64,000 bases of DNA from Candidatus Binatia bacterium (GTDB lineage: Bacteria; Desulfobacterota; Binatia; UBA9968; JAJDTQ01). The notes under the pieces are model-generated. The model did not search any database and was not told the origin of the DNA. It saw nothing but the letters and a program-made list of their open reading frames with translations. The stretch's first letter is position 1. Each line of letters starts with the position of its first letter. The position numbers and the translations under genes are program-made. Shown here one piece after another: positions 1 through 64,000 of the stretch. The stretch spans positions 1,280,001-1,344,000 of the forward strand of contig OY762897.2 in NCBI GenBank assembly GCA_963666515.2. The letters are read 5' to 3'.

Positions 1-1
1 T

Positions 2-1213
2 CTCCGGGCCCGGCGCAGCGAACGGTTCATCTCCCTGCTGACCCTGATCTCGGTCCTGGGAGTGATGCTCGCGGTGGTCACGCTCAACCTGGCCATCGCG
101 GTGATGAGCGGGTTCGAGGAGGCCTTCCGCGACCGTCTCCTGAGCCTTCACGCGCACATCCAACTGGTCAAGCCCGCGAGCTACCTGACCGGATACGAGG
201 AGCTGGCGAAACGGCTGGAGAGCCGGGACGACGTGACCGCGGCCGCTCCCGCCCTCACCGGCCAGATCATCCTTACGGCCGGGAGCCGGGTGTCCGGCGC
301 GGTGGTGCGCGGCATCGACCCGGACCGTTCCCACGTGGACCTCGAAGGGTTCCTCACGCAGGGGCGCGTGGGCGATCTCAAGGCGCGCACGCCGGTAGTG
401 GTGGACGGCCGGAATCTGGACCTCCCGGGCATCATCATCGGCGACCGGCTCGCGAGCCAACTCCGGGTGAGCAAGGGACAGGCGCTGCAGGCGGTCTCGC
501 CCATCGGGAGCCCCACCGCGGTGGGGATCATCCCGCGGATCAGGCGTTTTGCGGTGGTGGGCATCTTCGACTCGGGCATGCGCGAGTACGACGCCGGCCT
601 GATCTTTCTGAACATTGCGGACGCGCAGCGCTTCTTCGGGATCGGAAAGGTCGCCACCGGCATCGAGATCTCCGTCAGCGAGGTCGCGAAGGCGCGGGGC
701 ATCGCCGAGGAGATCCAGAACGACGTGGGCGGGAGGTACCTGGTGGAGGACTGGACGCGCCTGTGGCCCAATCTGTTCGCGGCGTTGCGGCTGGAGAAGA
801 CCGTGTACTTCCTGGTGCTGTTGCTGATGGTGCTGATCGCGGCCTTCAACATCGTGTCGACCCTGATCATGGTGGTGATGGAAAAACGCAAGGACATCGC
901 GGTGCTGCGGTCCATGGGCGCCACCCGCGGCGGCATCCGGGCGATCTTCCTCCTGAAGGGCTGGATCATCGGCGCAGTCGGCACCGTGTCCGGGGTGGTC
1001 ATCGGCTACGTGCTCGCGCTGCTGCTCCAGCGCTACCAGTTCATCGACCTGCCCGAGGACGTGTTCCCCGTGTCCACCGTCCCGGTAAGCATCTCTCCCC
1101 TGTACTTCGCCCTGGTAGCCCTGTCGTCCCTGGCCATCTGCTGTCTCGCCAGCATCTACCCCGCGCGGCAGGCCGCCCGGCTGCATCCGGTGGACGTCAT
1201 CCGGTACGAGTAA
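2..1213 (+). CDS. lolE: Lipoprotein-releasing ABC transporter permease LolC/E (5' end outside window)
   Basis: RFISLLTLISVLGV...AVMSGF start, AAFNIVSTLIMVVMEKRKDIAVLRSMGA, YPARQAARLHPVDVIRYE end; followed by lolD. Confidence 0.92.
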   Translation, partial: LRARRSERFISLLTLISVLGVMLAVVTLNLAIAVMSGFEEAFRDRLLSLHAHIQLVKPASYLTGYEELAKRLESRDDVTAAAPALTGQIILTAGSRVSGAVVRGIDPDRSHVDLEGFLTQGRVGDLKARTPVVVDGRNLDLPGIIIGDRLASQLRVSKGQALQAVSPIGSPTAVGIIPRIRRFAVVGIFDSGMREYDAGLIFLNIADAQRFFGIGKVATGIEISVSEVAKARGIAEEIQNDVGGRYLVEDWTRLWPNLFAALRLEKTVYFLVLLLMVLIAAFNIVSTLIMVVMEKRKDIAVLRSMGATRGGIRAIFLLKGWIIGAVGTVSGVVIGYVLALLLQRYQFIDLPEDVFPVSTVPVSISPLYFALVALSSLAICCLASIYPARQAARLHPVDVIRYE

Positions 1214-1219
1214 CGGAAC

Positions 1220-1903
1220 GTGTCGTCGTTGATCGAAGTACGGGGATTGGCGAAGTCCTTCGCCGGCGGCGGCAGGCAGGTGGAGGTGCTGGCGGATCTG
1301 GACCTTTCCCTGGGCGAGGGCGAACGGCTCGCCATCATCGGCGAGTCCGGCGTCGGCAAGAGCACCCTGCTTTACATCATCGGCACCCTCGAGCGCCCCG
1401 ACCGCGGCGCGCTGCGCTACGAGGGACGCGACGTCACCCTCTGGAACGACGACGAAGTCTCGCGGCTGCGCAACCGGACCATCGGCTTCGTCTTTCAGTT
1501 CCATCACCTGCTGCCCGACTTCAGCGCGCTCGAGAACGTCATGATGCCGGCCCTGGTGGCGCGCTGGGACCGCCCCAGGGCGCTGGAGGCCGCGCGCGGG
1601 CTGCTGGAGACCGTCGGGCTGACGCACCGGCTGACGCACCGGCCGGGGGAGCTTTCCGGCGGCGAGCAGCAGCGGGTCGCCATCGCGCGCTCGTTGATCC
1701 TGGGACCGCGGGTGATGCTCGCCGACGAGCCCACGGGCAACCTGGACCCGGCGACCGCGGGCGAGATCGAGGACCTGCTGTGCGGGCTCAACGAGGACCG
1801 CGGCCTGGGCCTGATCGTGACCACCCACAACCGCCAGTTGGCCGGCCGCATGAACCGGCAACTGGAGCTTCGCGGCGGCCGTCTCTTCCCGGCCGCCCTC
1901 TGA
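1220..1903 (+). CDS. lolD: Lipoprotein-releasing ABC transporter ATPase LolD
   Basis: GESGVGKST Walker [39 protein letters not shown]. Confidence 0.92.
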
Positions 1904-2009
1904 CACCGGGACGTGGGACCCTCCCAAGCGGTTTGGAGCCGCGCCCTGCGCTTTACAACCGTACGGGAACTTGTTAGCAGATCACGAATAAAGTCCAGGT
2001 ATTTTCGCG

Positions 2010-4379
2010 GTGTGGATCATCAGCCATAGAATCGCCGCGGCGCTGGTCGCCCTCCTGTGCTGGCTCGTGGCGTGGAGCGGCGGCGCCGCCGGCGCCTCCG
2101 TCATCAACGAAGTCCGTGTTCAGGGCAACCTCAGGGTCGAAGAGGACGCCATCCGGCTGAGCATCCAGGCGCAGCAGGGCCAGCCCTTGGATCGCGAGGC
2201 GGTGGACCGCGACGTCAAGGCCATCTACCGCATGGGCTTCTTCGACGACGTCAGCGCCGATTTCTCCGCCGAGGGCGTCCTGACCTACACGGTCAAGGAA
2301 CGGCCCTACGTCAAGCAGGTTGAAATACTCGGCGCCGACAAGGTGTCGAAGGACGACGTGGAAGCTGCCCTCGGCATCAGCACGCGGACCGCCCTCGACG
2401 CCGGCCGTTTGCAGGAAGGCCTGCAGAGGGTGCTCAGGCTTTACAGCGAGGCGGGGCACGTCAACACGCGGGTCGACTACGTGCTGACGCCGGTCGAGAA
2501 CAACCAGACCGTCATCACCCTGACGGTCACCGAAGGCAAGACGCTACGGATCAGGAAGATCACCTTCGAAGGGAACCGGGCGTTCCCGGACGACGAGCTC
2601 AAGGGCGTCATGAACACGAAGGAGGCCTGGTTCCTCCCGTTCACGAGCCACGGTATCCTGGACCCGGACGTCCTGACCAACGACACCACGCTGCTGTCTT
2701 CCTTCTACTACGACCACGGATTCGTCGACCACAAGATCGACGAACCCATCATCCTGACGCGGGCCGAGGGGCTGGAGGTCGTCATCCGCGTCCAGGAGGG
2801 CGAGCGCTACCGGGTCGGCGCCGTGAAGCTCGGCGGAGACCTCGGCAGTACCCCGACACGGCTGCTGGAGGACGTCACCCTGACCTCCGGGCAGATCTTC
2901 CGCAGGAGCCGGCTTCTCAACGACGTGACGGCGCTTCAACAGCGGTACGCCGACCGCGGCTACGCGTTCGCGGACATCTCTCCGGCCACCCGGTTCAACC
3001 CCGAGGCCCGGCTCGTGGACGTGACCTACATGATCAAGCGCGGACCTCCGGTCTTCTTCGACCAAGTGGAGATCACGGGGAACGTCAAGACCCGTGACAA
3101 GGTGATCCGTCGCGGGCTGGAGGTGGCGGAGAAGAGCCGGTACTCCGAGGCGAAGGTCCGGGAGAGCCGGAACGCCCTGTTGCGGACGGGATACTTCAAG
3201 GACGTCACCATGTCCACCGAGAAGTCCGAGAAGGAAGACGAGGTGGACCTCCTGGTCAAGGTGGAGGAGGCGCCCACCGGCGCCTTCAGCATCGGCGCCG
3301 GCTACAGCACCGCAAGCGGGTTCTCGTTCCGCACGTCCCTCGAAGAGCGCAACCTTTTCGGGACCGGAAGGCGGGTGTCGGCCGACCTCCTCCTCAGCAG
3401 GACGGACCAGGACATCGTCCTCCGCCTGGTGGAGCCCCGTGTCCTGGACAGCCGCGCGGACCTCGGGTTCGACGTCTTCCATACCACCACCGAATACGCC
3501 TCCTGGACCAATCGCCGGAGCGGTTTCGCCACCCGCCTCAGCATGCCGATGCGCTACCTCCGCCTGCCCTACTTCGGACGTCGCGCCGACGCCCACCTCG
3601 CCGAAGGGTTCGACGCGGACCCGGGTTTCTCCGTCCTGGACCATCTCCGGGGAAGCATCGGCTACACGCTGTTCCGCTCCAGGGTCACGGACGTGGGCAC
3701 GGACGCGCCGTCGAGCATCGAGCCGGGCACATCCCTCACCAGCGCGGTTACGTCCGGCGTCACCTACGACACCCGCAACCACTTCTTCGTGCCCACCGAA
3801 GGCACCCGTTCGGTGGCGTCCGTCAAGCTGGCCGGACTGGGCGGGGATAACCGCTTCATGCGGAGCGACGCCGCGGTGACCTGGTACTATCCCATCTTCG
3901 GGGGATTCGAGTGGGGTGAGAACTTCGCCGTCATGCTCGGCGGCCGGATCGGCTACGGCACGTCCTGGACCGATCGTCCGCTGCCGTTGTTCGAGCGCTA
4001 CTTCGTCGGCGGCATCAATTCGGTGCGCGGGTTCGAGTACCGCACCCTGGGTCCGCGGGAGTGTCCCAAGGACAAGCCCGACTGCGACGACCCCGACGCG
4101 GTGGGGGGCAACAAGCAGCTCATCCTGAAAGCGGAGTTGCACTTCCCGATCCTGGACCAGTGGGGTTTCCGGGGGTCCGCGTTCTTCGACCAGGGACAGG
4201 CCTTCGGGCCGTCCGAGAACATCGCCTTCGAGGACCTCAGGCGCTCGACGGGTCTGGCGATGCAGTGGCAGTCGCCCATCGGCCCGGTCAAGTTGAGCTG
4301 GGCGTTCCCCCTGAACGCCCAACCGTCCGACGACAAGGAGATCTTCGGGTTCGCCTTGGGCGCCATCGGTGATCTTTGA
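2010..4379 (+). CDS. bamA: Outer membrane protein assembly factor BamA
   Basis: Signal peptide, POTRA-like repeats ([12 protein letters not shown]), VRGF loop-6 motif, [11 protein letters not shown]; upstream of skp-lpxD. Confidence 0.95.
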
Positions 4380-4410
4380 CGGCGCGGGCCGGTGACGCAG
4401 TCTGGAGGTT

Positions 4411-4953
4411 ATGGTGATTGGAGTTTTCCGGTTCATTCTGCTGGCGATGCTGGCCGCGGCGGCGGCGAGTCCGGCGTGGGGTCAGGATCTCAAGGTCGGT
4501 TTCGTGAACCTTCAGAAGGCCATGAGCGAGTCGAAGCGCGGCAAGGACGCTCGCGCGAGTTTCCAGGCCGACCTCAAGGACAAGCAGGACGCCCTGTCGA
4601 GGGAGAAGAAGGCTATCGAGAAGCAGCAGAAGGACCTGGAAAAGCAGGCCGTTCTGATGAAGGACAGCGAGCGGGCCAGGGCGCAGCGCCGTTTGCAGCT
4701 CCGCGCGCGCGACTGGGAGCGCAAGATGAGGGACGTGCGGGAAGAGCTGGCCCTCAGAGAGCGCGAGCTGACCGACGAGATCCTCAAGGACCTTCAGAAG
4801 ATCATCGGGGAGTTGGGCAAGACGGGCAAGTTCACCATGATCCTCGAACGGAGCCAGATGCTCTACACCGACAAGGGGACCGACGTCACCGACGAAGTGA
4901 TCAAGCTCTACAACGAGCGTTTCCAGAACGGGACGGCCGACAAGAACAGGTGA
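4411..4953 (+). CDS. skp: Skp/OmpH periplasmic chaperone
   Basis: Signal peptide, [10 protein letters not shown], long coiled coil, DVTDEVIK end. Confidence 0.92.
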
Positions 4954-5996
4954 CGACCTCCGGCAAATCGCTTGCGGACCTCGCCGAGCTGGTCGGCGGA
5001 CGGGTGGTCGGCGACCCGGACGCGACCATCGAGGGGGTGGCGTCCATCGAGGACGCGGGTCCGGGAGAGATCACCTTTCTCGCCCACCCACGTTATCGGC
5101 GGCACCTGGCTTCCTGCAACGCCGGCGCGGTCATCGTGGCGGACGAGCCGGAGGGCCGCACCGGCCTGAACCTCCTCCGCGTCGAAGACCCCTACCGCGC
5201 GTTCGCGCGCATCCACGGACTGTTCAATCCTCCGGCGGCGCACGACGCCGTCACCAGCCCGCTGGCCTTCATCCACCCGACGGCCGTCGTCGGCTCGGAG
5301 GTCGCCCTCTATCCGCACTGCTACGTCGGCGAGGCGGCCCGGGTCGGAGACGGGACGGTGCTCATGCCCGGCGCCGCCGTCGGCTCCGGTGCGCACGTCG
5401 GCAAGGGCTGCGTGCTCCATCCCAACGTGACGGTGGCCGAGCGCTGCCGCATCGGCGACCGCGTTACGCTCCACGCCGGGGTGGTGATCGGAAGCGACGG
5501 CTTCGGCTACGCCGGCCGGGGGCCGCAACGGCTCAAGGTGCCCCAGGCCGGCATCGTGGAGGTGGGGGACGACGTGGAGATCGGCGCCAACGCCACCGTG
5601 GACCGGGCCACCATCGGAAGCACCCGGATCGGCGCCGGGACGAAGATCGATAATCTCGTGCAGATCGGGCACAATGTACGAATCGGCGAACGCTGCCTGA
5701 TCATCGCCCAGGCCGCGATTGCCGGCAGCGTAGTGGTAGGCGACGACGTGGTGATCGCGGGGCAGGCGGGCGTCAGCGATCACGTGGAGATCGGCGACCG
5801 GTCGATCATCGGGCCCAAGAGCAACGTCCTGCAGTCGGTTCCGCCCGGGTCCGTGCTGTCGGGCCTGGTCGAAGCCGCTCCTCACAGGCAGTGGCTCAGG
5901 GTGATGCGGCTGCTGCCCAGGCTGCCCGAGCTGTGGCGGCGGCTCTCGGAGGTCGAGCGCCGCACGGCGACGCGGTCGGACAGGGAGGTCCGGTAA
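4950..5996 (+). CDS. lpxD: UDP-3-O-acyl-glucosamine N-acyltransferase
   Basis: GTG overlapping skp stop (GTGA); hexapeptide repeats, [21 protein letters not shown]. Confidence 0.95.
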
Positions 5997-6000
5997 AGGC

Positions 6001-6429
6001 ATGATGGACGCAAACGAGATACGCAGGCTGATCCCGCATCGATACCCGTTTCTGCTGGTGGACCGGATCGTGGAGCTGGAGCCCGACCGGCGCATCGTCG
6101 GCATCAAGAACGTCACCATCAACGAGGGCTTCTTTCAGGGCCACTTCCCGGACAAGCCCATCATGCCGGGAGTGTTGATCTGCGAGGCCATGGCCCAGGT
6201 GGCCGCGGTCCTGGCCCGGTGCAGCGAATACGACCCGGACACGGTCTTCGTCCTGACGGGTGTCGATGGGGCGAGGTTCAAGCAGCCGGTGGCGCCGGGC
6301 GACCAGATGAGGATCGAGATCGAGATACTGAGGCGGCGCAAGAACTACTGGCGCCTTGCCGGTTGCGTAACGGTGGACGGGAAACCGGTGGCCGAAGCGG
6401 AACTGTCCGCCATGGAGATGTCGGTCTAG
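6001..6429 (+). CDS. fabZ: 3-hydroxyacyl-ACP dehydratase
   Basis: IPHRYPFLLVDRI, FFQGHFP..PIMPGVLICEAMAQ. Confidence 0.97.
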   Translation: MMDANEIRRLIPHRYPFLLVDRIVELEPDRRIVGIKNVTINEGFFQGHFPDKPIMPGVLICEAMAQVAAVLARCSEYDPDTVFVLTGVDGARFKQPVAPGDQMRIEIEILRRRKNYWRLAGCVTVDGKPVAEAELSAMEMSV

Positions 6430-6486
6430 TCCCGGGGCCGAGGCGGATGGTCCGCTTGCCGCCGCCGACGGACAAGGTTCGAAAAG

Positions 6487-7311
6487 ATGCCCGTGGACAA
6501 GGTCGGCCTGATTGCCGGAAGCGGACGTTTTCCCCTGATATTCGCCCGGAACGCCCGGGACATCGGGGTGCAGGTGGTCGCGGTGGCGCATCGCGGGGAG
6601 ACCGCCGAAGAGATCGAGCAGTTCGTGGAGGACGTCACCTGGGTCCGGGTCGGGCAGCTCGGAAAGATCATCCGCACCTTCCACCGGGCGGAGGTCCGCA
6701 ACGCCGTGATGGCCGGCGGCATCCGCAAGGTGCGGATGTTCTCGAACTTCCGGCCCGATCCCAGGGGCCTTGCGCTGCTCGCCCGGATGAGGAGCCGCGA
6801 CGACGACCAGTTGTTGCGGGGCGTCGCCGCGGAGCTGGAGAGGGAAGGGATACGCGTCCTGGAGTCGACCCTGTTCCTGGAACGGATCATTCCGGCCGAG
6901 CCCGGCGTCCTCACGCGCACCCGGCCCAGCCCGGAACAGTGGAAGGACGTGCGCCTGGGCGTTCCCCTGGCCAAGACGCTGGGGCGCATGGGAATCGGCC
7001 AGACGCTGGTGCTCAGGGATGGAGTCATCGTCGCGGTCGAGGCCATCGAAGGCACGGACGCGGCCATTCGCCGCGGCGGCGAGATCGTGGAAGGCCCGGT
7101 GGTGGTAGTGAAGATGAGCAAGCCGGAACAGGACCTGCGTTTCGACGTGCCGGCCGTCGGTCCCCGCACCATCGAGGTCATGAAGGAGGTGGGGGGAGGG
7201 GCGCTGGCAGTCGAGCGCCGGCGCTCGATCCTGCTGGACAGGGAGAGCCTGCTGGCCGCCGCGGACGACGCCGGCATCGCCGTGGTCGCCGTGGACCCGG
7301 AAGCCGCATGA
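6487..7311 (+). CDS. lpxI: UDP-2,3-diacylglucosamine diphosphatase LpxI
   Basis: GLIAGSGRFP, IGQT, AVEAIEGTD, KPEQDLRFDVPAVG. Confidence 0.93.
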   Translation: MPVDKVGLIAGSGRFPLIFARNARDIGVQVVAVAHRGETAEEIEQFVEDVTWVRVGQLGKIIRTFHRAEVRNAVMAGGIRKVRMFSNFRPDPRGLALLARMRSRDDDQLLRGVAAELEREGIRVLESTLFLERIIPAEPGVLTRTRPSPEQWKDVRLGVPLAKTLGRMGIGQTLVLRDGVIVAVEAIEGTDAAIRRGGEIVEGPVVVVKMSKPEQDLRFDVPAVGPRTIEVMKEVGGGALAVERRRSILLDRESLLAAADDAGIAVVAVDPEAA

Positions 7312-8255
7312 GCGCGCCCGGAACCATCGCCGCGGGCGTGGTCGGAGTCGGCTACGCCGGCAGCCTGCACGCGGCCAAGTACGCCGCGTTGCCCGCGGCC
7401 AGGCTCGTGGGCGTCGCCGACATCGATGAGGGGCGCGCCCGGGAGATCGGCGAGCGCTACCAAGCGCCCGCGGTGACGGACTACCGCGACCTTCTGGGCC
7501 GGGTCCGTTGCGTCAGCATCGCGGTCCCGACGCAGCAGCATTACCCCGTGGCGCGGGATTTTCTCGCCGCCGGCGTCGACGTGCTGGTGGAGAAACCCAT
7601 TGCCTCCACCGTGTCCGACGCCGCCAAGCTGGTGGAGCTGGCGCGGGAGAACGGCTGCATCCTCCAGGTCGGGCATTTGGAGCGCTTCAACCCGGTGGTG
7701 CGCCGGCTCACCGGGTTCATCTCCGGGCCCCGGTTCATCGAATGCCACCGCCTGGCGCCCTTCACGACCCGCGGCACCGACGTCGACGTGGTGCTGGACC
7801 TGATGATCCACGACATCGACGTCATCTCCAGCCTCGTCGACGCGCCGGTGTCCAGCATCGACGCCACCGGCGTCGCCGTGCTCACGGACAAGCCGGACAT
7901 CGCCAACGCGCGGATCCGGTTCGAGGACGGCTGCGTGGCCAACGTGACCGCGAGCCGCGTGTCGATGAAACGCGAGCGCAAGATCCGGTTCTTTCAGCCG
8001 GATGCCTATATTTCCCTGGACTACGACGCCAAGACGGCCCAGGTCTACCGCATGGAAGACCGCAGCCTCGGCTGGGAGGGGATCCGGGGGCATCCGATCG
8101 CCACGGAGAACGGCGACGCCCTCCTGGACCAGATCGAGTCCTTCCTGGAGTCGGTGGCCGCCCGCAAGGCCCCGGTGGTGACCGGCGAGGACGGGCTGCG
8201 CGCGCTCGATATCGCTTCGAGGGTCAGCCGACGAATCCATGAATCGGGACACTAG
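7308..8255 (+). CDS. Gfo/Idh/MocA oxidoreductase, GnnA-like (UDP-GlcNAc 3-dehydrogenase)
   Basis: ATG overlapping lpxI stop; GVGYAG, VLVEKP, VGHLERFNP, DLMIHDID; located between lpxI and lpxB. Confidence 0.8.
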   Translation: MSAPGTIAAGVVGVGYAGSLHAAKYAALPAARLVGVADIDEGRAREIGERYQAPAVTDYRDLLGRVRCVSIAVPTQQHYPVARDFLAAGVDVLVEKPIASTVSDAAKLVELARENGCILQVGHLERFNPVVRRLTGFISGPRFIECHRLAPFTTRGTDVDVVLDLMIHDIDVISSLVDAPVSSIDATGVAVLTDKPDIANARIRFEDGCVANVTASRVSMKRERKIRFFQPDAYISLDYDAKTAQVYRMEDRSLGWEGIRGHPIATENGDALLDQIESFLESVAARKAPVVTGEDGLRALDIASRVSRRIHESGH

Positions 8256-9429
8256 CGCCGGTTCTCCGGATCAGCGGCCGCTGGGGGTGATGCTGGTGGC
8301 CGGAGAGGCCTCGGGAGATGCCCGGGGAGCCGAGTTGGTGCGCGACCTGCGCCGGCGCGACCCGTCGGTGGAGTGCTTCGGCATGGGCGGCGCCAATCTC
8401 CGGGGCGCGGGCATGCGGGTGGTCCACGACATCGCGAGCGTGGCGAGCGTGGGCGTCGCGGAGATCTTCGGCAGCCTTCGCCACATCTGGCGGGCCTACC
8501 GGGCGTTGCGCCGGCTGCTCCTGGATGCGCGGCCGGCGTTGCTCATCCTGATCGACTTCCCGGAGTTCAACATGCGGCTGGCGCGGATCGCGCGCCGCCA
8601 CGGCATCACCGTCCTCTACTACATCAGCCCGCAGGTCTGGGCCTGGCGGTCGTACCGCATCCGGCGGATCGCGTCGAGCGTGGACGCCATGGCGGTGGTC
8701 TTTCCCTTCGAGGCGGAACTCTACAGGGCCTTCGGCGTGGGCGCGGTGTCGTTCGTGGGACACCCCCTCGTGGACGTAGTGAGCGCCGGCCGGGACCGGG
8801 ACGCGAGTCTCCGCTCCGCGGGACTGGATCGCACGAAGCTTACGGTGGCGATCATGCCCGGGAGCCGGAGGAGGGAGGTCGCTTCGCTCCTCGATCCCAT
8901 GCTCGAAGCGGCCCGGGGTCTGGCCCGGGAGCGGGAGACGCAGTTCCTGCTCATCCGCGCCAGCACCATCGAGCGCGGCGAGCTGGAGCGGGCGGTCGCG
9001 GGATCGCCCGTCACCCTCCGCATCGTCGACGGCGATACCTACGACATGCTGGCGGCCGCGGACCTCGTCTGGGTGGCCTCCGGGACGGCGACGCTGGAGG
9101 CCGGGCTGCTCGGCAAACCCATGGTGATCACCTATCGCCTGTCGCCGCTGAGCTACTGGCTCGGGCGCCTGCTGGTCAGGGTGGACCACATCGGCATGGT
9201 CAACATCATCGCCGGCGAGCGGGTGGTCCCGGAGCTGATCCAGAACGAGGTCACGGCCGAGCGCATCCTGTCCGAGACCCGGCGCATGCTGCAACCGGAG
9301 GTGCGGCGCGCGGTGGTGCGGAAACTGGAGGCGGTGCGGCAGCGCCTGGGTCCGTCCGGGGCTCCGGGACGCGTGGCCGACATGGCCATGGCGCTGCTGG
9401 CGCAGACCCGTGTGCGGGCGACGCCATGA
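8239..9429 (+). CDS. lpxB: Lipid-A-disaccharide synthase
   Basis: VAGEASGD, IDFPEFN, YISPQVWAWR, FVGHPL, PGSRRRE, SGTATLE. Confidence 0.96.
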   Translation: MNRDTSAGSPDQRPLGVMLVAGEASGDARGAELVRDLRRRDPSVECFGMGGANLRGAGMRVVHDIASVASVGVAEIFGSLRHIWRAYRALRRLLLDARPALLILIDFPEFNMRLARIARRHGITVLYYISPQVWAWRSYRIRRIASSVDAMAVVFPFEAELYRAFGVGAVSFVGHPLVDVVSAGRDRDASLRSAGLDRTKLTVAIMPGSRRREVASLLDPMLEAARGLARERETQFLLIRASTIERGELERAVAGSPVTLRIVDGDTYDMLAAADLVWVASGTATLEAGLLGKPMVITYRLSPLSYWLGRLLVRVDHIGMVNIIAGERVVPELIQNEVTAERILSETRRMLQPEVRRAVVRKLEAVRQRLGPSGAPGRVADMAMALLAQTRVRATP

Positions 9430-11159
9430 AGGTCTACCTGCGCCTGCTCCGGTACCTGCGGCCCTACGTGTGGCCGCACTTCTGCGGCGCCGTCCTCTGC
9501 ATGCTCCTGTTCAGCGCCACCACCGCGATGATGCCCTTCCTGGTCCGTGACGCGGTGGACGAGGTGTTCGTGAAGCAGGACCCCGGGGTGCTGGGGGTCA
9601 TCATCCTCATGGTCGTGGTCGTGTTCAGCTCCCGCGGCGTCTGCAACTTCGGCCAGCTCTATCTCATGGAACACGTCGGTCAGCGGATCATCCGCGATCT
9701 GCGTTCGGCCCTGTGCGAGAAGCTCCAGTGGCAATCGCTCGCCTACGTCCACCGCCACCCCACCGGCACGCTGCTTTCCAGGGTTGCCAGCGACGTGGCG
9801 CTGGTGCGGACCGCGCTCACCACCTCGGTGGCCTCGGTGGCCCGCAACTGCACTTCGGTGGCGGCGCTGGCCGCGGTGGCCTTCTACATGGACTGGGTGC
9901 TGGCGTGCATCGCCTTCGTGGCCTTTCCCGGCTCGGTGCTTCCGGTCAGGCGCCTCACCCACCGCATCCGAAGGGCCACCACGAGGAGCCAGGTGAGCAC
10001 CGGCACGCTGACCACGATCCTCCAGGAGAGCCTCCAGGGCAGCTCCATCGTCAAGGCCTTCGGCATGGAGCGTTACGAGCTGGAGCGGTTCAACCGGGAG
10101 AACCGGGAAATCCTGCGCCACACCATGAGGGCCGGCCGCGCCCGGGCGATCATGCCCTCGGCCATGGAATGGCTGGCCGGTCTGGGCGCCGCCGGAGTGT
10201 TGTGGTACGGCGGCAACGCGGTCCTGGACGGCGGGCGCACCGCGGGCGAGTTCTTCGCCTTTCTCACCGCCATGTTCATGGTCTACGAGCCGGTCAAGCA
10301 CCTGAGCCGGGCGCTGCCGGAAATCTACCAGGGCGTCGCCGGAGGAGACCGGATCTTCGAGGTGCTGGACGCGCCGCTGGACGTCACGGACGCTCCGGAC
10401 GCCGTGCCGGCCGCGGCCTTCTCGGACCGGATCGCGTTCCGGGACGTCCGCTTCGGCTACCGTGAGGATACGGTGCTGGCCGGCATCGACCTGGAGATCC
10501 GGCGCGGCGAGACGGTGGCGCTGGTGGGCATGAGCGGCGCCGGCAAGACCACCCTCTCGGCGCTGCTGCCGAGGTTCTACGACGTGACCTCGGGCCGCAT
10601 CACCCTGGACGGAGTGGATATCCGCAAGCTGACCCTGGAGTCCCTGCGGCGCCAGATCGGCATCGTGACGCAGCACACCTTCCTCTTCAACGACAGCGTG
10701 AGGGCCAACATCGCCTACGGCGATCCGGCCAAGGGCATGGACGACGTCGTCACGGCCGCCAGGGCCGCCAACGCCCACGACTTCATCGTGGAGCTGCCGT
10801 CCGGGTACGACACGGTGGTGGGAGAGCTGGGACTGGAGCTTTCCGGCGGCCAGCGCCAGCGGATCGCCATCGCCCGGGCGGTGCTCAAGAACGCTCCCAT
10901 CCTGGTCCTCGACGAAGCCACCTCCGCTCTCGACTCGGAGTCGGAGCGGCTGGTGCAGGATGCCCTCGACGGCCTCATGAAGAACCGCACGAGCCTGGTC
11001 ATCGCCCATCGCCTGTCCACCATCCGCAACGCCACGCGCATCGTCGTCCTGTCCAGGGGGACGGTCGTGGAACAGGGGACGCACCAGGACCTGCTGGCCC
11101 GGCGGAAGGAGTACAGCCGTCTCTACAACCTCCAGGCGGCCGGCGCGCCGCCCGGATAG
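9426..11159 (+). CDS. msbA: Lipid A flippase ABC transporter MsbA
   Basis: ATG at 9426 overlapping lpxB stop; TM domain plus GMSGAGKTT, LSGGQRQR, LDEATSALD. Confidence 0.9.
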   Translation: MKVYLRLLRYLRPYVWPHFCGAVLCMLLFSATTAMMPFLVRDAVDEVFVKQDPGVLGVIILMVVVVFSSRGVCNFGQLYLMEHVGQRIIRDLRSALCEKLQWQSLAYVHRHPTGTLLSRVASDVALVRTALTTSVASVARNCTSVAALAAVAFYMDWVLACIAFVAFPGSVLPVRRLTHRIRRATTRSQVSTGTLTTILQESLQGSSIVKAFGMERYELERFNRENREILRHTMRAGRARAIMPSAMEWLAGLGAAGVLWYGGNAVLDGGRTAGEFFAFLTAMFMVYEPVKHLSRALPEIYQGVAGGDRIFEVLDAPLDVTDAPDAVPAAAFSDRIAFRDVRFGYREDTVLAGIDLEIRRGETVALVGMSGAGKTTLSALLPRFYDVTSGRITLDGVDIRKLTLESLRRQIGIVTQHTFLFNDSVRANIAYGDPAKGMDDVVTAARAANAHDFIVELPSGYDTVVGELGLELSGGQRQRIAIARAVLKNAPILVLDEATSALDSESERLVQDALDGLMKNRTSLVIAHRLSTIRNATRIVVLSRGTVVEQGTHQDLLARRKEYSRLYNLQAAGAPPG

Positions 11160-11186
11160 CCTCCACGTCGACGGAGCCCTGAGCCC

Positions 11187-12464
11187 GTGTTCATCCTCTA
11201 CAACGCGCTCCTTCACGCGGGGCTGCTCCTGGGACTGCTGGCGTGGCCCCTGGGCTTCTTCCTGCGCCGTCATCCCTACCGGGGGCTGCGGGAGCGCTTC
11301 ACGGCGTACCCGCCGGATCTCACGGCGCGCCTTGCCGGGTCCCGTCCCATCTGGATTCACGCCGCTTCCGTGGGCGAAGTGCGATCCGCCGCTCCGCTGG
11401 TGCGGCGCATGAGGATGAAGTGGCCGGAGCGCAAGCTCCTGGTGTCGACGGTGACCGTCACCGGACGCCAGACCGCTCGCGAAGCGCTGCCCGACGTCGA
11501 CGCCGTGACCTATCTGCCGCTCGATCTGCCGTGGCTCGTTTCCCGAAGTCTCCGCCGGCTCGACCCCGAGGTCGTCATTCTGCTGGAAACGGAGATCTGG
11601 CCGAACTTCATCCGGGCCGCGGGCCGGCTGCGGATTCCGACATTGGTTCTGAGCGGCCGCCTGTCTCCCCGCGGCGCGCGCACGTACGAGCGTTTCCGGG
11701 CGCTTTTCAGGCCGGTGCTGGATGAGGTGGCAGGCTTCGGAATGCAGGACCGCGAGAACGCCGACCGCCTGCTGCGTCTCGGCGTGGACCCGCTCAAGGT
11801 GGCCGTCACCGGCTCCCTGAAGCATGCCGCGGCGGAAGCAGGTGCGCTCCCGCAAGTCCCGGTTTCCGGCAACCAACGCGGTCCCGTCGTGGTGGCGGGG
11901 AGCACCCATCGCGGCGAGGAGGAGGTCCTGCTGGAGGTTCTCCCCGAGTTGCGCCGCCGGTTTCCGGGCCTTCTCATGGTTCTCGCCCCAAGGCATCCGG
12001 AGCGGTTCGGTGAGGTGGAGCGGTTGCTCCGGCAAGGAAAGCTGGATTACCGCAAGCAGAGCGCGACGGGCGGAGCGCAATCGCCTGACTGTGGAGTCCT
12101 GCTGCTGGACACCCTGGGTGACTTGCCGCAGTACTACGGCTGGGCCGACGCGGCCTTCGTGGGCGGCAGCCTGGCGCCCGCCGGGGGGCACAACCTCATG
12201 GAGCCGGCGCGCTGGGGCACGCCCGTGCTTTTCGGGCCGCATCACGCCAACGTCGCCGAGGCCGCGCGGGAGCTGTTGCGGCAGGGCGGCGGCGTCGAGG
12301 TCCGGGACGGACAGGATCTCCTCAGGGAGGTCACGGACCTCCTGTCGGACCGTGCGCGGGCGGCCGCCATGGGGCGTTGCGCCCGGGCGGTGGCCGAGAC
12401 CGACCGGGAGGTGCTGTCGCGCAGCATGAGCCTGATCTACCGGCAGCTCCGGGATCGGCCGTGA
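11187..12464 (+). CDS. waaA: Kdo transferase
   Basis: [37 protein letters not shown]. Confidence 0.95.
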
Positions 12465-12466
12465 CC

Positions 12467-13567
12467 ATGGCCGCGGGCACGGGGACGGCTCTGGTCATGG
12501 ACGCCTGGAAACGCCGCGGCGTTGCCGGCCGCGCCCTGTGGGCGCTGCTGCTGCCGTGGAGCGCGGCGTTCGGCGCCGCGGTCGGGGCGCGGAACCTTCT
12601 GTACGACCTCCGTTGGCTCAGGACCCGGCGGCTCCCCCTCCCGGTGGTCAGCGTCGGAAACCTCACGGTCGGGGGCACGGGCAAGACCCCGGCCGCGCTG
12701 TGGCTGGCGCAGAGCCTGCGGCGCCGCGGCCTCAACGCCGCGGTGCTGAGCCGCGGCTACGGCGGCGGCCGGGCGGCCGGGCGGCCCGCCACCGTCAAGG
12801 CGGAAGACGATCGGGCGTGGCTGGACGAACCTGCCGGGGAGCTGCTCGAATCCGGTGACGAGCCGGTCCTCTTGAGCGCCCTCTACGGGCTGACCGTAGG
12901 CGTCGGCGCCGACCGTTACCGGGCGGGCATGGAGTTGAGCCGGGAATCGCCGGACGCGCACCTTTTCCTGCTGGACGACGGGTTCCAGCATCGCCGCCTG
13001 GAACGGGATCTCGACATCGTCCTGCTGGGCGCCGACTGCGCCGGGTCGATGCTGCCGGCGGGCCCTTTCCGGGAGCCGCTGCGGTCGCTGCGGCGCGCGG
13101 ACGTCCTCGTGATCACCGGCGCTCACGACCGCTGGCGGTCGATCCTGCGGGACCGTTTCGACGCTTCCAGGACCTTCTTCGCCGCCATCGAGCCGCGCGC
13201 TCTCCTGAGCCGCGCCGGACACGGCTTGAAGGAGTTTCCGCTGGCGGACCTCGCCGGCGTCAGGGTCCTGGCGGTTTCGGGCGTTGCCAAGCCGGAACGG
13301 TTCTACGACATGATCCGCGAATGTGAAGCGACCGTCGTCGAGACGCTGGAATATCCCGACCACCATTCCTATTCCGATAGGGACTGGCGCGAGATCAACC
13401 GCAACCGAAACCGGGTCGACAGGATCGTCACGACCGAGAAGGACTACGTGAAGCTCGCGCGCTTTCCCTTCTCCGCAGGCAGGCTTGCGGCGTTGAAGGT
13501 CGAAATGTCCGTTGACAGGCCGGAAGAGTTGCTGGACCGCGTCGCCGAGGTCGTGGAGAGGGTCTGA
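12467..13567 (+). CDS. lpxK: Tetraacyldisaccharide 4'-kinase
   Basis: [31 protein letters not shown]; start could be GTG 12461 or ATG 12467. Confidence 0.94.
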
Positions 13568-13580
13568 TGCGGTTGGAGCG

Positions 13581-14327
13581 ATGAGACCGGGCGAGACGAT
13601 TCCGGCGGGATTCGAGAAGGTGGTCCCCGCACCCGGTCTGACCGCGTGGGTGGCCCACGGCGTCGACGCCGGCCCGCTCGTGTCCCGGGTGCTCAAGCCT
13701 GCCGACACGCCGGCGCGGCACTTCGGGCGCGCGGGCCTGCAGGCGGTGGCGCTGGCGGACCGCGGGCACGCTCTGGTCCGTTCATGCCGGCACGGAGGGG
13801 TGCTGCGCCACCTCACCCGCGGCTGGTTCATCAGCCGGCCGCCCAGGCCGTTCGTGGAACTGGCGGTCACCGTTGCGGCCCGGCAGCGGGGACTGGCGGC
13901 GCCGGAGGTCCTGGCCGCGCTGGTGGCGCGTGGGTTCGGTCCCTGGTACCGGGGCTGGCTGGTCACCCGGGAGCTGGAGGACGCGCGCGATCTGTGGGCG
14001 GCGCTCCGGGAAGACCTCTCCGGCGCCGAGAAGGAGGCCGTGCTGCGGGGCGTCGGCCGTGTGTTGCGCCTCATGCACGCTTCCGGCATCGACCATGCCG
14101 ACCTCAATCTGAGGAACATCCTGGTCGTGCGCGGGAAGCCGTGCCCGGAAATCTACGTCATCGACTTCGACAAGGCGCGCCTCTTCCAGGGACCGGTGCC
14201 GGCGGCCAGCGCGCAACGGAACCTGCGCCGCCTGCTGCGCTCGGTCAACAAGCTCGACGGCGGGCGGGTGAGGGTCCGGCCGGAGGACTGGACGTGCCTC
14301 ATGGACGCCTACCGGTCCGGTGACTGA
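13581..14327 (+). CDS. kdkA: Kdo kinase (KdkA-like lipopolysaccharide kinase)
   Basis: RHGG..RP..E motif, HADLNLRNIL, IDFDKA, NLRRLLRS; last gene of lipid A operon. Confidence 0.82.
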   Translation: MRPGETIPAGFEKVVPAPGLTAWVAHGVDAGPLVSRVLKPADTPARHFGRAGLQAVALADRGHALVRSCRHGGVLRHLTRGWFISRPPRPFVELAVTVAARQRGLAAPEVLAALVARGFGPWYRGWLVTRELEDARDLWAALREDLSGAEKEAVLRGVGRVLRLMHASGIDHADLNLRNILVVRGKPCPEIYVIDFDKARLFQGPVPAASAQRNLRRLLRSVNKLDGGRVRVRPEDWTCLMDAYRSGD

Positions 14328-14341
14328 CGAAAACGGCTGGT

Positions 14342-14370
14342 TTGCATTGCAGGATGCATGAAGATAAAAT
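14342..14370 (+). promoter_or_regulatory. sigma70-type promoter of first RRM gene
   Basis: TTGCAT-17 nt-TAAAAT. Confidence 0.6.
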
Positions 14371-14473
14371 CGTCGCCAATTGCGGCTAGGACGCGAGCGG
14401 GCGACATCGGCACGAGCGGCGGCAACCCGAACGTCGGGCGCCGGCCGCCGGAATCTCGAATTCGGAGTTTTCC

Positions 14474-14737
14474 ATGGGTGACAGATTGTACGTGAGCGGG
14501 CTGCCTTACGCCGTAACCGAAGCCCAGTTGCACGACCTCTTCTCGGAGCATGGGTCGGTGGCGTCGGCCAGGATCGTCACCGACCGTTTCACCGGCCGTT
14601 CCCGCGGCTTCGGGTTCGTCGAGATGGGCTCCGAGGCCGAGGCCATGGCCGCCATGGAGGCATTGAACGGCACCGAGCTTCAGGGGCGCGTCCTCAAGGT
14701 GAACGAGGCCCACGAACGGCGAACGCGGGACACCTGA
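14474..14737 (+). CDS. RRM RNA-binding protein
   Basis: RNP2 LYVSGL, RNP1 RGFGFVEM, LKVNEA. Confidence 0.93.
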   Translation: MGDRLYVSGLPYAVTEAQLHDLFSEHGSVASARIVTDRFTGRSRGFGFVEMGSEAEAMAAMEALNGTELQGRVLKVNEAHERRTRDT

Positions 14738-14750
14738 ACGCGAACGGACC

Positions 14751-16130
14751 ATGAAGGCACAAGGGATTACCGTCACGGGTTGCAGTATTCTTCCGATGAC
14801 GGGCGCCGCGGCGGTCATCGAGTCCGGCTACGTCAGCGTCCTGGACGGCGTCATCACCGCGGTCGGCGCGGGCGAGCCCCCGACAGGGGAGGCCGGGGAG
14901 GGGGGCGACGTCATCGACGGCCGGGGCAAGGTGCTGATGCCGGGCCTGATCAACGCCCACACCCACCTCTACCAAGTGCTCCTGAGGGCGGTGTGGGAGG
15001 ACATGCCGTTCCTGGCGTGGCTCAAGCGCATCTACGGTGTGGCCGAAGCCCTGAACCCGGAGCACGTCCGGGCCGGGACGCTGCTGGGATGCCTGGAGAA
15101 CCTCAAGGGCGGCGTAACCACCGTCTGCGAGCACAACTTCCTCAACCCGGACGCCGAGTGCGCCGCCGCGGCCGTGGACGCCATCTCGGAGTCCGGCCTG
15201 CGGGGCGTATTCGCCCGCACCGTCATGGACACCGGGGAGATCGTGCCGGACTGTACCAAGGAGACTCCGGAGACGGCCTTCAACCGGATCGAGGACCTGA
15301 TGGCGCGTCATCGCGGCGACGGCCCGCCGCCGGAAGACCGCCGCCTCACCTTCCGCACGGGACCCAACACGCCGCCCATCAACGCTTCTCCCGACCTTCT
15401 CCGGGAGATACGGCGGTTCGCCGACCACCATTCCATCGGCATCAGCGCCCACGTGGCCGAGTCGGCATCGGTGGTGGAGGTCACGCGCCGGGAACTCGGG
15501 CGGCCGGGCGTGGTCGCCCATCTGAAGGACTTCGGTATTCACGGGGAAGACGCCATCTTCGCCCACAGCGTGCACCTGTCGCCAGAGGAGATCGGACACC
15601 TGGCCGAGACCGGAACGTGCGTGTCGCACAACCCGGTGAGCAACATGATGCTGGGCGACGGCATCGCGCCGGTGGTGGAGATGCTGGCCGCCGGGGTCAA
15701 GGTCGGGCTCGGCAGCGACGGGGCCGCCAGCAACCACAGCCAGGACCTGTTCGAGACCATGAAGGCGGCGTCGCTGCTGCAGAAGGTCAAGCATCAGGAC
15801 GCCGGCGTCATCGATCCCTACAGCGTGCTGCGCATGGCCACGGTGGACGGCGCCCACGCGATGGGACTGGCGTCCGTCTGCGGCACGGTGGAGGCGGGCA
15901 AGCGCGCGGACCTGATCCTGGTGGACGTGGAGACGCCCCACTTCCAGCCCGTCAACGACCTGGTCAGCCAACTGGTGCACTGCGCCAAGGCGACCGACGT
16001 GGACACGGTGCTGGTGGATGGAAGGGTGCTCATGCGCGAGCGCCGGTGCCCGTCGCTGGACGAGCCTGAAATCCTGCGGCGAGCCCAGGCCGCGCAAGGC
16101 GATCTCATGGCGCGCCTTGCCGCCGCCTAG
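14751..16130 (+). CDS. Amidohydrolase family (MTA/SAH-deaminase-like)
   Basis: PGLINAHTH, HVAES, AHSVH, GLGSDG. Confidence 0.88.
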   Translation: MKAQGITVTGCSILPMTGAAAVIESGYVSVLDGVITAVGAGEPPTGEAGEGGDVIDGRGKVLMPGLINAHTHLYQVLLRAVWEDMPFLAWLKRIYGVAEALNPEHVRAGTLLGCLENLKGGVTTVCEHNFLNPDAECAAAAVDAISESGLRGVFARTVMDTGEIVPDCTKETPETAFNRIEDLMARHRGDGPPPEDRRLTFRTGPNTPPINASPDLLREIRRFADHHSIGISAHVAESASVVEVTRRELGRPGVVAHLKDFGIHGEDAIFAHSVHLSPEEIGHLAETGTCVSHNPVSNMMLGDGIAPVVEMLAAGVKVGLGSDGAASNHSQDLFETMKAASLLQKVKHQDAGVIDPYSVLRMATVDGAHAMGLASVCGTVEAGKRADLILVDVETPHFQPVNDLVSQLVHCAKATDVDTVLVDGRVLMRERRCPSLDEPEILRRAQAAQGDLMARLAAA

Positions 16131-16166
16131 CGCGGGCCGGTTCACGTCCGCTCGCGCGGAGCGGGA

Positions 16167-16388
16167 TCAGTTTCGGTGCCGGTAGGTAATCCGTCCGCGG
16201 CTCAGGTCGTAGGGCGACAGCTCCAGGGTGACCCGGTCGCCGGGCAGAATCTTGATGTAGAATTTGCGCATCTTCCCCGCGGTGTACGCGAGGACGTTGT
16301 GCTTGTTGTCCAGTTCGACTTTGAACATGGCGTTGGGAAGGCTCTCCATCACCGTGCCGGTAACCTCGATGTTGTCCTGCTTGCTCAT
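16167..16388 (-). CDS. infA: Translation initiation factor IF-1
   Basis: [53 protein letters not shown]. Confidence 0.98.
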
Positions 16389-16537
16389 AGCGTGTGCTCC
16401 TTGCAGCGAACCTCCTCTCCCGGAAGCGGCCGGCCGCTCCGTTTCTTGACGCCATAATTAGCCTACGCGCCGCGAATTGTCCATCCCCGCGCGGATGCGT
16501 TGCAATCCACTCCCCCGTGTGGAAGACTCGGACGTTC

Positions 16538-16912
16538 ATGAGCGCGGACCGTCTATTCCTCCTGTTGGGGTCCCTTTCCGGCTTCACCGGAGTCGTGCTG
16601 GGAGCGTTCGCCGCCCACGGTCTGCGGGGAAGACTGACGGACGAACTGCTCAACGTGTTCGAGACCGGCGTCCGCTACCAGATATACCATGCCCTGGCCT
16701 TGTTGCTGGTGGCGTTGGCTTTCTCCCGCTGGCCCCGCGGCGAGTTCGCGGTGGCGGGATGGTGCTTCGTGCTGGGGACGGTGGTGTTCTCGGGAAGCCT
16801 CTACGCGTTGAGTCTCACGGGCACCCGGTGGCTGGGCGCCGTCACTCCCATCGGCGGGCTCGCGTTCCTGCTGGGCTGGCTCAGCATTGCCTGGGGCGCC
16901 TGGAAAGGGTAG
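16538..16912 (+). CDS. DUF423 (YgdD/TMEM256) membrane protein
   Basis: LGAFAAHGL, FETGVRYQIYHAL, FSGSLY, GAVTPIGG. Confidence 0.9.
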   Translation: MSADRLFLLLGSLSGFTGVVLGAFAAHGLRGRLTDELLNVFETGVRYQIYHALALLLVALAFSRWPRGEFAVAGWCFVLGTVVFSGSLYALSLTGTRWLGAVTPIGGLAFLLGWLSIAWGAWKG

Positions 16913-16981
16913 GCGGGGACACTCGTGACGCGCCGCGCCGCCGGAGACGGGAGGGCGCCGGTTCTCACAGGAGACGGAAGA

Positions 16982-18118
16982 ATGGCCAAGAACGGATTCA
17001 GGATACTCGATAGCGACATGCACATCATGGAGCCGCCGAACCTGTGGGAACGGTACCTGGAGCCCGAGTTCAAGGCCCAGGCGCCGCGCGGCGTAACCAG
17101 CGAGAACGTGCGCGACCTGCGCATGCAGCATCCCGACGGAAGGCTGTGGGGGCTGCCCGAGGTTCATGCCGGCAACGTCACCAAAGGGCACAACTTCGAG
17201 AAGAACCAGGGCATCTATGGCGACCACGCCGCCCGCGGCTGGGCGGCGGAGGTCCAGTTGGAGGCCATGGACATCGAGGGCATCGACGTGGCGGTGCTCT
17301 ACCCCACCCGGGGCCTCCAGGCGCTCAGCGAGGGGGACATGGACCCTCGTTTCGCCGCGGCGCTGGCGCGGGCGTACAACAACTGGCTCTACGATTTCTG
17401 CAGCGCCGACCCCGCCCGGCTGCTGGGGGCGGGCATGCTTTCGCCCCTGGACGTGGACGAGGCCGTGGCCGAGGCCCGACGCTGCACCCGGGAACTCGGC
17501 TTCCGCGGGATCTTCATGCGCTCGAACCCCATCAACGGGCGCAACTTCCACGACGAGTACTACGAGCCTCTGTGGAGTGAGCTGGAGGAGCTGGGGATGC
17601 CTCTGGGCCTGCACGAATCGTCGTCTTCGGGGGTGCGGCAGGTGGGCGACCAGTTCGAGCCCAACTTCATGCTCCGGCGCGTGTTCGCCCAGCCCGTGGA
17701 GCAGATGCTGGCCCTGGGCAGCATCTGCGCGGGCGGGGTCCTGGCCCGTCACCCGGACCTGAGGGTGGCCTTCCTGGAGGCCAACTGCGGCTGGCTGCCG
17801 TGGCTGCTCTGGCGCATGGACGAAGGCTACGAGAGGGAAGCCGACGTGTGGTCGCCGGACCTGGCGATGGCGCCGAGCGACTATTTCAAGCGGCAGTGCT
17901 TCGTTTCGGTGGAGCCGGACGAAGCTCCCGTCAAGTACGTCATCGACTACATGGGGAACGACCGCATCGTGTTCTCCACGGACTACCCGCACGGCGACTC
18001 CAAGTTCCCCCACGCGGTGGAGAGCTTCCTGGAACTCTCCACCATCAGCGAGGAAGACAAGCACAAGATACTCTGGGACAACTGCGCGGCCTACTATTCC
18101 CTGGACCGGGATGCATGA
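16982..18118 (+). CDS. Amidohydrolase_2 family protein
   Basis: DSDMH, VLYPT, LHE, FLEAN.GW, FSTDYPH. Confidence 0.88.
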   Translation: MAKNGFRILDSDMHIMEPPNLWERYLEPEFKAQAPRGVTSENVRDLRMQHPDGRLWGLPEVHAGNVTKGHNFEKNQGIYGDHAARGWAAEVQLEAMDIEGIDVAVLYPTRGLQALSEGDMDPRFAAALARAYNNWLYDFCSADPARLLGAGMLSPLDVDEAVAEARRCTRELGFRGIFMRSNPINGRNFHDEYYEPLWSELEELGMPLGLHESSSSGVRQVGDQFEPNFMLRRVFAQPVEQMLALGSICAGGVLARHPDLRVAFLEANCGWLPWLLWRMDEGYEREADVWSPDLAMAPSDYFKRQCFVSVEPDEAPVKYVIDYMGNDRIVFSTDYPHGDSKFPHAVESFLELSTISEEDKHKILWDNCAAYYSLDRDA

Positions 18119-19265
18119 CGGCCGGCCGGTCCGCGGGACGCTCTTCGCGGGAGCGCTCCTGTGGAACCTGTGCAACGGCATGCTGTTCGTGCTCACGCCG
18201 CTCTTCGGCGTGACCCTCGGCCTGTCCGTGCTCGACATCGGCTCCCTGGTGGGGCTTCCGTATCTGCTGACCATCATCATGCGTTTCGCCGGCGGCGCCC
18301 TGGCGGACCGTTACGGCGAGCATCGCATGTTGCAGGCCTGCTACTCGCTCAACGTGCTGGCCGCGGTGGCCCTGTGCATGGCCAGCGGCTTTTTCTCGCT
18401 GATGCTGTCCAGCGCGCTGGCGAACCTTTCCCGCAGCATCTTCTGGGTTCCGGCCCAGTCCATGGCCAGCCAGCTTTCCAGCCTCAATCCCGGCAGGATG
18501 CTGGGCCAGTTGTCCGCGGCCAACTACACCGGCTCACTGCTGGGACTGGCTCTCGGAGGGATACTGGCCGGCTGGCTGGGGTACGGCGTCACTTTCCTTC
18601 TGCTCACCGCGGGCTGCGTCGCCGGCATGCTGCTGGGCCTGGTCCTCCCGCCGATCCGCTCCAGACCCGCGGGCCGCACCGTCTGGCAGGTGGCCGCGGG
18701 AATGAGCCGGCGGTTGATCGAGCGGCGCACCTGGCTGCTGCTTACCACCTCGTGCGCGGCCGCGGTGCCCTTCGGCATCACGCAGTCCATCTATCCGGTC
18801 TACATGAGCGGTCTCGCCTTCACCGAGGGGTGGATCAGCGTGGTGATCGCGGTACGCTCCATCGGCCCGGTGGTCATCGGCCTGGCCCTCGGGTCCGAGA
18901 TCACCATCGAGCGCGAGAAGGCGTTCTACGCGGTCAGCATGGGAGGCCTCGGCGCGTGCATCCTCGCCAGCGCCTGGACCGGAGGATGGCTGCTGATGGG
19001 GCTCTGCATCGCCGGCCTGGGCATGGCCGGCGCGGTGGCGGACCTGCTCAACCAGGTCCAGGCCGTGGACCTCAGCCGGGCCAGCGACCGGTCAGCGGTC
19101 ATGGGGGTCACCGGCCTCGGCTGGAACATGGCTCCCATGGTCCTCCCACTGCTCCTGGGCTGGGCCGCGGACGTGTGGGGCTTCGGGATCATGTTCTTCG
19201 CTTCCGGCTGTTTCTTCCTGCTGGTGGCCCTGAGCACGCCCGCGATCTACCGTATTCTGCGTTAG
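18111..19265 (+). CDS. MFS transporter
   Basis: About 12 hydrophobic segments, GALADRYG motif A. Confidence 0.85.
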   Translation: MHDGRPVRGTLFAGALLWNLCNGMLFVLTPLFGVTLGLSVLDIGSLVGLPYLLTIIMRFAGGALADRYGEHRMLQACYSLNVLAAVALCMASGFFSLMLSSALANLSRSIFWVPAQSMASQLSSLNPGRMLGQLSAANYTGSLLGLALGGILAGWLGYGVTFLLLTAGCVAGMLLGLVLPPIRSRPAGRTVWQVAAGMSRRLIERRTWLLLTTSCAAAVPFGITQSIYPVYMSGLAFTEGWISVVIAVRSIGPVVIGLALGSEITIEREKAFYAVSMGGLGACILASAWTGGWLLMGLCIAGLGMAGAVADLLNQVQAVDLSRASDRSAVMGVTGLGWNMAPMVLPLLLGWAADVWGFGIMFFASGCFFLLVALSTPAIYRILR

Positions 19266-19290
19266 TCTCCACGGGCCGGGGAAACCGCTG

Positions 19291-19319
19291 TTGACACCCG
19301 CGACGCGGGCCAATAAGAT
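19291..19319 (+). promoter_or_regulatory. sigma70-type promoter of second RRM gene
   Basis: TTGACA-17 nt-TAAGAT, ~140 nt upstream of the ATG. Confidence 0.7.
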
Positions 19320-19461
19320 GATCGAAGGGTGAGAAGCCCTGTTCCGCTTTGTCTGAGACAGCGTAAGACCAAAGCCGACCGGAGTGTCGTGATCCTTCCA
19401 CGTTTGCTCTGCTCCTTTCGCCGTGCCTGTCTCGTGGTCCAACAGAATGACGGAGGAGAGC

Positions 19462-19770
19462 ATGAACGAGAAACTGTACGTGGGCGGTCTGCCGTATTCG
19501 ACAACGGAGGATCAGCTCCAGGACGTGTTCGCCGCGCACGGCACCGTGGTTTCAGCCAGAGTGATCACCGACAAGTTCACCGGCCGGTCCCGTGGATTCG
19601 GCTTCGTGGAAATGGGCTCCGGAGAAGAGGCACAACGGGCCATCGACGCCCTGCACGACTCGGAATTGGGAGGACGCAAGCTGACGGTGAGCGAGGCGCG
19701 TCCCCAGGAGCGTCGCGGGGGCTTCGGCGAAGGCCGGGGCGGCGGAGGCGGGGGCCGGAACCGCTGGTAG
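19462..19770 (+). CDS. RRM RNA-binding protein with Gly-rich tail
   Basis: GGAGG RBS; LYVGGL, RGFGFVEM, C-terminal GGGGGGRNRW. Confidence 0.94.
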   Translation: MNEKLYVGGLPYSTTEDQLQDVFAAHGTVVSARVITDKFTGRSRGFGFVEMGSGEEAQRAIDALHDSELGGRKLTVSEARPQERRGGFGEGRGGGGGGRNRW

Positions 19771-19779
19771 AACGACTCG

Positions 19780-20472
<693 letters not shown>

Positions 20473-20617
20473 GGCATTCCCCTGATGCGCTGGTCGGCGG
20501 CCATTGTAACGCAACGCCTGCCGCATGAGAAACTCCCGGCACGGCCGTCCCCCGGACCGGACGCACCGGCGCGAAGCCACCGCTTGAAAGGACCCGCCGC
20601 TGCGGTTAACCTTGGGC

Positions 20618-21430
20618 ATGCCTTTCACGCGGGCCATCCGGCTGATGATTTGCGCGTTGCTGGCGGCCTTGGCCGTTGGCTGCGCGCCGCTCAGCGTGGA
20701 CCAGGAACGCAGCATGGGGGCCGACTTCTCCCGTGACTTCAACCGCCGCACGGCGCTCGTCCGGGACCCCGCCGTCGTGGGTTACGTGTCCGCCATCGGC
20801 AACAGGCTGTTGAAGCACGCGGGACCGCAACCCTTCACCTATCGCTTCAACGTCGTTCCGAAAGCCGAGGTCAACGCCTTCGCCGCGCCCGCCGGCTACA
20901 TCTACATTCATACCGGCACGATACTCAAGGCGCGCAACGTCAGCGAACTGGCCGGCGTCGTCGCCCACGAGATCGGGCACGTTGCCAAGCGGCATATCGC
21001 CAACAACTTCAACCGCGCGCTGGCCACCAACATTCTGCACCAGGTCGGCGTGGTCGCGGCGGAGGTGGCCGCGGGTCCAGAGGCGGGCAGGGCGGCCCAC
21101 AGCCTGGGCGGTCTTGCGGCCATGGGCTATCTCAACACCTTCAGCCGGGAGGCCGAACACGAAGCGGACGAGTTCGCCGTGCAGCTCATGTTCAAGGCCG
21201 GCTACGACCCCCGCGGTCTGACGGCGTTCTTCGAGACCCTCAGGAAGGAAGGCGGGTCATCGGTGCCGGCGTTTCTGAGGACCCATCCGGCGACCTCCGA
21301 GCGCATCGCCCAAACCCGTGCGATGATCCGCAGGCTGCCCGCGCAGGCCCGCCTGGAACGCCGCGACAATGGCCGGCTGGAGCGGATCCAGGGAATCCTT
21401 CGGAGGACCGCGGCCGAACGCCGGCCATGA
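20618..21430 (+). CDS. M48 family metalloprotease (lipoprotein)
   Basis: Lipobox AVGC, NAFA.P.G, HEIGH, EHEAD, THP. Confidence 0.9.
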   Translation: MPFTRAIRLMICALLAALAVGCAPLSVDQERSMGADFSRDFNRRTALVRDPAVVGYVSAIGNRLLKHAGPQPFTYRFNVVPKAEVNAFAAPAGYIYIHTGTILKARNVSELAGVVAHEIGHVAKRHIANNFNRALATNILHQVGVVAAEVAAGPEAGRAAHSLGGLAAMGYLNTFSREAEHEADEFAVQLMFKAGYDPRGLTAFFETLRKEGGSSVPAFLRTHPATSERIAQTRAMIRRLPAQARLERRDNGRLERIQGILRRTAAERRP

Positions 21431-21479
21431 AGCCTGTGAGCGGACCCTTGCGGCAGGACTCCAGCGCGGAAAGACACCT

Positions 21480-22865
21480 GTGGATATCCTCCTTCTCGTC
21501 ATAGGGATTGTCGCGGGCGGGCTGCTCGCCTGGATCGTTGCCCGGTCCCGGCACACCGCCGCGGCCCGGGAACTCGCGAGCCGGCAAGAGGAGTTACGGC
21601 AGGAACGCGGCCGCGTCGAGGAGGCGCAGACGAGAATCCGGCAGCTCTCGGAGGACAAGGCCCGGGCGGAGCAGCAGGCCGGCCGGGTTCAGGGGCTGGA
21701 AGTCGAGTTGAAGGAAGCCCGTGATGCGGGCCGGCGCGCGGAGCTTCAGGCCGCCACCCTGGCAAAGGAACGGGAAGCCGATGCGGAGAAGCTCCGCTGG
21801 GTGGAGCAGGCTGAAGGGAGACTCCGGGAGGTGTTTCAGGCCCTGGCCTCCCGTTCGCTCCAGGACAACACCGAGGGATTTCTCAAGCACACGCGGGAGC
21901 AGATGGGGCGCCTGTTGACGGAAGTGAGGGGTGACTGGGGCACGCACAAGGAGGAGTTGCGGAACCTCGTCGAGCCTCTCGGCAAGACCGTGAACGAGCT
22001 GGACCGGCAGGTGCAGCAGATGGAGCAGAAACGGGAAGGGGCGTACCAGGGAATCCAGGAACAGCTCCGGCAACTCGGCCCGCTGGTGCAGGCGTTGCGG
22101 GCGGCGCCTGACGCGCGCGGACGATGGGGAGAGCTTCAACTCCGCAGGGTGGTGGAGATGGCCGACCTGGTCGCCCACGTGGACTTCGAGGAACAGGCCG
22201 CGACCAACGAGGGCCGTCCGGACATGATCGTTCACCTGCCCAACCAGGGCATCCTGCCGGTGGACTCCAAGACCCCCATGCTGGCGTGGCTGAAGGCCCT
22301 GGAAGACGGCGACGGCGCAACCCGCGACGGCAGGCTGGAGGAGCACGCCGCGGCGATCCGCCGCCGCATCCGCGAACTCGGCCAGAAGCGCTACTGGGAA
22401 CAGTTCGACCGCGCCCCGGAGTTGGTGGTGATGTTCGTCGCCAACGATGCCTGCCTGAGCGCCGCCTTCGAGAAGTCCCCCGATCTCCTGGAGTACGCGA
22501 TGCAGCAAAAGGTGCTTCCCACCACCCCGGTGACTCTGCTGGCCCTGCTGAAGACGGTGGCCTATGGCTGGCAGCAACACAAGGTGGCGGAGAACGCCAG
22601 GGAGATCGCGGAACAGGGAAGGGTGCTCCATGATCGCTTGGGCAAGTTCGTGGAGCACTTCCAGCGCGCCGGGAGCGGGCTGGACAACGCCGTCAGGGCC
22701 TACAACGACGCCGTGGGGTCGCTGGACAGCCGCCTCCTGCCGGCCGCCCGGCGGCTCAAGGAGATGGGCGCGGCGAGCGCCGAGATCCCGGCTCCGCCCG
22801 CGGTGGACCAGGCTTTGCGCACCTCCGGACAGCTTGCGTTGACAGACCTCACCGATGAAGAATAA
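21480..22865 (+). CDS. rmuC: DNA recombination protein RmuC
   Basis: N-terminal TM, coiled coil, RGRWGELQLRR, RPD, VDSKTP, PVTLLALL. Confidence 0.92.
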   Translation: MDILLLVIGIVAGGLLAWIVARSRHTAAARELASRQEELRQERGRVEEAQTRIRQLSEDKARAEQQAGRVQGLEVELKEARDAGRRAELQAATLAKEREADAEKLRWVEQAEGRLREVFQALASRSLQDNTEGFLKHTREQMGRLLTEVRGDWGTHKEELRNLVEPLGKTVNELDRQVQQMEQKREGAYQGIQEQLRQLGPLVQALRAAPDARGRWGELQLRRVVEMADLVAHVDFEEQAATNEGRPDMIVHLPNQGILPVDSKTPMLAWLKALEDGDGATRDGRLEEHAAAIRRRIRELGQKRYWEQFDRAPELVVMFVANDACLSAAFEKSPDLLEYAMQQKVLPTTPVTLLALLKTVAYGWQQHKVAENAREIAEQGRVLHDRLGKFVEHFQRAGSGLDNAVRAYNDAVGSLDSRLLPAARRLKEMGAASAEIPAPPAVDQALRTSGQLALTDLTDEE

Positions 22866-24068
<1,203 letters not shown>

Positions 24069-24083
24069 GAACCTTCCAGGGCC

Positions 24084-26402
24084 ATGGAAGTCGTCGGCAA
24101 GCGCCGGAACCGCATCGAGGGGGTGGAGAAGGTCACCGGGGAGGCCAAGTTCTCGGGCGACCTGGACATACCCGGCGTCCTCGACGCCCGGGTGCTGCGC
24201 AGCACCTATCCCCATGCCCGCATCCGTGCCCTCGACGTGAGCGCGGCGCTCGACGTGCCGGGTGTGGTGGCCGTCCTGTCGAGGGACGACCTCCGGGACA
24301 TGGACCCGTACTACGGCCACTGCCTGCGGGATCGGCCCATCCTGGCCATGGAGCGGGTGCGCTACGTGGGCGAGCCCGTGGCCGCGGTGGCCGCCCGGGA
24401 CCGGCTGGCCGCGGAGGAAGCCGTGTCCCTCATCCGGGTCGAGTACGAAGAGCTTCCGCACGTCAACACCTTCGACGAAGCCCTGGCCGGCGACGCGCCG
24501 GTGCTGCACGAGAAGGCCGCCGGCTCGGGAGACTTCCACGACGTCAACCTGTCGGACGCCCGCGAGCACCCGAACATCTGCCATCACGAGCACATCGAGC
24601 TGGGCGACGTGGAGCGGGGCTTTGCCGAGTCGGACAAGATCTTCGAGGACGTGTTCCATTTTCCCATGGTGTGCCACTACTCCATGGAGCCCCACACCAC
24701 CACCGCCCGGTTCCAGGGCGGGCAGGTGACGCTGTGGTCCGCGTCCGCCCATCCCTTCCTCATCCGCTCCGAGCTGGCGCGACTCTTCGGCCTCTCCATG
24801 ACCGACGTCCAGGTGGTGGTGCCGTACGTCGGGGGCGCGTTCGGCGGCAAGTCCTATCTCAAGATCGAGCCCCTGGTGGTGGCGCTGGCGCGCAAGACCC
24901 AGGGGCAGCCGGTGCGTCTGGAACACTCCGTCACCGAGTCCATGCTGACGGCCCGTCGGCATTCCGCCCGCTGCCGGATCAAGACCGGGGTCAAGCGCGA
25001 CGGTGCCATCCTGGCGCGCGACGTCAGGATGCATCTCGACACCGGCGCCTACGCCGACAACGGCCCCCGCGTGGTGGCCCGGTCCGTGCTGCGGGTGCAC
25101 GGCGCCTACCGTTGCGCCAACTTCCGTTCCGACAGCTACGGCGTCTACACCAACTCGGTGCCGGCGGGCTCCATGCGCTCCATCGGCGGCCCCCAGTCGA
25201 TCTGGCCGGTGGAAGCCCAGATGGACCGCATCGCCGAGGCCCTGGGGCTGGACCCCGTGCGCTACCGCATGGAGCACCTGCTGGGCCGCAACGAGCAGAT
25301 CCGGCCGAATTCCCGGGGCGTGGACGGCGACCTGCGGGAGGGACTGAGCAAGGTGGCCGAGTCGATGCGGCAAGGAAGCCGGCCGGGCTCCGGCTCCATC
25401 GACGGCGACCCGCGGACGGTGCGGCAGGGTGCCGAGCCCGAAACGGCCGCCGGCGCCGGCTTCGCCGTGGGCATCACCGACAGCGAGGCCAACCCCGTGT
25501 CCACCGCCATCGTGCGCCTGCTGAGCGACGGCAACGTCGTGGTCATGGCCGGCAGCACCGAGGTGGGGCAGGGGGCGCGCACGGTGCTGAGCCAGATCGC
25601 CGCCGAGGAGCTGTGCGTCCCCTTCGAGCGGGTGATGCTGCGCGGCACCGATACCCACACCACCCCCTTCGACCGCTCCACCGGCGCCAGCCGCTCCACT
25701 ACGGTGATGGGAACCGCGGTGAAGTTCGCCGCCGCCGACGTCTGCCGCCAGATCCGCGCCATTGCCGCGGAACAGTTCGGCGTCGAGCCGGAGCGGGTGG
25801 TTCTCAAGGACGGGGCGGCCTGGTGCGGCGAGGCGCGGCGTGAGTACGCCGATGTGGTGGCCGGCTATTTCGGCATGCCCGGCGGCGAGCTGATCGGGCG
25901 CGGCTACGTCCGCGCCGGCGGCGGCATCTCGCCGATCCTGCCGATCTTCTGGGAAGTGGGCATCGGCGGAGCCGTGGTGGCCGTGGATGCCGATACCGGC
26001 CAGGTGACGCTCCAGCGCTATACCAGCGTGGCGGACGTGGGCAAGGCCATCAACCCGCGCCAAGCCGAGGGACAGGACGAGGGCGCCGCGGTCATGGCCA
26101 TGGGCCACACCCTGTTCGAGTCGCTGCTCTACGAGGACGGGCAGCCCCTCAACCCCAACCTGGTGGACTACCGGGTGCCTGCTTTCCGGGACGTGCCGCG
26201 CACCTTCGAGTCGAACCTGTTGGAGAACGGCGACGGCCCCGGACCCTACGGCGCCAAGGGAATGGGGGAGGGCGGCATCATCCCCGTAGCCCCCGCGGTC
26301 TGCAACGCCGTGGCCCAGGCCACCGGCGTGCGCATCCGCGAGCTTCCGCTGACGCCGGAACGCGTCTGGCGAGCCCTGCGCACCGCCGCCGATGATTCGT
26401 AG
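24084..26402 (+). CDS. Xanthine dehydrogenase-family molybdopterin-binding subunit
   Basis: KVTGEAKF, YVGGAFGGK, EVGQG, AINP..EGQ, GAKGMGEGG, ELPLTPERV. Confidence 0.9.
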   Translation: MEVVGKRRNRIEGVEKVTGEAKFSGDLDIPGVLDARVLRSTYPHARIRALDVSAALDVPGVVAVLSRDDLRDMDPYYGHCLRDRPILAMERVRYVGEPVAAVAARDRLAAEEAVSLIRVEYEELPHVNTFDEALAGDAPVLHEKAAGSGDFHDVNLSDAREHPNICHHEHIELGDVERGFAESDKIFEDVFHFPMVCHYSMEPHTTTARFQGGQVTLWSASAHPFLIRSELARLFGLSMTDVQVVVPYVGGAFGGKSYLKIEPLVVALARKTQGQPVRLEHSVTESMLTARRHSARCRIKTGVKRDGAILARDVRMHLDTGAYADNGPRVVARSVLRVHGAYRCANFRSDSYGVYTNSVPAGSMRSIGGPQSIWPVEAQMDRIAEALGLDPVRYRMEHLLGRNEQIRPNSRGVDGDLREGLSKVAESMRQGSRPGSGSIDGDPRTVRQGAEPETAAGAGFAVGITDSEANPVSTAIVRLLSDGNVVVMAGSTEVGQGARTVLSQIAAEELCVPFERVMLRGTDTHTTPFDRSTGASRSTTVMGTAVKFAAADVCRQIRAIAAEQFGVEPERVVLKDGAAWCGEARREYADVVAGYFGMPGGELIGRGYVRAGGGISPILPIFWEVGIGGAVVAVDADTGQVTLQRYTSVADVGKAINPRQAEGQDEGAAVMAMGHTLFESLLYEDGQPLNPNLVDYRVPAFRDVPRTFESNLLENGDGPGPYGAKGMGEGGIIPVAPAVCNAVAQATGVRIRELPLTPERVWRALRTAADDS

Positions 26403-26458
26403 GGCAGGTCCCGAACCCGCCCGTGCCCGCGTCACTCCGAAACGTGAACCCGGCGCCC

Positions 26459-26749
26459 ATGCGATCCGCCATCGCCCTCATCTGGCTCAGCCTCTTCTGG
26501 ACCCTGCTCTGTTTCCTGTTCTACCGCGACCGGGAGGTGATCATCCAGGCGAGCCTGCCCGTGTGGATCGGCGCCGCGCTTGCCTGGATCGTCTACAGGG
26601 CCGTAACCGCAGCCGTCCCGCCAGGATGGTGGCGCCCGAGAGCCAAGCCGCCAAGGAAACGGGCCGCCTCGAAGTCGGCCTCCCGAGCCGGCGGCGCCCG
26701 CCGAACGGGCCGGACATCGGCGGCCAAGCCGCGTAAACGGTCGTCGTAG
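26459..26749 (+). CDS. Small hypothetical membrane protein
   Basis: Two hydrophobic helices followed by a basic tail. Confidence 0.6.
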   Translation: MRSAIALIWLSLFWTLLCFLFYRDREVIIQASLPVWIGAALAWIVYRAVTAAVPPGWWRPRAKPPRKRAASKSASRAGGARRTGRTSAAKPRKRSS

Positions 26750-27225
26750 ACCCGCCTTTGCATGCGGCGGGAGAAGCGCTATGATTTCCACATGACCATG
26801 ATGCTCTCCTTCGCCACGGCTGCCGACACGCACAATCTCCATACCCGCCAATGCGCAACGCGGCGCAAGCCGCTCTGTCATACGCAAAGTACTATCCGTC
26901 AGCGGAACGACGGCGACTTGAAGGTCCAGTCCGTGCCCTTCAGCAAGGCGAAGCTCTATCATCGGCCCAACTGGTTCACCTTACACGCCTTCCGCAAGAC
27001 CAGCGATCCGCACGACGTCATCAGCACGGATCGGAGGCAGAATCCGACACTCCTCACTGGCTCGCGCTGGACCTTCTATGCGACCTTCGCCAGCCTGCTG
27101 AGGGCGGCAGTGGTATTCGGCCTCCGTGACATCAAGCAGCTCCGTCAGCAGGTCCCTTCGCACGGTTATCACCGTGTGCGGATTGAACGGAATCCTGCGT
27201 CCGGCATGCTAGGGACAATCTGACG

Positions 27226-28206
27226 ATGACAGATCTTCCCGCCGCCACCGTTGCCGCAGCGGATTTCTACGACAAGTACTACGACGCCGGCGCTGAGCCC
27301 ATCTTCCTTGAGCCTGGCATGAAGTTGATGCTGGGTAGCGCCGAGCGTCCCCGGCATTGCCGCTTCTGCGGGAAGGACGAGCCTGCGGTCACCTTTAAGG
27401 ACGAAGCGCACGCGCTGCCGGCTGCATTCGGTAATACAGGCCTGTTCAGCAACTACGAATGCGATGTCTGCAATCATGTCTTTGGTGAGGGCATCGAGAA
27501 CCATCTCGGTAACTGGACCAAGCCGATGCGCACCCTGTCCCGGATCAAGGGACGAAGTGGCGTGCCCACGATCAAGAAGCCCGGCCCTGAAGAGGGCTGG
27601 CGTGTCGAGTATTCCGCTACGGGCTTTCAACTGAGGGAATATGAAAACGAGCCGTTTTTTGAGATAGATAAGGAGGCCAAGCAACTCCGGTTCGAGCTAC
27701 ACCGGGACACCTACATTCCGGTAGCGGCGCTCAAAGGCCTAGTCAAAATCGGCCTGACCTTGATTCCTGACGTAGAGACTCAGCACTTCCGCGAAACCTA
27801 TATTTGGATTCGCGATACCGACCACTCGCGCAATTTCGTCGCCGAATTCCCGATATTCCGCACCTTCATCCCCGGGCCGATGCCGAATGATTTGATTGTG
27901 CTTGTGCTCATGCGGCGGCGAGCCGGCATCGACACGGTCCCCTACGCCTTCTTCACCTTCGCCTATGGAAACGAAGTATTGCAGGTTTTCTTGCCATCGA
28001 CCTCCCAGGACAAGTGTATTGATGGCAAGCCCCTGTCTCTCCCAGCCTTTCCGACGCCCGGTGCCCCTGATCCGGCCCGCCACGGCCAGCCGCGTGTAAT
28101 CGTCGAGCATCTGACCGGTCGGCAGCCGGTCAAAGGGGAGAAGGTGCCGGTTGTATTCCACTTCGACAATATCGTGAAAACGAAGTCCAAAAACGCTTTG
28201 GACTGA
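27226..28206 (+). CDS. HNH-type endonuclease (HNH_5-like, Zn-binding)
   Basis: CRFC...EAHALPAAFGN...ECDVCNHVFG motif; visibly more AT-rich codons than the core genes. Confidence 0.75.
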   Translation: MTDLPAATVAAADFYDKYYDAGAEPIFLEPGMKLMLGSAERPRHCRFCGKDEPAVTFKDEAHALPAAFGNTGLFSNYECDVCNHVFGEGIENHLGNWTKPMRTLSRIKGRSGVPTIKKPGPEEGWRVEYSATGFQLREYENEPFFEIDKEAKQLRFELHRDTYIPVAALKGLVKIGLTLIPDVETQHFRETYIWIRDTDHSRNFVAEFPIFRTFIPGPMPNDLIVLVLMRRRAGIDTVPYAFFTFAYGNEVLQVFLPSTSQDKCIDGKPLSLPAFPTPGAPDPARHGQPRVIVEHLTGRQPVKGEKVPVVFHFDNIVKTKSKNALD

Positions 28207-28364
28207 GCCTGATCGGAACTGTTCGGGCAGAGTCGCGAAGACCGCCGTCCAATCGATCATCGCGCCGCGCGGACCCCTGTTTGAATGCTCCGGCCTCGGA
28301 ACCACCCTGCCGGTACCTCTTGCCGGTCTTTCGCTGGGGAAGTTCGGGTTAATACCGCCACTAA

Positions 28365-30351
28365 CCTGAACTTCGAGCGACGAGATATACTAACTTATTG
28401 ATTTGGAAGGGGAAAGGGGCGAAGGGGGTATGGGTTACTGAGTACGTTCGAGGCGCACCCCCAAGAGTTGGAAGATTTGAGCCTGGAGGGGGGTGGGGCG
28501 GGTAATGATGTCGAAGGGTTGAGAGTTGGCGAGTTGGGGAGCGACGACGCTGTTTATGGCGATGGTGGCCAGGTCGTCGAGCAGGGAGCGGAAGCTGTGC
28601 ACGGGCAGGCCGGTGGCTGTGATCTTGCGGTCGGCCTTGTCCTTGGCGGCGGGGGAGACCTGAGCGGGGGCGACCACGGAGGGGCGCAGGGCTTCAGCGG
28701 CTTGTGGATCGTGGTCGTCGAACAGCAGGGGCTTGAGGCGTTGGCGCATGTGCCACTCGACATAGTAGGCGAGCATGCACAGGAAGACGTGTGCACGGAC
28801 CCTGCGGGCGGCGTAGTGGAAGATGGGGCGTACCTTGAGGTCCACGGTCTTGTAGCTGCGGAAGGCTCGTTCCACCACACTCAGACTCTTGTAGGCGCCC
28901 ACCGTCTCCTGAGTATTCAACACCGCCGTGGGTACGCTGGTGCGGATGACGTAGAAGCCGTCAAGGGCGGCTTCCTGAGCGATGGCTTCGGCACGGCGTT
29001 CATAGGTCAAGACGCCGTCCTCCGAGACTGCGGTCTCGAAGTGCTTGCCGACCTTGTGCTGGCTCAGGACCTTGCCGAGGCGCTGCTGGATGCGGCCGGG
29101 GTCGGTCAAGCGGCGCTTCTCTCGGGTGGTGGCGGCGACGATGCGGTCGAGTTCCCGTTCGGTGGCCTGGAGCAAGGCTTCGCGCTTGCGCGCCCGCTCT
29201 TGGGCCAGCAGGGGATTGCGGCACACGATCAGGCGTTCTGCGGGATAGTCCTGGGATGTGATCTCGGCCAAGTGGCGCTGGTCGAACAGCGAGGGTTGCA
29301 AAGCCCCGTCTTCGGCCAGCCTGCGGATGGCCGGTGCGCGCAAGGCGCTGATCCAGTCCAACCCGGCGGGTTGCACTTCCTCGCGGATGCGCGCTGTGGT
29401 GAGCATGCCCCGGTCCCCCACCAGCACCACTCGGGAAAGGGCGAAGCGTCGGCGCAGCTTGTCGATCTGGGTGCTCAGGGTGGCGGGGTCTGCGGTGTGG
29501 CCCTCGAACACCTCCACCGCTACGGGACAGCCCTCTCGGTTGCACAACAGTCCGAAGACGATCTGAAGCTTGCCCCGTTTGCCGTCGCGGGAGTAGCCGT
29601 GCCGGGCCAGAGGACAGCGTCGGCCCTCGACGTAGCTTGAGGTCACGTCGTAGAGCACCAGGGAGCCTTCCTCAAGATGGCGCTTGGCCAGACGCTTCTC
29701 GATGGCCCCTTGGCGTTCCAACAGCCAGTCCATGGCCGCGTACAGGTCATCCTCGTTGCTGTCGTCCAGACCGAGGGTTGAGGCCAGCGAATCCCGAGCG
29801 GTTTCCCGAGCCAGGCCGCGGGCGGTGGCCAGCTTCGAGCCCGGGGCCAGGACACGGGCCACCACCAGGGCGAGGACGCGGTCCCGTTCGGGCGAGGGTT
29901 GGGGTGAGATGAGGCGGTCCAATTCCAGCTTGCGCACGGTGCCCAGGGTAGCGGCCACATGACCGTGGGGCAGGGAGCGGACGATGTCGAAGGTTTGTTC
30001 CGGGGCCGCCAGCGGCTCGTCCTTGAGCACCCGACGCAGGGCTTCTACCCTGGCCTGGGGCCATTTGGAGAGGTTGGCGAGGGTGCGGCTTTTGACTTTG
30101 CCGTTGTGGCGGTAGCTTTCCCGCAGCAGGATGGCCGGGGGCGAGTTGCGGTTGGGGACGGCGGTTACGTACATGCCTACTATAATAGGCTGCAATCAGA
30201 ACTTTGTCAATAAATAAAACAACAAATGACTCACGCATCCCGCATTTACATGCCTACATATAAACCCCCTTTCTACCTCGTGCCTGTGATTCCCTTGCCT
30301 TTTCAATCACTTGGCTCCGCAGCTCGCGCTTGGTAAACAGGGAAGTTCAGT
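28365..30351 (-). mobile_element. IS1634-family-like insertion sequence, copy A
   Basis: Terminal IRs CCTGAACTTC / GAAGTTCAGT, flanked by CTAA direct repeats (28361-64, 30352-55). Confidence 0.88.
28435..30174 (-). CDS. IS1634-family DDE transposase
   Basis: LRESYR..GKVKSRTLANLS, LYDVTSSY, GYSRDGK, VGDRGM, VERAFR..K; ATG at 30174. Confidence 0.92.
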   Translation of the reverse strand: MYVTAVPNRNSPPAILLRESYRHNGKVKSRTLANLSKWPQARVEALRRVLKDEPLAAPEQTFDIVRSLPHGHVAATLGTVRKLELDRLISPQPSPERDRVLALVVARVLAPGSKLATARGLARETARDSLASTLGLDDSNEDDLYAAMDWLLERQGAIEKRLAKRHLEEGSLVLYDVTSSYVEGRRCPLARHGYSRDGKRGKLQIVFGLLCNREGCPVAVEVFEGHTADPATLSTQIDKLRRRFALSRVVLVGDRGMLTTARIREEVQPAGLDWISALRAPAIRRLAEDGALQPSLFDQRHLAEITSQDYPAERLIVCRNPLLAQERARKREALLQATERELDRIVAATTREKRRLTDPGRIQQRLGKVLSQHKVGKHFETAVSEDGVLTYERRAEAIAQEAALDGFYVIRTSVPTAVLNTQETVGAYKSLSVVERAFRSYKTVDLKVRPIFHYAARRVRAHVFLCMLAYYVEWHMRQRLKPLLFDDHDPQAAEALRPSVVAPAQVSPAAKDKADRKITATGLPVHSFRSLLDDLATIAINSVVAPQLANSQPFDIITRPTPLQAQIFQLLGVRLERTQ

Positions 30352-30387
30352 CTAACGGCCATCCCAACGCGGTGGCGTTGAATGTCT

Positions 30388-32439
30388 TCAGACAGATTGT
30401 TCGAGAGCAAACTCCGGGGCACCCGTAGCCGCGCAGGCAAGCACCGCGACGGCAATCTCATCGCGTTCGTGCGGGCTGATTGCAGCAATTCGTCCCATGG
30501 TGTCGCCCATGAAGGCAGCGGCCGGGGATGCCGCATCCACGTCGGGATTGTAGCGAGTGCGCCACGCTGCCACGCCGGACTGATTGTACTCGTGGGATAC
30601 CGCCAAGATGTGAAGAAAATCGGTCTCCATGGCTGCCTCGGGGAACTGGGCCGCCAACTGTTTCCAACTATCGGGACTCGCCGACTCTTGCCAATACCTG
30701 CAGGCGTTCCACGCCCAAGCGTGTGGAGGACACTCCGGTGTGCTGTTCAGCATAAGCCATTGCGAATAGAAGCCAGCCAACGGATCACCTCTCCGGGTTT
30801 CCTCTCTAATAAGGTCCGTCGGTGCAACACCCCCTTGGGCCTTGGCGATTCGAGCGCGACTGAACTCGCCGCCGAGACGGCCGCGACGAAAAAGTTCGGT
30901 CAGGGCGGCGGGGGGAGGCACCGACGAGTGACCGCCATCAGTTGTGGCCGGAACCTCATTCTCGCGGCCTGCGTCGGAGGTATCGTCGTCCGAGGCATAT
31001 TGCAGGCCGCTACGCATCCGGTCGAGAAATTCCCTGGCTTTCAGGCTTTCAGGTTCTTTTTCCAGGAATTCAACCAGCAACGCCTTGGCGTCTCCCGGGC
31101 GGTCGCGCAAGACCAGTAGTCGGGCCATGGCTACCCGCGAGTGCTCGTTGCCTGGATCTCTATCCATCGCTTGCTGCAGCCAGTACCCTGCCTCGTCCCA
31201 ATAGTACTCTCCTCGGCGGATCAGCAGACGCCCCAGTTCCACCCGGGCATGCAAGTCATTCGGAAACAGCCGTAGAATCTCGCGCAACGTCGATTCGTGC
31301 GCGTCGCGGTGGCCCTGGGCGCGAAACCAGTCCGCCCAAAGCATCCAGCAATAGAAGTTCGCTGGCTCCCAGACAAGGGCTCGTTCAATCATGACTCCAA
31401 ATCGAACCATCTCGGCCTGACCGAGCTTATGATGTTCCAGCAGGCTGCTACCGAGGTTGTGCAGAGTACGGACGAAAAAATGGCTTATGCCGGTGGCCTC
31501 GGCATAAACGTGGTTCTGCTCTAACAGCTCGAACAGGCGCCTGGCCAGAGTTTCCGGTTGATGGCTTGAGTTAAGGATTTCTGCCTTCAGACCGGCCCAC
31601 TGTTCCTGTGATGCTGGCGCCGGCGTTGGCGTCTGGGTGCGTTTGGAATGCTGAGGCTTGGTCACCACTCCCGATCGCAAGACGTCAACCAACTCGCTTG
31701 CCAGTTGTTCCCGCGTAATGTGTTCCTTCGTATGTACTACGAAGCCGTCCAGTGCCCCCGTCAGGATACGGTCCCAATATTGGGGGCCACGTGGATAGTG
31801 CCCGCGCAGGGCGGCAAAATGGCGATTGAAGAAGGTGTGCGCGGCGCCGACCTCGTGGCAAATCTGGACGGCGTGGCGCAACAGCGCCTGCAGCATCAGC
31901 GTCTGGTTGGCCTGCGCGTTGTGTTGATTGGGCAATAATCGTAGCCCAGCCAGGGACACGGTCAAATACTCGGGTCGAGGATCTGTGGCGAGCCGCAACC
32001 ACATGGCTGTGTGGCCGGTATCAGGCTGTCCGCGGGTCAGTAACCGGAAACACTCCAGCGCCGGGTCGCGCTCCGGGGCCAGCCGCAACGGCAACAACCA
32101 GCGGAGCCAAGTGTCAATATCCGCTCGGATCTGATGTCGGGCCTCCGGCAAATCAAGCACTTGGAGAGCAATCAAGGCATCGCCGATTCGCTTGCCATAG
32201 ACCGGAAAACCGAGACGCTTCACCTGCACCGGATAGTGCCCGCGCATGTCGAGCAGCCAGGATAGGAGCGCCTTGTCAAGCTCGGCACGCTCGCTGGCGA
32301 GATGCTGCGGGAAGGCCTGATACAACAAATCCGGCACGTCGAGGCGTAAGCTGGAAGCGACGCCCGCGCGTCCGCTGAATAGGTCGGCGACAGCCTGTTC
32401 GGGGTCACCGCGAAACGCCTCGAACCAGCGATCGATCAT
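30388..32439 (-). CDS. Hypothetical all-helical protein with TPR-like repeats
   Basis: 683 aa; TPR-like units (ALVWEPAN..W, LRLFPND.HARVEL, AMDRDPGN.HSRVAMARL); ATG overlaps the upstream stop (ATGA). Confidence 0.75.
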   Translation of the reverse strand: MIDRWFEAFRGDPEQAVADLFSGRAGVASSLRLDVPDLLYQAFPQHLASERAELDKALLSWLLDMRGHYPVQVKRLGFPVYGKRIGDALIALQVLDLPEARHQIRADIDTWLRWLLPLRLAPERDPALECFRLLTRGQPDTGHTAMWLRLATDPRPEYLTVSLAGLRLLPNQHNAQANQTLMLQALLRHAVQICHEVGAAHTFFNRHFAALRGHYPRGPQYWDRILTGALDGFVVHTKEHITREQLASELVDVLRSGVVTKPQHSKRTQTPTPAPASQEQWAGLKAEILNSSHQPETLARRLFELLEQNHVYAEATGISHFFVRTLHNLGSSLLEHHKLGQAEMVRFGVMIERALVWEPANFYCWMLWADWFRAQGHRDAHESTLREILRLFPNDLHARVELGRLLIRRGEYYWDEAGYWLQQAMDRDPGNEHSRVAMARLLVLRDRPGDAKALLVEFLEKEPESLKAREFLDRMRSGLQYASDDDTSDAGRENEVPATTDGGHSSVPPPAALTELFRRGRLGGEFSRARIAKAQGGVAPTDLIREETRRGDPLAGFYSQWLMLNSTPECPPHAWAWNACRYWQESASPDSWKQLAAQFPEAAMETDFLHILAVSHEYNQSGVAAWRTRYNPDVDAASPAAAFMGDTMGRIAAISPHERDEIAVAVLACAATGAPEFALEQSV

Positions 32440-33377
32440 AGCCGCCCCTCAAGAAATTCGCCAAAATGCTCGCGTCCGCACTCCACTTGCAACGTAATAA
32501 GGTGCAGGTCGCGCGCCTCACGCAGTTGTTCATCAGTCAGGCGGCGGGGGTCCCTGATCCAACCCAGCCGCCACAAGTGCTCGCGCTGGTAGTCGATTCG
32601 GCAATGGACCAGTTCGGCGGTAAGCGTGTCGGCCGAGTCGGGCGACAGGTGCACGGTAGCGCCGTATGGATGCTCCCGCGGGACCGGAAAGAAGAACTCG
32701 TGCATGCCATTGTCGAGGACGGTGGGCATTGCGCAGGCGGCGGACCCTTCCCGATGGGCCGAAAAGACCTCCGCGAGGGGGTAGCGCATCAACGCGACTG
32801 CGAGCGGGGCACCACCGGCGAGCCCGTAGTGCCCAAGCCCGAGCCGGTCGCGGAGCGCGTGGGGCCAATCTACGTCGTCCGCTTCTTGTTTCACCTCGTC
32901 ATAGAAGGCGACAAAGGCGGGCCGGGCGTCCCGGCGCTGATTCCATGTATCGAAGAATATCTGGACTACCCGGAGCGCATCGGAAACGCCGTTGTCCGCC
33001 TGTTGCAGCAGTCCGTCCAAATCCTCGAGTAACAGGCCGCTGGTCTGTAGTGGTTGGGTGAGGGCCTCGATACGGACCACGGACTGGTTGTCGGAGAGAT
33101 CGTCGAGCCAAGCGTCCTTATTGATGTCGAGAAAAGCATCGGGCAAGTTGAGGCTTGAGACATTGTAGTACCGCTCCAAATGCAGCCGATTGGTTTCGCT
33201 CCAGTCCTGCCACTGAATCCCATCGGCACCGGCTGTCACTTCTGCAAGCAGGTCATCAAACCGTTGCCACCGGGCAACGCCTGCCCGCTCGTCAAAGCGG
33301 CAATTGTCAGCCACGGCAGCCACGACGGTGTCGGTGGAGCGGCTGTGATGCTGTAGGAAGTCCTTGTGAATAGTCAC
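32436..33377 (-). CDS. Hypothetical protein, possibly enzymatic
   Basis: GTG start after purine-rich RBS; motif-like blocks RPAFVAF, LRDRLGLGHY, PTVLD, ELVH.RIDY. Confidence 0.72.
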   Translation of the reverse strand: MTIHKDFLQHHSRSTDTVVAAVADNCRFDERAGVARWQRFDDLLAEVTAGADGIQWQDWSETNRLHLERYYNVSSLNLPDAFLDINKDAWLDDLSDNQSVVRIEALTQPLQTSGLLLEDLDGLLQQADNGVSDALRVVQIFFDTWNQRRDARPAFVAFYDEVKQEADDVDWPHALRDRLGLGHYGLAGGAPLAVALMRYPLAEVFSAHREGSAACAMPTVLDNGMHEFFFPVPREHPYGATVHLSPDSADTLTAELVHCRIDYQREHLWRLGWIRDPRRLTDEQLREARDLHLITLQVECGREHFGEFLEGRL

Positions 33378-33564
33378 CCTTCCGTTCCTGTTGGCAACAT
33401 CTTCAAGCGTTACCGGCAAATATACGCCCGCACATTGCGTAGTGAAAGGGACATCCTGGCTTTGGTTTGACAGGAACACGGACCAAAAACAATTCAAAAC
33501 GGCATTCGGGTCTCCTTGCCACGGTGCCCAAGTGAGGTGGTCATGGTGTAACGCTATCGGGCGC

Positions 33565-33999
33565 TTACCGGCTGAGCATGTAGTCGATGGAAAGCGCTCC
33601 GGCGCCGCCCACCAGAATCGTCAGCGCCATCAGGAAGAGGGCGAGGCAGTACTCGATGCCCATACCCTTGCGGCCGCCGCCGGAGAGGAAGAAGCCGTGC
33701 TCCCAGTGGCTTGCCCAGATGGCCACGGCCAGAAAGATCATCAGCCCCAAGGCCAGCGGACGGACGGCAAAGCCCAGGATCATCGCCGGCACGCTGAGGA
33801 TTTCCGTGAAGACCCCGACGACCCCGATCCAGATGGGGATACGGTATCGCTCTTTCCAGTTGCCCACTTGGCCCATGAGGCCTCGTCCTCCCATCCACCC
33901 GAACAGATGCTGGGTCCCGTGGGCGAAGAAGGTCACGGCCAGCCCCAGCCGCAGGACGATGAAGGCCAGATTCGGTTCCGTTTGAAAGATCGCGTTCAT
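33565..33999 (-). CDS. DoxX family membrane protein
   Basis: LRLGL..FFAHG, GIEY, GAGALSID. Confidence 0.9.
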   Translation of the reverse strand: MNAIFQTEPNLAFIVLRLGLAVTFFAHGTQHLFGWMGGRGLMGQVGNWKERYRIPIWIGVVGVFTEILSVPAMILGFAVRPLALGLMIFLAVAIWASHWEHGFFLSGGGRKGMGIEYCLALFLMALTILVGGAGALSIDYMLSR

Positions 34000-34799
34000 G
34001 CCAGAAACCTCCGTATGGCGGCGTGGGCCGCGTCGGGATTGACGAAAAAATAGCTGTGCTTCTCGCCCTTCAGCTCTACGAAGTCCGCGCCGGGGATCTC
34101 CGCGGCCAGCACGTCCGCGGCCTGCCGCAACGAAGTGTCGCTGGTGACGTGGTGCTCCTCCGCGCCCACCAGGATCAGCGTGGGCACATCAATGTCCTTC
34201 AGCCGGTCCTTGAGGTCGTGCTGCTGGCGCGCGATGACGTGGCGGAAGTACTGCTCCACCGGGTTGAGATGCGCCATCCGCACCGCCAGGTACCCCTCCA
34301 CCCGCTGGGGATACCGCTTGATGAACTCATCGGTGAAACCCACGGTGACGCCGTGGTCCCGCACGTACCGCTCGTAACCCCACTCCACCATCTCCTTGGC
34401 GATGCGCAACGGGATGTCCTTGGTGGAGGGGTAGAAACCGCGGCCTGACGCGCAGATCAGCGCGGAGACCCGGTCGGCGTGGTCCAGCGCCATCACCTGG
34501 GCCACGGACCCGCCCATGGAGTGGCCGCAGACCACGGCGTCCCGGGCGCCGACGTGCTCCAGCACAGCGGCAGCGTCGTCGGCGAAATCCTTGACGCTGT
34601 ACGGCTCCGACGGCCAGTCCGAGCGGCCGGTGCCGCGGTAGTCGCACAGGATCACCTGGTGGTCGCGGGAGAAGGCCGGCACCTGGTGGAGCTTCCAGAC
34701 GTCGCAGTGGCACGCGGTCTCGCTCAGGAACAGTAGCGGGCGGCCGTTGCCGTGGGTCTCGTAGTAGAGCTTCGTTCCTTCCCTGTCGATGAAGGGCAT
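33996..34799 (-). CDS. Alpha/beta hydrolase
   Basis: DYRGTGRS, GHSMGG nucleophile elbow, C-terminal His. Confidence 0.9.
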   Translation of the reverse strand: MPFIDREGTKLYYETHGNGRPLLFLSETACHCDVWKLHQVPAFSRDHQVILCDYRGTGRSDWPSEPYSVKDFADDAAAVLEHVGARDAVVCGHSMGGSVAQVMALDHADRVSALICASGRGFYPSTKDIPLRIAKEMVEWGYERYVRDHGVTVGFTDEFIKRYPQRVEGYLAVRMAHLNPVEQYFRHVIARQQHDLKDRLKDIDVPTLILVGAEEHHVTSDTSLRQAADVLAAEIPGADFVELKGEKHSYFFVNPDAAHAAIRRFLA

Positions 34800-34844
34800 G
34801 GTTGCGTCTCGGCGCCCGCGACTCGCAAGCGCTGAAGGATGTCG

Positions 34845-36293
34845 CTATCGCTCCCGCACCGGATAGCTCATGGGCGCCACGTCGTCGATGGTCTCGCCCA
34901 GCGCGCGCCATTCCGGAACCGAGTCCCACAGCGGCTGGGCGCCTTCCTGGATCTCAGCCAGCAACCCGGCTTCGTCGAAACGCGTGGGACGGCCGTCCTC
35001 CAGCAGCGTCTCCCCGTCCACGATGATGGTCTCGACGTCGCTGCCGCTGCCGCCTTCCACGAATGACTTGATGGGGTCGCGCACGGCGCCGAAGTGGGTG
35101 CGGCGCAGGTCCACCATGATCATGTCGGCCTTGGCGCCGGGCGCCAGCCGTCCCAGGTCGTCGCGCCGCAAGGCCTTGGCGGCGCCCAGGGTGGCGGCGT
35201 TGTACACGTCGTAAGGCTTGCCGGCGCGGAAGCTTCCTTCCACGAGGCGGCAGGCGAGTCCGGCCAGGCGCATCTCGTGCACCATGTCCTGCGGGAAGGT
35301 GTCCGTCCCCAGCACCACGTTGATGCCGCGCCTGCGGTATTCGTCGAAGGATTCCAGCGCGATGCCCATCTTGGCGTACTTGTAAGGGGCGTGGGCCACG
35401 GAGGCGCCGCTGTCCGCCAGCATTGAGAGGTCGTCGGTGTAGGGGTAGTGGCTCCAGGAGTGCCGGTTGTGGAAGACGCAGTGGCCCAGGATCACTTCCT
35501 CGCCCAGGAAGCCCAGGTCGTGAAGGTACTGGATCGGCGTCACCCCGCGCTGCCGCAGGGTCGACTGGAACTCCAGTGGGTTCATGGCGGTGTGGAGCTG
35601 GATGCCGATGCCGAGTTCTCCTGCGGCGCGCTTGGTGGCCTGGAGCAGCTCGGGCGTACAGGTGTCCAGTTGTCCGGGATACAGCATGGCGCGGACGCGG
35701 CCGTTGTGCGCGCCGTCGTGCTGCTTCGCGTACTCCAGGGCCTGTGCCAGCCCCTGCTCTCCGTTGGCCTCGTTCCAGTCCCACTGAATGCGGCCCTGGT
35801 CGTCGAGCACGTAGGCTGCGCTCCGGTAGCCGGCGCCGAGGTAGGCGCGCACTCCCAGCTCGCCGATCATCTCCGTGAAACCCTCGATCATGGTCCCGCG
35901 GGTGCCCACGTCCAGGATGGTGGTGGCGCCGCCGCGCATGGCGGCCCACACGCCGAACTTCCCCTCGACCCCGGCCCGTGGCGGCGGCCCCATGCCCTTG
36001 GCGCCGCGCCGCATGGCGCCGTAGGAAAGGAAGTTCATGCCGAGGTAGTCAGCCTTGCTGGCGTCGTTCAGCATGACGTGGCGGGCGTTGGTGCCGGCGT
36101 GGATGTGGCAGTTGATCAGGCCTGGGCCGATGAGCCGGCCGCGCGCGTCAATGGTACGGTCTACCGGCCCGTCGAATTCGTAGCCGACGTGGACGATGCG
36201 GTCGTCCTCGTAGACCACCACGCCGTCCGGCAGCAGGTCATGGCCGCGGCCGTCGAAACCGACCACCCAGCCGCCGTGGATGAGTGTTTTCAT
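34845..36293 (-). CDS. Amidohydrolase (chlorohydrolase-like)
   Basis: PGLINCHIH, QLH, LGHC, LGTDT, GRLAPGAKAD. Confidence 0.88.
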   Translation of the reverse strand: MKTLIHGGWVVGFDGRGHDLLPDGVVVYEDDRIVHVGYEFDGPVDRTIDARGRLIGPGLINCHIHAGTNARHVMLNDASKADYLGMNFLSYGAMRRGAKGMGPPPRAGVEGKFGVWAAMRGGATTILDVGTRGTMIEGFTEMIGELGVRAYLGAGYRSAAYVLDDQGRIQWDWNEANGEQGLAQALEYAKQHDGAHNGRVRAMLYPGQLDTCTPELLQATKRAAGELGIGIQLHTAMNPLEFQSTLRQRGVTPIQYLHDLGFLGEEVILGHCVFHNRHSWSHYPYTDDLSMLADSGASVAHAPYKYAKMGIALESFDEYRRRGINVVLGTDTFPQDMVHEMRLAGLACRLVEGSFRAGKPYDVYNAATLGAAKALRRDDLGRLAPGAKADMIMVDLRRTHFGAVRDPIKSFVEGGSGSDVETIIVDGETLLEDGRPTRFDEAGLLAEIQEGAQPLWDSVPEWRALGETIDDVAPMSYPVRER

Positions 36294-36396
36294 GTTCGTT
36301 TACCTCGACCGGAACGTCTCCGGCATGGTTGCCGTCTACTCGAAAGGTGCGCAGACTGTCAATCGAACCGCCGGGGGCGACCCGCGGTCGCCCTTG

Positions 36397-38583
36397 TCAA
36401 ATTCCTTCTGCCAGCCGGGCGCGGAGGTTCGTGAGGCGGCGGGTGGAGCGGACGTTCTTCACCGCCATGGCCAGCGCCCGGGGTTGGCCGATGATGACCA
36501 CCAGGCGCTTGCCCCGGGTCACCGCGGTGTAGAGCAGGTTGCGTTGCAGCAGCAGGTAGTGCTGCATGGCCAGGGGAATGACCACCGCGGGGTACTCCGA
36601 GCCCTGGCTCTTGTGCACCGAGGTGGCGTAGGCCAGGGAAATCTCGTCCAGCTCGCCCAGGTCGTAGGGCACCGTCCGGTCGTCGAAGGCCACGTGGACC
36701 TGCCCCTCGTCGAGGTCGACACAGGATACTTGCCCGATGTCGCCGTTGAACACGTCCTTGTCGTAGTCGTTGACGGTCTGGATGATCTTGTCCCGCGGCG
36801 CATAGGTCCAGCCGAAACGGCTGACCTGCGGTTCCGCGCCGGCGTTGAGACGTTTCTGCAATTCCACGTTCAGCGAGCGAGTGCCCAGGCTGCCCCGGTT
36901 CATGGGCGTCAGCACCTGGATGTCCCGGATGGGATTCATGCCGAAGCGCCTGGGGATGCGTTCGGTCACCACCTGGAAGAGCTTGTCGTAGATGTCCTCG
37001 GGGGATTCCGCGGGAATGAAGTAGAAGTCCTGCAGCCCGTCGCCGTCGGGGGTCTCGATGGGCTGGCCGGCGTTGATGCGGTGGGCGTTGACCACGATGC
37101 TGGAGGAGGCCGCCTGCCGGAAAATTTCCGTGAGCCGCACCGTCGGTACCTGCTCCGACTCGATGACGTCCTGCAGCACCGCCCCCGGGCCGACCGAGGG
37201 GAGCTGGTCCACGTCGCCCACCAGCAGCACCGCGGCGTGGGAAGGCACCGCCTTCAGCAGGTGGTTCATCAGCAGGACATCCACCATCGAGACCTCGTCG
37301 ACGATCAACAGGTCCACGTCCAGGGGATCGGCCTCGTCCTTGCGGAAACCCGCCTGCCTGGGGTCGAACTCCAGCAGCCGGTGGATGGTCCTGGCCTCGG
37401 CCCCGGCGGACTCGGAAAGCCGTTTGGCCGCGCGTCCGGTGGGCGCGCACAGCAGCACCTTGCCGCCGCGTCCCTCCACCAGTTTCAGGATGCTGTTGAC
37501 GATGGTGGTCTTCCCGACCCCCGGCCCTCCGGTCAATACCGTGACCTTGCCCTTCAGCACGGTGTCCGCGGCTTCACGCTGGGACTCCGAAAGGCTCAAG
37601 CCGGTGACGGCCTCCACCCACGGTATGGCGCGTCCGCCGTCGATGGCGCCCCAGGGCGGCGGCCCCCTGAGCAACCGCCGGAGGTGGCCGGCCACGCCGA
37701 TCTCGGCACGGTGCAGCGGAGTCAGGAACAGCGCCGGCTCGCCGCCCAGCGTCTCCGCCACCAGGTTTTCGGCCGCCACCTCGAGCCCGATGGCCTGTTC
37801 GACCATCTCGGCGGAGACCTCGATCCGTTCCGCGGTGCGTTCCACCAGCTCGCGCCTTTCCGCCGCGCAATGCCCTTCCGCCGAGCGTTCCCACAGCACG
37901 TGGTGCAGGGCCGCCCGTATGCGGATGAGCGAATCGGGCGGGATGCCGAGCTTGCCGGCGATGACGTCCGCGGTGAGGAAGCCGATGCCGGTGATGTCCT
38001 GGGCCAAGCGGTAGGGGTTCTCGCGGATCCGCTCGATGGCCTGGTCCCCGTACACCCGGTAGATGCGGGCCGCCCGGGCGCTGCCGATCCCGTGGGAATG
38101 CAGGAAGACCATGATCTCCCGGATGGCCTTCTGCTCGCGCCATGCCTCGGTGACCCGCGCCTGCCGTTTGGCGCCGATGCCTTCCAGCGTCAGAAGGCGT
38201 TCCGGGTCTTGCTCGATCACCTCGAACACGTCGCCGCCGAAGGCCTTGACGAGCTGGTGCGCGAAATGCGGGCCGATGCCCTTGATGAGACCCGAGCCGA
38301 GGTACTTCTCGACCCCTTCGAGGGTCGTCGGCGGGATGACCCTCAGCGTGGAGGCGCGGAACTGGAGGCCGTAGGCGGCGTCGTTGACCCACCCGCCGCG
38401 GCAGTCCACCTGTTCACCGGGGTTGATGGCGGCTGCGTTGCCCACCACCGTCACCAGGTCGCGGGCGCCGCGCGCCTTGACCTGGAGCACGCAGAAGCCC
38501 GTGTCCTCGCTGTGGAAGGTGACCCGCTCCACGTGCCCCTGCAGAGGCTCTTCCGGGGCCGCCGGTTGCTTGAGGGCTCTCAC
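36397..38583 (-). CDS. recD2: ATP-dependent RecD2-like helicase
   Basis: YLGSGLIKGIG HhH, GGPGVGKTT, DEVSM, GDVDQLPSVG, HKSQGSEY, YTAVTR. Confidence 0.95.
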   Translation of the reverse strand: MRALKQPAAPEEPLQGHVERVTFHSEDTGFCVLQVKARGARDLVTVVGNAAAINPGEQVDCRGGWVNDAAYGLQFRASTLRVIPPTTLEGVEKYLGSGLIKGIGPHFAHQLVKAFGGDVFEVIEQDPERLLTLEGIGAKRQARVTEAWREQKAIREIMVFLHSHGIGSARAARIYRVYGDQAIERIRENPYRLAQDITGIGFLTADVIAGKLGIPPDSLIRIRAALHHVLWERSAEGHCAAERRELVERTAERIEVSAEMVEQAIGLEVAAENLVAETLGGEPALFLTPLHRAEIGVAGHLRRLLRGPPPWGAIDGGRAIPWVEAVTGLSLSESQREAADTVLKGKVTVLTGGPGVGKTTIVNSILKLVEGRGGKVLLCAPTGRAAKRLSESAGAEARTIHRLLEFDPRQAGFRKDEADPLDVDLLIVDEVSMVDVLLMNHLLKAVPSHAAVLLVGDVDQLPSVGPGAVLQDVIESEQVPTVRLTEIFRQAASSSIVVNAHRINAGQPIETPDGDGLQDFYFIPAESPEDIYDKLFQVVTERIPRRFGMNPIRDIQVLTPMNRGSLGTRSLNVELQKRLNAGAEPQVSRFGWTYAPRDKIIQTVNDYDKDVFNGDIGQVSCVDLDEGQVHVAFDDRTVPYDLGELDEISLAYATSVHKSQGSEYPAVVIPLAMQHYLLLQRNLLYTAVTRGKRLVVIIGQPRALAMAVKNVRSTRRLTNLRARLAEGI

Positions 38584-41063
38584 TGACCGCCGCCGAACAG
38601 TTTCCGGGCGCGCTCTATGAGGTCCCGGATCGGATCCTTGGCTGCTTCCTGGTCCTCGCCGGCCCCCTTTCCGGTTCCCGGAATGCCGCCGGGAATCAGG
38701 TCCAGCAGCCCCTGCACGCCTCGGCCCACGCTCTTCTCCAGGATGCTTTGAATGAGCTTCAGGCCGGGCCGCAGGCGCACGTCCGGGATGGTTCCCCGAA
38801 TGGTGAAGGGCACTTCCATCTGCCCTTGGGGGTTGGTGAGCGGCGTCAATCGCGAACCCGGCAGCAGGTCGGCGGAGAGGCTCTCAGACACCGTGAGCAC
38901 GCCGTCGAGGTCGGTGACGCCTTCCAGGTCCACCCAGCCCTCTCCGGCGATGCCGTAGTCGCGCGCCTTCAGGGTCACGTGCTCGACCACGACCCTTCCC
39001 CGTGACGCCTTGACCTCCGTGTCCACCCGCTCGAACCTGGTGGTTTCTTCCTTGAAGACGTGCGGATACTTGTCCCTGATGTCGCCGCTGAATATCGACG
39101 TCAGTCCCTGAATGCCCGCAAGGCCCCGCAACGCCCGCTCGGCGAGGTTGAACTTCAGCATCCGACCCTCGACCAGCGCCGCCCTTCCCGTTCCTGCGAG
39201 GGTGGGCCTGATGGCGGCCCAGGTCCGGCCCTGCCCGGTGACGTTGACGTCGGCGTCGAGGGCGCCTTCGATGTCGCGGAACCCGTTGACGCCGGCTAGG
39301 TATTGCTGGACGTCGATGCCTCTCAGACGGGCAGTGACCTCGAAGCGCGGCGATTCGCCTTCAATCTCCATGCCGCCGCTGCCCTCCAGGGCTCCTCCCA
39401 GGGTCTTGAGGCGCAAGGTCTCCATCGCCAGCCGCGACCCGGCGACGCCCAAGCGCGCCGTCAGGTCCGTGACGTCCAGTCCCAGAAGCCTTCCCCTGGC
39501 GGAGCTGAGGCTGCCCTCCCAGGCCAAGCCCCCGGGCCAAGTCAGACGCCCGGAGCCGCGGGCGTCTTCCAGCACGGCATCCTCAGGCTGGAGCCCGAGG
39601 TCCGCCAGCCGGAGGGAAGGGGAGGCGAGCCGGTAAGAGACGGTGAGCGGCGCCAGGCTCTCCAGGGCGACCTTGCCGGCAAGCTGGGTGCGGCCGATGC
39701 GGAACGACAACTGCCGAAACGTCGCGGCGTGGTTGGAGAACTCGACGGCCGCCGAAATCGCTTCCAAAGGCGCCGCCAGCCCCGGCAGCCGCGCAGACGC
39801 GTTCTCCAGCGTCACGGCGCCATGGACGCGCGGAACGGCGCCGCCTCCCAGTTTGCCCGTGACCACGAGCTTTGCCGCGGCGTGGCCGGACAGCGCATAG
39901 TCCGACAGCGCGGGCGCCCACCGGCGCCAGCCGCTCACCTCCGCGCTCGCCGTCTCCAGGCTGAGGTCCAGGGCCGCGGGGCTGCCGAGGTGCAGGTCCC
40001 CGCGGCCCTTGATGACCAGGTCGTCCCAGGTCATCTCGAAGCGCTTGGCGACGATGTCCCCGGGCGTCACGCGCGCGTCGGCCTGAAGCCCCAGCGTGGT
40101 CCCCCGGGGCTTGTTCAGGACGCCGTCATAGGTCAATTCGCTATCCGTCAGGTCCACGGCCCCCGCGATCCGCAGTTCCTTCAGGCTGCCCTTGAGCGAG
40201 AGCCCCCGGCTTTGCACGGTCCCCTTGAGTCCCAGGGCTTCCGGCCAGGCCTTGTCGATCCGGGGAAAGGTCCGCCGCAGGTCGTCCCACGACAGCGTCC
40301 CGACGTCGACGGAGCCGTCCACCGGAACCGCATCGGCCGTCTGCGCCCGCTCCAGCGGCCCGACCAGGCCGTCGAAACGGAGGTTCTGGCGGTCCGACAG
40401 GAACGCCGCGGCCAGCACCGCCTTGAACGGGCGGTCCGTGCGCAGGTCGTCGACGCGCAGGTCCAATTTCCCGAGCCGCACACGCCGCCGTTCCTTGCGG
40501 TCGTGATAGTCGAGGCGGCCCTCCGAGACCTCTACGCGGGCAACCGCCAGCTTCACGCCGACCCACGGGATTCTCCCCGCCCATGACTGCGCGTCGCCCG
40601 ACGGCGGGCCGGAAGCCCAGGCCACACCGGGGCGCCCCTCCGGCCGTCCGGGCCGGCGCCCGGCGACGCTGCGCGCTCTCAATCCGCTGAAGTTGTAGAT
40701 GCCCTGCGGGTTGCGGATGACCCGGATCACCGGCCGGTGAAGCTCCACCCGGGTCACGGAGATTTCACGGCGCAGGGGATGGATGGCGAGGTTCACGCGG
40801 ACGTCCGCCGCCCGGAGGAAATGGCCGGCGCCGAAGGCCGGGTCCTCGGCGATGGAGACATCCTGGATGCGCACGCCGATGCCGCCCCGAAGCTTGACGC
40901 TCATGCGCCGGAAGACGATCTTACGGCCGGTGTGCCGTTCGGCCGCGGCGATGATGCGGTCCTTGTTGGAAGCGATGACCGAGTCGATATTGTAGAGGGC
41001 CCATCCTAGCAATGCGGCAACAACTATAATAAGGACCAACAACGCGATGACCAGTTTGCGCAT
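38580..41063 (-). CDS. AsmA family protein
   Basis: N-terminal TM anchor, beta-rich repeats, VPFTIRGT end. Confidence 0.8.
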   Translation of the reverse strand: MRKLVIALLVLIIVVAALLGWALYNIDSVIASNKDRIIAAAERHTGRKIVFRRMSVKLRGGIGVRIQDVSIAEDPAFGAGHFLRAADVRVNLAIHPLRREISVTRVELHRPVIRVIRNPQGIYNFSGLRARSVAGRRPGRPEGRPGVAWASGPPSGDAQSWAGRIPWVGVKLAVARVEVSEGRLDYHDRKERRRVRLGKLDLRVDDLRTDRPFKAVLAAAFLSDRQNLRFDGLVGPLERAQTADAVPVDGSVDVGTLSWDDLRRTFPRIDKAWPEALGLKGTVQSRGLSLKGSLKELRIAGAVDLTDSELTYDGVLNKPRGTTLGLQADARVTPGDIVAKRFEMTWDDLVIKGRGDLHLGSPAALDLSLETASAEVSGWRRWAPALSDYALSGHAAAKLVVTGKLGGGAVPRVHGAVTLENASARLPGLAAPLEAISAAVEFSNHAATFRQLSFRIGRTQLAGKVALESLAPLTVSYRLASPSLRLADLGLQPEDAVLEDARGSGRLTWPGGLAWEGSLSSARGRLLGLDVTDLTARLGVAGSRLAMETLRLKTLGGALEGSGGMEIEGESPRFEVTARLRGIDVQQYLAGVNGFRDIEGALDADVNVTGQGRTWAAIRPTLAGTGRAALVEGRMLKFNLAERALRGLAGIQGLTSIFSGDIRDKYPHVFKEETTRFERVDTEVKASRGRVVVEHVTLKARDYGIAGEGWVDLEGVTDLDGVLTVSESLSADLLPGSRLTPLTNPQGQMEVPFTIRGTIPDVRLRPGLKLIQSILEKSVGRGVQGLLDLIPGGIPGTGKGAGEDQEAAKDPIRDLIERARKLFGGGQ

Positions 41064-41178
41064 GGGAGCGTCCGGTTCCGTCAAAGGGAGAACTTACACC
41101 ATCGCGCCGGGGAACTGAAGGTGAGCGGCGCGCGGTCACGAGACGAAGCTCGCGCACCGCGGGGATGGAGGTCCGGTC

Positions 41179-41592
41179 TTGAAGCGATTCGTATCCGAAC
41201 GCAACGTCGAGTTCGCCGACTGCGACTCCGCCGGAATCGTTTTCTACCCCAACTTCTACACCTGGTTCGACCGGGCCACGGAACGCCTGTTCGCCTCCGT
41301 GGGACTGACCTACCGCGAGATGCAGCAGCGGCACGGCGTCATCGGACTGCCGTTGCTGGAGACCGGCGCCAGGTATCTGCGCCCCTGCCGCCACGGCGAA
41401 CGGGTGCGGCTGGAAAGCTGGGTGGATTCGTGGCGCGAGAAGGTGTTCGTGGTGAAGCACCGGATCGAGTGCGAGGAGGAGCTGGCAGTGGAAGGGTACG
41501 AGACGCGGGCGTGGGCGGCTCCGGCCGAGGCCGCGCCGCGTTCCATGCGCGCCGTGCCCATCCCCGAAGCGGTGCGGGAACTCTTCCGGTGA
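41179..41592 (+). CDS. Acyl-CoA thioesterase (4HBT/FcbC family)
   Basis: FADCDSAGIVFYPNFYTWFD. Confidence 0.88.
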   Translation: MKRFVSERNVEFADCDSAGIVFYPNFYTWFDRATERLFASVGLTYREMQQRHGVIGLPLLETGARYLRPCRHGERVRLESWVDSWREKVFVVKHRIECEEELAVEGYETRAWAAPAEAAPRSMRAVPIPEAVRELFR

Positions 41593-41649
41593 GCGCTCTC
41601 GACCGCGGGCGAAACCGGAAACGGCGTTTCCGACCCGGTCTCCGCAGCC

Positions 41650-42849
41650 GTGCCGTCACCAGTATCCAGTAACGCCCAACGGTGGGGCCGAAGGCTCAAC
41701 TACCTGGCCGGCGCCTGCGTCGCCAGTTCCATGAGCGCCGCGACCACGTTCGTGCCGCTCTACATGAAGAGCCTCGGCTCCTCCTATTTCGTGAGCGGCC
41801 TGCCTCTGGGGGTGCGAGCGGTAGGGCGCTTCACCTTCGACGCCGCGGCCATGGTGATCGCCGGGCGGCGCCTGCCGCCCCAGGCCATGCTGGCCCTGGG
41901 CGTCACCTTCACCGGCATGGCGCTGCTGGCGTGCGGGCTGTTTCCGAGCGCCTACCCGGTCACCGCGGCCTTCTTCTTCATCGGCGCCGGGGTGGCGTGG
42001 GTGCAGATCGCCTTGCGGCAGATCGTGTTCGAGGGAGCCGAATCCGGCCGCCGCGGGCGCGCCTTGGGAATCCTCAGCCTCTTCCTCGGTTCGGGTCCCA
42101 TCGTGGGCATCTTCTTCGGCGGGTTGATCTCCGAGTACTTCGGCTACCGCTACCTGTTCTTCGCCGCGGCCGCGGCCGTCCTGTGGCTGCCGCTGTTGCT
42201 GGTGCGGCTGTCGCCGCGGCGCAAGGAACCCGAAGAGCCGGGAGCCTCGCTGCGGCTGCGGGTGATCCGGGAGATTCTCTCGACGCCCGGCGCAAGCCTG
42301 TTCTGCGTCTCCAGCTTCTTCTCGCTCTTCTACCAGCCCGCCCGCTCCGTGGCGTTGGCCTTCTACGCCACCGAGGCGCTGGGGCTGTCGGTGGCCTCCT
42401 ACGGCGTCATGCGGAGCATCAGCCAGCTCGGCAACGTCAACGGGCGCTTTTTCGGCGGCATCTGGACGGACCGCTCCGGGGTCATGGCCTGTCTGGCCAG
42501 CGGCTACTTCATCTCGGCCGCGGGTTTCGCCCTGGTCCCGTGGACCGATAACTTCTGGTCGCTTTTGATCGTGCACACCGCCATCGGCGCGGGCGCCGGC
42601 ATGGTGAACCTGGCGAGCCAGGTGGGCATCCTGTCCATCTTCCCCTCCGCCCGCCGCGGACAGGCGCTGGCGCTCCAGCGCGCGGTGGGCGACATCGGCC
42701 TTTTCCTGGGCCCAATCGTCGTCAGCGCGGGCCTGGACGCTTTCGGCTTTCTCCCCGTGTTCATGGGACTGGCCGCGCCTCCCCTGGTCTTCGGACTGTG
42801 GACGGCGCTGGGAAGGCCGTTCCCGGCGGACCACGCGCGGGTGGACTAG
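41650..42849 (+). CDS. MFS transporter
   Basis: Multiple TM helices, RRGRALG, GIWTDRSG. Confidence 0.85.
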   Translation: MPSPVSSNAQRWGRRLNYLAGACVASSMSAATTFVPLYMKSLGSSYFVSGLPLGVRAVGRFTFDAAAMVIAGRRLPPQAMLALGVTFTGMALLACGLFPSAYPVTAAFFFIGAGVAWVQIALRQIVFEGAESGRRGRALGILSLFLGSGPIVGIFFGGLISEYFGYRYLFFAAAAAVLWLPLLLVRLSPRRKEPEEPGASLRLRVIREILSTPGASLFCVSSFFSLFYQPARSVALAFYATEALGLSVASYGVMRSISQLGNVNGRFFGGIWTDRSGVMACLASGYFISAAGFALVPWTDNFWSLLIVHTAIGAGAGMVNLASQVGILSIFPSARRGQALALQRAVGDIGLFLGPIVVSAGLDAFGFLPVFMGLAAPPLVFGLWTALGRPFPADHARVD

Positions 42850-42862
42850 ACCTCCCCCCTTT

Positions 42863-43047
42863 CCGTCATTTCCGCGCCCCAAATCGTCATTCCCGCGAAA
42901 GCGGGAATCCAGGAGGGGTTAGGCGGGAAGCGCGCCGCAGCAGCGCCCCGCTACCGCCCCTGGATTCCCGCTTTCGCGGGAATGACGGATTTGCCTTTCG
43001 TCGCTAGGAAGCGGTGTTTGACACAGCCTGTTGCACGGGAATGACGG
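42863..43047. repeat. CGTC-type REP cluster: perfect 29-bp inverted pair nested in degenerate outer copies
   Basis: CGTCATTCCCGCGAAAGCGGGAATCCAGG (42885-42913) and its exact reverse complement (42959-42987), between convergent genes. Confidence 0.88.
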
Positions 43048-43056
43048 GTTGGGGGC

Positions 43057-43998
43057 CTACCCCAGGTGAGGCACGACGTCTTCCGCCAGCAGCTCCAGGT
43101 GCTCCATCTCGTCGAAGGCGGGGTTGAGGAGCAGGTGCCGAGCGCCGAAGCCCACCACTTGGTTGAGCTTGTCGATGACTTCCTGCCGTCCGCCCCAGAC
43201 GCACACCTGCGAAGCCATGTCGGCGTTGCGGTAGCGCACGGCGAAGAACTCCCGCAGGCGCCGTTCCGCCCGGTCGCGGTCGTCGTCCACCGCGAGGTAG
43301 ACACGCTTGGAGATGGCGAAGGTGGCCGGGTCGCGCTTGGCCTCGTCCAGCAGTCGCACGATGCGTCCGTGCTCCTTGACGAAGCGGTCGGTGCCCGAGG
43401 AGCCCGCGCCCATCCAGCCTGCGCCGTAGGTTACGGCTCGGCGCAACGCCGGCTCGGCGTGGCCGCCGAACCAGAGCGGGAAGGGTCGCTGCAGCGGCTT
43501 GGGCTCCATGGCCACATCGGTGAAGTTCCAGAAGCGCCCCTCAAAGCTGACCCGCTCTTCGCTCCACAGCGCCTGCATGACCTTGATTCCTTCCACGAAG
43601 CGGGTCACGCGGTGCTCGGAAGGGTAGCCGAAGACGGTCTCGGGCTCGGGCCACATGCGGCCGCGGACGCCGCCGAGGCCGATGCCGGGAATGATCCGCC
43701 CGCCGCTCAACTGGTCCAGGCTCGCAAGGCTCTTGGCGAGTTGCAACGGATTGCGCAGCACGGTGAGCAGCACCGAGGCGCCGATCTTGAGACGTGAGGT
43801 GGCCGCGGCCACGTACGTCATCAGCGTGACTGGCTCCAGCATGGAGAAGTTGCTGAGGATGCGCTCCTGGGTCCAAAGGCTGTCGTAGTCCAGCTCCTCG
43901 GCCCGGGTCACGAACTTTCTGATGTGCTCCGAGTCGACGGGTCCGCCGATGAACACCTGGGGGATCTCGATGCCGCAGGGGATGTGGCCGTCCGCCAT
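43057..43998 (-). CDS. LLM-class flavin-dependent oxidoreductase
   Basis: RNPLQLAKSLASLDQLSGGR, PKPLQRP.PLWFGG. Confidence 0.9.
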   Translation of the reverse strand: MADGHIPCGIEIPQVFIGGPVDSEHIRKFVTRAEELDYDSLWTQERILSNFSMLEPVTLMTYVAAATSRLKIGASVLLTVLRNPLQLAKSLASLDQLSGGRIIPGIGLGGVRGRMWPEPETVFGYPSEHRVTRFVEGIKVMQALWSEERVSFEGRFWNFTDVAMEPKPLQRPFPLWFGGHAEPALRRAVTYGAGWMGAGSSGTDRFVKEHGRIVRLLDEAKRDPATFAISKRVYLAVDDDRDRAERRLREFFAVRYRNADMASQVCVWGGRQEVIDKLNQVVGFGARHLLLNPAFDEMEHLELLAEDVVPHLG

Positions 43999-44002
43999 GT
44001 CG

Positions 44003-44971
44003 TTACCTCACGGCTTCCAGGATGGCGCGTGCGATGCGTTCTTCCGATGGGGCGATGTATTCCTCGAGCGGTTGACTGTAGGGGACCGGCACGTCCAGGG
44101 TCGACACACGGCGAATGGGTCCCTTGAGCTTGTCGAAGCCGCTCTCGGCGATGCGCGCGGCGATTTCCGCGGCCACGCCGCAACTCTGATGGGTCTCGTC
44201 CGCGATCACCACGCGGCCGGTCTTCTCCACCGAGGCCATGACGGTGTCGAGGTCGAAGGGCACCAGCGTGCGCGGGTCCACCACCTCCACGTCGATGCCG
44301 TCGGATGCGAGCGCTTCGGCCACGGCAAGGGCGCGCTGCACCGTGAAGGAAGTGGCGATCAGGGTGACGGCGGCGCCGGTTCGTTTCACGTCCGCCTGCC
44401 CCAGTGGGATGCGGTCGCCGTCCGGCACCGGCCCTTCCGTCTCGAACAGGTTCGAGTGATCGACGAAGACCGTGGGGTTGTCGCTGGCCACCGCGGCCTT
44501 GAGGAGACCCTTCACGTCGCGCGGCGAGGACGGCAGCACGATCTCCAGGCCCGGACAGTTCCACAGCATGGCCTGGGGGCTGCCGGAGTGCTGCGCCGCG
44601 CCGCCGCCCCTGAGGCCGTGGAGCATGTGGAACACCACGGGCGCCTGCACCTGGCCGCCGGACATGTACAGGACGTTGGCCGCTTCGTTCACCACCTGGG
44701 GCCAGGCTTCGAACAGGAAGCTGCCCGTGGTCACGTCCACCACCGGCCGCAGCCCGGCCATGGCCGCGCCCGTGGCCAGCCCGCAGAAACCGAGTTCCGA
44801 GATGGGCGGCGCCGCCACGCGGTCGGGCCAGGCTTTCTCGATGGCCGCGAACTTGAGCCGGTGCGGGCTCAGGCTGAAGAACGTCCCGCCGATGAGGTGG
44901 ACGCGCTCGTCCTCCTCCATCAGCTCGCGCAGGGCTTCGAGCTTTGCCTCGTGGTACTTCAGGTTTCGCAT
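44003..44971 (-). CDS. TPP-dependent dehydrogenase E1 beta subunit
   Basis: PISELGF.G, GLRPVV, AAQHS, EVVDPRTLVPFD, KTGRVV. Confidence 0.9.
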   Translation of the reverse strand: MRNLKYHEAKLEALRELMEEDERVHLIGGTFFSLSPHRLKFAAIEKAWPDRVAAPPISELGFCGLATGAAMAGLRPVVDVTTGSFLFEAWPQVVNEAANVLYMSGGQVQAPVVFHMLHGLRGGGAAQHSGSPQAMLWNCPGLEIVLPSSPRDVKGLLKAAVASDNPTVFVDHSNLFETEGPVPDGDRIPLGQADVKRTGAAVTLIATSFTVQRALAVAEALASDGIDVEVVDPRTLVPFDLDTVMASVEKTGRVVIADETHQSCGVAAEIAARIAESGFDKLKGPIRRVSTLDVPVPYSQPLEEYIAPSEERIARAILEAVR

Positions 44972-45020
44972 TTCGGTCGCGTTTCGGAATCGCCCTGGTT
45001 ATCCGTCGCTCCGCACGGTC

Positions 45021-45049
45021 CGTCATTCCGGCGAAAGCCGGAATCCAGG
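45021..45049. repeat. Single CGTC-type REP copy
   Basis: CGTCATTCCGGCGAAAGCCGGAATCCAGG; compensatory C-G to G-C change relative to the 42885 copy. Confidence 0.82.
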
Positions 45050-45071
45050 GAGGCGGGGAAAACGGCCGGCT

Positions 45072-46091
45072 TCACGCGAACACGTCCGTCTCCGCCTCCG
45101 CCAAGTCGGGATAGGGGCTGTCGAAGGCGAAATCGACCGCGGCCGCGATCTGCTCCACCACCGATCGGTTGATGGCCTCCAGCTCCTCGCGGTCCGCGTG
45201 CCCGTTCTCCACCAGTTCGCGCATGAACCGGAGCACCGGATCGCTGTCCCGATACCAGCCGCGCACGTCCTCGGGCGCGCCGGACACGTCCCAGGCCAGC
45301 GCCACCGTGGTGGGCGCCTTGACCACCGGCCAGTTGGTCTCGCTGCCCGGCCAGCGCACCGTCAGGGTTTCGATGAAGCGCGGGCCGTCGCCCGAACGGA
45401 CCGCGTCGATGTTCTCGCGCAGCGCGTCGTGCACCACGCCGGCGTCGGTGCCGTCCACCTGCACCGCGGGGATCTTGTAGGCCCTGGGCAGATCGGTGAG
45501 CGGGTACGCCGCCATGGTGGACGACTGGGCCGCGCCCACGGCGTTGCCGGCGCCGTACTTGCCGTTGTTCTCGCACAGGAACAGCACCGGCAGCTTCCAC
45601 AGCGACGCCAGGTTGAAGGTTTCGGGGATGGCGCCTTCTTCCAGCGCGCCGTCGCCGAACAGGCACACGGCGATCTGCCCGGCGCCCCGGCTCTTGGCCG
45701 CGTAGGCGGCTCCGGCCCCCAGGGGCAGGATGCCGCCCACCACGCCCGAGCACTGGAGGAACCCCAGCTCCCGCGGGCTCGTGTGGAAGGAGCCGCCCTT
45801 GCCCCGGTTGTAGCCGTCGCGCCGGCCCAGTATCTCAGCCAGGAGCCGCCCGGGGTCGCCGCCACGAGCGAGGATATGGCCGTGGTTCCGGTGGGTGGAG
45901 AACAAGAGGTCGTCGGCTCGGAGCAGCGAGATCGCCGGCACCCCGGTGCCTTCCTGGCCGATGTAGACGTGGTAGTGGCCGCGGAAGCGCCCCTCGTGAT
46001 GCAGGCCGATGAGCCGTTCCTCGAAGTGCCGGATGACCAGCATCCTGCGGCACTGGTCCAGCAGTGGTTCCTTGGGGATGTCGGGGAGCAT
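45072..46091 (-). CDS. TPP-dependent dehydrogenase E1 alpha subunit
   Basis: GQEG, STHRNHGH, GKGGSFH, FGDGA...CENN TPP motif. Confidence 0.9.
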   Translation of the reverse strand: MLPDIPKEPLLDQCRRMLVIRHFEERLIGLHHEGRFRGHYHVYIGQEGTGVPAISLLRADDLLFSTHRNHGHILARGGDPGRLLAEILGRRDGYNRGKGGSFHTSPRELGFLQCSGVVGGILPLGAGAAYAAKSRGAGQIAVCLFGDGALEEGAIPETFNLASLWKLPVLFLCENNGKYGAGNAVGAAQSSTMAAYPLTDLPRAYKIPAVQVDGTDAGVVHDALRENIDAVRSGDGPRFIETLTVRWPGSETNWPVVKAPTTVALAWDVSGAPEDVRGWYRDSDPVLRFMRELVENGHADREELEAINRSVVEQIAAAVDFAFDSPYPDLAEAETDVFA

Positions 46092-46233
46092 TTCGGCAAC
46101 CGGTATAGGCCATCGGGCCGCGGATGCCAAGCCCCGTCGTCACGCCGTGCCAAGGGTGCAGACGGCGGCGACGTTGTTTGACAAGCCCACCGGAGCGGGC
46201 TAATCACGGTGCGAGCAGTGAGAGGAATGCACC

Positions 46234-46980
46234 ATGACGCTTGAGGACAAGGTCGCCGTCGTTACCGGCGGCGGACAGGGCCTGGGCCGGGCCATCACCC
46301 TGGCGCTGGCGCGCGCGGGCGCGAAGGCGGTCGTGGCCGACATGAACCCGGACACCGCCGAGGCGGTTGCCGCCGAGGTCGCGGACGCCGGCGGCGAGGC
46401 GCTGGCCGTGCAGGTGGACGTGGCCGCCGAAGGCTCGGTGGCCGCGTTGCGCGAACGCGCCCTGGACCGCTTCGGACGCGTGGACGTCCTGGCGGCCAAC
46501 GCCGGCCTGTATCCGCGTTCCATGGTGGTGGACATGCCAGAGGAGGAGTGGGACCGGGTGCTGGACGTCAACGTCGGCGGTCAGTTCCTGTGCGCGCGGG
46601 CTTTCGTTCCGGCCATGAAGCAGCAGGGCAGCGGCCGCATCATCTGCACGGCGTCGTCCATCGCCTACAAGGGTCAGCCCGGCCACGCCCACTACGCCGC
46701 CTCCAAGGCCGCCACGCTCGGTCTCGTCCGCGGACTGGCGCGGGAACTGGCGCCTCACGGCATCACGGTGAACGCGGTGGCGCCCGGGACCGCCAACACC
46801 GCCATGCCCCGCCAGCACCGCTCCGAGGAATCCATGCGGGAACGGGGCGCCCGGGTGCCGCTGGGCCGCATCGCGGAACCGGAGGATATCGCCAACACTG
46901 TCGCCTTTCTCGCAAGCGACGCGGCCGCCTACATCACCGGGCAGACCCTGGTCGTCAACGGCGGAGACTTCATGATCTGA
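46234..46980 (+). CDS. SDR oxidoreductase
   Basis: TGGGQGLG, NAG, YAASK. Confidence 0.92.
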   Translation: MTLEDKVAVVTGGGQGLGRAITLALARAGAKAVVADMNPDTAEAVAAEVADAGGEALAVQVDVAAEGSVAALRERALDRFGRVDVLAANAGLYPRSMVVDMPEEEWDRVLDVNVGGQFLCARAFVPAMKQQGSGRIICTASSIAYKGQPGHAHYAASKAATLGLVRGLARELAPHGITVNAVAPGTANTAMPRQHRSEESMRERGARVPLGRIAEPEDIANTVAFLASDAAAYITGQTLVVNGGDFMI

Positions 46981-47027
46981 TCTCCGGACCTGCTTCCGGA
47001 GTCCTCTGACGTGGAAGGAAAGCCTTC

Positions 47028-48179
47028 ATGCTGAGAAAGAAGGTTTGCCTCGTGGGCTACGGCTCGACGGAATACTCGCGGAAGTCTGACCGGCCGTTGC
47101 TGTCCTACTATGCCGAGGCCATGCAGAACGCCATGGCCCAGACCGGCCTCACCAAAAAAGAGATCAACGGATTCTCCATGGTGACCCAGGCCAGCCCCGA
47201 CTACTCGCCCTACGTGGCCGAGCAGTTGGGTCTGGAGCTGGACTGGGTGCTGAACGGAGACTGCGGCGGCGCCGGTGCGGTGTGCGCCATCCGGCGCGCG
47301 GCCGACGCCATCGAGGCGGGCTACCTGGACGTGGCCTTCATCGTCGCCGGCAACGCCTTCGACAAGAACGTGGCCCACCAGCGGGTGCTGGAGTACCAGC
47401 GGGCCAACTACGTGGACGTGTACGGCTACGGCGGCCCCAACACGCTGTTCGCGCTGGTGCAGCGCCGCCACATGGAGGAGTACGGCACCACCCTGGAGCA
47501 GATCGGCAAGATCGCCGTGAGCCAGCGCTACAACGCCGGCCCCAACCCCCAGGCGCTCCTGCGTGCGCCCATGACCATCGAGGACTACCTGAACTCGCGC
47601 CTGATCTCCGACCCCATCCGGCTGTTCGACTGCGTGATGCCGTGCTCGGGCGGCGAGTGCGTGGTGGTGGCTTCCGAGGAACGCGCCAAACAGATCACGG
47701 ACAAGCCGGTCTATCTCGTGACCGACGCCGAGAAGATCGGCTTCCAGGCCTCCAACATGCTGCCGGACAAGACCGTCACCGGCATGAGCGTGGTGGGCGA
47801 GCGCCTGTTCTCGGAGATGAGCCGGGACAACATCGACGTGCTGGCCATCTACGACGACTATCCCATCGCGGTCATGATGCAGCTCGAGGACTTGGGCTAC
47901 TGCGCCAAGGGGCAGGGCGGGCCGTTCGTCGACGAGCACGACCTGACCTTCGGCGGCGACTTCCCCGTGAACACCGGCGGTGGCGAGATCTCGGTAGGGC
48001 AGGCGGGTCTGGCTGGAGGCATGCTGCACGTGGTGGAAGCGTTGCGGCAGTTGCGCGGCGAAGCCGGAGAACGGCAGGTCAGCTCGGCCGAGACCGCGCT
48101 GGTCACGGGCATCGGTTGGTTGTCCTACGCGCGCAATCTCAACACCACCGCGGCGCTGATCCTGGAGAGGAGGTCGTAA
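47028..48179 (+). CDS. Thiolase-like (SCP-x type) protein
   Basis: AVSQRYNA..NPQA, P.RLFDC, PVNTGGG, EALRQLRG; paired with DUF35. Confidence 0.88.
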   Translation: MLRKKVCLVGYGSTEYSRKSDRPLLSYYAEAMQNAMAQTGLTKKEINGFSMVTQASPDYSPYVAEQLGLELDWVLNGDCGGAGAVCAIRRAADAIEAGYLDVAFIVAGNAFDKNVAHQRVLEYQRANYVDVYGYGGPNTLFALVQRRHMEEYGTTLEQIGKIAVSQRYNAGPNPQALLRAPMTIEDYLNSRLISDPIRLFDCVMPCSGGECVVVASEERAKQITDKPVYLVTDAEKIGFQASNMLPDKTVTGMSVVGERLFSEMSRDNIDVLAIYDDYPIAVMMQLEDLGYCAKGQGGPFVDEHDLTFGGDFPVNTGGGEISVGQAGLAGGMLHVVEALRQLRGEAGERQVSSAETALVTGIGWLSYARNLNTTAALILERRS

Positions 48180-48583
48180 TGGCCGGCAAGAGTCTGCCCG
48201 TTGTGAATCCGGTGGACCGTGAGTATTGGGAGGCCGCGGCAAAAGGGGAATTGCGGCTTCAGAAGTGCCGGGCCTGCGGCGTGCTCCAGTTCTTTCCCCG
48301 GGCGGTCTGCACCGGCTGCCTCGGCGGCGACCTGGAGTGGGTGCGGGTCAGCGGCAAGGGCAAGGTGCACACCTTCTCCCTGTGCCGTGTGCCCCGGAAC
48401 CGCGCCTTCATGGATGAGGTGCCCATCTGCGTGGCCGAGGTGGAGCTGGAGGAGGGCGTGCGCATGGTCACCCGCATCGTCGGCGACAACCGCGACCAGG
48501 TCACCCTCGGCGCCCCGGTCACCGTCACCTTCATGGACACCGAGGACCCCGACATCAAGCTGCCGGTGTTCGAGCTGGCCTGA
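48179..48583 (+). CDS. DUF35 Zn-ribbon/OB-fold protein
   Basis: LQKCRAC..FFPR..C..C, VELEEG, LPVFE. Confidence 0.9.
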   Translation: MAGKSLPVVNPVDREYWEAAAKGELRLQKCRACGVLQFFPRAVCTGCLGGDLEWVRVSGKGKVHTFSLCRVPRNRAFMDEVPICVAEVELEEGVRMVTRIVGDNRDQVTLGAPVTVTFMDTEDPDIKLPVFELA

Positions 48584-48855
48584 TTTACAGCCGCGCCCGG
48601 AGCGTCTCGTGAAACGGACGCCCCCGGCGCGCACCCGTCCGCCGCGCCATGGCGACCATCGAAGTCTACAGCAAGAGTTGGTGCCCGTTCTGTCGGATGG
48701 CGAAGCGCCTTCTTGAGGAAAAGGGCCAGGAGTTCGTCGAGTTCGACGTAGAACTGGATCCCGCCAAGTACGACGAGATGCTGGAGCGCTCCCAGGGCCG
48801 CTGGACCGTCCCGGAGATCTTCATCGACGGCGAACTGATCGGCGGCTTCGACGAA
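48571..48855 (+). repeat. Direct repeat, copy 1 (DUF35 3' end + grxC 5' part); partner at 51635-51913
   Basis: Aligned by eye with scattered substitutions and a small indel. Confidence 0.9.
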
Positions 48856-48906
48856 CTGCGAGCCCTGGACGCCAGCGGCCGGCTCGATGAGATGCTCGGC
48901 TCCTGA
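48649..48906 (+). CDS. grxC: Glutaredoxin 3
   Basis: CPFC, TVPEIFI, IGGFDEL. Confidence 0.94.
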   Translation: MATIEVYSKSWCPFCRMAKRLLEEKGQEFVEFDVELDPAKYDEMLERSQGRWTVPEIFIDGELIGGFDELRALDASGRLDEMLGS

Positions 48907-48976
48907 AGCGAGCGTCGCCGTCGGTGCTACGTAACACGGTCTATGAGTTAATCAGTCATAACCACCTGACAGACAA

Positions 48977-49375
48977 ATGCCCCAGCAAACATCCCTTCCC
49001 TACGACATGGGAAACGCCGGCGACCTGCTGAAGCATGGCGTTTTGGCGGAGACCCTTCGTCATCGCCTGATCTTCCGGCCGAACCAGCCAATACGATTCC
49101 TCGACCTGTTCGGGGGCGAGCCGTTTGGTTGCGGAATATCCGACGAGATCGTTGAGCGGGTGGGCAAGCTCTCCGAGTGTGCCTTCCAGGACGGGCAACC
49201 CGACATTCGTGCTGGCAAGTACTACGGAAGCGGCATGTTGGCTCGGAAGCTGGGAGGCAGCCTTGGTGGCCACGTGTCGGTTTTCGCTTCGGACCGCGAC
49301 GAAGGGCGACGGGAAAAGCTACGGCCTCAATCAATCGCTGGGGTGGTTCCCGATAAGGGAAGTTTACCAAAGTGA
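48977..49375 (+). pseudogene. RlmJ-like methyltransferase N-terminal fragment
   Basis: GNAGDLLKH..FLDLFGG..YYGS resembles RlmJ HAGNHADVLKH..YLDTHAG..YPGS; only 132 aa, no DPPY-type catalytic motif. Confidence 0.55.
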
Positions 49376-49405
49376 ATTCCACTGAGTGAAGAGTCAAGGA
49401 AAAGC

Positions 49406-50350
49406 ATGATCTTGAGCGCAAATGTGCTCTCCTACTTCATATCTGCCGACTGGAGCAAGCGCCCTAGCAAACGTGCGGTCTACGTTGCCGATGTACGGAA
49501 ACGACACATCCAAAAAGAGGAGAACACGAACTGGAATGTGGACGCTCTCCTGGACTTGGCGAAACGACTCTCAAAAGACTCAAAAGGCGGGCCGGTGCTG
49601 ATCGGCGTTGATGTGGTACTGGGCGTCCCCGCGGGCTACTGGGAGAAGGTGCTTGATGAGAACCGGCCTCACACGCCGAAGAATTTCGTCGATTGGCTCA
49701 GATGTCTAAACCCCTCTGGAGAATTCTTCGAGACGGTGATCCACCGCCATACCGAATGGAGTATCGAACGGCCTTGGTTCAAGGTGCCTAAGGGTAAGGG
49801 CGGCCTGACATCGTTCACGAAGCACGTAGAACGTCGAATGCTTCGCAGGATTGATGCCGCTACAGGAGCGAAGCCGGTGTTTGTCGTCGAGGGTATTCCC
49901 GGCACCGTCGGGAGCGGGACGCGGAATTTCTGGAAGGAACTCGTACCATATCTGCAGCGTGACGAGGGCTTCGCGGTCTGGCCTTTCGAAGGAGATCTGA
50001 CCTCGCTCCTTAAACGGGGTGGAGTCGTGTTGTGCGAAACCTATCCGGCCCTTGCCTATGCTGAGGCGTTGCCTGACGAGTTGCCGCCCGGACGGCCTGC
50101 GAAGACGAAACGGACGTGGCGGGATTGCATGTGCAATCGTCTCATGAAGGTGTACGCGAACCGGATCGATCTCGGTCCGCTAGATGCGTTGCGGGAGAAC
50201 GATGACGATTTCGATGCACACGTCACGGCGGTGGCCTTCCTTCGCTGCATCGACGAGGGGCGTGAGATTGCTTCTCGTGAATGGATCGACCCGGTGGCCG
50301 AGGGGTCGATGCTGCTCGCGGGTCGATGCTGCCCGCCGGAGCGACAGTAA
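49406..50350 (+). CDS. DUF429-like (RNase H-fold) putative nuclease
   Basis: SADWS, IGVDVVLGVP, VWPF, CETYP, DDFDA acidic motifs. Confidence 0.72.
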   Translation: MILSANVLSYFISADWSKRPSKRAVYVADVRKRHIQKEENTNWNVDALLDLAKRLSKDSKGGPVLIGVDVVLGVPAGYWEKVLDENRPHTPKNFVDWLRCLNPSGEFFETVIHRHTEWSIERPWFKVPKGKGGLTSFTKHVERRMLRRIDAATGAKPVFVVEGIPGTVGSGTRNFWKELVPYLQRDEGFAVWPFEGDLTSLLKRGGVVLCETYPALAYAEALPDELPPGRPAKTKRTWRDCMCNRLMKVYANRIDLGPLDALRENDDDFDAHVTAVAFLRCIDEGREIASREWIDPVAEGSMLLAGRCCPPERQ

Positions 50351-50430
50351 AGAGCCGACTACCTCGGACAGCGTTCAAGACAAGGTCCGAAACAGAGTCC
50401 GTGGGCGTCAGGTTGGAGGCCAGGACCGGA

Positions 50431-50715
50431 TCACGCCGGCTCGTCCCGCTCCTGTGCTGGCGCGGCCCAGCGCTCCTTGATAGCGCGGAACTCGGATTCG
50501 TCGATCCCCGTTGCCGACCGGATCAGATCCCAGTCCGCGCCGACTCTCAAAAGGCCCTCCACCGTCTCGACCTTGCCGCGCTGGAAGCCTTCTTCACGGC
50601 CTTCTTCTCTGCCCTCGACTTTGCCTTCCGCACGGCCCTCCTCTCTTCCCTCCTCCCGGCCTCTTGCTCGGCCTTCCGCACGACCCTCCTCCAAGAGTTC
50701 GTGAGCGTATGACAT
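50431..50715 (-). CDS. In-frame internal small Rpn (RpnS-like)
   Basis: AAGGAG RBS 8 nt before an in-frame ATG (MSYAHELLEEG...). Confidence 0.65.
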   Translation of the reverse strand: MSYAHELLEEGRAEGRARGREEGREEGRAEGKVEGREEGREEGFQRGKVETVEGLLRVGADWDLIRSATGIDESEFRAIKERWAAPAQERDEPA

Positions 50716-51459
50716 GATTTCTTCTCCTTGGCCGTGTCTGTGAAGCCGCAACGTTCCATCAAAGGCCTGCGCTGCCGCCCGATCCTGCGTCGCCAGCACA
50801 TAGAGACTGATTATTCGAATATAGTCCATCGTGCCGCCCGGAACCAGCGACGCCGCTAGCCGTGCGGCCGTCTCCAGAGCCGTGTCCGCGTGCCGGTCGA
50901 ACGCCGCCATCATCAGCAACTGGGCAATGCGGCCCATGGCGTCGCCTCCGACATCGCCGGGGTCCATTCCCGTCTGGTCCAGAAGCACGTGCTCGAATCG
51001 GGGCACCCAGGGGCAACCCCTGAGCGTTGGCGGGAACAGGTCAGCGAACTCCGTCGAATGGCTCCAGCCGCGGGTCCCCTGATAGAACACAATCGGAACG
51101 ACCGGCCGCAATTCCCCACGGCTGCGGTCATCACCCAGGTCTGCATCCCAGATGCGGCAGCAGTACTTCAGCAGCCGGAACCGCATCCACACGTCCGGCG
51201 TCGATTGATGCTCCAACAGCAGATAGAGCCGCAACCGCTGCTTCCCCTTCCCGTAGCCGGCTTCGAACAGCAGGTCGGACTCGCTCTCCCGCAGGGCATC
51301 GTCCACGAAGGTTCCCTCAACCAGTCGGAGACTGTTCCAATCGACGTTCTCGCGCAACTCCCGCGGCACGGCCGCCTGAAGCATGCCGGCGGCCTGTGAG
51401 GCATCGGAGAAGACCGCGCGAAACAGCCGGTCGTGGGGATGATCGATTTCATCGGCCAT
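50431..51459 (-). CDS. Rpn / YhgA-like PD-(D/E)xK nuclease (long form)
   Basis: PHDRLFRAVF, ESDLL, LLEHQSTPD.WM.FRLL.Y, VVPIVFYQG, C-terminal EG repeats. Confidence 0.92.
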   Translation of the reverse strand: MADEIDHPHDRLFRAVFSDASQAAGMLQAAVPRELRENVDWNSLRLVEGTFVDDALRESESDLLFEAGYGKGKQRLRLYLLLEHQSTPDVWMRFRLLKYCCRIWDADLGDDRSRGELRPVVPIVFYQGTRGWSHSTEFADLFPPTLRGCPWVPRFEHVLLDQTGMDPGDVGGDAMGRIAQLLMMAAFDRHADTALETAARLAASLVPGGTMDYIRIISLYVLATQDRAAAQAFDGTLRLHRHGQGEEIMSYAHELLEEGRAEGRARGREEGREEGRAEGKVEGREEGREEGFQRGKVETVEGLLRVGADWDLIRSATGIDESEFRAIKERWAAPAQERDEPA

Positions 51460-51634
51460 GAGTGACTCTCCCGGACAGGGACTCCCTGCGTGCCTGTCCT
51501 ATAGAGAGTCATCGGCACCGCGTACCGGAACTTTAGCTAGGAGGGGCGTGAAAGGTCGGGCTTCTTGGGTTTCTCCAGGTGGGTGATTTCCACAGTACGG
51601 GTCAGTGCGCGCATCATCTCGGTTGGACCGGTTC

Positions 51635-51913
51635 CGAGCTGGCGTAATTTCCAGCTGCGCCCGGAGTGTTTCCTGAAACGGACGCACCCGGCGCGCCCAC
51701 CGTGCCATGGCGACCGTCGAAGTCTACAGCAAGAGTCGGTGCCCTTTCTGCCGGATGGCCAAGTGCCTTCTTGAGGAGAAGGGCCAGGAGTTCGTCGAGT
51801 TCGACGTCGAGCTGGACCCCACCAAGTACGACGAGATGCTCGAACGCTCCCAGGGCCGATGGACCGTCCCGGAAATCTTCATCGACGGCGAGCTGATCGG
51901 CGGATTCGACGAA
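51635..51913 (+). pseudogene. Truncated diverged duplicate of DUF35 end + grxC
   Basis: Matches 48571-48855; homology ends after IGGFDE, so the last helix is missing. Confidence 0.85.
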
Positions 51914-51983
51914 ATAGTGCGTAGTATCCCGGATCTCTGTAGTTTTCCGAATCTGCCTGACTTGCTTCCATCTCCCGCTCTAA

Positions 51984-53970
51984 ACTGAAGTTCTGAGGCC
52001 AAGACAGCGTAAGTGGTTGAATTTAGGGGGAATAGGATTGAGACGGCAGTACGGGTTCTGACTACACGGGGAGTTTGAGGTGGAGGAGTTCCAAGGCGAG
52101 GCGTTGGAGGTCGGTGGGGAGGGTGAGTTGTTGGAAGGTCAGCTTTGAGCCTTGGAGTTGAAGGGTATTGCGGGTGAGGGTGGCCAAGTGGCGGAGCAGA
52201 CCGCGGAAGTGGTGCACGGGTTGCCCCTGTGGGGTTCGGCGGGTGGCGGCTTTGCGCTCGGAGCTGTGGGAGGGCACGCTGGGGCTGACGGGGGAGGGGC
52301 GGCGGCGAGCGGCGTCCTGGGGGTCGTCTTCGGCGAACAAGAGTGGAGCCCAGGCTCGCCGCATGTGCCACTCGACGTAGTAGGCGAGCATGCACAGGAA
52401 GACGTGGGCGCGCACGCGCTGGGACAGGCGGTGGTGGATCGGGCGCACGTGGAGGTCCACGGTCTTGAGGCATCGGAAGGCGCGCTCGACTGCGGCGAGG
52501 CGTTTATAGGCGCTGACGGTGGAAGCGGCATCGAGGAGGGGCTCAGGGACGGAGGTGCGGATGACGTAGAGGCCGTCGAGGCGGGCCTCTTGAGCGATGG
52601 CGTCGGATTTGCGCTGATAGCGGAACGAGGACTCGGTGACGGTCATGTCGAAGTGCTTGGCCATCTTGAAGCGGCCCAACACCCGGCCCACCCGCAGTGC
52701 GATGGCGCTCTCACCGCGAAGCGGTCGTTTGGGGCGTTGGGTGGCCCGGACGATCTTGTCCAGTTCCTGCTCGGTGGCGTCCAGCAGGGCTTGGCGTTTG
52801 CGCCGACGCTCCTGGCGCAGCAGGGGGTTGAGGCAGGCGATGAGGCGTTCGCCGGGGAAGTCTGGATGAGCGATTTCAGCCAGGTCGGTGTGGTCGAACA
52901 GGGACGACTGCAAGGGGCCTTGGTCTTGGGCGAGCTTGGCGACGGCATCGTTGCGTAGTGCACTGATCCAGTCCAGACCCTCCACCGGGCGCAGTTCCTC
53001 GTCGATGCGCGCACTGGTCAACATTCCCCGATCGCCGACGAACACCACACGTTCGAGCCCGAAGCGCTCGCGGACCTTGTGGATCTGGTCCGCCAAAGTG
53101 CTCGGGTCAGCGGTGTTGCCCTCGTAGACCTCCACCGCCACCGGACAGCCGTCGGCGTTGCACAGTAACCCGTAGACGATCTGCAGCTTGCCTTTCTTGC
53201 CGTCCCGCGAGTAGCCGATGCGCCCCAGCGGGCAGCGCCGCCCTTCGAGATAGCTCGAAGTCACGTCGTAGAGCACCAGCGTGCCGTGGTGGAGATGGCG
53301 CTTGGCCAGACTGCGTTCGATGCGCCCCTGACGCTCCCCTAGCCAGTCCATGGCCTCATACAACTCTTCGGCCTGCACCGCCTCAAGGCCGAGTTCCTCG
53401 CCCAGGGTGGACGTCGCACTCTCGGCATCCAACGCCCGCGCCGTGGCCAGCTTCGAGTCCGGACACAGCACCCGGGACACGATCAAGGCCACACTACGGT
53501 CGCGTTGGACGCTGTGCCGAGAGTCCAGCAGCCGCTCCAGCCCCAGCGTCTTGACCGTGCCCAGCACCGCAGCCACGTGTCCATGGGGACGAGAGCGCAA
53601 CACTTGCAATGCCTCCTCGGCCGGCACCAGGGTCTTGCCGCCGAGTGCGAGGCGCACCAGTTCCACCACCGAATCGGGCAGGTGGGAGAGGTTGCCGACG
53701 GTTTCGTTTTTGACCTTGCCGTTTTCGCGGTAGGAGCGCCTGAGCAGGTGGGTGGTGTAGACTCGGTCTTTGTATCGACGCGTGGTAGTAACGACGTGTA
53801 CGGCGGCCTTGCGTCTTGGCATACATGGGATTGTAGCACAATCACCGAATCAGTCAAGCCTATTTAGTGACTACATGTTACGCCTGAAATCTGCCCTTGA
53901 ATCTCCAAATGTCTATCCAATACAATGAGTTAGAGGCTGTCAGGCCGGAATCCGGCCCCAGAACTTCAGT
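51984..53970 (-). mobile_element. IS1634-family-like insertion sequence, copy B
   Basis: 17-bp IRs ACTGAAGTTCTGAGGCC / GGCCCCAGAACTTCAGT (1 mismatch); CTAA direct repeats at 51980-83 and 53971-74. Confidence 0.92.
52062..53822 (-). CDS. IS1634-family DDE transposase
   Basis: LLRRSYRENGKVKNETVGNLS, LYDVTSSY, GYSRDGK, VGDRGM, VERAFR. Confidence 0.92.
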   Translation of the reverse strand: MPRRKAAVHVVTTTRRYKDRVYTTHLLRRSYRENGKVKNETVGNLSHLPDSVVELVRLALGGKTLVPAEEALQVLRSRPHGHVAAVLGTVKTLGLERLLDSRHSVQRDRSVALIVSRVLCPDSKLATARALDAESATSTLGEELGLEAVQAEELYEAMDWLGERQGRIERSLAKRHLHHGTLVLYDVTSSYLEGRRCPLGRIGYSRDGKKGKLQIVYGLLCNADGCPVAVEVYEGNTADPSTLADQIHKVRERFGLERVVFVGDRGMLTSARIDEELRPVEGLDWISALRNDAVAKLAQDQGPLQSSLFDHTDLAEIAHPDFPGERLIACLNPLLRQERRRKRQALLDATEQELDKIVRATQRPKRPLRGESAIALRVGRVLGRFKMAKHFDMTVTESSFRYQRKSDAIAQEARLDGLYVIRTSVPEPLLDAASTVSAYKRLAAVERAFRCLKTVDLHVRPIHHRLSQRVRAHVFLCMLAYYVEWHMRRAWAPLLFAEDDPQDAARRRPSPVSPSVPSHSSERKAATRRTPQGQPVHHFRGLLRHLATLTRNTLQLQGSKLTFQQLTLPTDLQRLALELLHLKLPV

Positions 53971-54306
53971 CTAAATAATCCCGCTTCTTCCTGATCCGAG
54001 CGCCCCGATTTCGCACGACAACACGCATGATAGCCAGTATCCCCAGGCAACGCCCCAGCACGTCTTCATCATATTCTACGCCTTCGTGCCTCGCCACATC
54101 AGAAAACCGCTTAATCTTAACGCGAGAATAAGTAATATGCATCCCACCAGAAGCGGTGACGCTCTCAGATATCGTATCTTGGCTGTGTCAACCAAAATTG
54201 GTCATTTGCCGCAACAGTTCCGGGGACGAGGCGAGGGGGACACGGTGCGGCTGGGACTTCTTTCCCTTCAGACGAAGAATGCCTTGGCGAGTAGGCTGAC
54301 CACACC

Positions 54307-54584
54307 GGAGAGCATGGCCATGTGGAAATTACAGCGCTTCTTCCGTCGCAGGCGAAAAGATGGGTCTACGACGGTCGTTTCCGCGGCCCGGCCGCCGATG
54401 TCCGGCCCGTTGATAGCCTTGCCCACGTCTGCCACGCTGGTATAGCGCTGGAGCATCACTTGGCCGGTGTCGGCGTCGACGGCCAACATGGCTCCGCCGA
54501 TACCCACTTCCCAGAAGATCGGCAGAATCGGCGAGATGCCGCTGTCGGCACGGACGTAGCCGCGCCCGATCAACTCGCCGCCGG
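54307..54584 (-). repeat. Inverted, internally deleted duplicate of xdh fragment (25879-26054) fused to 26704-26809
   Basis: Translates GGELIGRGYVRA..ISPILPIFWEVG..VADVGKAIN, then joins through AAC to the sequence around the 26749 stop. Confidence 0.9.
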
Positions 54585-54595
54585 ACAAGATGGCG

Positions 54596-54691
54596 CCCTT
54601 CGACTTCGCTTCGCTACGCTCAGGGCGAATGAGTCAAGAAAGTCTGACAAAAGTCCGTTCGCCCTGAGCGTAGCGAAGCGAAGTCGAAGGG
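54596..54691. repeat. Second REP-like family: perfect 34-bp inverted repeat with 28-nt spacer
   Basis: CCCTTCGACTTCGCTTCGCTACGCTCAGGGCGAA and its reverse complement. Confidence 0.88.
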
Positions 54692-54733
54692 TATCTGGTT
54701 TCAGTGTCTGTCTCTGATGTGGCGTCCGGCGAA

Positions 54734-56242
54734 TCAGCAGCTCTCCTTGATGAAATCCGCCACGCGCTCGCCGATCATCATGCAGGTCACGTTGGTGTTG
54801 GCGTGGGTGACCGTGGGCATGATGGAGGCGTCGGCCACCCGCAGGTTGTCGATGCCGTGAACCCGTAGCTGCTCGTCCACCACGGTCATGTTGTCGGACG
54901 CGGGACCCATGAGGCAGGTGCCGGCGGCATGGTGGTAGCTGTCCAGGGTCGAGCGCGCCCACCGGCCCCAGTCCTCACCGCGCCTGGGCTGGATCGGCGG
55001 GCCGTAGAACTCGGGCATGTCGCCGGTCTGGGTCAGCAGGTCCAGGAACTCCATGGTCGCCACCACGGCCGCGACGTCGCCGGGATGTTCCAGCATCCGC
55101 GCGTCCACCCCCGGCAGTTCGTGCGGGTCGGCGCTCTGGAGGAAGACCCGGCCGCGGTTCCGTTGCTCCAGCAGCGCCGCGGAGATGTTGAGGGTCCGGC
55201 CCACGCCCTCCAGCACCGTGGGCGGCCGCATGAAGACGTGGAAATCGCCGGTCTCCCGTGACGGGTCGCTCTTGGTGATCAGCCGGAAGGGCGGCACCAC
55301 CCAGTCCACCTCGAAGGCGCCGCGTCCCTCGAAAGCCATGTGCAGCATGGCGTGGTCCTGGTAGTTCTCGCCCACGCCGGGGCGGTCGTGCTGCACCTCG
55401 ATGCCGTGCCGCTGCAGCTCCGCGGCCGGCCCGATGCCGGAGAGCATCATGATGTGGGGGCTGTGGAACGCCCCCGCGGTCAGCACCACCTCGGCGCCGG
55501 CCGCGGTGTGCCGCTGCCCGTCCTTCTCGTAGTTCACCCCCGTCACGCGGTTGCCCGACAGGGAAAGCGAGACCACCGGCGCCTCGGCGATGACGGTGAG
55601 GTTGGGCCGGCCTCGGGCGGCCTCCAGGTACGCCACCGTGGTGGACTGCCGCATGCCGTCCTTGATGTTGTAGGGGGAGGTGCAGAGCCCCCAGGGATTG
55701 GGATCGTTGACGTCGCCTTGCGGCAGCCCGAGTTCCCGCGCCGCGTCCATGAAGACCTGCACCGCCTTGGGGACCTCCTGGCCGAAGAGGTAGTGGCGCT
55801 CGAAGTAGAGCGGCCCGCCGTGACCGTGGTCGGGGCTGTCGGGGTTATCCTGGTCGTTCTCGAGGCGTTTCAGCACCGGCAGGACGTGCTCCCACGACCA
55901 GGAAGGGTTCCCGGCCGCAGCCCACGCGTCCATGTCCGCCTTGATCGGGCGGATCACCGACATCACGTTTACCGAGGAGCCGCCGCCCATGATCTTTCCG
56001 GCCAGGGAATAGAAGGTGCTGCCGTCGACCCTGCGCTCGCTCGGGTACATGTTGATGTAGGGCGTCTCCAGGAGCAGCCGCACCCTCCCGGCCGCCTGCG
56101 CCACCAGTTCGGGGATGGGCAGCGGGTCGGGGCCGGCCTCCAGCAGCAGGACCTTTCGGTTCGGGTCCTCGGAAAGACGCGCCGCGGCCGCGCAGCCCGC
56201 GGAGCCGCCGCCCACCAGAATCACATCGTAGTCGTTTGCCAT
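54734..56242 (-). CDS. GMC oxidoreductase
   Basis: GGGSAG, LLEAG, GGGSSVN, GENYQDH, HAAGTC, LRVADASIMP..HANTN. Confidence 0.93.
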   Translation of the reverse strand: MANDYDVILVGGGSAGCAAAARLSEDPNRKVLLLEAGPDPLPIPELVAQAAGRVRLLLETPYINMYPSERRVDGSTFYSLAGKIMGGGSSVNVMSVIRPIKADMDAWAAAGNPSWSWEHVLPVLKRLENDQDNPDSPDHGHGGPLYFERHYLFGQEVPKAVQVFMDAARELGLPQGDVNDPNPWGLCTSPYNIKDGMRQSTTVAYLEAARGRPNLTVIAEAPVVSLSLSGNRVTGVNYEKDGQRHTAAGAEVVLTAGAFHSPHIMMLSGIGPAAELQRHGIEVQHDRPGVGENYQDHAMLHMAFEGRGAFEVDWVVPPFRLITKSDPSRETGDFHVFMRPPTVLEGVGRTLNISAALLEQRNRGRVFLQSADPHELPGVDARMLEHPGDVAAVVATMEFLDLLTQTGDMPEFYGPPIQPRRGEDWGRWARSTLDSYHHAAGTCLMGPASDNMTVVDEQLRVHGIDNLRVADASIMPTVTHANTNVTCMMIGERVADFIKESC

Positions 56243-56326
56243 GGCATCCTCTTTTCAGGTGTGAGTACCATCTCCGTATCAACTCTGCGTTTGGCGTTCA
56301 ACAATGGTCGCCAGAGCATTTTTTTC

Positions 56327-56356
56327 TTGACAACCAACTCGCCGCGGAACTAGACT
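56327..56356 (+). promoter_or_regulatory. sigma70-type promoter of candidate ncRNA
   Basis: TTGACA-18 nt-TAGACT, preceded by a T-tract. Confidence 0.7.
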
Positions 56357-56361
56357 CATCT

Positions 56362-56753
56362 CGGCTCGTTCGCGAACGGGCAAGAGCCCGAGACCCCACG
56401 CGCGTCGGTTCCCGGGCTCGGTCATCAAAGCCTCAGGAGGTGTCAGATGACGAAAACCAGCCCACCCGACTATAAGCGCCCGTGAAAGCGGGCGGACTGG
56501 TTCCCGGTGCTTGGCCGGACGCGGTTTCCCGGCTGACCGTCCCGACTCGGGTGTTGGATATAACACAGCGGCATAGCCGTCGGGCACGCCGCGACTCCAG
56601 GGGACAGGCAGCGGAGGAGGGCGTCAAGGGCCCATCCCGGAAGACCGCACAAGGCGGAGACCAAACGGGGAACCACGGAAACGCAGAAAACCTTACCGGC
56701 GTCGATGAACGCCAGGGGCGGGCTCTCCCACCGGAGGAGAGCCCGTTTTCTTT
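56362..56753 (+). ncRNA. Candidate large structured RNA of unknown class
   Basis: Own promoter and terminator, at least 8 hairpins, no credible long ORF. Confidence 0.55.
56719..56753 (+). terminator. Intrinsic terminator
   Basis: CGGGCTCTCC-7 nt loop-GGAGAGCCCG followed by TTTTCTTT. Confidence 0.85.
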
Positions 56754-56793
56754 ATGAGATACTGTCTTTGCAGGACCTGACGGGGGAAGAGCC

Positions 56794-57135
56794 ATGGCAA
56801 CGGAGCAAACGGAGATCACCGGCTATCACGCCCACGTCTATTACGATCCCGGCACTAGGGAGACGGCCGGACGCGTGCGGGAGGGGCTGGGCGCCCGTTT
56901 CGACGTTGTGCTGGGGCGCTGGCACGACGTGCCGGTAGGCCCGCATCCCAAGGCCATGTACCAGGTGGCCTTCACGCCCGGCGAGTTCGCCAACGTGGTT
57001 CCGTGGCTGATGGTCCATCGGGAAGGTCTGGACATCCTGGTCCACCCCAGCACCGGCGAGCACGTGGGCGACCACCGGGACCGCGCCCTGTGGCTGGGCA
57101 CGCCGCTGCCGCTGAGGCTGGGCAGGTTCGGCTGA
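56794..57135 (+). CDS. DOPA 4,5-dioxygenase family protein
   Basis: YHAHVYY, PVGPHP..MYQ, LVHP.TG...DH...ALWLG. Confidence 0.9.
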   Translation: MATEQTEITGYHAHVYYDPGTRETAGRVREGLGARFDVVLGRWHDVPVGPHPKAMYQVAFTPGEFANVVPWLMVHREGLDILVHPSTGEHVGDHRDRALWLGTPLPLRLGRFG

Positions 57136-57186
57136 CCTTCGGGCTCCGTCCGCCGAATCAGACAAGCCGTCCGGCGGTCCGCCGTC

Positions 57187-57657
57187 TCAGATGACGTCTC
57201 CGCCGCCGTCCCGCACCCTGAGCTTCGCCTCGATGAATTCCTTGTGCGGCACGCCGATGAGGTTGGCGATCTTGCGGACCAGGTACTCCTCGTGCTCGTC
57301 CGCGTTCTCGTCCGCGTAGGCGACGGCCCACAGGTACTCCACCACCTTCCGCTTCTGTTCCTCGGAGAAGCCCGTCTTGATGAGCGATGTGAACTGGTAG
57401 TGGTCGATGGCGTCGTCGGCCTCGGCTTCGGCCAGCTCCACCAGGTCGTGGGTCTCTTCGGGGGTGAGATCGAACTTTTCCTGCAAGGCCGCCACCACCA
57501 CCGCGCGTTCGCCCTCTGTGACCTCCACGTCCGTACGCATCATCTCGATGAGCAATGCGCCGGTGGCCACCTGGAGGCGATGCCGGTCCGACAGCCGGAC
57601 GTCGCGGTGGCCCGGGTCGATGCGTCCGTCGAAAAACCGCTGGATGGCTCGGAGCAT
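57187..57657 (-). CDS. TerB family protein
   Basis: ATGALLIEM..D....E, LWAVAYAD...HEEYLVRKIANL. Confidence 0.85.
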   Translation of the reverse strand: MLRAIQRFFDGRIDPGHRDVRLSDRHRLQVATGALLIEMMRTDVEVTEGERAVVVAALQEKFDLTPEETHDLVELAEAEADDAIDHYQFTSLIKTGFSEEQKRKVVEYLWAVAYADENADEHEEYLVRKIANLIGVPHKEFIEAKLRVRDGGGDVI

Positions 57658-58241
57658 TACGCACCCGCACCGTTGAGGAAGCGCACCTGGTAGTCCTTCC
57701 ACTTGTCCGCGGGACGGGTGATGTCTCCGGCATAGGTGCCGAAGCGGCCGCGGCGGCGGTCCCTGAAGTAGAGTTTCAGGGTCTGGTCCACCACCGGGAA
57801 GGCGATCCGGTCCCAGGGAACGTCTTCCTCGCGACACAACCGCACATCGAGGCTCTCCTCGCCGGGTCCGAACTCGCGCTCCCGCAGGGCGCCGCGGAAG
57901 ATCACGTAGACTTGGTTGATCTGCGGCAGGTTGATGAGGGTGTAGAGCTCCGATATCTCCACGTCGGCCAAGGCCTCCTCGCGGGTTTCCCTGGCGGCGC
58001 CCTCGATGGTGGTCTCGTAGTCCTCCAGGAAACCCGCGGGCAGGGTCCAGAACCCGTAGCGCGGCTCGATGGCGCGGCGGCACAACAGGATCGTGTCCTC
58101 CCACTCGGGGATGCAGCCGACCACGATCTTGGGGTTGGTGTAGTGGATGGTGTTGCAGGAGCCGCACACGTGCCGGGGCAGGTTGTCGCCCTCCGGAATA
58201 CGAAGCTCCACGGGCGCGGCGCAGGCGCTGCAGTAATTCAT
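57657..58241 (-). CDS. NUDIX hydrolase with N-terminal Zn ribbon
   Basis: CSAC..CGSC, LPAGFLE..E...GAARETREE. Confidence 0.92.
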   Translation of the reverse strand: MNYCSACAAPVELRIPEGDNLPRHVCGSCNTIHYTNPKIVVGCIPEWEDTILLCRRAIEPRYGFWTLPAGFLEDYETTIEGAARETREEALADVEISELYTLINLPQINQVYVIFRGALREREFGPGEESLDVRLCREEDVPWDRIAFPVVDQTLKLYFRDRRRGRFGTYAGDITRPADKWKDYQVRFLNGAGA

Positions 58242-58422
58242 GAGGCAACCTTGGGCGCCGTTCCAGCGCCGGACGCAGCGTCACCACGTCCGCACGGCTT
58301 GCCGGCTGGCCATACCATAGGGTGGGTACTATAGGGTGATCGCCCCGGAGGGTCAATCCGAACGGGATCTCATGCTATACACGACCGAGACCCAGTGTGA
58401 CGCGCCACGCCAGGGAGGTATC

Positions 58423-59865
58423 GTGTCGAGTCTGCCCGAACGCCTTGAAACATGGTTCCGCGAAGCGGCGCCCGCGATCCGCTTCTGCTCGCTCCGCTAC
58501 GTGAGCGAACGCTCCGAGAGCCTCAGTGTGCGGCGCGGCGTGGTGGAGCCCATCGCGTCGGGAGACGATGCCGGCGTCATGATCACCGTGGCGGACGGAG
58601 ACGGACACGGCTACGCGGGCACATGCGACCTGAGCCCGGACGGGCTCCGGCGCGCGCTGGACCGCGCCCGGGACTGGGCGGCGCGGAGCGCGGAATGCAT
58701 GGCATTTCCCGCGGCGCCGTTGCAGGCGCCGTGCCGGGGCGACTACCGGACGCCGGTGGCGATTCCGTGGGATTCGGTTCCGTTGCGAGACAAGATCGAC
58801 CTGCTCCGCGCCCAGAGCGACCGCCTGCATACGGACGCGCGCATCGTGGACTGGGACGCTTCGCTCTGGCACGTGGAGACCGAAACCCTCTACCTGACCG
58901 CGGACGGCGCCCACGTGCACCAGACCTTGAATCACTTGGTGCCGGGCTTGGGCTGCACCGCCAACGACGGCCCGGAGACCGTGAGCCGCACCTTCGGCGG
59001 CCGGGGCTTCTGCCGCCAGGGCGGCCTGGAGGTGCTGGATCAGGTCGGGTTCCGCGACGCGGCGCCGGTTCTGGCGGAGGAAGCACTGGAGCTTTTGACG
59101 GCCCCCAATTGCCCGACCGGGACCATGGACCTCCTGCTCGCGCCCGACCAGCTCATCCTTCATATCCACGAGTCCATCGGCCACCCGCTGGAGTTGGACC
59201 GCATCCTGGGCGACGAGCGCAACTACGCGGGCACGAGCTTCGTGACGCCCGACATGTTCGGTAAGTACCGCTACGGGTCCGAGCTTCTGAACGTCACCTT
59301 CGATCCAGGCGACCCGGGCCAGTTCGCCAGCTACGGCTTCGACGACGAGGGCCTGCCGGTCGGCCGTGAGCACATCATCAAGGACGGCGTGCTCCTGCGG
59401 GGCCTCGGCGGACACCTGTCACAGCAGCGCACCGGCCTTCCGGGGGTGGCCAACTCCCGAGCCACGAGCTGGAACCGTCCGCCCATCGACCGCATGGCCA
59501 ACCTGAACCTGGAGCCCGGAGACTCCACGCTGGAGGAAATGGTCCGCTCCATCGAGTATGGCGTCTTCATGCAGACCAACTGCTCATGGTCCATCGACGA
59601 TTCGCGCAACAAGTTCCAGTTCGGCTGCGAGCGAGGCACGATGATCCGGGACGGCGAGCTGCGGGAGGTGGTGAAGAAGCCCAACTACCGCGGCGTGTCG
59701 GCCACCTTCTGGCGGAACCTGACCCGCGTGGGCAATCCCGATACGCGAGAGGTGCTGGGCACGCCGTTTTGCGGCAAGGGCGAGCCCAACCAGGTGATCC
59801 GCGTCGGCCACGCTGCGCCCGCGTGCGTGTTCAGCGGCGTGCAGGTCTTCGGCGGAGAGTCCTGA
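58423..59865 (+). CDS. tldD: TldD metalloprotease subunit
   Basis: GGAGG RBS + GTG; HESIGH, DDEG, PIDRMANL, CGKG. Confidence 0.88.
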   Translation: MSSLPERLETWFREAAPAIRFCSLRYVSERSESLSVRRGVVEPIASGDDAGVMITVADGDGHGYAGTCDLSPDGLRRALDRARDWAARSAECMAFPAAPLQAPCRGDYRTPVAIPWDSVPLRDKIDLLRAQSDRLHTDARIVDWDASLWHVETETLYLTADGAHVHQTLNHLVPGLGCTANDGPETVSRTFGGRGFCRQGGLEVLDQVGFRDAAPVLAEEALELLTAPNCPTGTMDLLLAPDQLILHIHESIGHPLELDRILGDERNYAGTSFVTPDMFGKYRYGSELLNVTFDPGDPGQFASYGFDDEGLPVGREHIIKDGVLLRGLGGHLSQQRTGLPGVANSRATSWNRPPIDRMANLNLEPGDSTLEEMVRSIEYGVFMQTNCSWSIDDSRNKFQFGCERGTMIRDGELREVVKKPNYRGVSATFWRNLTRVGNPDTREVLGTPFCGKGEPNQVIRVGHAAPACVFSGVQVFGGES

Positions 59866-59933
59866 CCGCGCGGTGTGGACGTCGCCCGTGCGGATCTGAA
59901 ATCCGCCCTTGCGACGCAACGTATTGAAACGCC

Positions 59934-61259
59934 ATGCGAGAGTACTTCCACGAACTGGCCGATTTCTCGGTGTCGCTGTTGAAGGCGCGGGAGGTGCTGC
60001 TGCTGGGCTTTTCCGGCGAGGAATCGAGCTTCGTGCGCTTCAACCGGAGCGCCGTGCGCCAGGCCGGCGCCGTGGAGCAACGGGCGCTCGCCCTGCATCT
60101 CATCGCGGACCGCCGGCGGGTCGCCGCCCATATGACCGTGTCCGGCGATGCGGCGCTCGACCGGGAACGCGTCCGGCGGGCGCTCGAAACGGCGCGCGAA
60201 CGGCTCGGCATCGTCCCCGAAGACCCGTATCTCCACTACGCCACCGACGTCCGTTCCACGGAATCCGGGCATCCCAACCGCCTGCCCGAAGACGAGGGAC
60301 AGGTGCTGGATTCCATCGTCAGGGCAGGGGAGGGACGCGACCTCGTGGGCATCTACATGGCCGGCGGCATCCACCGGGGCTTCGCCAACTCCCTGGGCCA
60401 GCGCAACTGGTTCTCCACCTACAGTCACCACTTCGACTGGAGCTTCTACCTGGACGGCGACAAGGCGGTGAAGTGCGCTTATGCCGGGTTCGTGTGGAAC
60501 CCCGCGGAGTTCGCGGAGAAGGTGGAGCGGGCGGCCGCGGAGCTGGACGCGCTGCGGCGGCCGGCGCGGACCCTGAAACCTGGACGCTACCGCGTCTACC
60601 TGGCGCCGCAGGCCCTGGAGGAGGTGGTGGGGCTGCTTCGTTGGGGCGGCTTCGGCCTGACCGCCCACCGGACGCGGCGGACGCCGCTCCTGCGCATGAT
60701 CACCGGCGACGCCGCGCTGGACCGGTCGGTGAGCATGGCGGAGGACACCGGCGCCGGTCTCACCGCCAACTTCGACGACGCCGGCTTCATCAAGCCGGAG
60801 CGGATCGCCCTCATCGACCGGGGAAGGCTCGGCGAGCCCCTGGTATCGGCCCGGGCGGCGAAGGAGTACGGCATCCCGGCCAACGGCGCCGGCCGGCGCG
60901 AATCCCCGGAGTCGCTGGCCATGGCGGGAGGCTCGATCCCGCGGAAGGACGTCCTCGCCGCCCTTGGCACGGGGATCTGCATCAACAACCTCTGGTACCT
61001 GAACTATTCCGACCGGGACGCCTGCCGCATGACCGGCATGACGCGCTTCGCCGCCTTCTGGGTGGAGGACGGCGAGATGCAGGCGCCCGTCAACGTCATG
61101 CGTTTCGACGAGACGCTGTACCGCATGCTCGGGGAAAACCTCGCGGGCCTGACCCGGGAAGTGGAGATGCTGCCTGACTCCAACTCCTACGGCGGCCGTT
61201 CCACCCGCAGCGTGCGGCTCCCGGGCGCGCTGGTGGAGGATTTCGCGCTGACCCTGTGA
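59934..61259 (+). CDS. TldE/PmbA-type subunit
   Basis: Follows tldD; RFN.S, PGRY.VYL.P, TGMTR; no HExxH. Confidence 0.82.
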   Translation: MREYFHELADFSVSLLKAREVLLLGFSGEESSFVRFNRSAVRQAGAVEQRALALHLIADRRRVAAHMTVSGDAALDRERVRRALETARERLGIVPEDPYLHYATDVRSTESGHPNRLPEDEGQVLDSIVRAGEGRDLVGIYMAGGIHRGFANSLGQRNWFSTYSHHFDWSFYLDGDKAVKCAYAGFVWNPAEFAEKVERAAAELDALRRPARTLKPGRYRVYLAPQALEEVVGLLRWGGFGLTAHRTRRTPLLRMITGDAALDRSVSMAEDTGAGLTANFDDAGFIKPERIALIDRGRLGEPLVSARAAKEYGIPANGAGRRESPESLAMAGGSIPRKDVLAALGTGICINNLWYLNYSDRDACRMTGMTRFAAFWVEDGEMQAPVNVMRFDETLYRMLGENLAGLTREVEMLPDSNSYGGRSTRSVRLPGALVEDFALTL

Positions 61260-61278
61260 ACCCTCCAGTTGCGATACG

Positions 61279-61331
61279 AGCATGCGCCCTTCGACTTCGC
61301 TCCGCTACGCTCAGGACGAACGGCGCATGCT
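61279..61331. repeat. Single copy of second REP-like family inside a 10-bp inverted repeat
   Basis: AGCATGCGCC-CTTCGACTTCGCTCCGCTACGCTCAGGACGAAC-GGCGCATGCT. Confidence 0.78.
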
Positions 61332-61438
61332 TCCAGCTACTTGGACGCCCCTGACAGGCGAAGTGAGGCGCTTCCAGGCATTGCAGATGCGCAATTCAAG
61401 TGATTTATTGGCTCGACAGGGAACGCAGGGAGGTAGAG

Positions 61439-62290
61439 ATGAAGACCAACGGTTATGATCGCAAAGCCGATGATCTGGGCAACGTCGTCGCCCTGGAGCA
61501 CGTCAACGTCACCATACCCGACCAGGCCACCGCAGTGACGTTCTACGTACTCGGGCTCGGGCTGACCCGGGACCCGTACATGAACGTGGGCCTGAACAAC
61601 ATGTGGGTCAACGTCGGCGGCCAGCAGTTCCACCTGCCCACCCGCGGAATACAGAAGATTTCCGGACACATCGGCTTGGTCTTCCCCGATATCGAAACGC
61701 TGAAGAAGCGCCTGGGAACGGTGGAGGGGGAACTCAAGGGGACCCGTTTCAAGTGGCGCGACGCCGGCGACCACGTGGCCGTGACGGGTCCCTGGGGCAA
61801 CCGCTTCCGTTGCCATGCTGCCGGGCCGGAGTTCGGCGACATGACCATCGGCATGCCCTACGTCGAGTTCCTGACCCGGCCGGGCACGGCACAGGCCATC
61901 GGCAAGTTCTACCGTACCGTGCTGCAGGCGCCCGCAACCTACAAGAACGGCAGCGCGACGGTGAAGGTGGGACGCAACCAGAGCCTGATCTTCACCGAGA
62001 CCGACAAGCGGATCCCCCGCTACGACGGCCACCATATCGCCGTCTACATCGCCAACTTCTCCCACGCCCACCAGTTCCTGCTGCGCCGGGACCTGATCCA
62101 GGAAGAGAGCAACGCTCACCAGTACCGCTTCAGGGACATCGTCGATCCGGGCACCGGCGAAAAGGTCTTTGCGCTGGAGCACGAGGTGCGCAGCCTCTAC
62201 CACCCCATGCTCAACCGCACCATGGTCAACCGCAACGCCGAGCAGACCCAGCGCGGCTACGTGCCGGGGCGCGACGTGTACTACCCCTGA
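61439..62290 (+). CDS. VOC/glyoxalase-like protein
   Basis: LEHVNVTIPD...FY...LGL, QFHL, HHIAVY. Confidence 0.7.
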   Translation: MKTNGYDRKADDLGNVVALEHVNVTIPDQATAVTFYVLGLGLTRDPYMNVGLNNMWVNVGGQQFHLPTRGIQKISGHIGLVFPDIETLKKRLGTVEGELKGTRFKWRDAGDHVAVTGPWGNRFRCHAAGPEFGDMTIGMPYVEFLTRPGTAQAIGKFYRTVLQAPATYKNGSATVKVGRNQSLIFTETDKRIPRYDGHHIAVYIANFSHAHQFLLRRDLIQEESNAHQYRFRDIVDPGTGEKVFALEHEVRSLYHPMLNRTMVNRNAEQTQRGYVPGRDVYYP

Positions 62291-62297
62291 CCCGGAA

Positions 62298-64000
62298 TCA
62301 GGTCCGGGGTGACGGGCCGTTTTTGCCGAACAGTTCCTCCAGGCGGGCCAGGGCGTCGGGCATGTCCACGCCCGGCGCGTCCACCACGGGCAGCAGCGGA
62401 TCCGCCTTCTTCTCGAAACGCCTGACCGCGGTCTTCAGCGTAAACCGGCCGGGGTCCAGCTTGGCGGTGACCTCGGACCAGCGGAGCGGGCAGGATACCG
62501 GCGCGCCCGGCAGGGGCCGCACCGAGAAGGGCGCGGCAATGGTGCGGCCGTAGCCGTTCTGGCCGAAGTCTATGTAGACCTTGCCTTCCCGGGCGTGGAG
62601 CGGACGCGCCACCGTGGCGATGTCCGGCACTCTCTGCTCCGCGGCCAGCGCCAGCAGGCGCGCGAAGGTGCGGCACTGTTCGTAGAGGTAGTGCCGTCCC
62701 ATGGGCACCAGGATGTGGAGGCCGGTGGCGCCGGAGGTCTTGATGCCGGCGGTCACCTCCAACTCCGTGAGGATGGCCTTGAGGGTTCTGGCCACGCGCA
62801 CGACGTGGGCGAAGGGCGCCCCCTTGGGGTCGAGGTCCAGCACCAGCCAGTCGGGGCGCTCCAGGGTGTCCAGCCGGCTGGCCCAGATGTGCAGCGGGAT
62901 GGCGCCGAGGTTGGCGACGTAGCGCAGGTTTTGGGCGTCGTTGACGATGAAGTAGTCGATGTCCCGGTCGGCGTCCTTCGAGTAGATACGCCGGGTCGCC
63001 ACCCAGTCGGGAACGTAGTCCGGCGCGTCCTTCTGGAAGAAGGCCTTGCCGTGGATGCCGTCGGGGAACCGCGTCAGCACTAGCGGACGATCCCGGAGAT
63101 AGGGCAGCAGCAGCGGCGCGACGGCCTCGTAGTAGTCGATCAGGTCGCTCTTGGTGTAGCCGTCGTCGGGCCAGAACACCTTGTCCGGATTGGTCACCGC
63201 GAACGTCGGGGCGGCCGGGCGCCGCGCGGAGGCCGGCGGGAAGGGCGCATCGTCTTCCTGGACCGCCACAGGGGTTTCGTTGTGGCGCCCCTGGGACACG
63301 AATTCTTCGCGGCGGCATTCCTCCGGCGCCTTGTCGTCCCGCAGGCCCAGGAAAGACGGGTGCCGCAGGCCGCCGTCGGCGGTCCATCCGCTGAACTCCA
63401 CTTCGCAGACGAGCCGGGGCTCCACCCAGTGATGCTCCCTTCCGGCCGGCGTCCCTTTGGCGAACGGGGAATCCTCCCGCGCCAGGGCGACGAGCCGTTC
63501 GTGAACGGAACCGAGGGTCTCGCGGTCGAAACCCGTGCCCACCTTCGACACGTAGACCAGTTCCCGGCCGCGGTAGAGCCCGAGATGGAGCGCTCCGAAA
63601 CAGGGCCGCGAGCCGCCGGGGCGGGTGTATCCGCCGATGACGAACTCCTGGTGCGGCCGGCACTTGAATTTCAACCACTCGCGAGTGCGGCCCGCGGCGT
63701 AACGGCTGTCGGCGCGCTTGCCGATGATCCCCTCCAGGCGATTCTCCCAGGCGGCGCGGTAGAAGTCCTCACCGCGTTCGGGAACGTGCTCGCAATACTG
63801 GACCACGCCCCGGTGCGGCAGGAAGAGGGAAAGGTACTCCTTTCGCCGCGTCAGGGGCAGCGTGCGGAGGTCCCGCGCACCGGCTTCGAGGCAGTCGAAG
63901 AAGACTCCGCGGACCGGTACCGCCCGCGCCGTCCGCTCGATGTCGAAGCGGTCCGTCAGGTGCATCCGAGGCTGGAGCCGCTGGAAGCTCGGGCGCCCCG
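62298..64000 (-). CDS. ligD: NHEJ DNA ligase D (ligase + polymerase domains; 5' end outside window)
   Basis: EGIIGKRADSRY..GR..WLKFK, LRHPSFLGLRDDK, TNPDKVFWP, RFPDG, DLDP, KTSG..GLH. Confidence 0.93.
   Translation of the reverse strand, partial: GRPSFQRLQPRMHLTDRFDIERTARAVPVRGVFFDCLEAGARDLRTLPLTRRKEYLSLFLPHRGVVQYCEHVPERGEDFYRAAWENRLEGIIGKRADSRYAAGRTREWLKFKCRPHQEFVIGGYTRPGGSRPCFGALHLGLYRGRELVYVSKVGTGFDRETLGSVHERLVALAREDSPFAKGTPAGREHHWVEPRLVCEVEFSGWTADGGLRHPSFLGLRDDKAPEECRREEFVSQGRHNETPVAVQEDDAPFPPASARRPAAPTFAVTNPDKVFWPDDGYTKSDLIDYYEAVAPLLLPYLRDRPLVLTRFPDGIHGKAFFQKDAPDYVPDWVATRRIYSKDADRDIDYFIVNDAQNLRYVANLGAIPLHIWASRLDTLERPDWLVLDLDPKGAPFAHVVRVARTLKAILTELEVTAGIKTSGATGLHILVPMGRHYLYEQCRTFARLLALAAEQRVPDIATVARPLHAREGKVYIDFGQNGYGRTIAAPFSVRPLPGAPVSCPLRWSEVTAKLDPGRFTLKTAVRRFEKKADPLLPVVDAPGVDMPDALARLEELFGKNGPSPRT

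What the first reader, a model, noticed from the sequence alone, without database searches (positions are those of the whole stretch)
56327..56753. ~390-nt highly structured stand-alone transcript of no recognisable class
Seen: a 550-bp gap in an otherwise gene-dense region contains a TTGACA-18-TAGACT promoter and a strong terminator. Between them lie near-continuous helices: GCTCGTT/AACGGGC; GAGCCCG/CGGGCTC; GTCATC/GATGAC; AACCAG/CTGGTT enclosing CGCCCG-TGAAAG-CGGGCG; CCGGT/GCCGG; a long-range GTTTCC/GGAAAC domain enclosing CCCGAC/GTCGGG (with GTGTT/AACAC and CGGC/GCCG), ACGCC/GGCGT and CCGC/GCGG; then GGCGT/ACGCC. It lacks the hallmark motifs of RNase P, tmRNA, SRP and group I/II introns. 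Inference: a novel large ncRNA or a very large cis-regulatory leader.
Basis: partly seen in the sequence, partly recalled or inferred. Interest (0 to 1): 0.8.

Follow-up and report, generated by a model that had tools for sequence, protein, structure and literature searches.

The report
Structured leader RNA with proline-rich mini-ORF
A roughly 390-base, heavily folded RNA carrying a tiny proline-rich coding frame sits in front of a conserved dioxygenase-like gene in one genus of uncultured Binatia bacteria; it matches no known RNA family and is probably a new gene-control element.

Summary
The feature is real. A conserved sigma-70 promoter (56327-56356) and an intrinsic terminator (56718-56753) bound a ~390-nt unit. 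It is 72-86% identical in 25 of 27 other genomes of the same genus and single-copy. It has no Rfam match. It was not found in 95 genomes of other genera of the order or in 150 sampled from the phylum.

It is not simply a stand-alone RNA of no class:
- It lies in the 5' leader of a PF08883 "DOPA_dioxygen" gene, which sits downstream in 20 of 20 loci.
- In one relative the element is cleanly deleted and the same promoter runs straight into that gene.
This opens a 12-codon frame, M-T-x-x-x-P-P-D-x-x-R-P-stop, kept in 26 of 26 copies with wobble-only changes at the conserved codons.

Covariation is modest, and no RNA-only antiterminator was found. My best reading is a new attenuator-type leader with an arrest-like mini-ORF and an unknown signal. 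The main rival is a stable small RNA.

The parts
56320..56356 (+). Promoter: T-run, -35 TTGACA (56327-56332), 18-nt spacer, -10 TAGACT (56351-56356). The start is inferred at about G56363/56364.
   Evidence: only promoter-like site in 2 kb, 0.1 expected. Hexamers are invariant or nearly so in alignment A1. BLAST conservation starts at about 56316-56321 in most relatives. Metatranscriptome contigs start at 56365 and 56373 while a DNA contig runs on upstream, which is only a weak hint.
56364..56381 (+). P1: 5'-terminal hairpin GCUCGUU-CGCG-AACGGGC. As DNA its core is a perfect 12-bp palindrome.
   Evidence: pairs kept in 18-19 of 19. It is retained in the deletion variant G012. The palindrome is unique in the genome at 0 mismatches.
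56384..56419 (+). P2: hairpin of variable length, outer stem GAGCCCG/CGGGCUC.
   Evidence: Folds as a hairpin in 24 of 26 copies despite lengths of 34 to 72 nt (L013 and L016 fold differently). Compensatory changes occur at pairs 2, 3 and 6.
56421..56451 (+). P3: hairpin GUCAUC/GAUGAC. It holds the Shine-Dalgarno AGGAGGUG (56435-56442) in its loop and the start codon in its 3' arm.
   Evidence: Both arms are invariant in A1, so there is no covariation. The non-coding 5' arm GGTCATC is invariant and exactly complementary to the start-codon region.
56447..56485 (+). Mini-ORF (uORF): ATG, 12 codons, MTKTSPPDYKRP, stop TGA 56483-56485.
   Evidence: 26 of 26 copies have GGAGGT plus ATG. Codons 2, 6 and 7 vary only at the third position. 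The consensus is M-T-x-x-x-P-P-[D/F]-x-x-[R/C]-P. Length is 12 aa in 20 copies, 13 in 4, 16 in 1 and 30 in 1. The stop is TGA, TAG or TAA. This ORF type is unique in the genome.
56477..56494 (+). P4: hairpin CGCCCGU-GAAA-GCGGGCG. It is made of codons 11-12 and the stop codon.
   Evidence: five pairs are invariant and the sixth is U-G, U-A or C-G.
56499..56674 (+). 3' domain. Stacked long-range stems A (56499-56507 / 56666-56674), B (56509-56516 / 56653-56660) and C (56521-56531 / 56638-56648) lead to a three-way junction with hairpin F (56616-56637) and stem D (56532-56543 / 56601-56612). Stem D carries a second three-way junction with E1 (56551-56566) and variable E2 (56568-56592).
   Evidence: 92.9% of cells paired, against 31-51% when partners are slid, but not above column shuffles. 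Two-sided changes in stems B and C. E2 and F change length yet most copies still fold as hairpins. Covariance model R1 finds exactly one copy in each of 25 of 27 genus genomes.
56675..56697 (+). A/C-rich linker, unpaired and poorly conserved.
56698..56713 (+). P10: hairpin GGCGU-CGAUGA-ACGCC.
   Evidence: G-C to A-U compensatory change in 2 of 19 copies; the other pairs are kept.
56718..56753 (+). Intrinsic terminator: 10-11 bp G+C-rich hairpin plus UUUUCUUU.
   Evidence: 9-11 of 11 pairs in 26 of 26 unconstrained folds. BLAST conservation ends at about 56755 in most relatives. It was not listed by the scan.
56794..57135 (+). Downstream gene: 113-aa DOPA_dioxygen family protein (PF08883), the presumed regulated gene.
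   Evidence: E 5.7e-33. Found downstream in 20 of 20 loci. An ortholog is in 119 of 123 genomes of the order. The closest solved structures are named only "putative dioxygenase".

Best explanation
This is the ~390-nt 5' leader transcript of the PF08883 (DOPA_dioxygen-family) gene. It is a new attenuator-type control RNA found only in one genus of uncultured Binatia.

Proposed mechanism:
1. A strong promoter starts the RNA at about 56363.
2. A 5'-terminal hairpin (P1) and a variable hairpin (P2) follow.
3. A hairpin (P3) displays a perfect Shine-Dalgarno site in its loop and holds the AUG in its stem.
4. Ribosomes translate a 12-codon frame with two slow spots: Pro-Pro-Asp, then Arg-Pro directly before the stop. 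The stop lies in hairpin P4, a few bases before the large domain.
5. The 176-nt domain with two three-way junctions follows, then a small hairpin and a strong intrinsic terminator about 40 nt before the gene's start codon.
6. By default most transcripts end at the terminator, giving a stable ~390-nt RNA. The gene is expressed only by read-through.
7. I propose that read-through, or the fate of the leader, is set by two sensors: ribosome dwell time on the proline-rich mini-ORF (EF-P, prolyl-tRNA or a tunnel ligand), and a ligand or protein bound by the junction domain.

Shown: conservation, boundaries, gene linkage, the ORF's coding-type conservation, the helices, and the terminator.
Inferred: translation and stalling, premature termination, and any signal or antitermination step.
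For: Conservation and distribution:
- 72-86% identity in 23 of 24 and then 26 of 27 genus genomes by BLAST. The full element is in 25 of 27, with one copy each by the covariance model.
- Identity begins at the promoter and ends at the U-tract.
- There is no conserved long ORF, and insertion lengths in P2, E2 and F are not multiples of three.

Linkage to the gene:
- The DOPA_dioxygen gene is downstream in 20 of 20 loci; the upstream GMC gene is present in only 17 of 20.
- Only about 40 nt separate the U-tract from the ATG, and the scan finds no promoter there.
- In G012 about 340 nt (P2 interior to U-tract) are deleted, and the same promoter plus P1 runs directly into the gene's ribosome-binding site.

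Mini-ORF:
- 26 of 26 copies have GGAGGT, a 6-nt spacer and ATG.
- Thr2, Pro6 and Pro7 change only at the wobble base. The stop is kept in frame although its identity changes between TGA, TAG and TAA.

Structure:
- 96 consensus pairs, 16 of them with two-sided changes.
- P2, stems B and C, E2, F and P10 show compensatory or length-tolerant changes.
- Many U-G pairs fit only the + strand.

Transcription (weak):
- A metatranscriptome contig of a 97%-identical relative begins at 56365 at depth 27.7. A contig on the gene, from another relative, has depth 2.9.

Background:
- Adjacent prolines stall ribosomes, and stalling uncouples translation from transcription and promotes premature termination (abstracts of PMC8129111 and PMC5021804).
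Against: - No switch was found. Masking the mini-ORF at initiation, at Pro-Pro-Asp or at the stop, or masking all 5' strands of stems A-C, leaves the terminator hairpin in the minimum-energy fold in essentially all 26 copies. The only loss is L003 in the Pro-Pro-Asp mask. The best conserved complement of the terminator's 5' arm is only a by-product of repeated CGGGC/GCCCG arms.
- The mini-ORF ends about 230 nt before the terminator, too far for classical ribosome-coupled attenuation.
- Covariation in the domain core is not above shuffled controls: 3 pairs with two-sided change against 2.9 expected, and 92.9% against 92.5% paired. The core is nearly invariant.
- Only 26 related sequences from one genus exist, and metagenome and genome pattern scans added no new diversity.
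- Two copies have longer ORFs of 16 and 30 codons that run into the domain.
- RNA evidence comes from assembled contigs only, which cannot show ends, strand or level reliably.
- The reverse strand folds with the same z-score.
- Two genus members lack the element, so it is dispensable: G012 by deletion, and G014, which has a different ~330-nt leader.
Confidence: 0.45

Rival explanations
1. It is a stand-alone, stable small RNA of about 390 nt that acts in trans or sequesters a protein, and happens to carry a translated mini-ORF. The downstream gene is expressed by incidental, unregulated read-through of the RNA's terminator.
For: It has its own strong promoter, a 5'-terminal hairpin and a strong terminator predicted in every copy and every masked fold. 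No antiterminator was found. The leader contig in a metatranscriptome is about ten times deeper than the gene contig, though the two come from different relatives. The junction core is invariant, as expected for a binding surface.
Against: It is always placed directly in front of the same gene, which has no visible promoter of its own. The G012 deletion keeps the promoter for the gene and discards the RNA. No second copy or target-like complement was sought or found. Its loss in 2 of 27 relatives argues against an essential trans role.
Confidence: 0.3
2. The 12-residue peptide is itself the product, either a micropeptide or a precursor modified by the neighbouring dioxygenase-like enzyme. On this reading the RNA structure only stabilises or processes the message.
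For: Coding-type conservation of T2, P6, P7, D8, R11 and P12 with a perfect ribosome-binding site. Constant co-location with an enzyme gene of unknown function.
Against: Five of 12 positions vary freely. Twelve residues would not leave the ribosomal tunnel before release, and the conserved residues are the C-terminal ones typical of arrest peptides (my inference). This reading does not explain a 176-nt domain with an invariant junction core. Two relatives keep the enzyme gene without the ORF.
Confidence: 0.08
3. It is neutral: a young, slowly diverging intergenic stretch or a relic of an inserted element, with no function of its own.
For: It is restricted to one genus. It is dispensable in G012 and G014. 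Covariation is not above controls.
Against: Identity drops sharply outside the promoter and terminator boundaries, while inside them it is like that of the flanking genes. There are wobble-only changes in the ORF. Hairpins change length and sequence yet keep pairing. The element is single-copy at one syntenic site, so it is not a repeat.
Confidence: 0.05
4. It is a divergent member of a known RNA class that Rfam models miss, for example 6S RNA or a known riboswitch class.
For: The 6S model RF00013 finds nothing anywhere in this genome, so a housekeeping RNA is unaccounted for.
Against: There are no hits even at E up to 10 in the region, or at E up to 1 in 10 homologous loci. The architecture is two three-way junctions plus an ORF, not the rod with a central bubble of 6S (6S shape recalled). 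RNase P and tmRNA are found elsewhere in the genome.
Confidence: 0.03

Closest known systems
Salmonella mgtA leader with the proline-rich mini-ORF mgtL, and the related mgtCBR and corA leaders (recalled; only related papers were seen in the listing, e.g. PMC5299641 and PMC8092293, abstract starts)
   Same: A long structured 5' leader of several hundred nucleotides. It combines a short proline-codon-rich ORF with a folded RNA part, and premature transcription termination is the default.
   Different: There is no sequence or Rfam similarity. In the known leaders termination depends on Rho and the ORF lies inside the alternative stem-loops. Here there is an intrinsic terminator about 230 nt past the ORF, and no alternative pairing was found. 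The regulated gene is not a transporter.
tnaC leader peptide of the E. coli tryptophanase operon (recalled)
   Same: A short leader peptide ending Arg-Pro-stop, with UGA in 20 of 26 copies here. In tnaC this context lets the ribosome stall at termination and control downstream transcription.
   Different: TnaC has 24 residues with essential Trp12 and Asp16, which are absent here. tnaC acts by blocking a Rho loading site next to its stop. Here the stop is followed by a tightly folded domain, and TAG or TAA stops occur in 5 copies.
Classical amino-acid attenuators (his, trp, phe leaders; pheL paper PMC3082878 seen as listing and abstract start)
   Same: A short ORF enriched in one amino acid's codons (3 Pro in 12), followed by an intrinsic terminator before the regulated gene.
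   Different: Those have overlapping 1:2 / 2:3 / 3:4 hairpins directly linking the ORF to the terminator. Here a 176-nt autonomous domain intervenes, and masking the ORF does not affect the terminator. The gene is not a proline biosynthesis gene.
Transcriptional riboswitches with large multi-junction aptamers (cobalamin, lysine, M-box; recalled)
   Same: A 160-190-nt domain closed by a long helix, with conserved junction nucleotides and peripheral hairpins of variable length. It lies upstream of an intrinsic terminator in a 5' leader.
   Different: There is no match to any Rfam riboswitch model. No expression-platform overlap between the closing helix and the terminator was found. The ligand is unknown and distribution is limited to one genus.
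Dual-function small RNAs such as SgrS/SgrT or RNAIII/hld (recalled)
   Same: A structured RNA with its own promoter and terminator that also carries a small translated ORF.
   Different: Those ORFs encode peptides of 26 or more residues with their own function, and the RNAs act by base-pairing in trans. Here the ORF has 12 codons and looks like an arrest peptide, and the RNA is fixed in front of one gene.

Membership tests
Any Rfam 15 family (RNase P, tmRNA, SRP, 6S, all riboswitch and ribozyme classes) | Covariance-model score at or above the family's gathering threshold | tested here: not met
   0 matches in the 64-kb window. Only 4 chance-level hits (E 3-6.8, 12-14 bits, all on the minus strand) in 56200-56850. 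0 hits at E up to 1 in 10 homologous loci.
RNase P RNA / tmRNA | It is the genome's copy of that housekeeping RNA | tested here: not met
   RNase P is at C1:2976435-2976813 (292.8 bits). tmRNA is at C1:2952251-2952600 (209.3 bits). ARAGORN finds nothing in the window.
Classical leader-peptide attenuator | Short translated ORF enriched in the regulatory codon | tested here: met
   A 12-codon ORF with 3 Pro codons and a perfect Shine-Dalgarno site, with coding-type conservation in 26 of 26 copies. Translation itself was not shown.
Classical leader-peptide attenuator | Mutually exclusive terminator and antiterminator hairpins whose choice depends on ribosome position | tested here: not met
   The terminator is kept in constrained folds with the ribosome footprint masked at three positions, in 26 of 26, 25 of 26 and 26 of 26 copies. 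It is also kept when the 5' strands of stems A-C are masked, 26 of 26. This is thermodynamic prediction only.
Riboswitch (transcriptional) | Conserved, covarying aptamer fold | tested here: inconclusive
   92.9% of cells are paired and several two-sided changes occur in stems B and C and in the peripheral hairpins. This is not above shuffled controls, because the core is invariant and all sequences come from one genus.
Riboswitch (transcriptional) | Specific ligand binding that alters the expression platform | not testable with these tools
   This needs in-line probing or transcription assays. The regulated gene's function is unknown, so no candidate ligand can be named.
TnaC-type or other arrest peptides | Ribosome stalling at a defined codon, dependent on the conserved C-terminal residues | not testable with these tools
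   Only the sequence pattern is seen: P-P-D, two residues, R-P, stop. The TnaC hallmark Trp12/Asp16 spacing (recalled) is absent.
Rho-dependent proline-sensing leaders (mgtL type) | Rho-dependent termination controlled by translation of the mini-ORF | not tested
   An intrinsic terminator is present instead. A role for Rho was not examined.
Stand-alone small RNA gene | Own promoter and terminator, independent of neighbouring genes | tested here: inconclusive
   A promoter and a terminator are present. However, the unit is fixed upstream of one gene, 20 of 20 loci, and that gene shares the promoter in the deletion variant.

The most novel reading that the evidence does not exclude
The 176-nt domain with two three-way junctions is the aptamer of a new riboswitch class, or the binding site of a dedicated RNA-binding regulator. 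It works together with a new ligand- or EF-P-sensitive arrest peptide (P-P-D-x-x-R-P-stop) in one leader. This would be a two-input attenuator, and its signal would reveal the physiological role of the widespread but uncharacterised PF08883 "putative dioxygenase" family.
Probability: 0.3. Interest if true: 0.75.

Novelty: new variant of a known kind. Interest (0 to 1): 0.55.

Why it matters
Long bacterial leaders that combine a stalling mini-ORF with a large folded RNA are few, and they are known mainly from enterobacterial Mg2+ and tryptophan systems. This one comes from an uncultured phylum with no ncRNA report among the 15 titles listed (of 83 Binatota/Binatia papers found) in my literature search (listing only).

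It has clean boundaries, a natural deletion control (G012) and a small, tractable architecture. Promoter, mini-ORF, domain and terminator fit in 430 bp, so it can be tested directly in vitro or in a heterologous host.

It controls, or at least precedes, a near-universal gene of the order (119 of 123 genomes). The solved structures of that gene's relatives carry only the name "putative dioxygenase", so finding the signal could give that family a function.

The limits are real. It is confined to one genus, covariation is modest and no mechanism is demonstrated.

Tried and rejected
- **Known families.** Rfam at gathering and permissive thresholds, ARAGORN, and RNase P, tmRNA and 6S in the whole genome. 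None explains the element.
- **Protein-coding reading of the whole region.** Open frames differ in place and length between copies, and the indels are not multiples of three. Rejected.
- **Wider homologues.**
  - BLAST found nothing outside the genus among the 16 order relatives of other families; the family holds only this genus.
  - Model R1 found it in 0 of 95 genomes of other genera of the order and 0 of 150 phylum-sampled genomes. Both runs used Infernal's stricter filters.
  - The motif scan of genome contigs gave 22 records, all Binatia-lineage MAGs and essentially the same sequences as before. The scan of metagenome contigs gave 3 near-duplicates. No new diversity was gained.
- **Upstream regions of 10 orthologous genes outside the genus.** They are unrelated and mostly short, with no similar ORF seen by eye.
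- **Antiterminator search.** Ribosome-mask folds, a mask of stem A-C 5' strands and a duplex scan against the terminator's 5' arm. No conserved alternative pairing was found.
  - Pairing of mini-ORF codons 6-8 with the junction sequence UCGGGUG looked attractive in the window. It is broken without compensation in three clades (my reading). Rejected.
  - Stop-codon read-through, selenocysteine or frameshifting: the frame behind the stop is not kept, and TAG and TAA stops occur. Rejected.
- **P1 as a DNA operator of a regulon.** The exact palindrome is unique, and one-mismatch copies (35) are near the control (26). No support.
- **Paralogous mini-ORFs in the genome.** None.
- **RNA-seq.** Only assembled contigs were available. 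The parts of the leader without contig cover in X1 and X2, and the depth ratio, prove nothing.
- **Papers.** Listings and abstract starts; passages of PMC8129111; abstract and outline of PMC5021804. The strength of Pro-Pro-Asp as a stall motif, and the details of mgtL, tnaC, SgrS and 6S, are recalled and not taken from a call. No supplements were opened.
- **Unpublished genomes.** G098, G059 and G079 are among the genomes counted (0 of 95 and 119 of 123). No other claim rests on them.
Full report
**What is there**

The 551-bp gap lies between a divergently transcribed GMC-oxidoreductase gene (54734-56242, minus strand) and a 113-codon DOPA_dioxygen-family gene (56794-57135, plus strand; PF08883, E 5.7e-33). 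It contains the only sigma-70-like site in 2 kb, TTGACA-18-TAGACT at 56327-56356, with 0.1 expected by chance. It also contains a G+C-rich hairpin followed by UUUUCUUU at 56718-56753. The simple terminator scan did not list that hairpin, but it is in the minimum-energy fold of all 26 copies studied.

The 394-nt stretch folds better than shuffles (z = -3.2). The reverse strand does so as well (z = -3.2), so fold energy alone does not give the strand.

**Is it a known RNA?**

No.
- Rfam 15 gives nothing at gathering thresholds in the whole window.
- At E up to 10 in 56200-56850 there are only four chance-level, minus-strand hits.
- At E up to 1 in ten homologous loci there is nothing.
- ARAGORN finds nothing in the window.
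- The genome's RNase P RNA and tmRNA are elsewhere. The 6S model finds nothing anywhere in the genome.

**Conservation**

- BLAST of 56300-56790 against relatives finds the stretch in 23 of 24 genomes of the same genus at 72-86% identity, and in 0 of 16 genomes of two other families of the order.
- The family consists of this one genus. 26 of 27 other genomes match, but one of these (G012) matches only over the first 84 bases.
- In most relatives identity begins at 56316-56321, just before the -35 hexamer, and ends at about 56755, the end of the U-tract.
- A covariance model of the 3' domain (R1: 162 positions, 45 pairs) finds exactly one copy in 25 of 27 genus genomes. It finds none in 95 genomes of 26 other genera of the order and none in 150 genomes sampled across the phylum. 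Both searches used Infernal's stricter filters.
- A motif scan of one genome per species of all prokaryotes returned 22 records, all metagenome-assembled genomes titled Candidatus Binatia or older names for that lineage. A metagenome scan returned 3. None added sequence diversity.

The element is therefore real, single-copy and vertically inherited, and as far as searched it is confined to one genus of uncultured Binatia.

**It belongs to the transcription unit of the downstream gene**

- The DOPA_dioxygen gene follows the element in 20 of 20 loci. The upstream GMC gene is present in 17 of 20.
- Only about 40 nt separate the U-tract from the start codon, and no promoter-like site is found there.
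- In G012 the same promoter and the first hairpin are present, but about 340 nt are missing, from inside the second hairpin to just past the U-tract. The promoter then runs directly into the conserved ribosome-binding region of the gene. This shows the promoter serves that gene and the element is an insert in its leader.
- G014, a 2.7-Mb genus member, has the gene behind a different ~330-nt leader.
- Orthologs of the gene occur in 119 of 123 genomes of the order (three of those genomes are flagged as unpublished). The ten upstream regions I read outside the genus are unrelated.

At 56435-56442 lies AGGAGGUG. Six bases later comes AUG (56447), opening MTKTSPPDYKRP followed by UGA (56483-56485).
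- All 26 copies keep GGAGGT, the spacing and the ATG.
- Codons 2 (ACG/ACA/ACT), 6 (CCA/CCG) and 7 (CCC/CCG) vary only at the third base.
- Codons 3-5 and 9-10 vary freely.
- Asp8 is Phe in two copies, and Arg11 is Cys in one.
- The consensus is M-T-x-x-x-P-P-[D/F]-x-x-[R/C]-P.
- 20 copies stop after codon 12 and 4 after codon 13. One runs to 16 codons and one to 30. The stop codon is TGA, TAG or TAA.

This is the signature of a translated frame. No other ORF of this type exists in the genome.

The conserved residues are the C-terminal ones, a 12-residue chain never leaves the ribosomal tunnel, and both Pro-Pro-X and Pro-stop are slow steps for the ribosome. The general point comes from the abstract of PMC8129111; the specific strength of Pro-Pro-Asp and of Arg-Pro-stop is recalled. 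I therefore read it as an arrest-type leader peptide rather than a functional peptide.

**The fold**

Consensus folding of 19 copies gives 96 pairs, 16 of them with a two-sided change in at least one copy. From 5' to 3' the RNA has these parts:
- **P1** (56364-56381) is a 5'-terminal hairpin.
- **P2** (56384-56419) is a hairpin whose length ranges from 34 to 72 nt. It folds as a hairpin in 24 of 26 copies, and its outer pairs show A-U/G-C, G-C/A-U and C-G/U-A exchanges.
- **P3** (56421-56451) has arms GUCAUC/GAUGAC, with the Shine-Dalgarno site in the loop and the AUG in the stem. Both arms are invariant. The conservation of the non-coding 5' arm is best explained by pairing with the start-codon region.
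- **P4** (56477-56494) is CGCCCGU-GAAA-GCGGGCG, built from codons 11-12 and the stop.
- **The 3' domain** (56499-56674) spans 176 nt.
- **A poorly conserved A/C-rich linker** follows (56675-56697).
- **P10** (56698-56713) has a G-C to A-U compensatory change in two copies.
- **The terminator** closes the unit.

- Stem A: GGUUCCCGG / CGGGGAACC.
- Stem B: GCUUGGCC / GGCGGAGA, which is a perfect GCUUCGCC / GGCGAAGC in one clade and GGUUUGCCG / CGGCAACCC in another.
- Stem C: GCGGUUUCCCG / CGGAAGACCGC.

These lead to a three-way junction with a variable hairpin F and a stem D. Stem D carries a second junction with the invariant hairpin E1 (GUGUU-GGAU-AACAC) and the variable hairpin E2.

On 26 copies, 92.9% of cells in this structure form standard pairs, against 31-51% when partners are slid by 1-3 columns. 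Column shuffles give 92.5%, and only 3 pairs show two-sided change. The core is simply too conserved, and the sample too narrow, for statistical proof. The support comes from the peripheral helices and from stems B and C.

Many U-G pairs would be A-C on the other strand, which fits the plus strand.

**Transcription**

Only assembled contigs of public runs were available.
- In one metatranscriptome, a 185-nt contig 97% identical to the window covers 56365-56549 at depth 27.7 and begins 9 nt after the -10 hexamer.
- In a second run, guessed to be RNA, a contig begins at 56373.
- A DNA-run contig continues upstream.
- A contig on the gene in the first run has depth 2.9 but comes from a more distant relative.

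This is a weak hint for the predicted start and for more leader than gene RNA, and no more than that.

**Mechanism**

I looked for the usual logic of attenuators, an alternative pairing that removes the terminator. Four constrained folds each left the terminator intact in all or nearly all of the 26 copies: the ribosome footprint masked at initiation, at Pro-Pro-Asp and at the stop codon, and all 5' strands of stems A-C masked. A scan for conserved complements of the terminator's 5' arm found only the repeated CGGGC/GCCCG arms of other hairpins. The modules therefore look autonomous in RNA-only thermodynamic models.

What the anatomy does say:
- The default outcome is termination about 40 nt before the gene.
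- The mini-ORF is gated by P3 and built to hold ribosomes.
- Its stop sits within about 15 nt of the closing helix of the domain.
- The domain has the size, junction conservation and variable periphery of a ligand- or protein-binding RNA.

I therefore commit to a cis-acting attenuator leader with two sensors and a still unknown antitermination step (0.45). The main rival is a stable small RNA whose terminator is merely leaky (0.30). Polyproline stalling is known to uncouple transcription from translation and promote premature termination (abstract of PMC5021804). That is the closest documented logic, but the 230-nt distance to the terminator here means it cannot apply in its simple form.

**Comparison with known systems**

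It works most like the enterobacterial leaders that join a proline-rich mini-ORF to a folded leader (mgtA/mgtL), like tnaC (Arg-Pro-stop), and like transcriptional riboswitches with large multi-junction aptamers. These comparisons are recalled. It is a member of none:
- There is no model match.
- It lacks the overlapping hairpins of classical attenuators (tested, not met).
- It lacks the TnaC hallmark residues.
- Ligand binding and stalling cannot be tested with these tools.

A full-text search for Binatota or Binatia (83 papers, listing of 15 seen) showed no report on RNAs of this lineage among the listed titles.

**Verdict**

This is a genuine, conserved, previously undescribed structured leader RNA with an arrest-like mini-ORF. 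Novelty is at the level of a new variant of a known kind. Interest is moderate, limited by the narrow distribution, the modest covariation and the lack of a demonstrated switch.

Noticed in passing
L047 / L108 (G012), upstream of its DOPA_dioxygen gene: A natural deletion variant. The same promoter and P1 hairpin are present, then about 340 nt are missing (from inside P2 to just past the terminator U-tract), and the promoter runs straight into the gene's ribosome-binding site. It is a ready-made control for experiments.
   Followed up: yes
L123 (G014), about 330 nt between the GMC gene and the DOPA_dioxygen gene: The smallest genome of the genus (2.7 Mb) has a different, A+T-richer leader with a similar promoter layout and a GGGTGTTGG...AACCAC stretch reminiscent of hairpin E1. 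It has no mini-ORF and gives no match to model R1. This could be a decayed version or the ancestral state.
   Followed up: partly
L043 and L138; L046 and L051: Two lineages have lost the usual stop of the mini-ORF. One frame runs 30 codons through the 5' strands of stems A-C to the invariant GGCUGA, and the other runs 16 codons to a UGA at the foot of stem A. Each was seen in two independent records, so a sequencing error is unlikely.
   Followed up: partly
window 56367-56378: The core of hairpin P1, CGTTCGCGAACG, is a perfect 12-bp DNA palindrome a few bases after the start site. It is unique in the genome at 0 mismatches; with one mismatch there are 35 copies against 26 for the control. It could be a repressor operator as well as an RNA hairpin.
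   Followed up: partly
whole genome G000: The Rfam 6S RNA model (RF00013) finds no match anywhere in this 98%-complete genome, so its 6S RNA, if it has one, is too divergent for the model.
   Followed up: no
window 52062-53822 (minus strand): A 586-aa ORF with a DDE transposase domain (PF01609, E 7.8e-15) lies about 900 bp beyond the far end of the GMC-oxidoreductase gene. This is an insertion sequence close to the locus.
   Followed up: no
window 57187-58356 (minus strand): The 389-aa ORF downstream of the dioxygenase-like gene carries a TerB domain only at residues 263-378. Its long arginine/proline-rich N-terminal part may be an over-extended start, although relatives align from residue 58 onward.
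   Followed up: no
window 56365-56549 in run X1: A metatranscriptome from another study holds a 185-nt contig 97% identical to the 5' half of the leader, at depth 27.7. Relatives of this organism and this RNA therefore occur in at least one RNA data set.
   Followed up: partly
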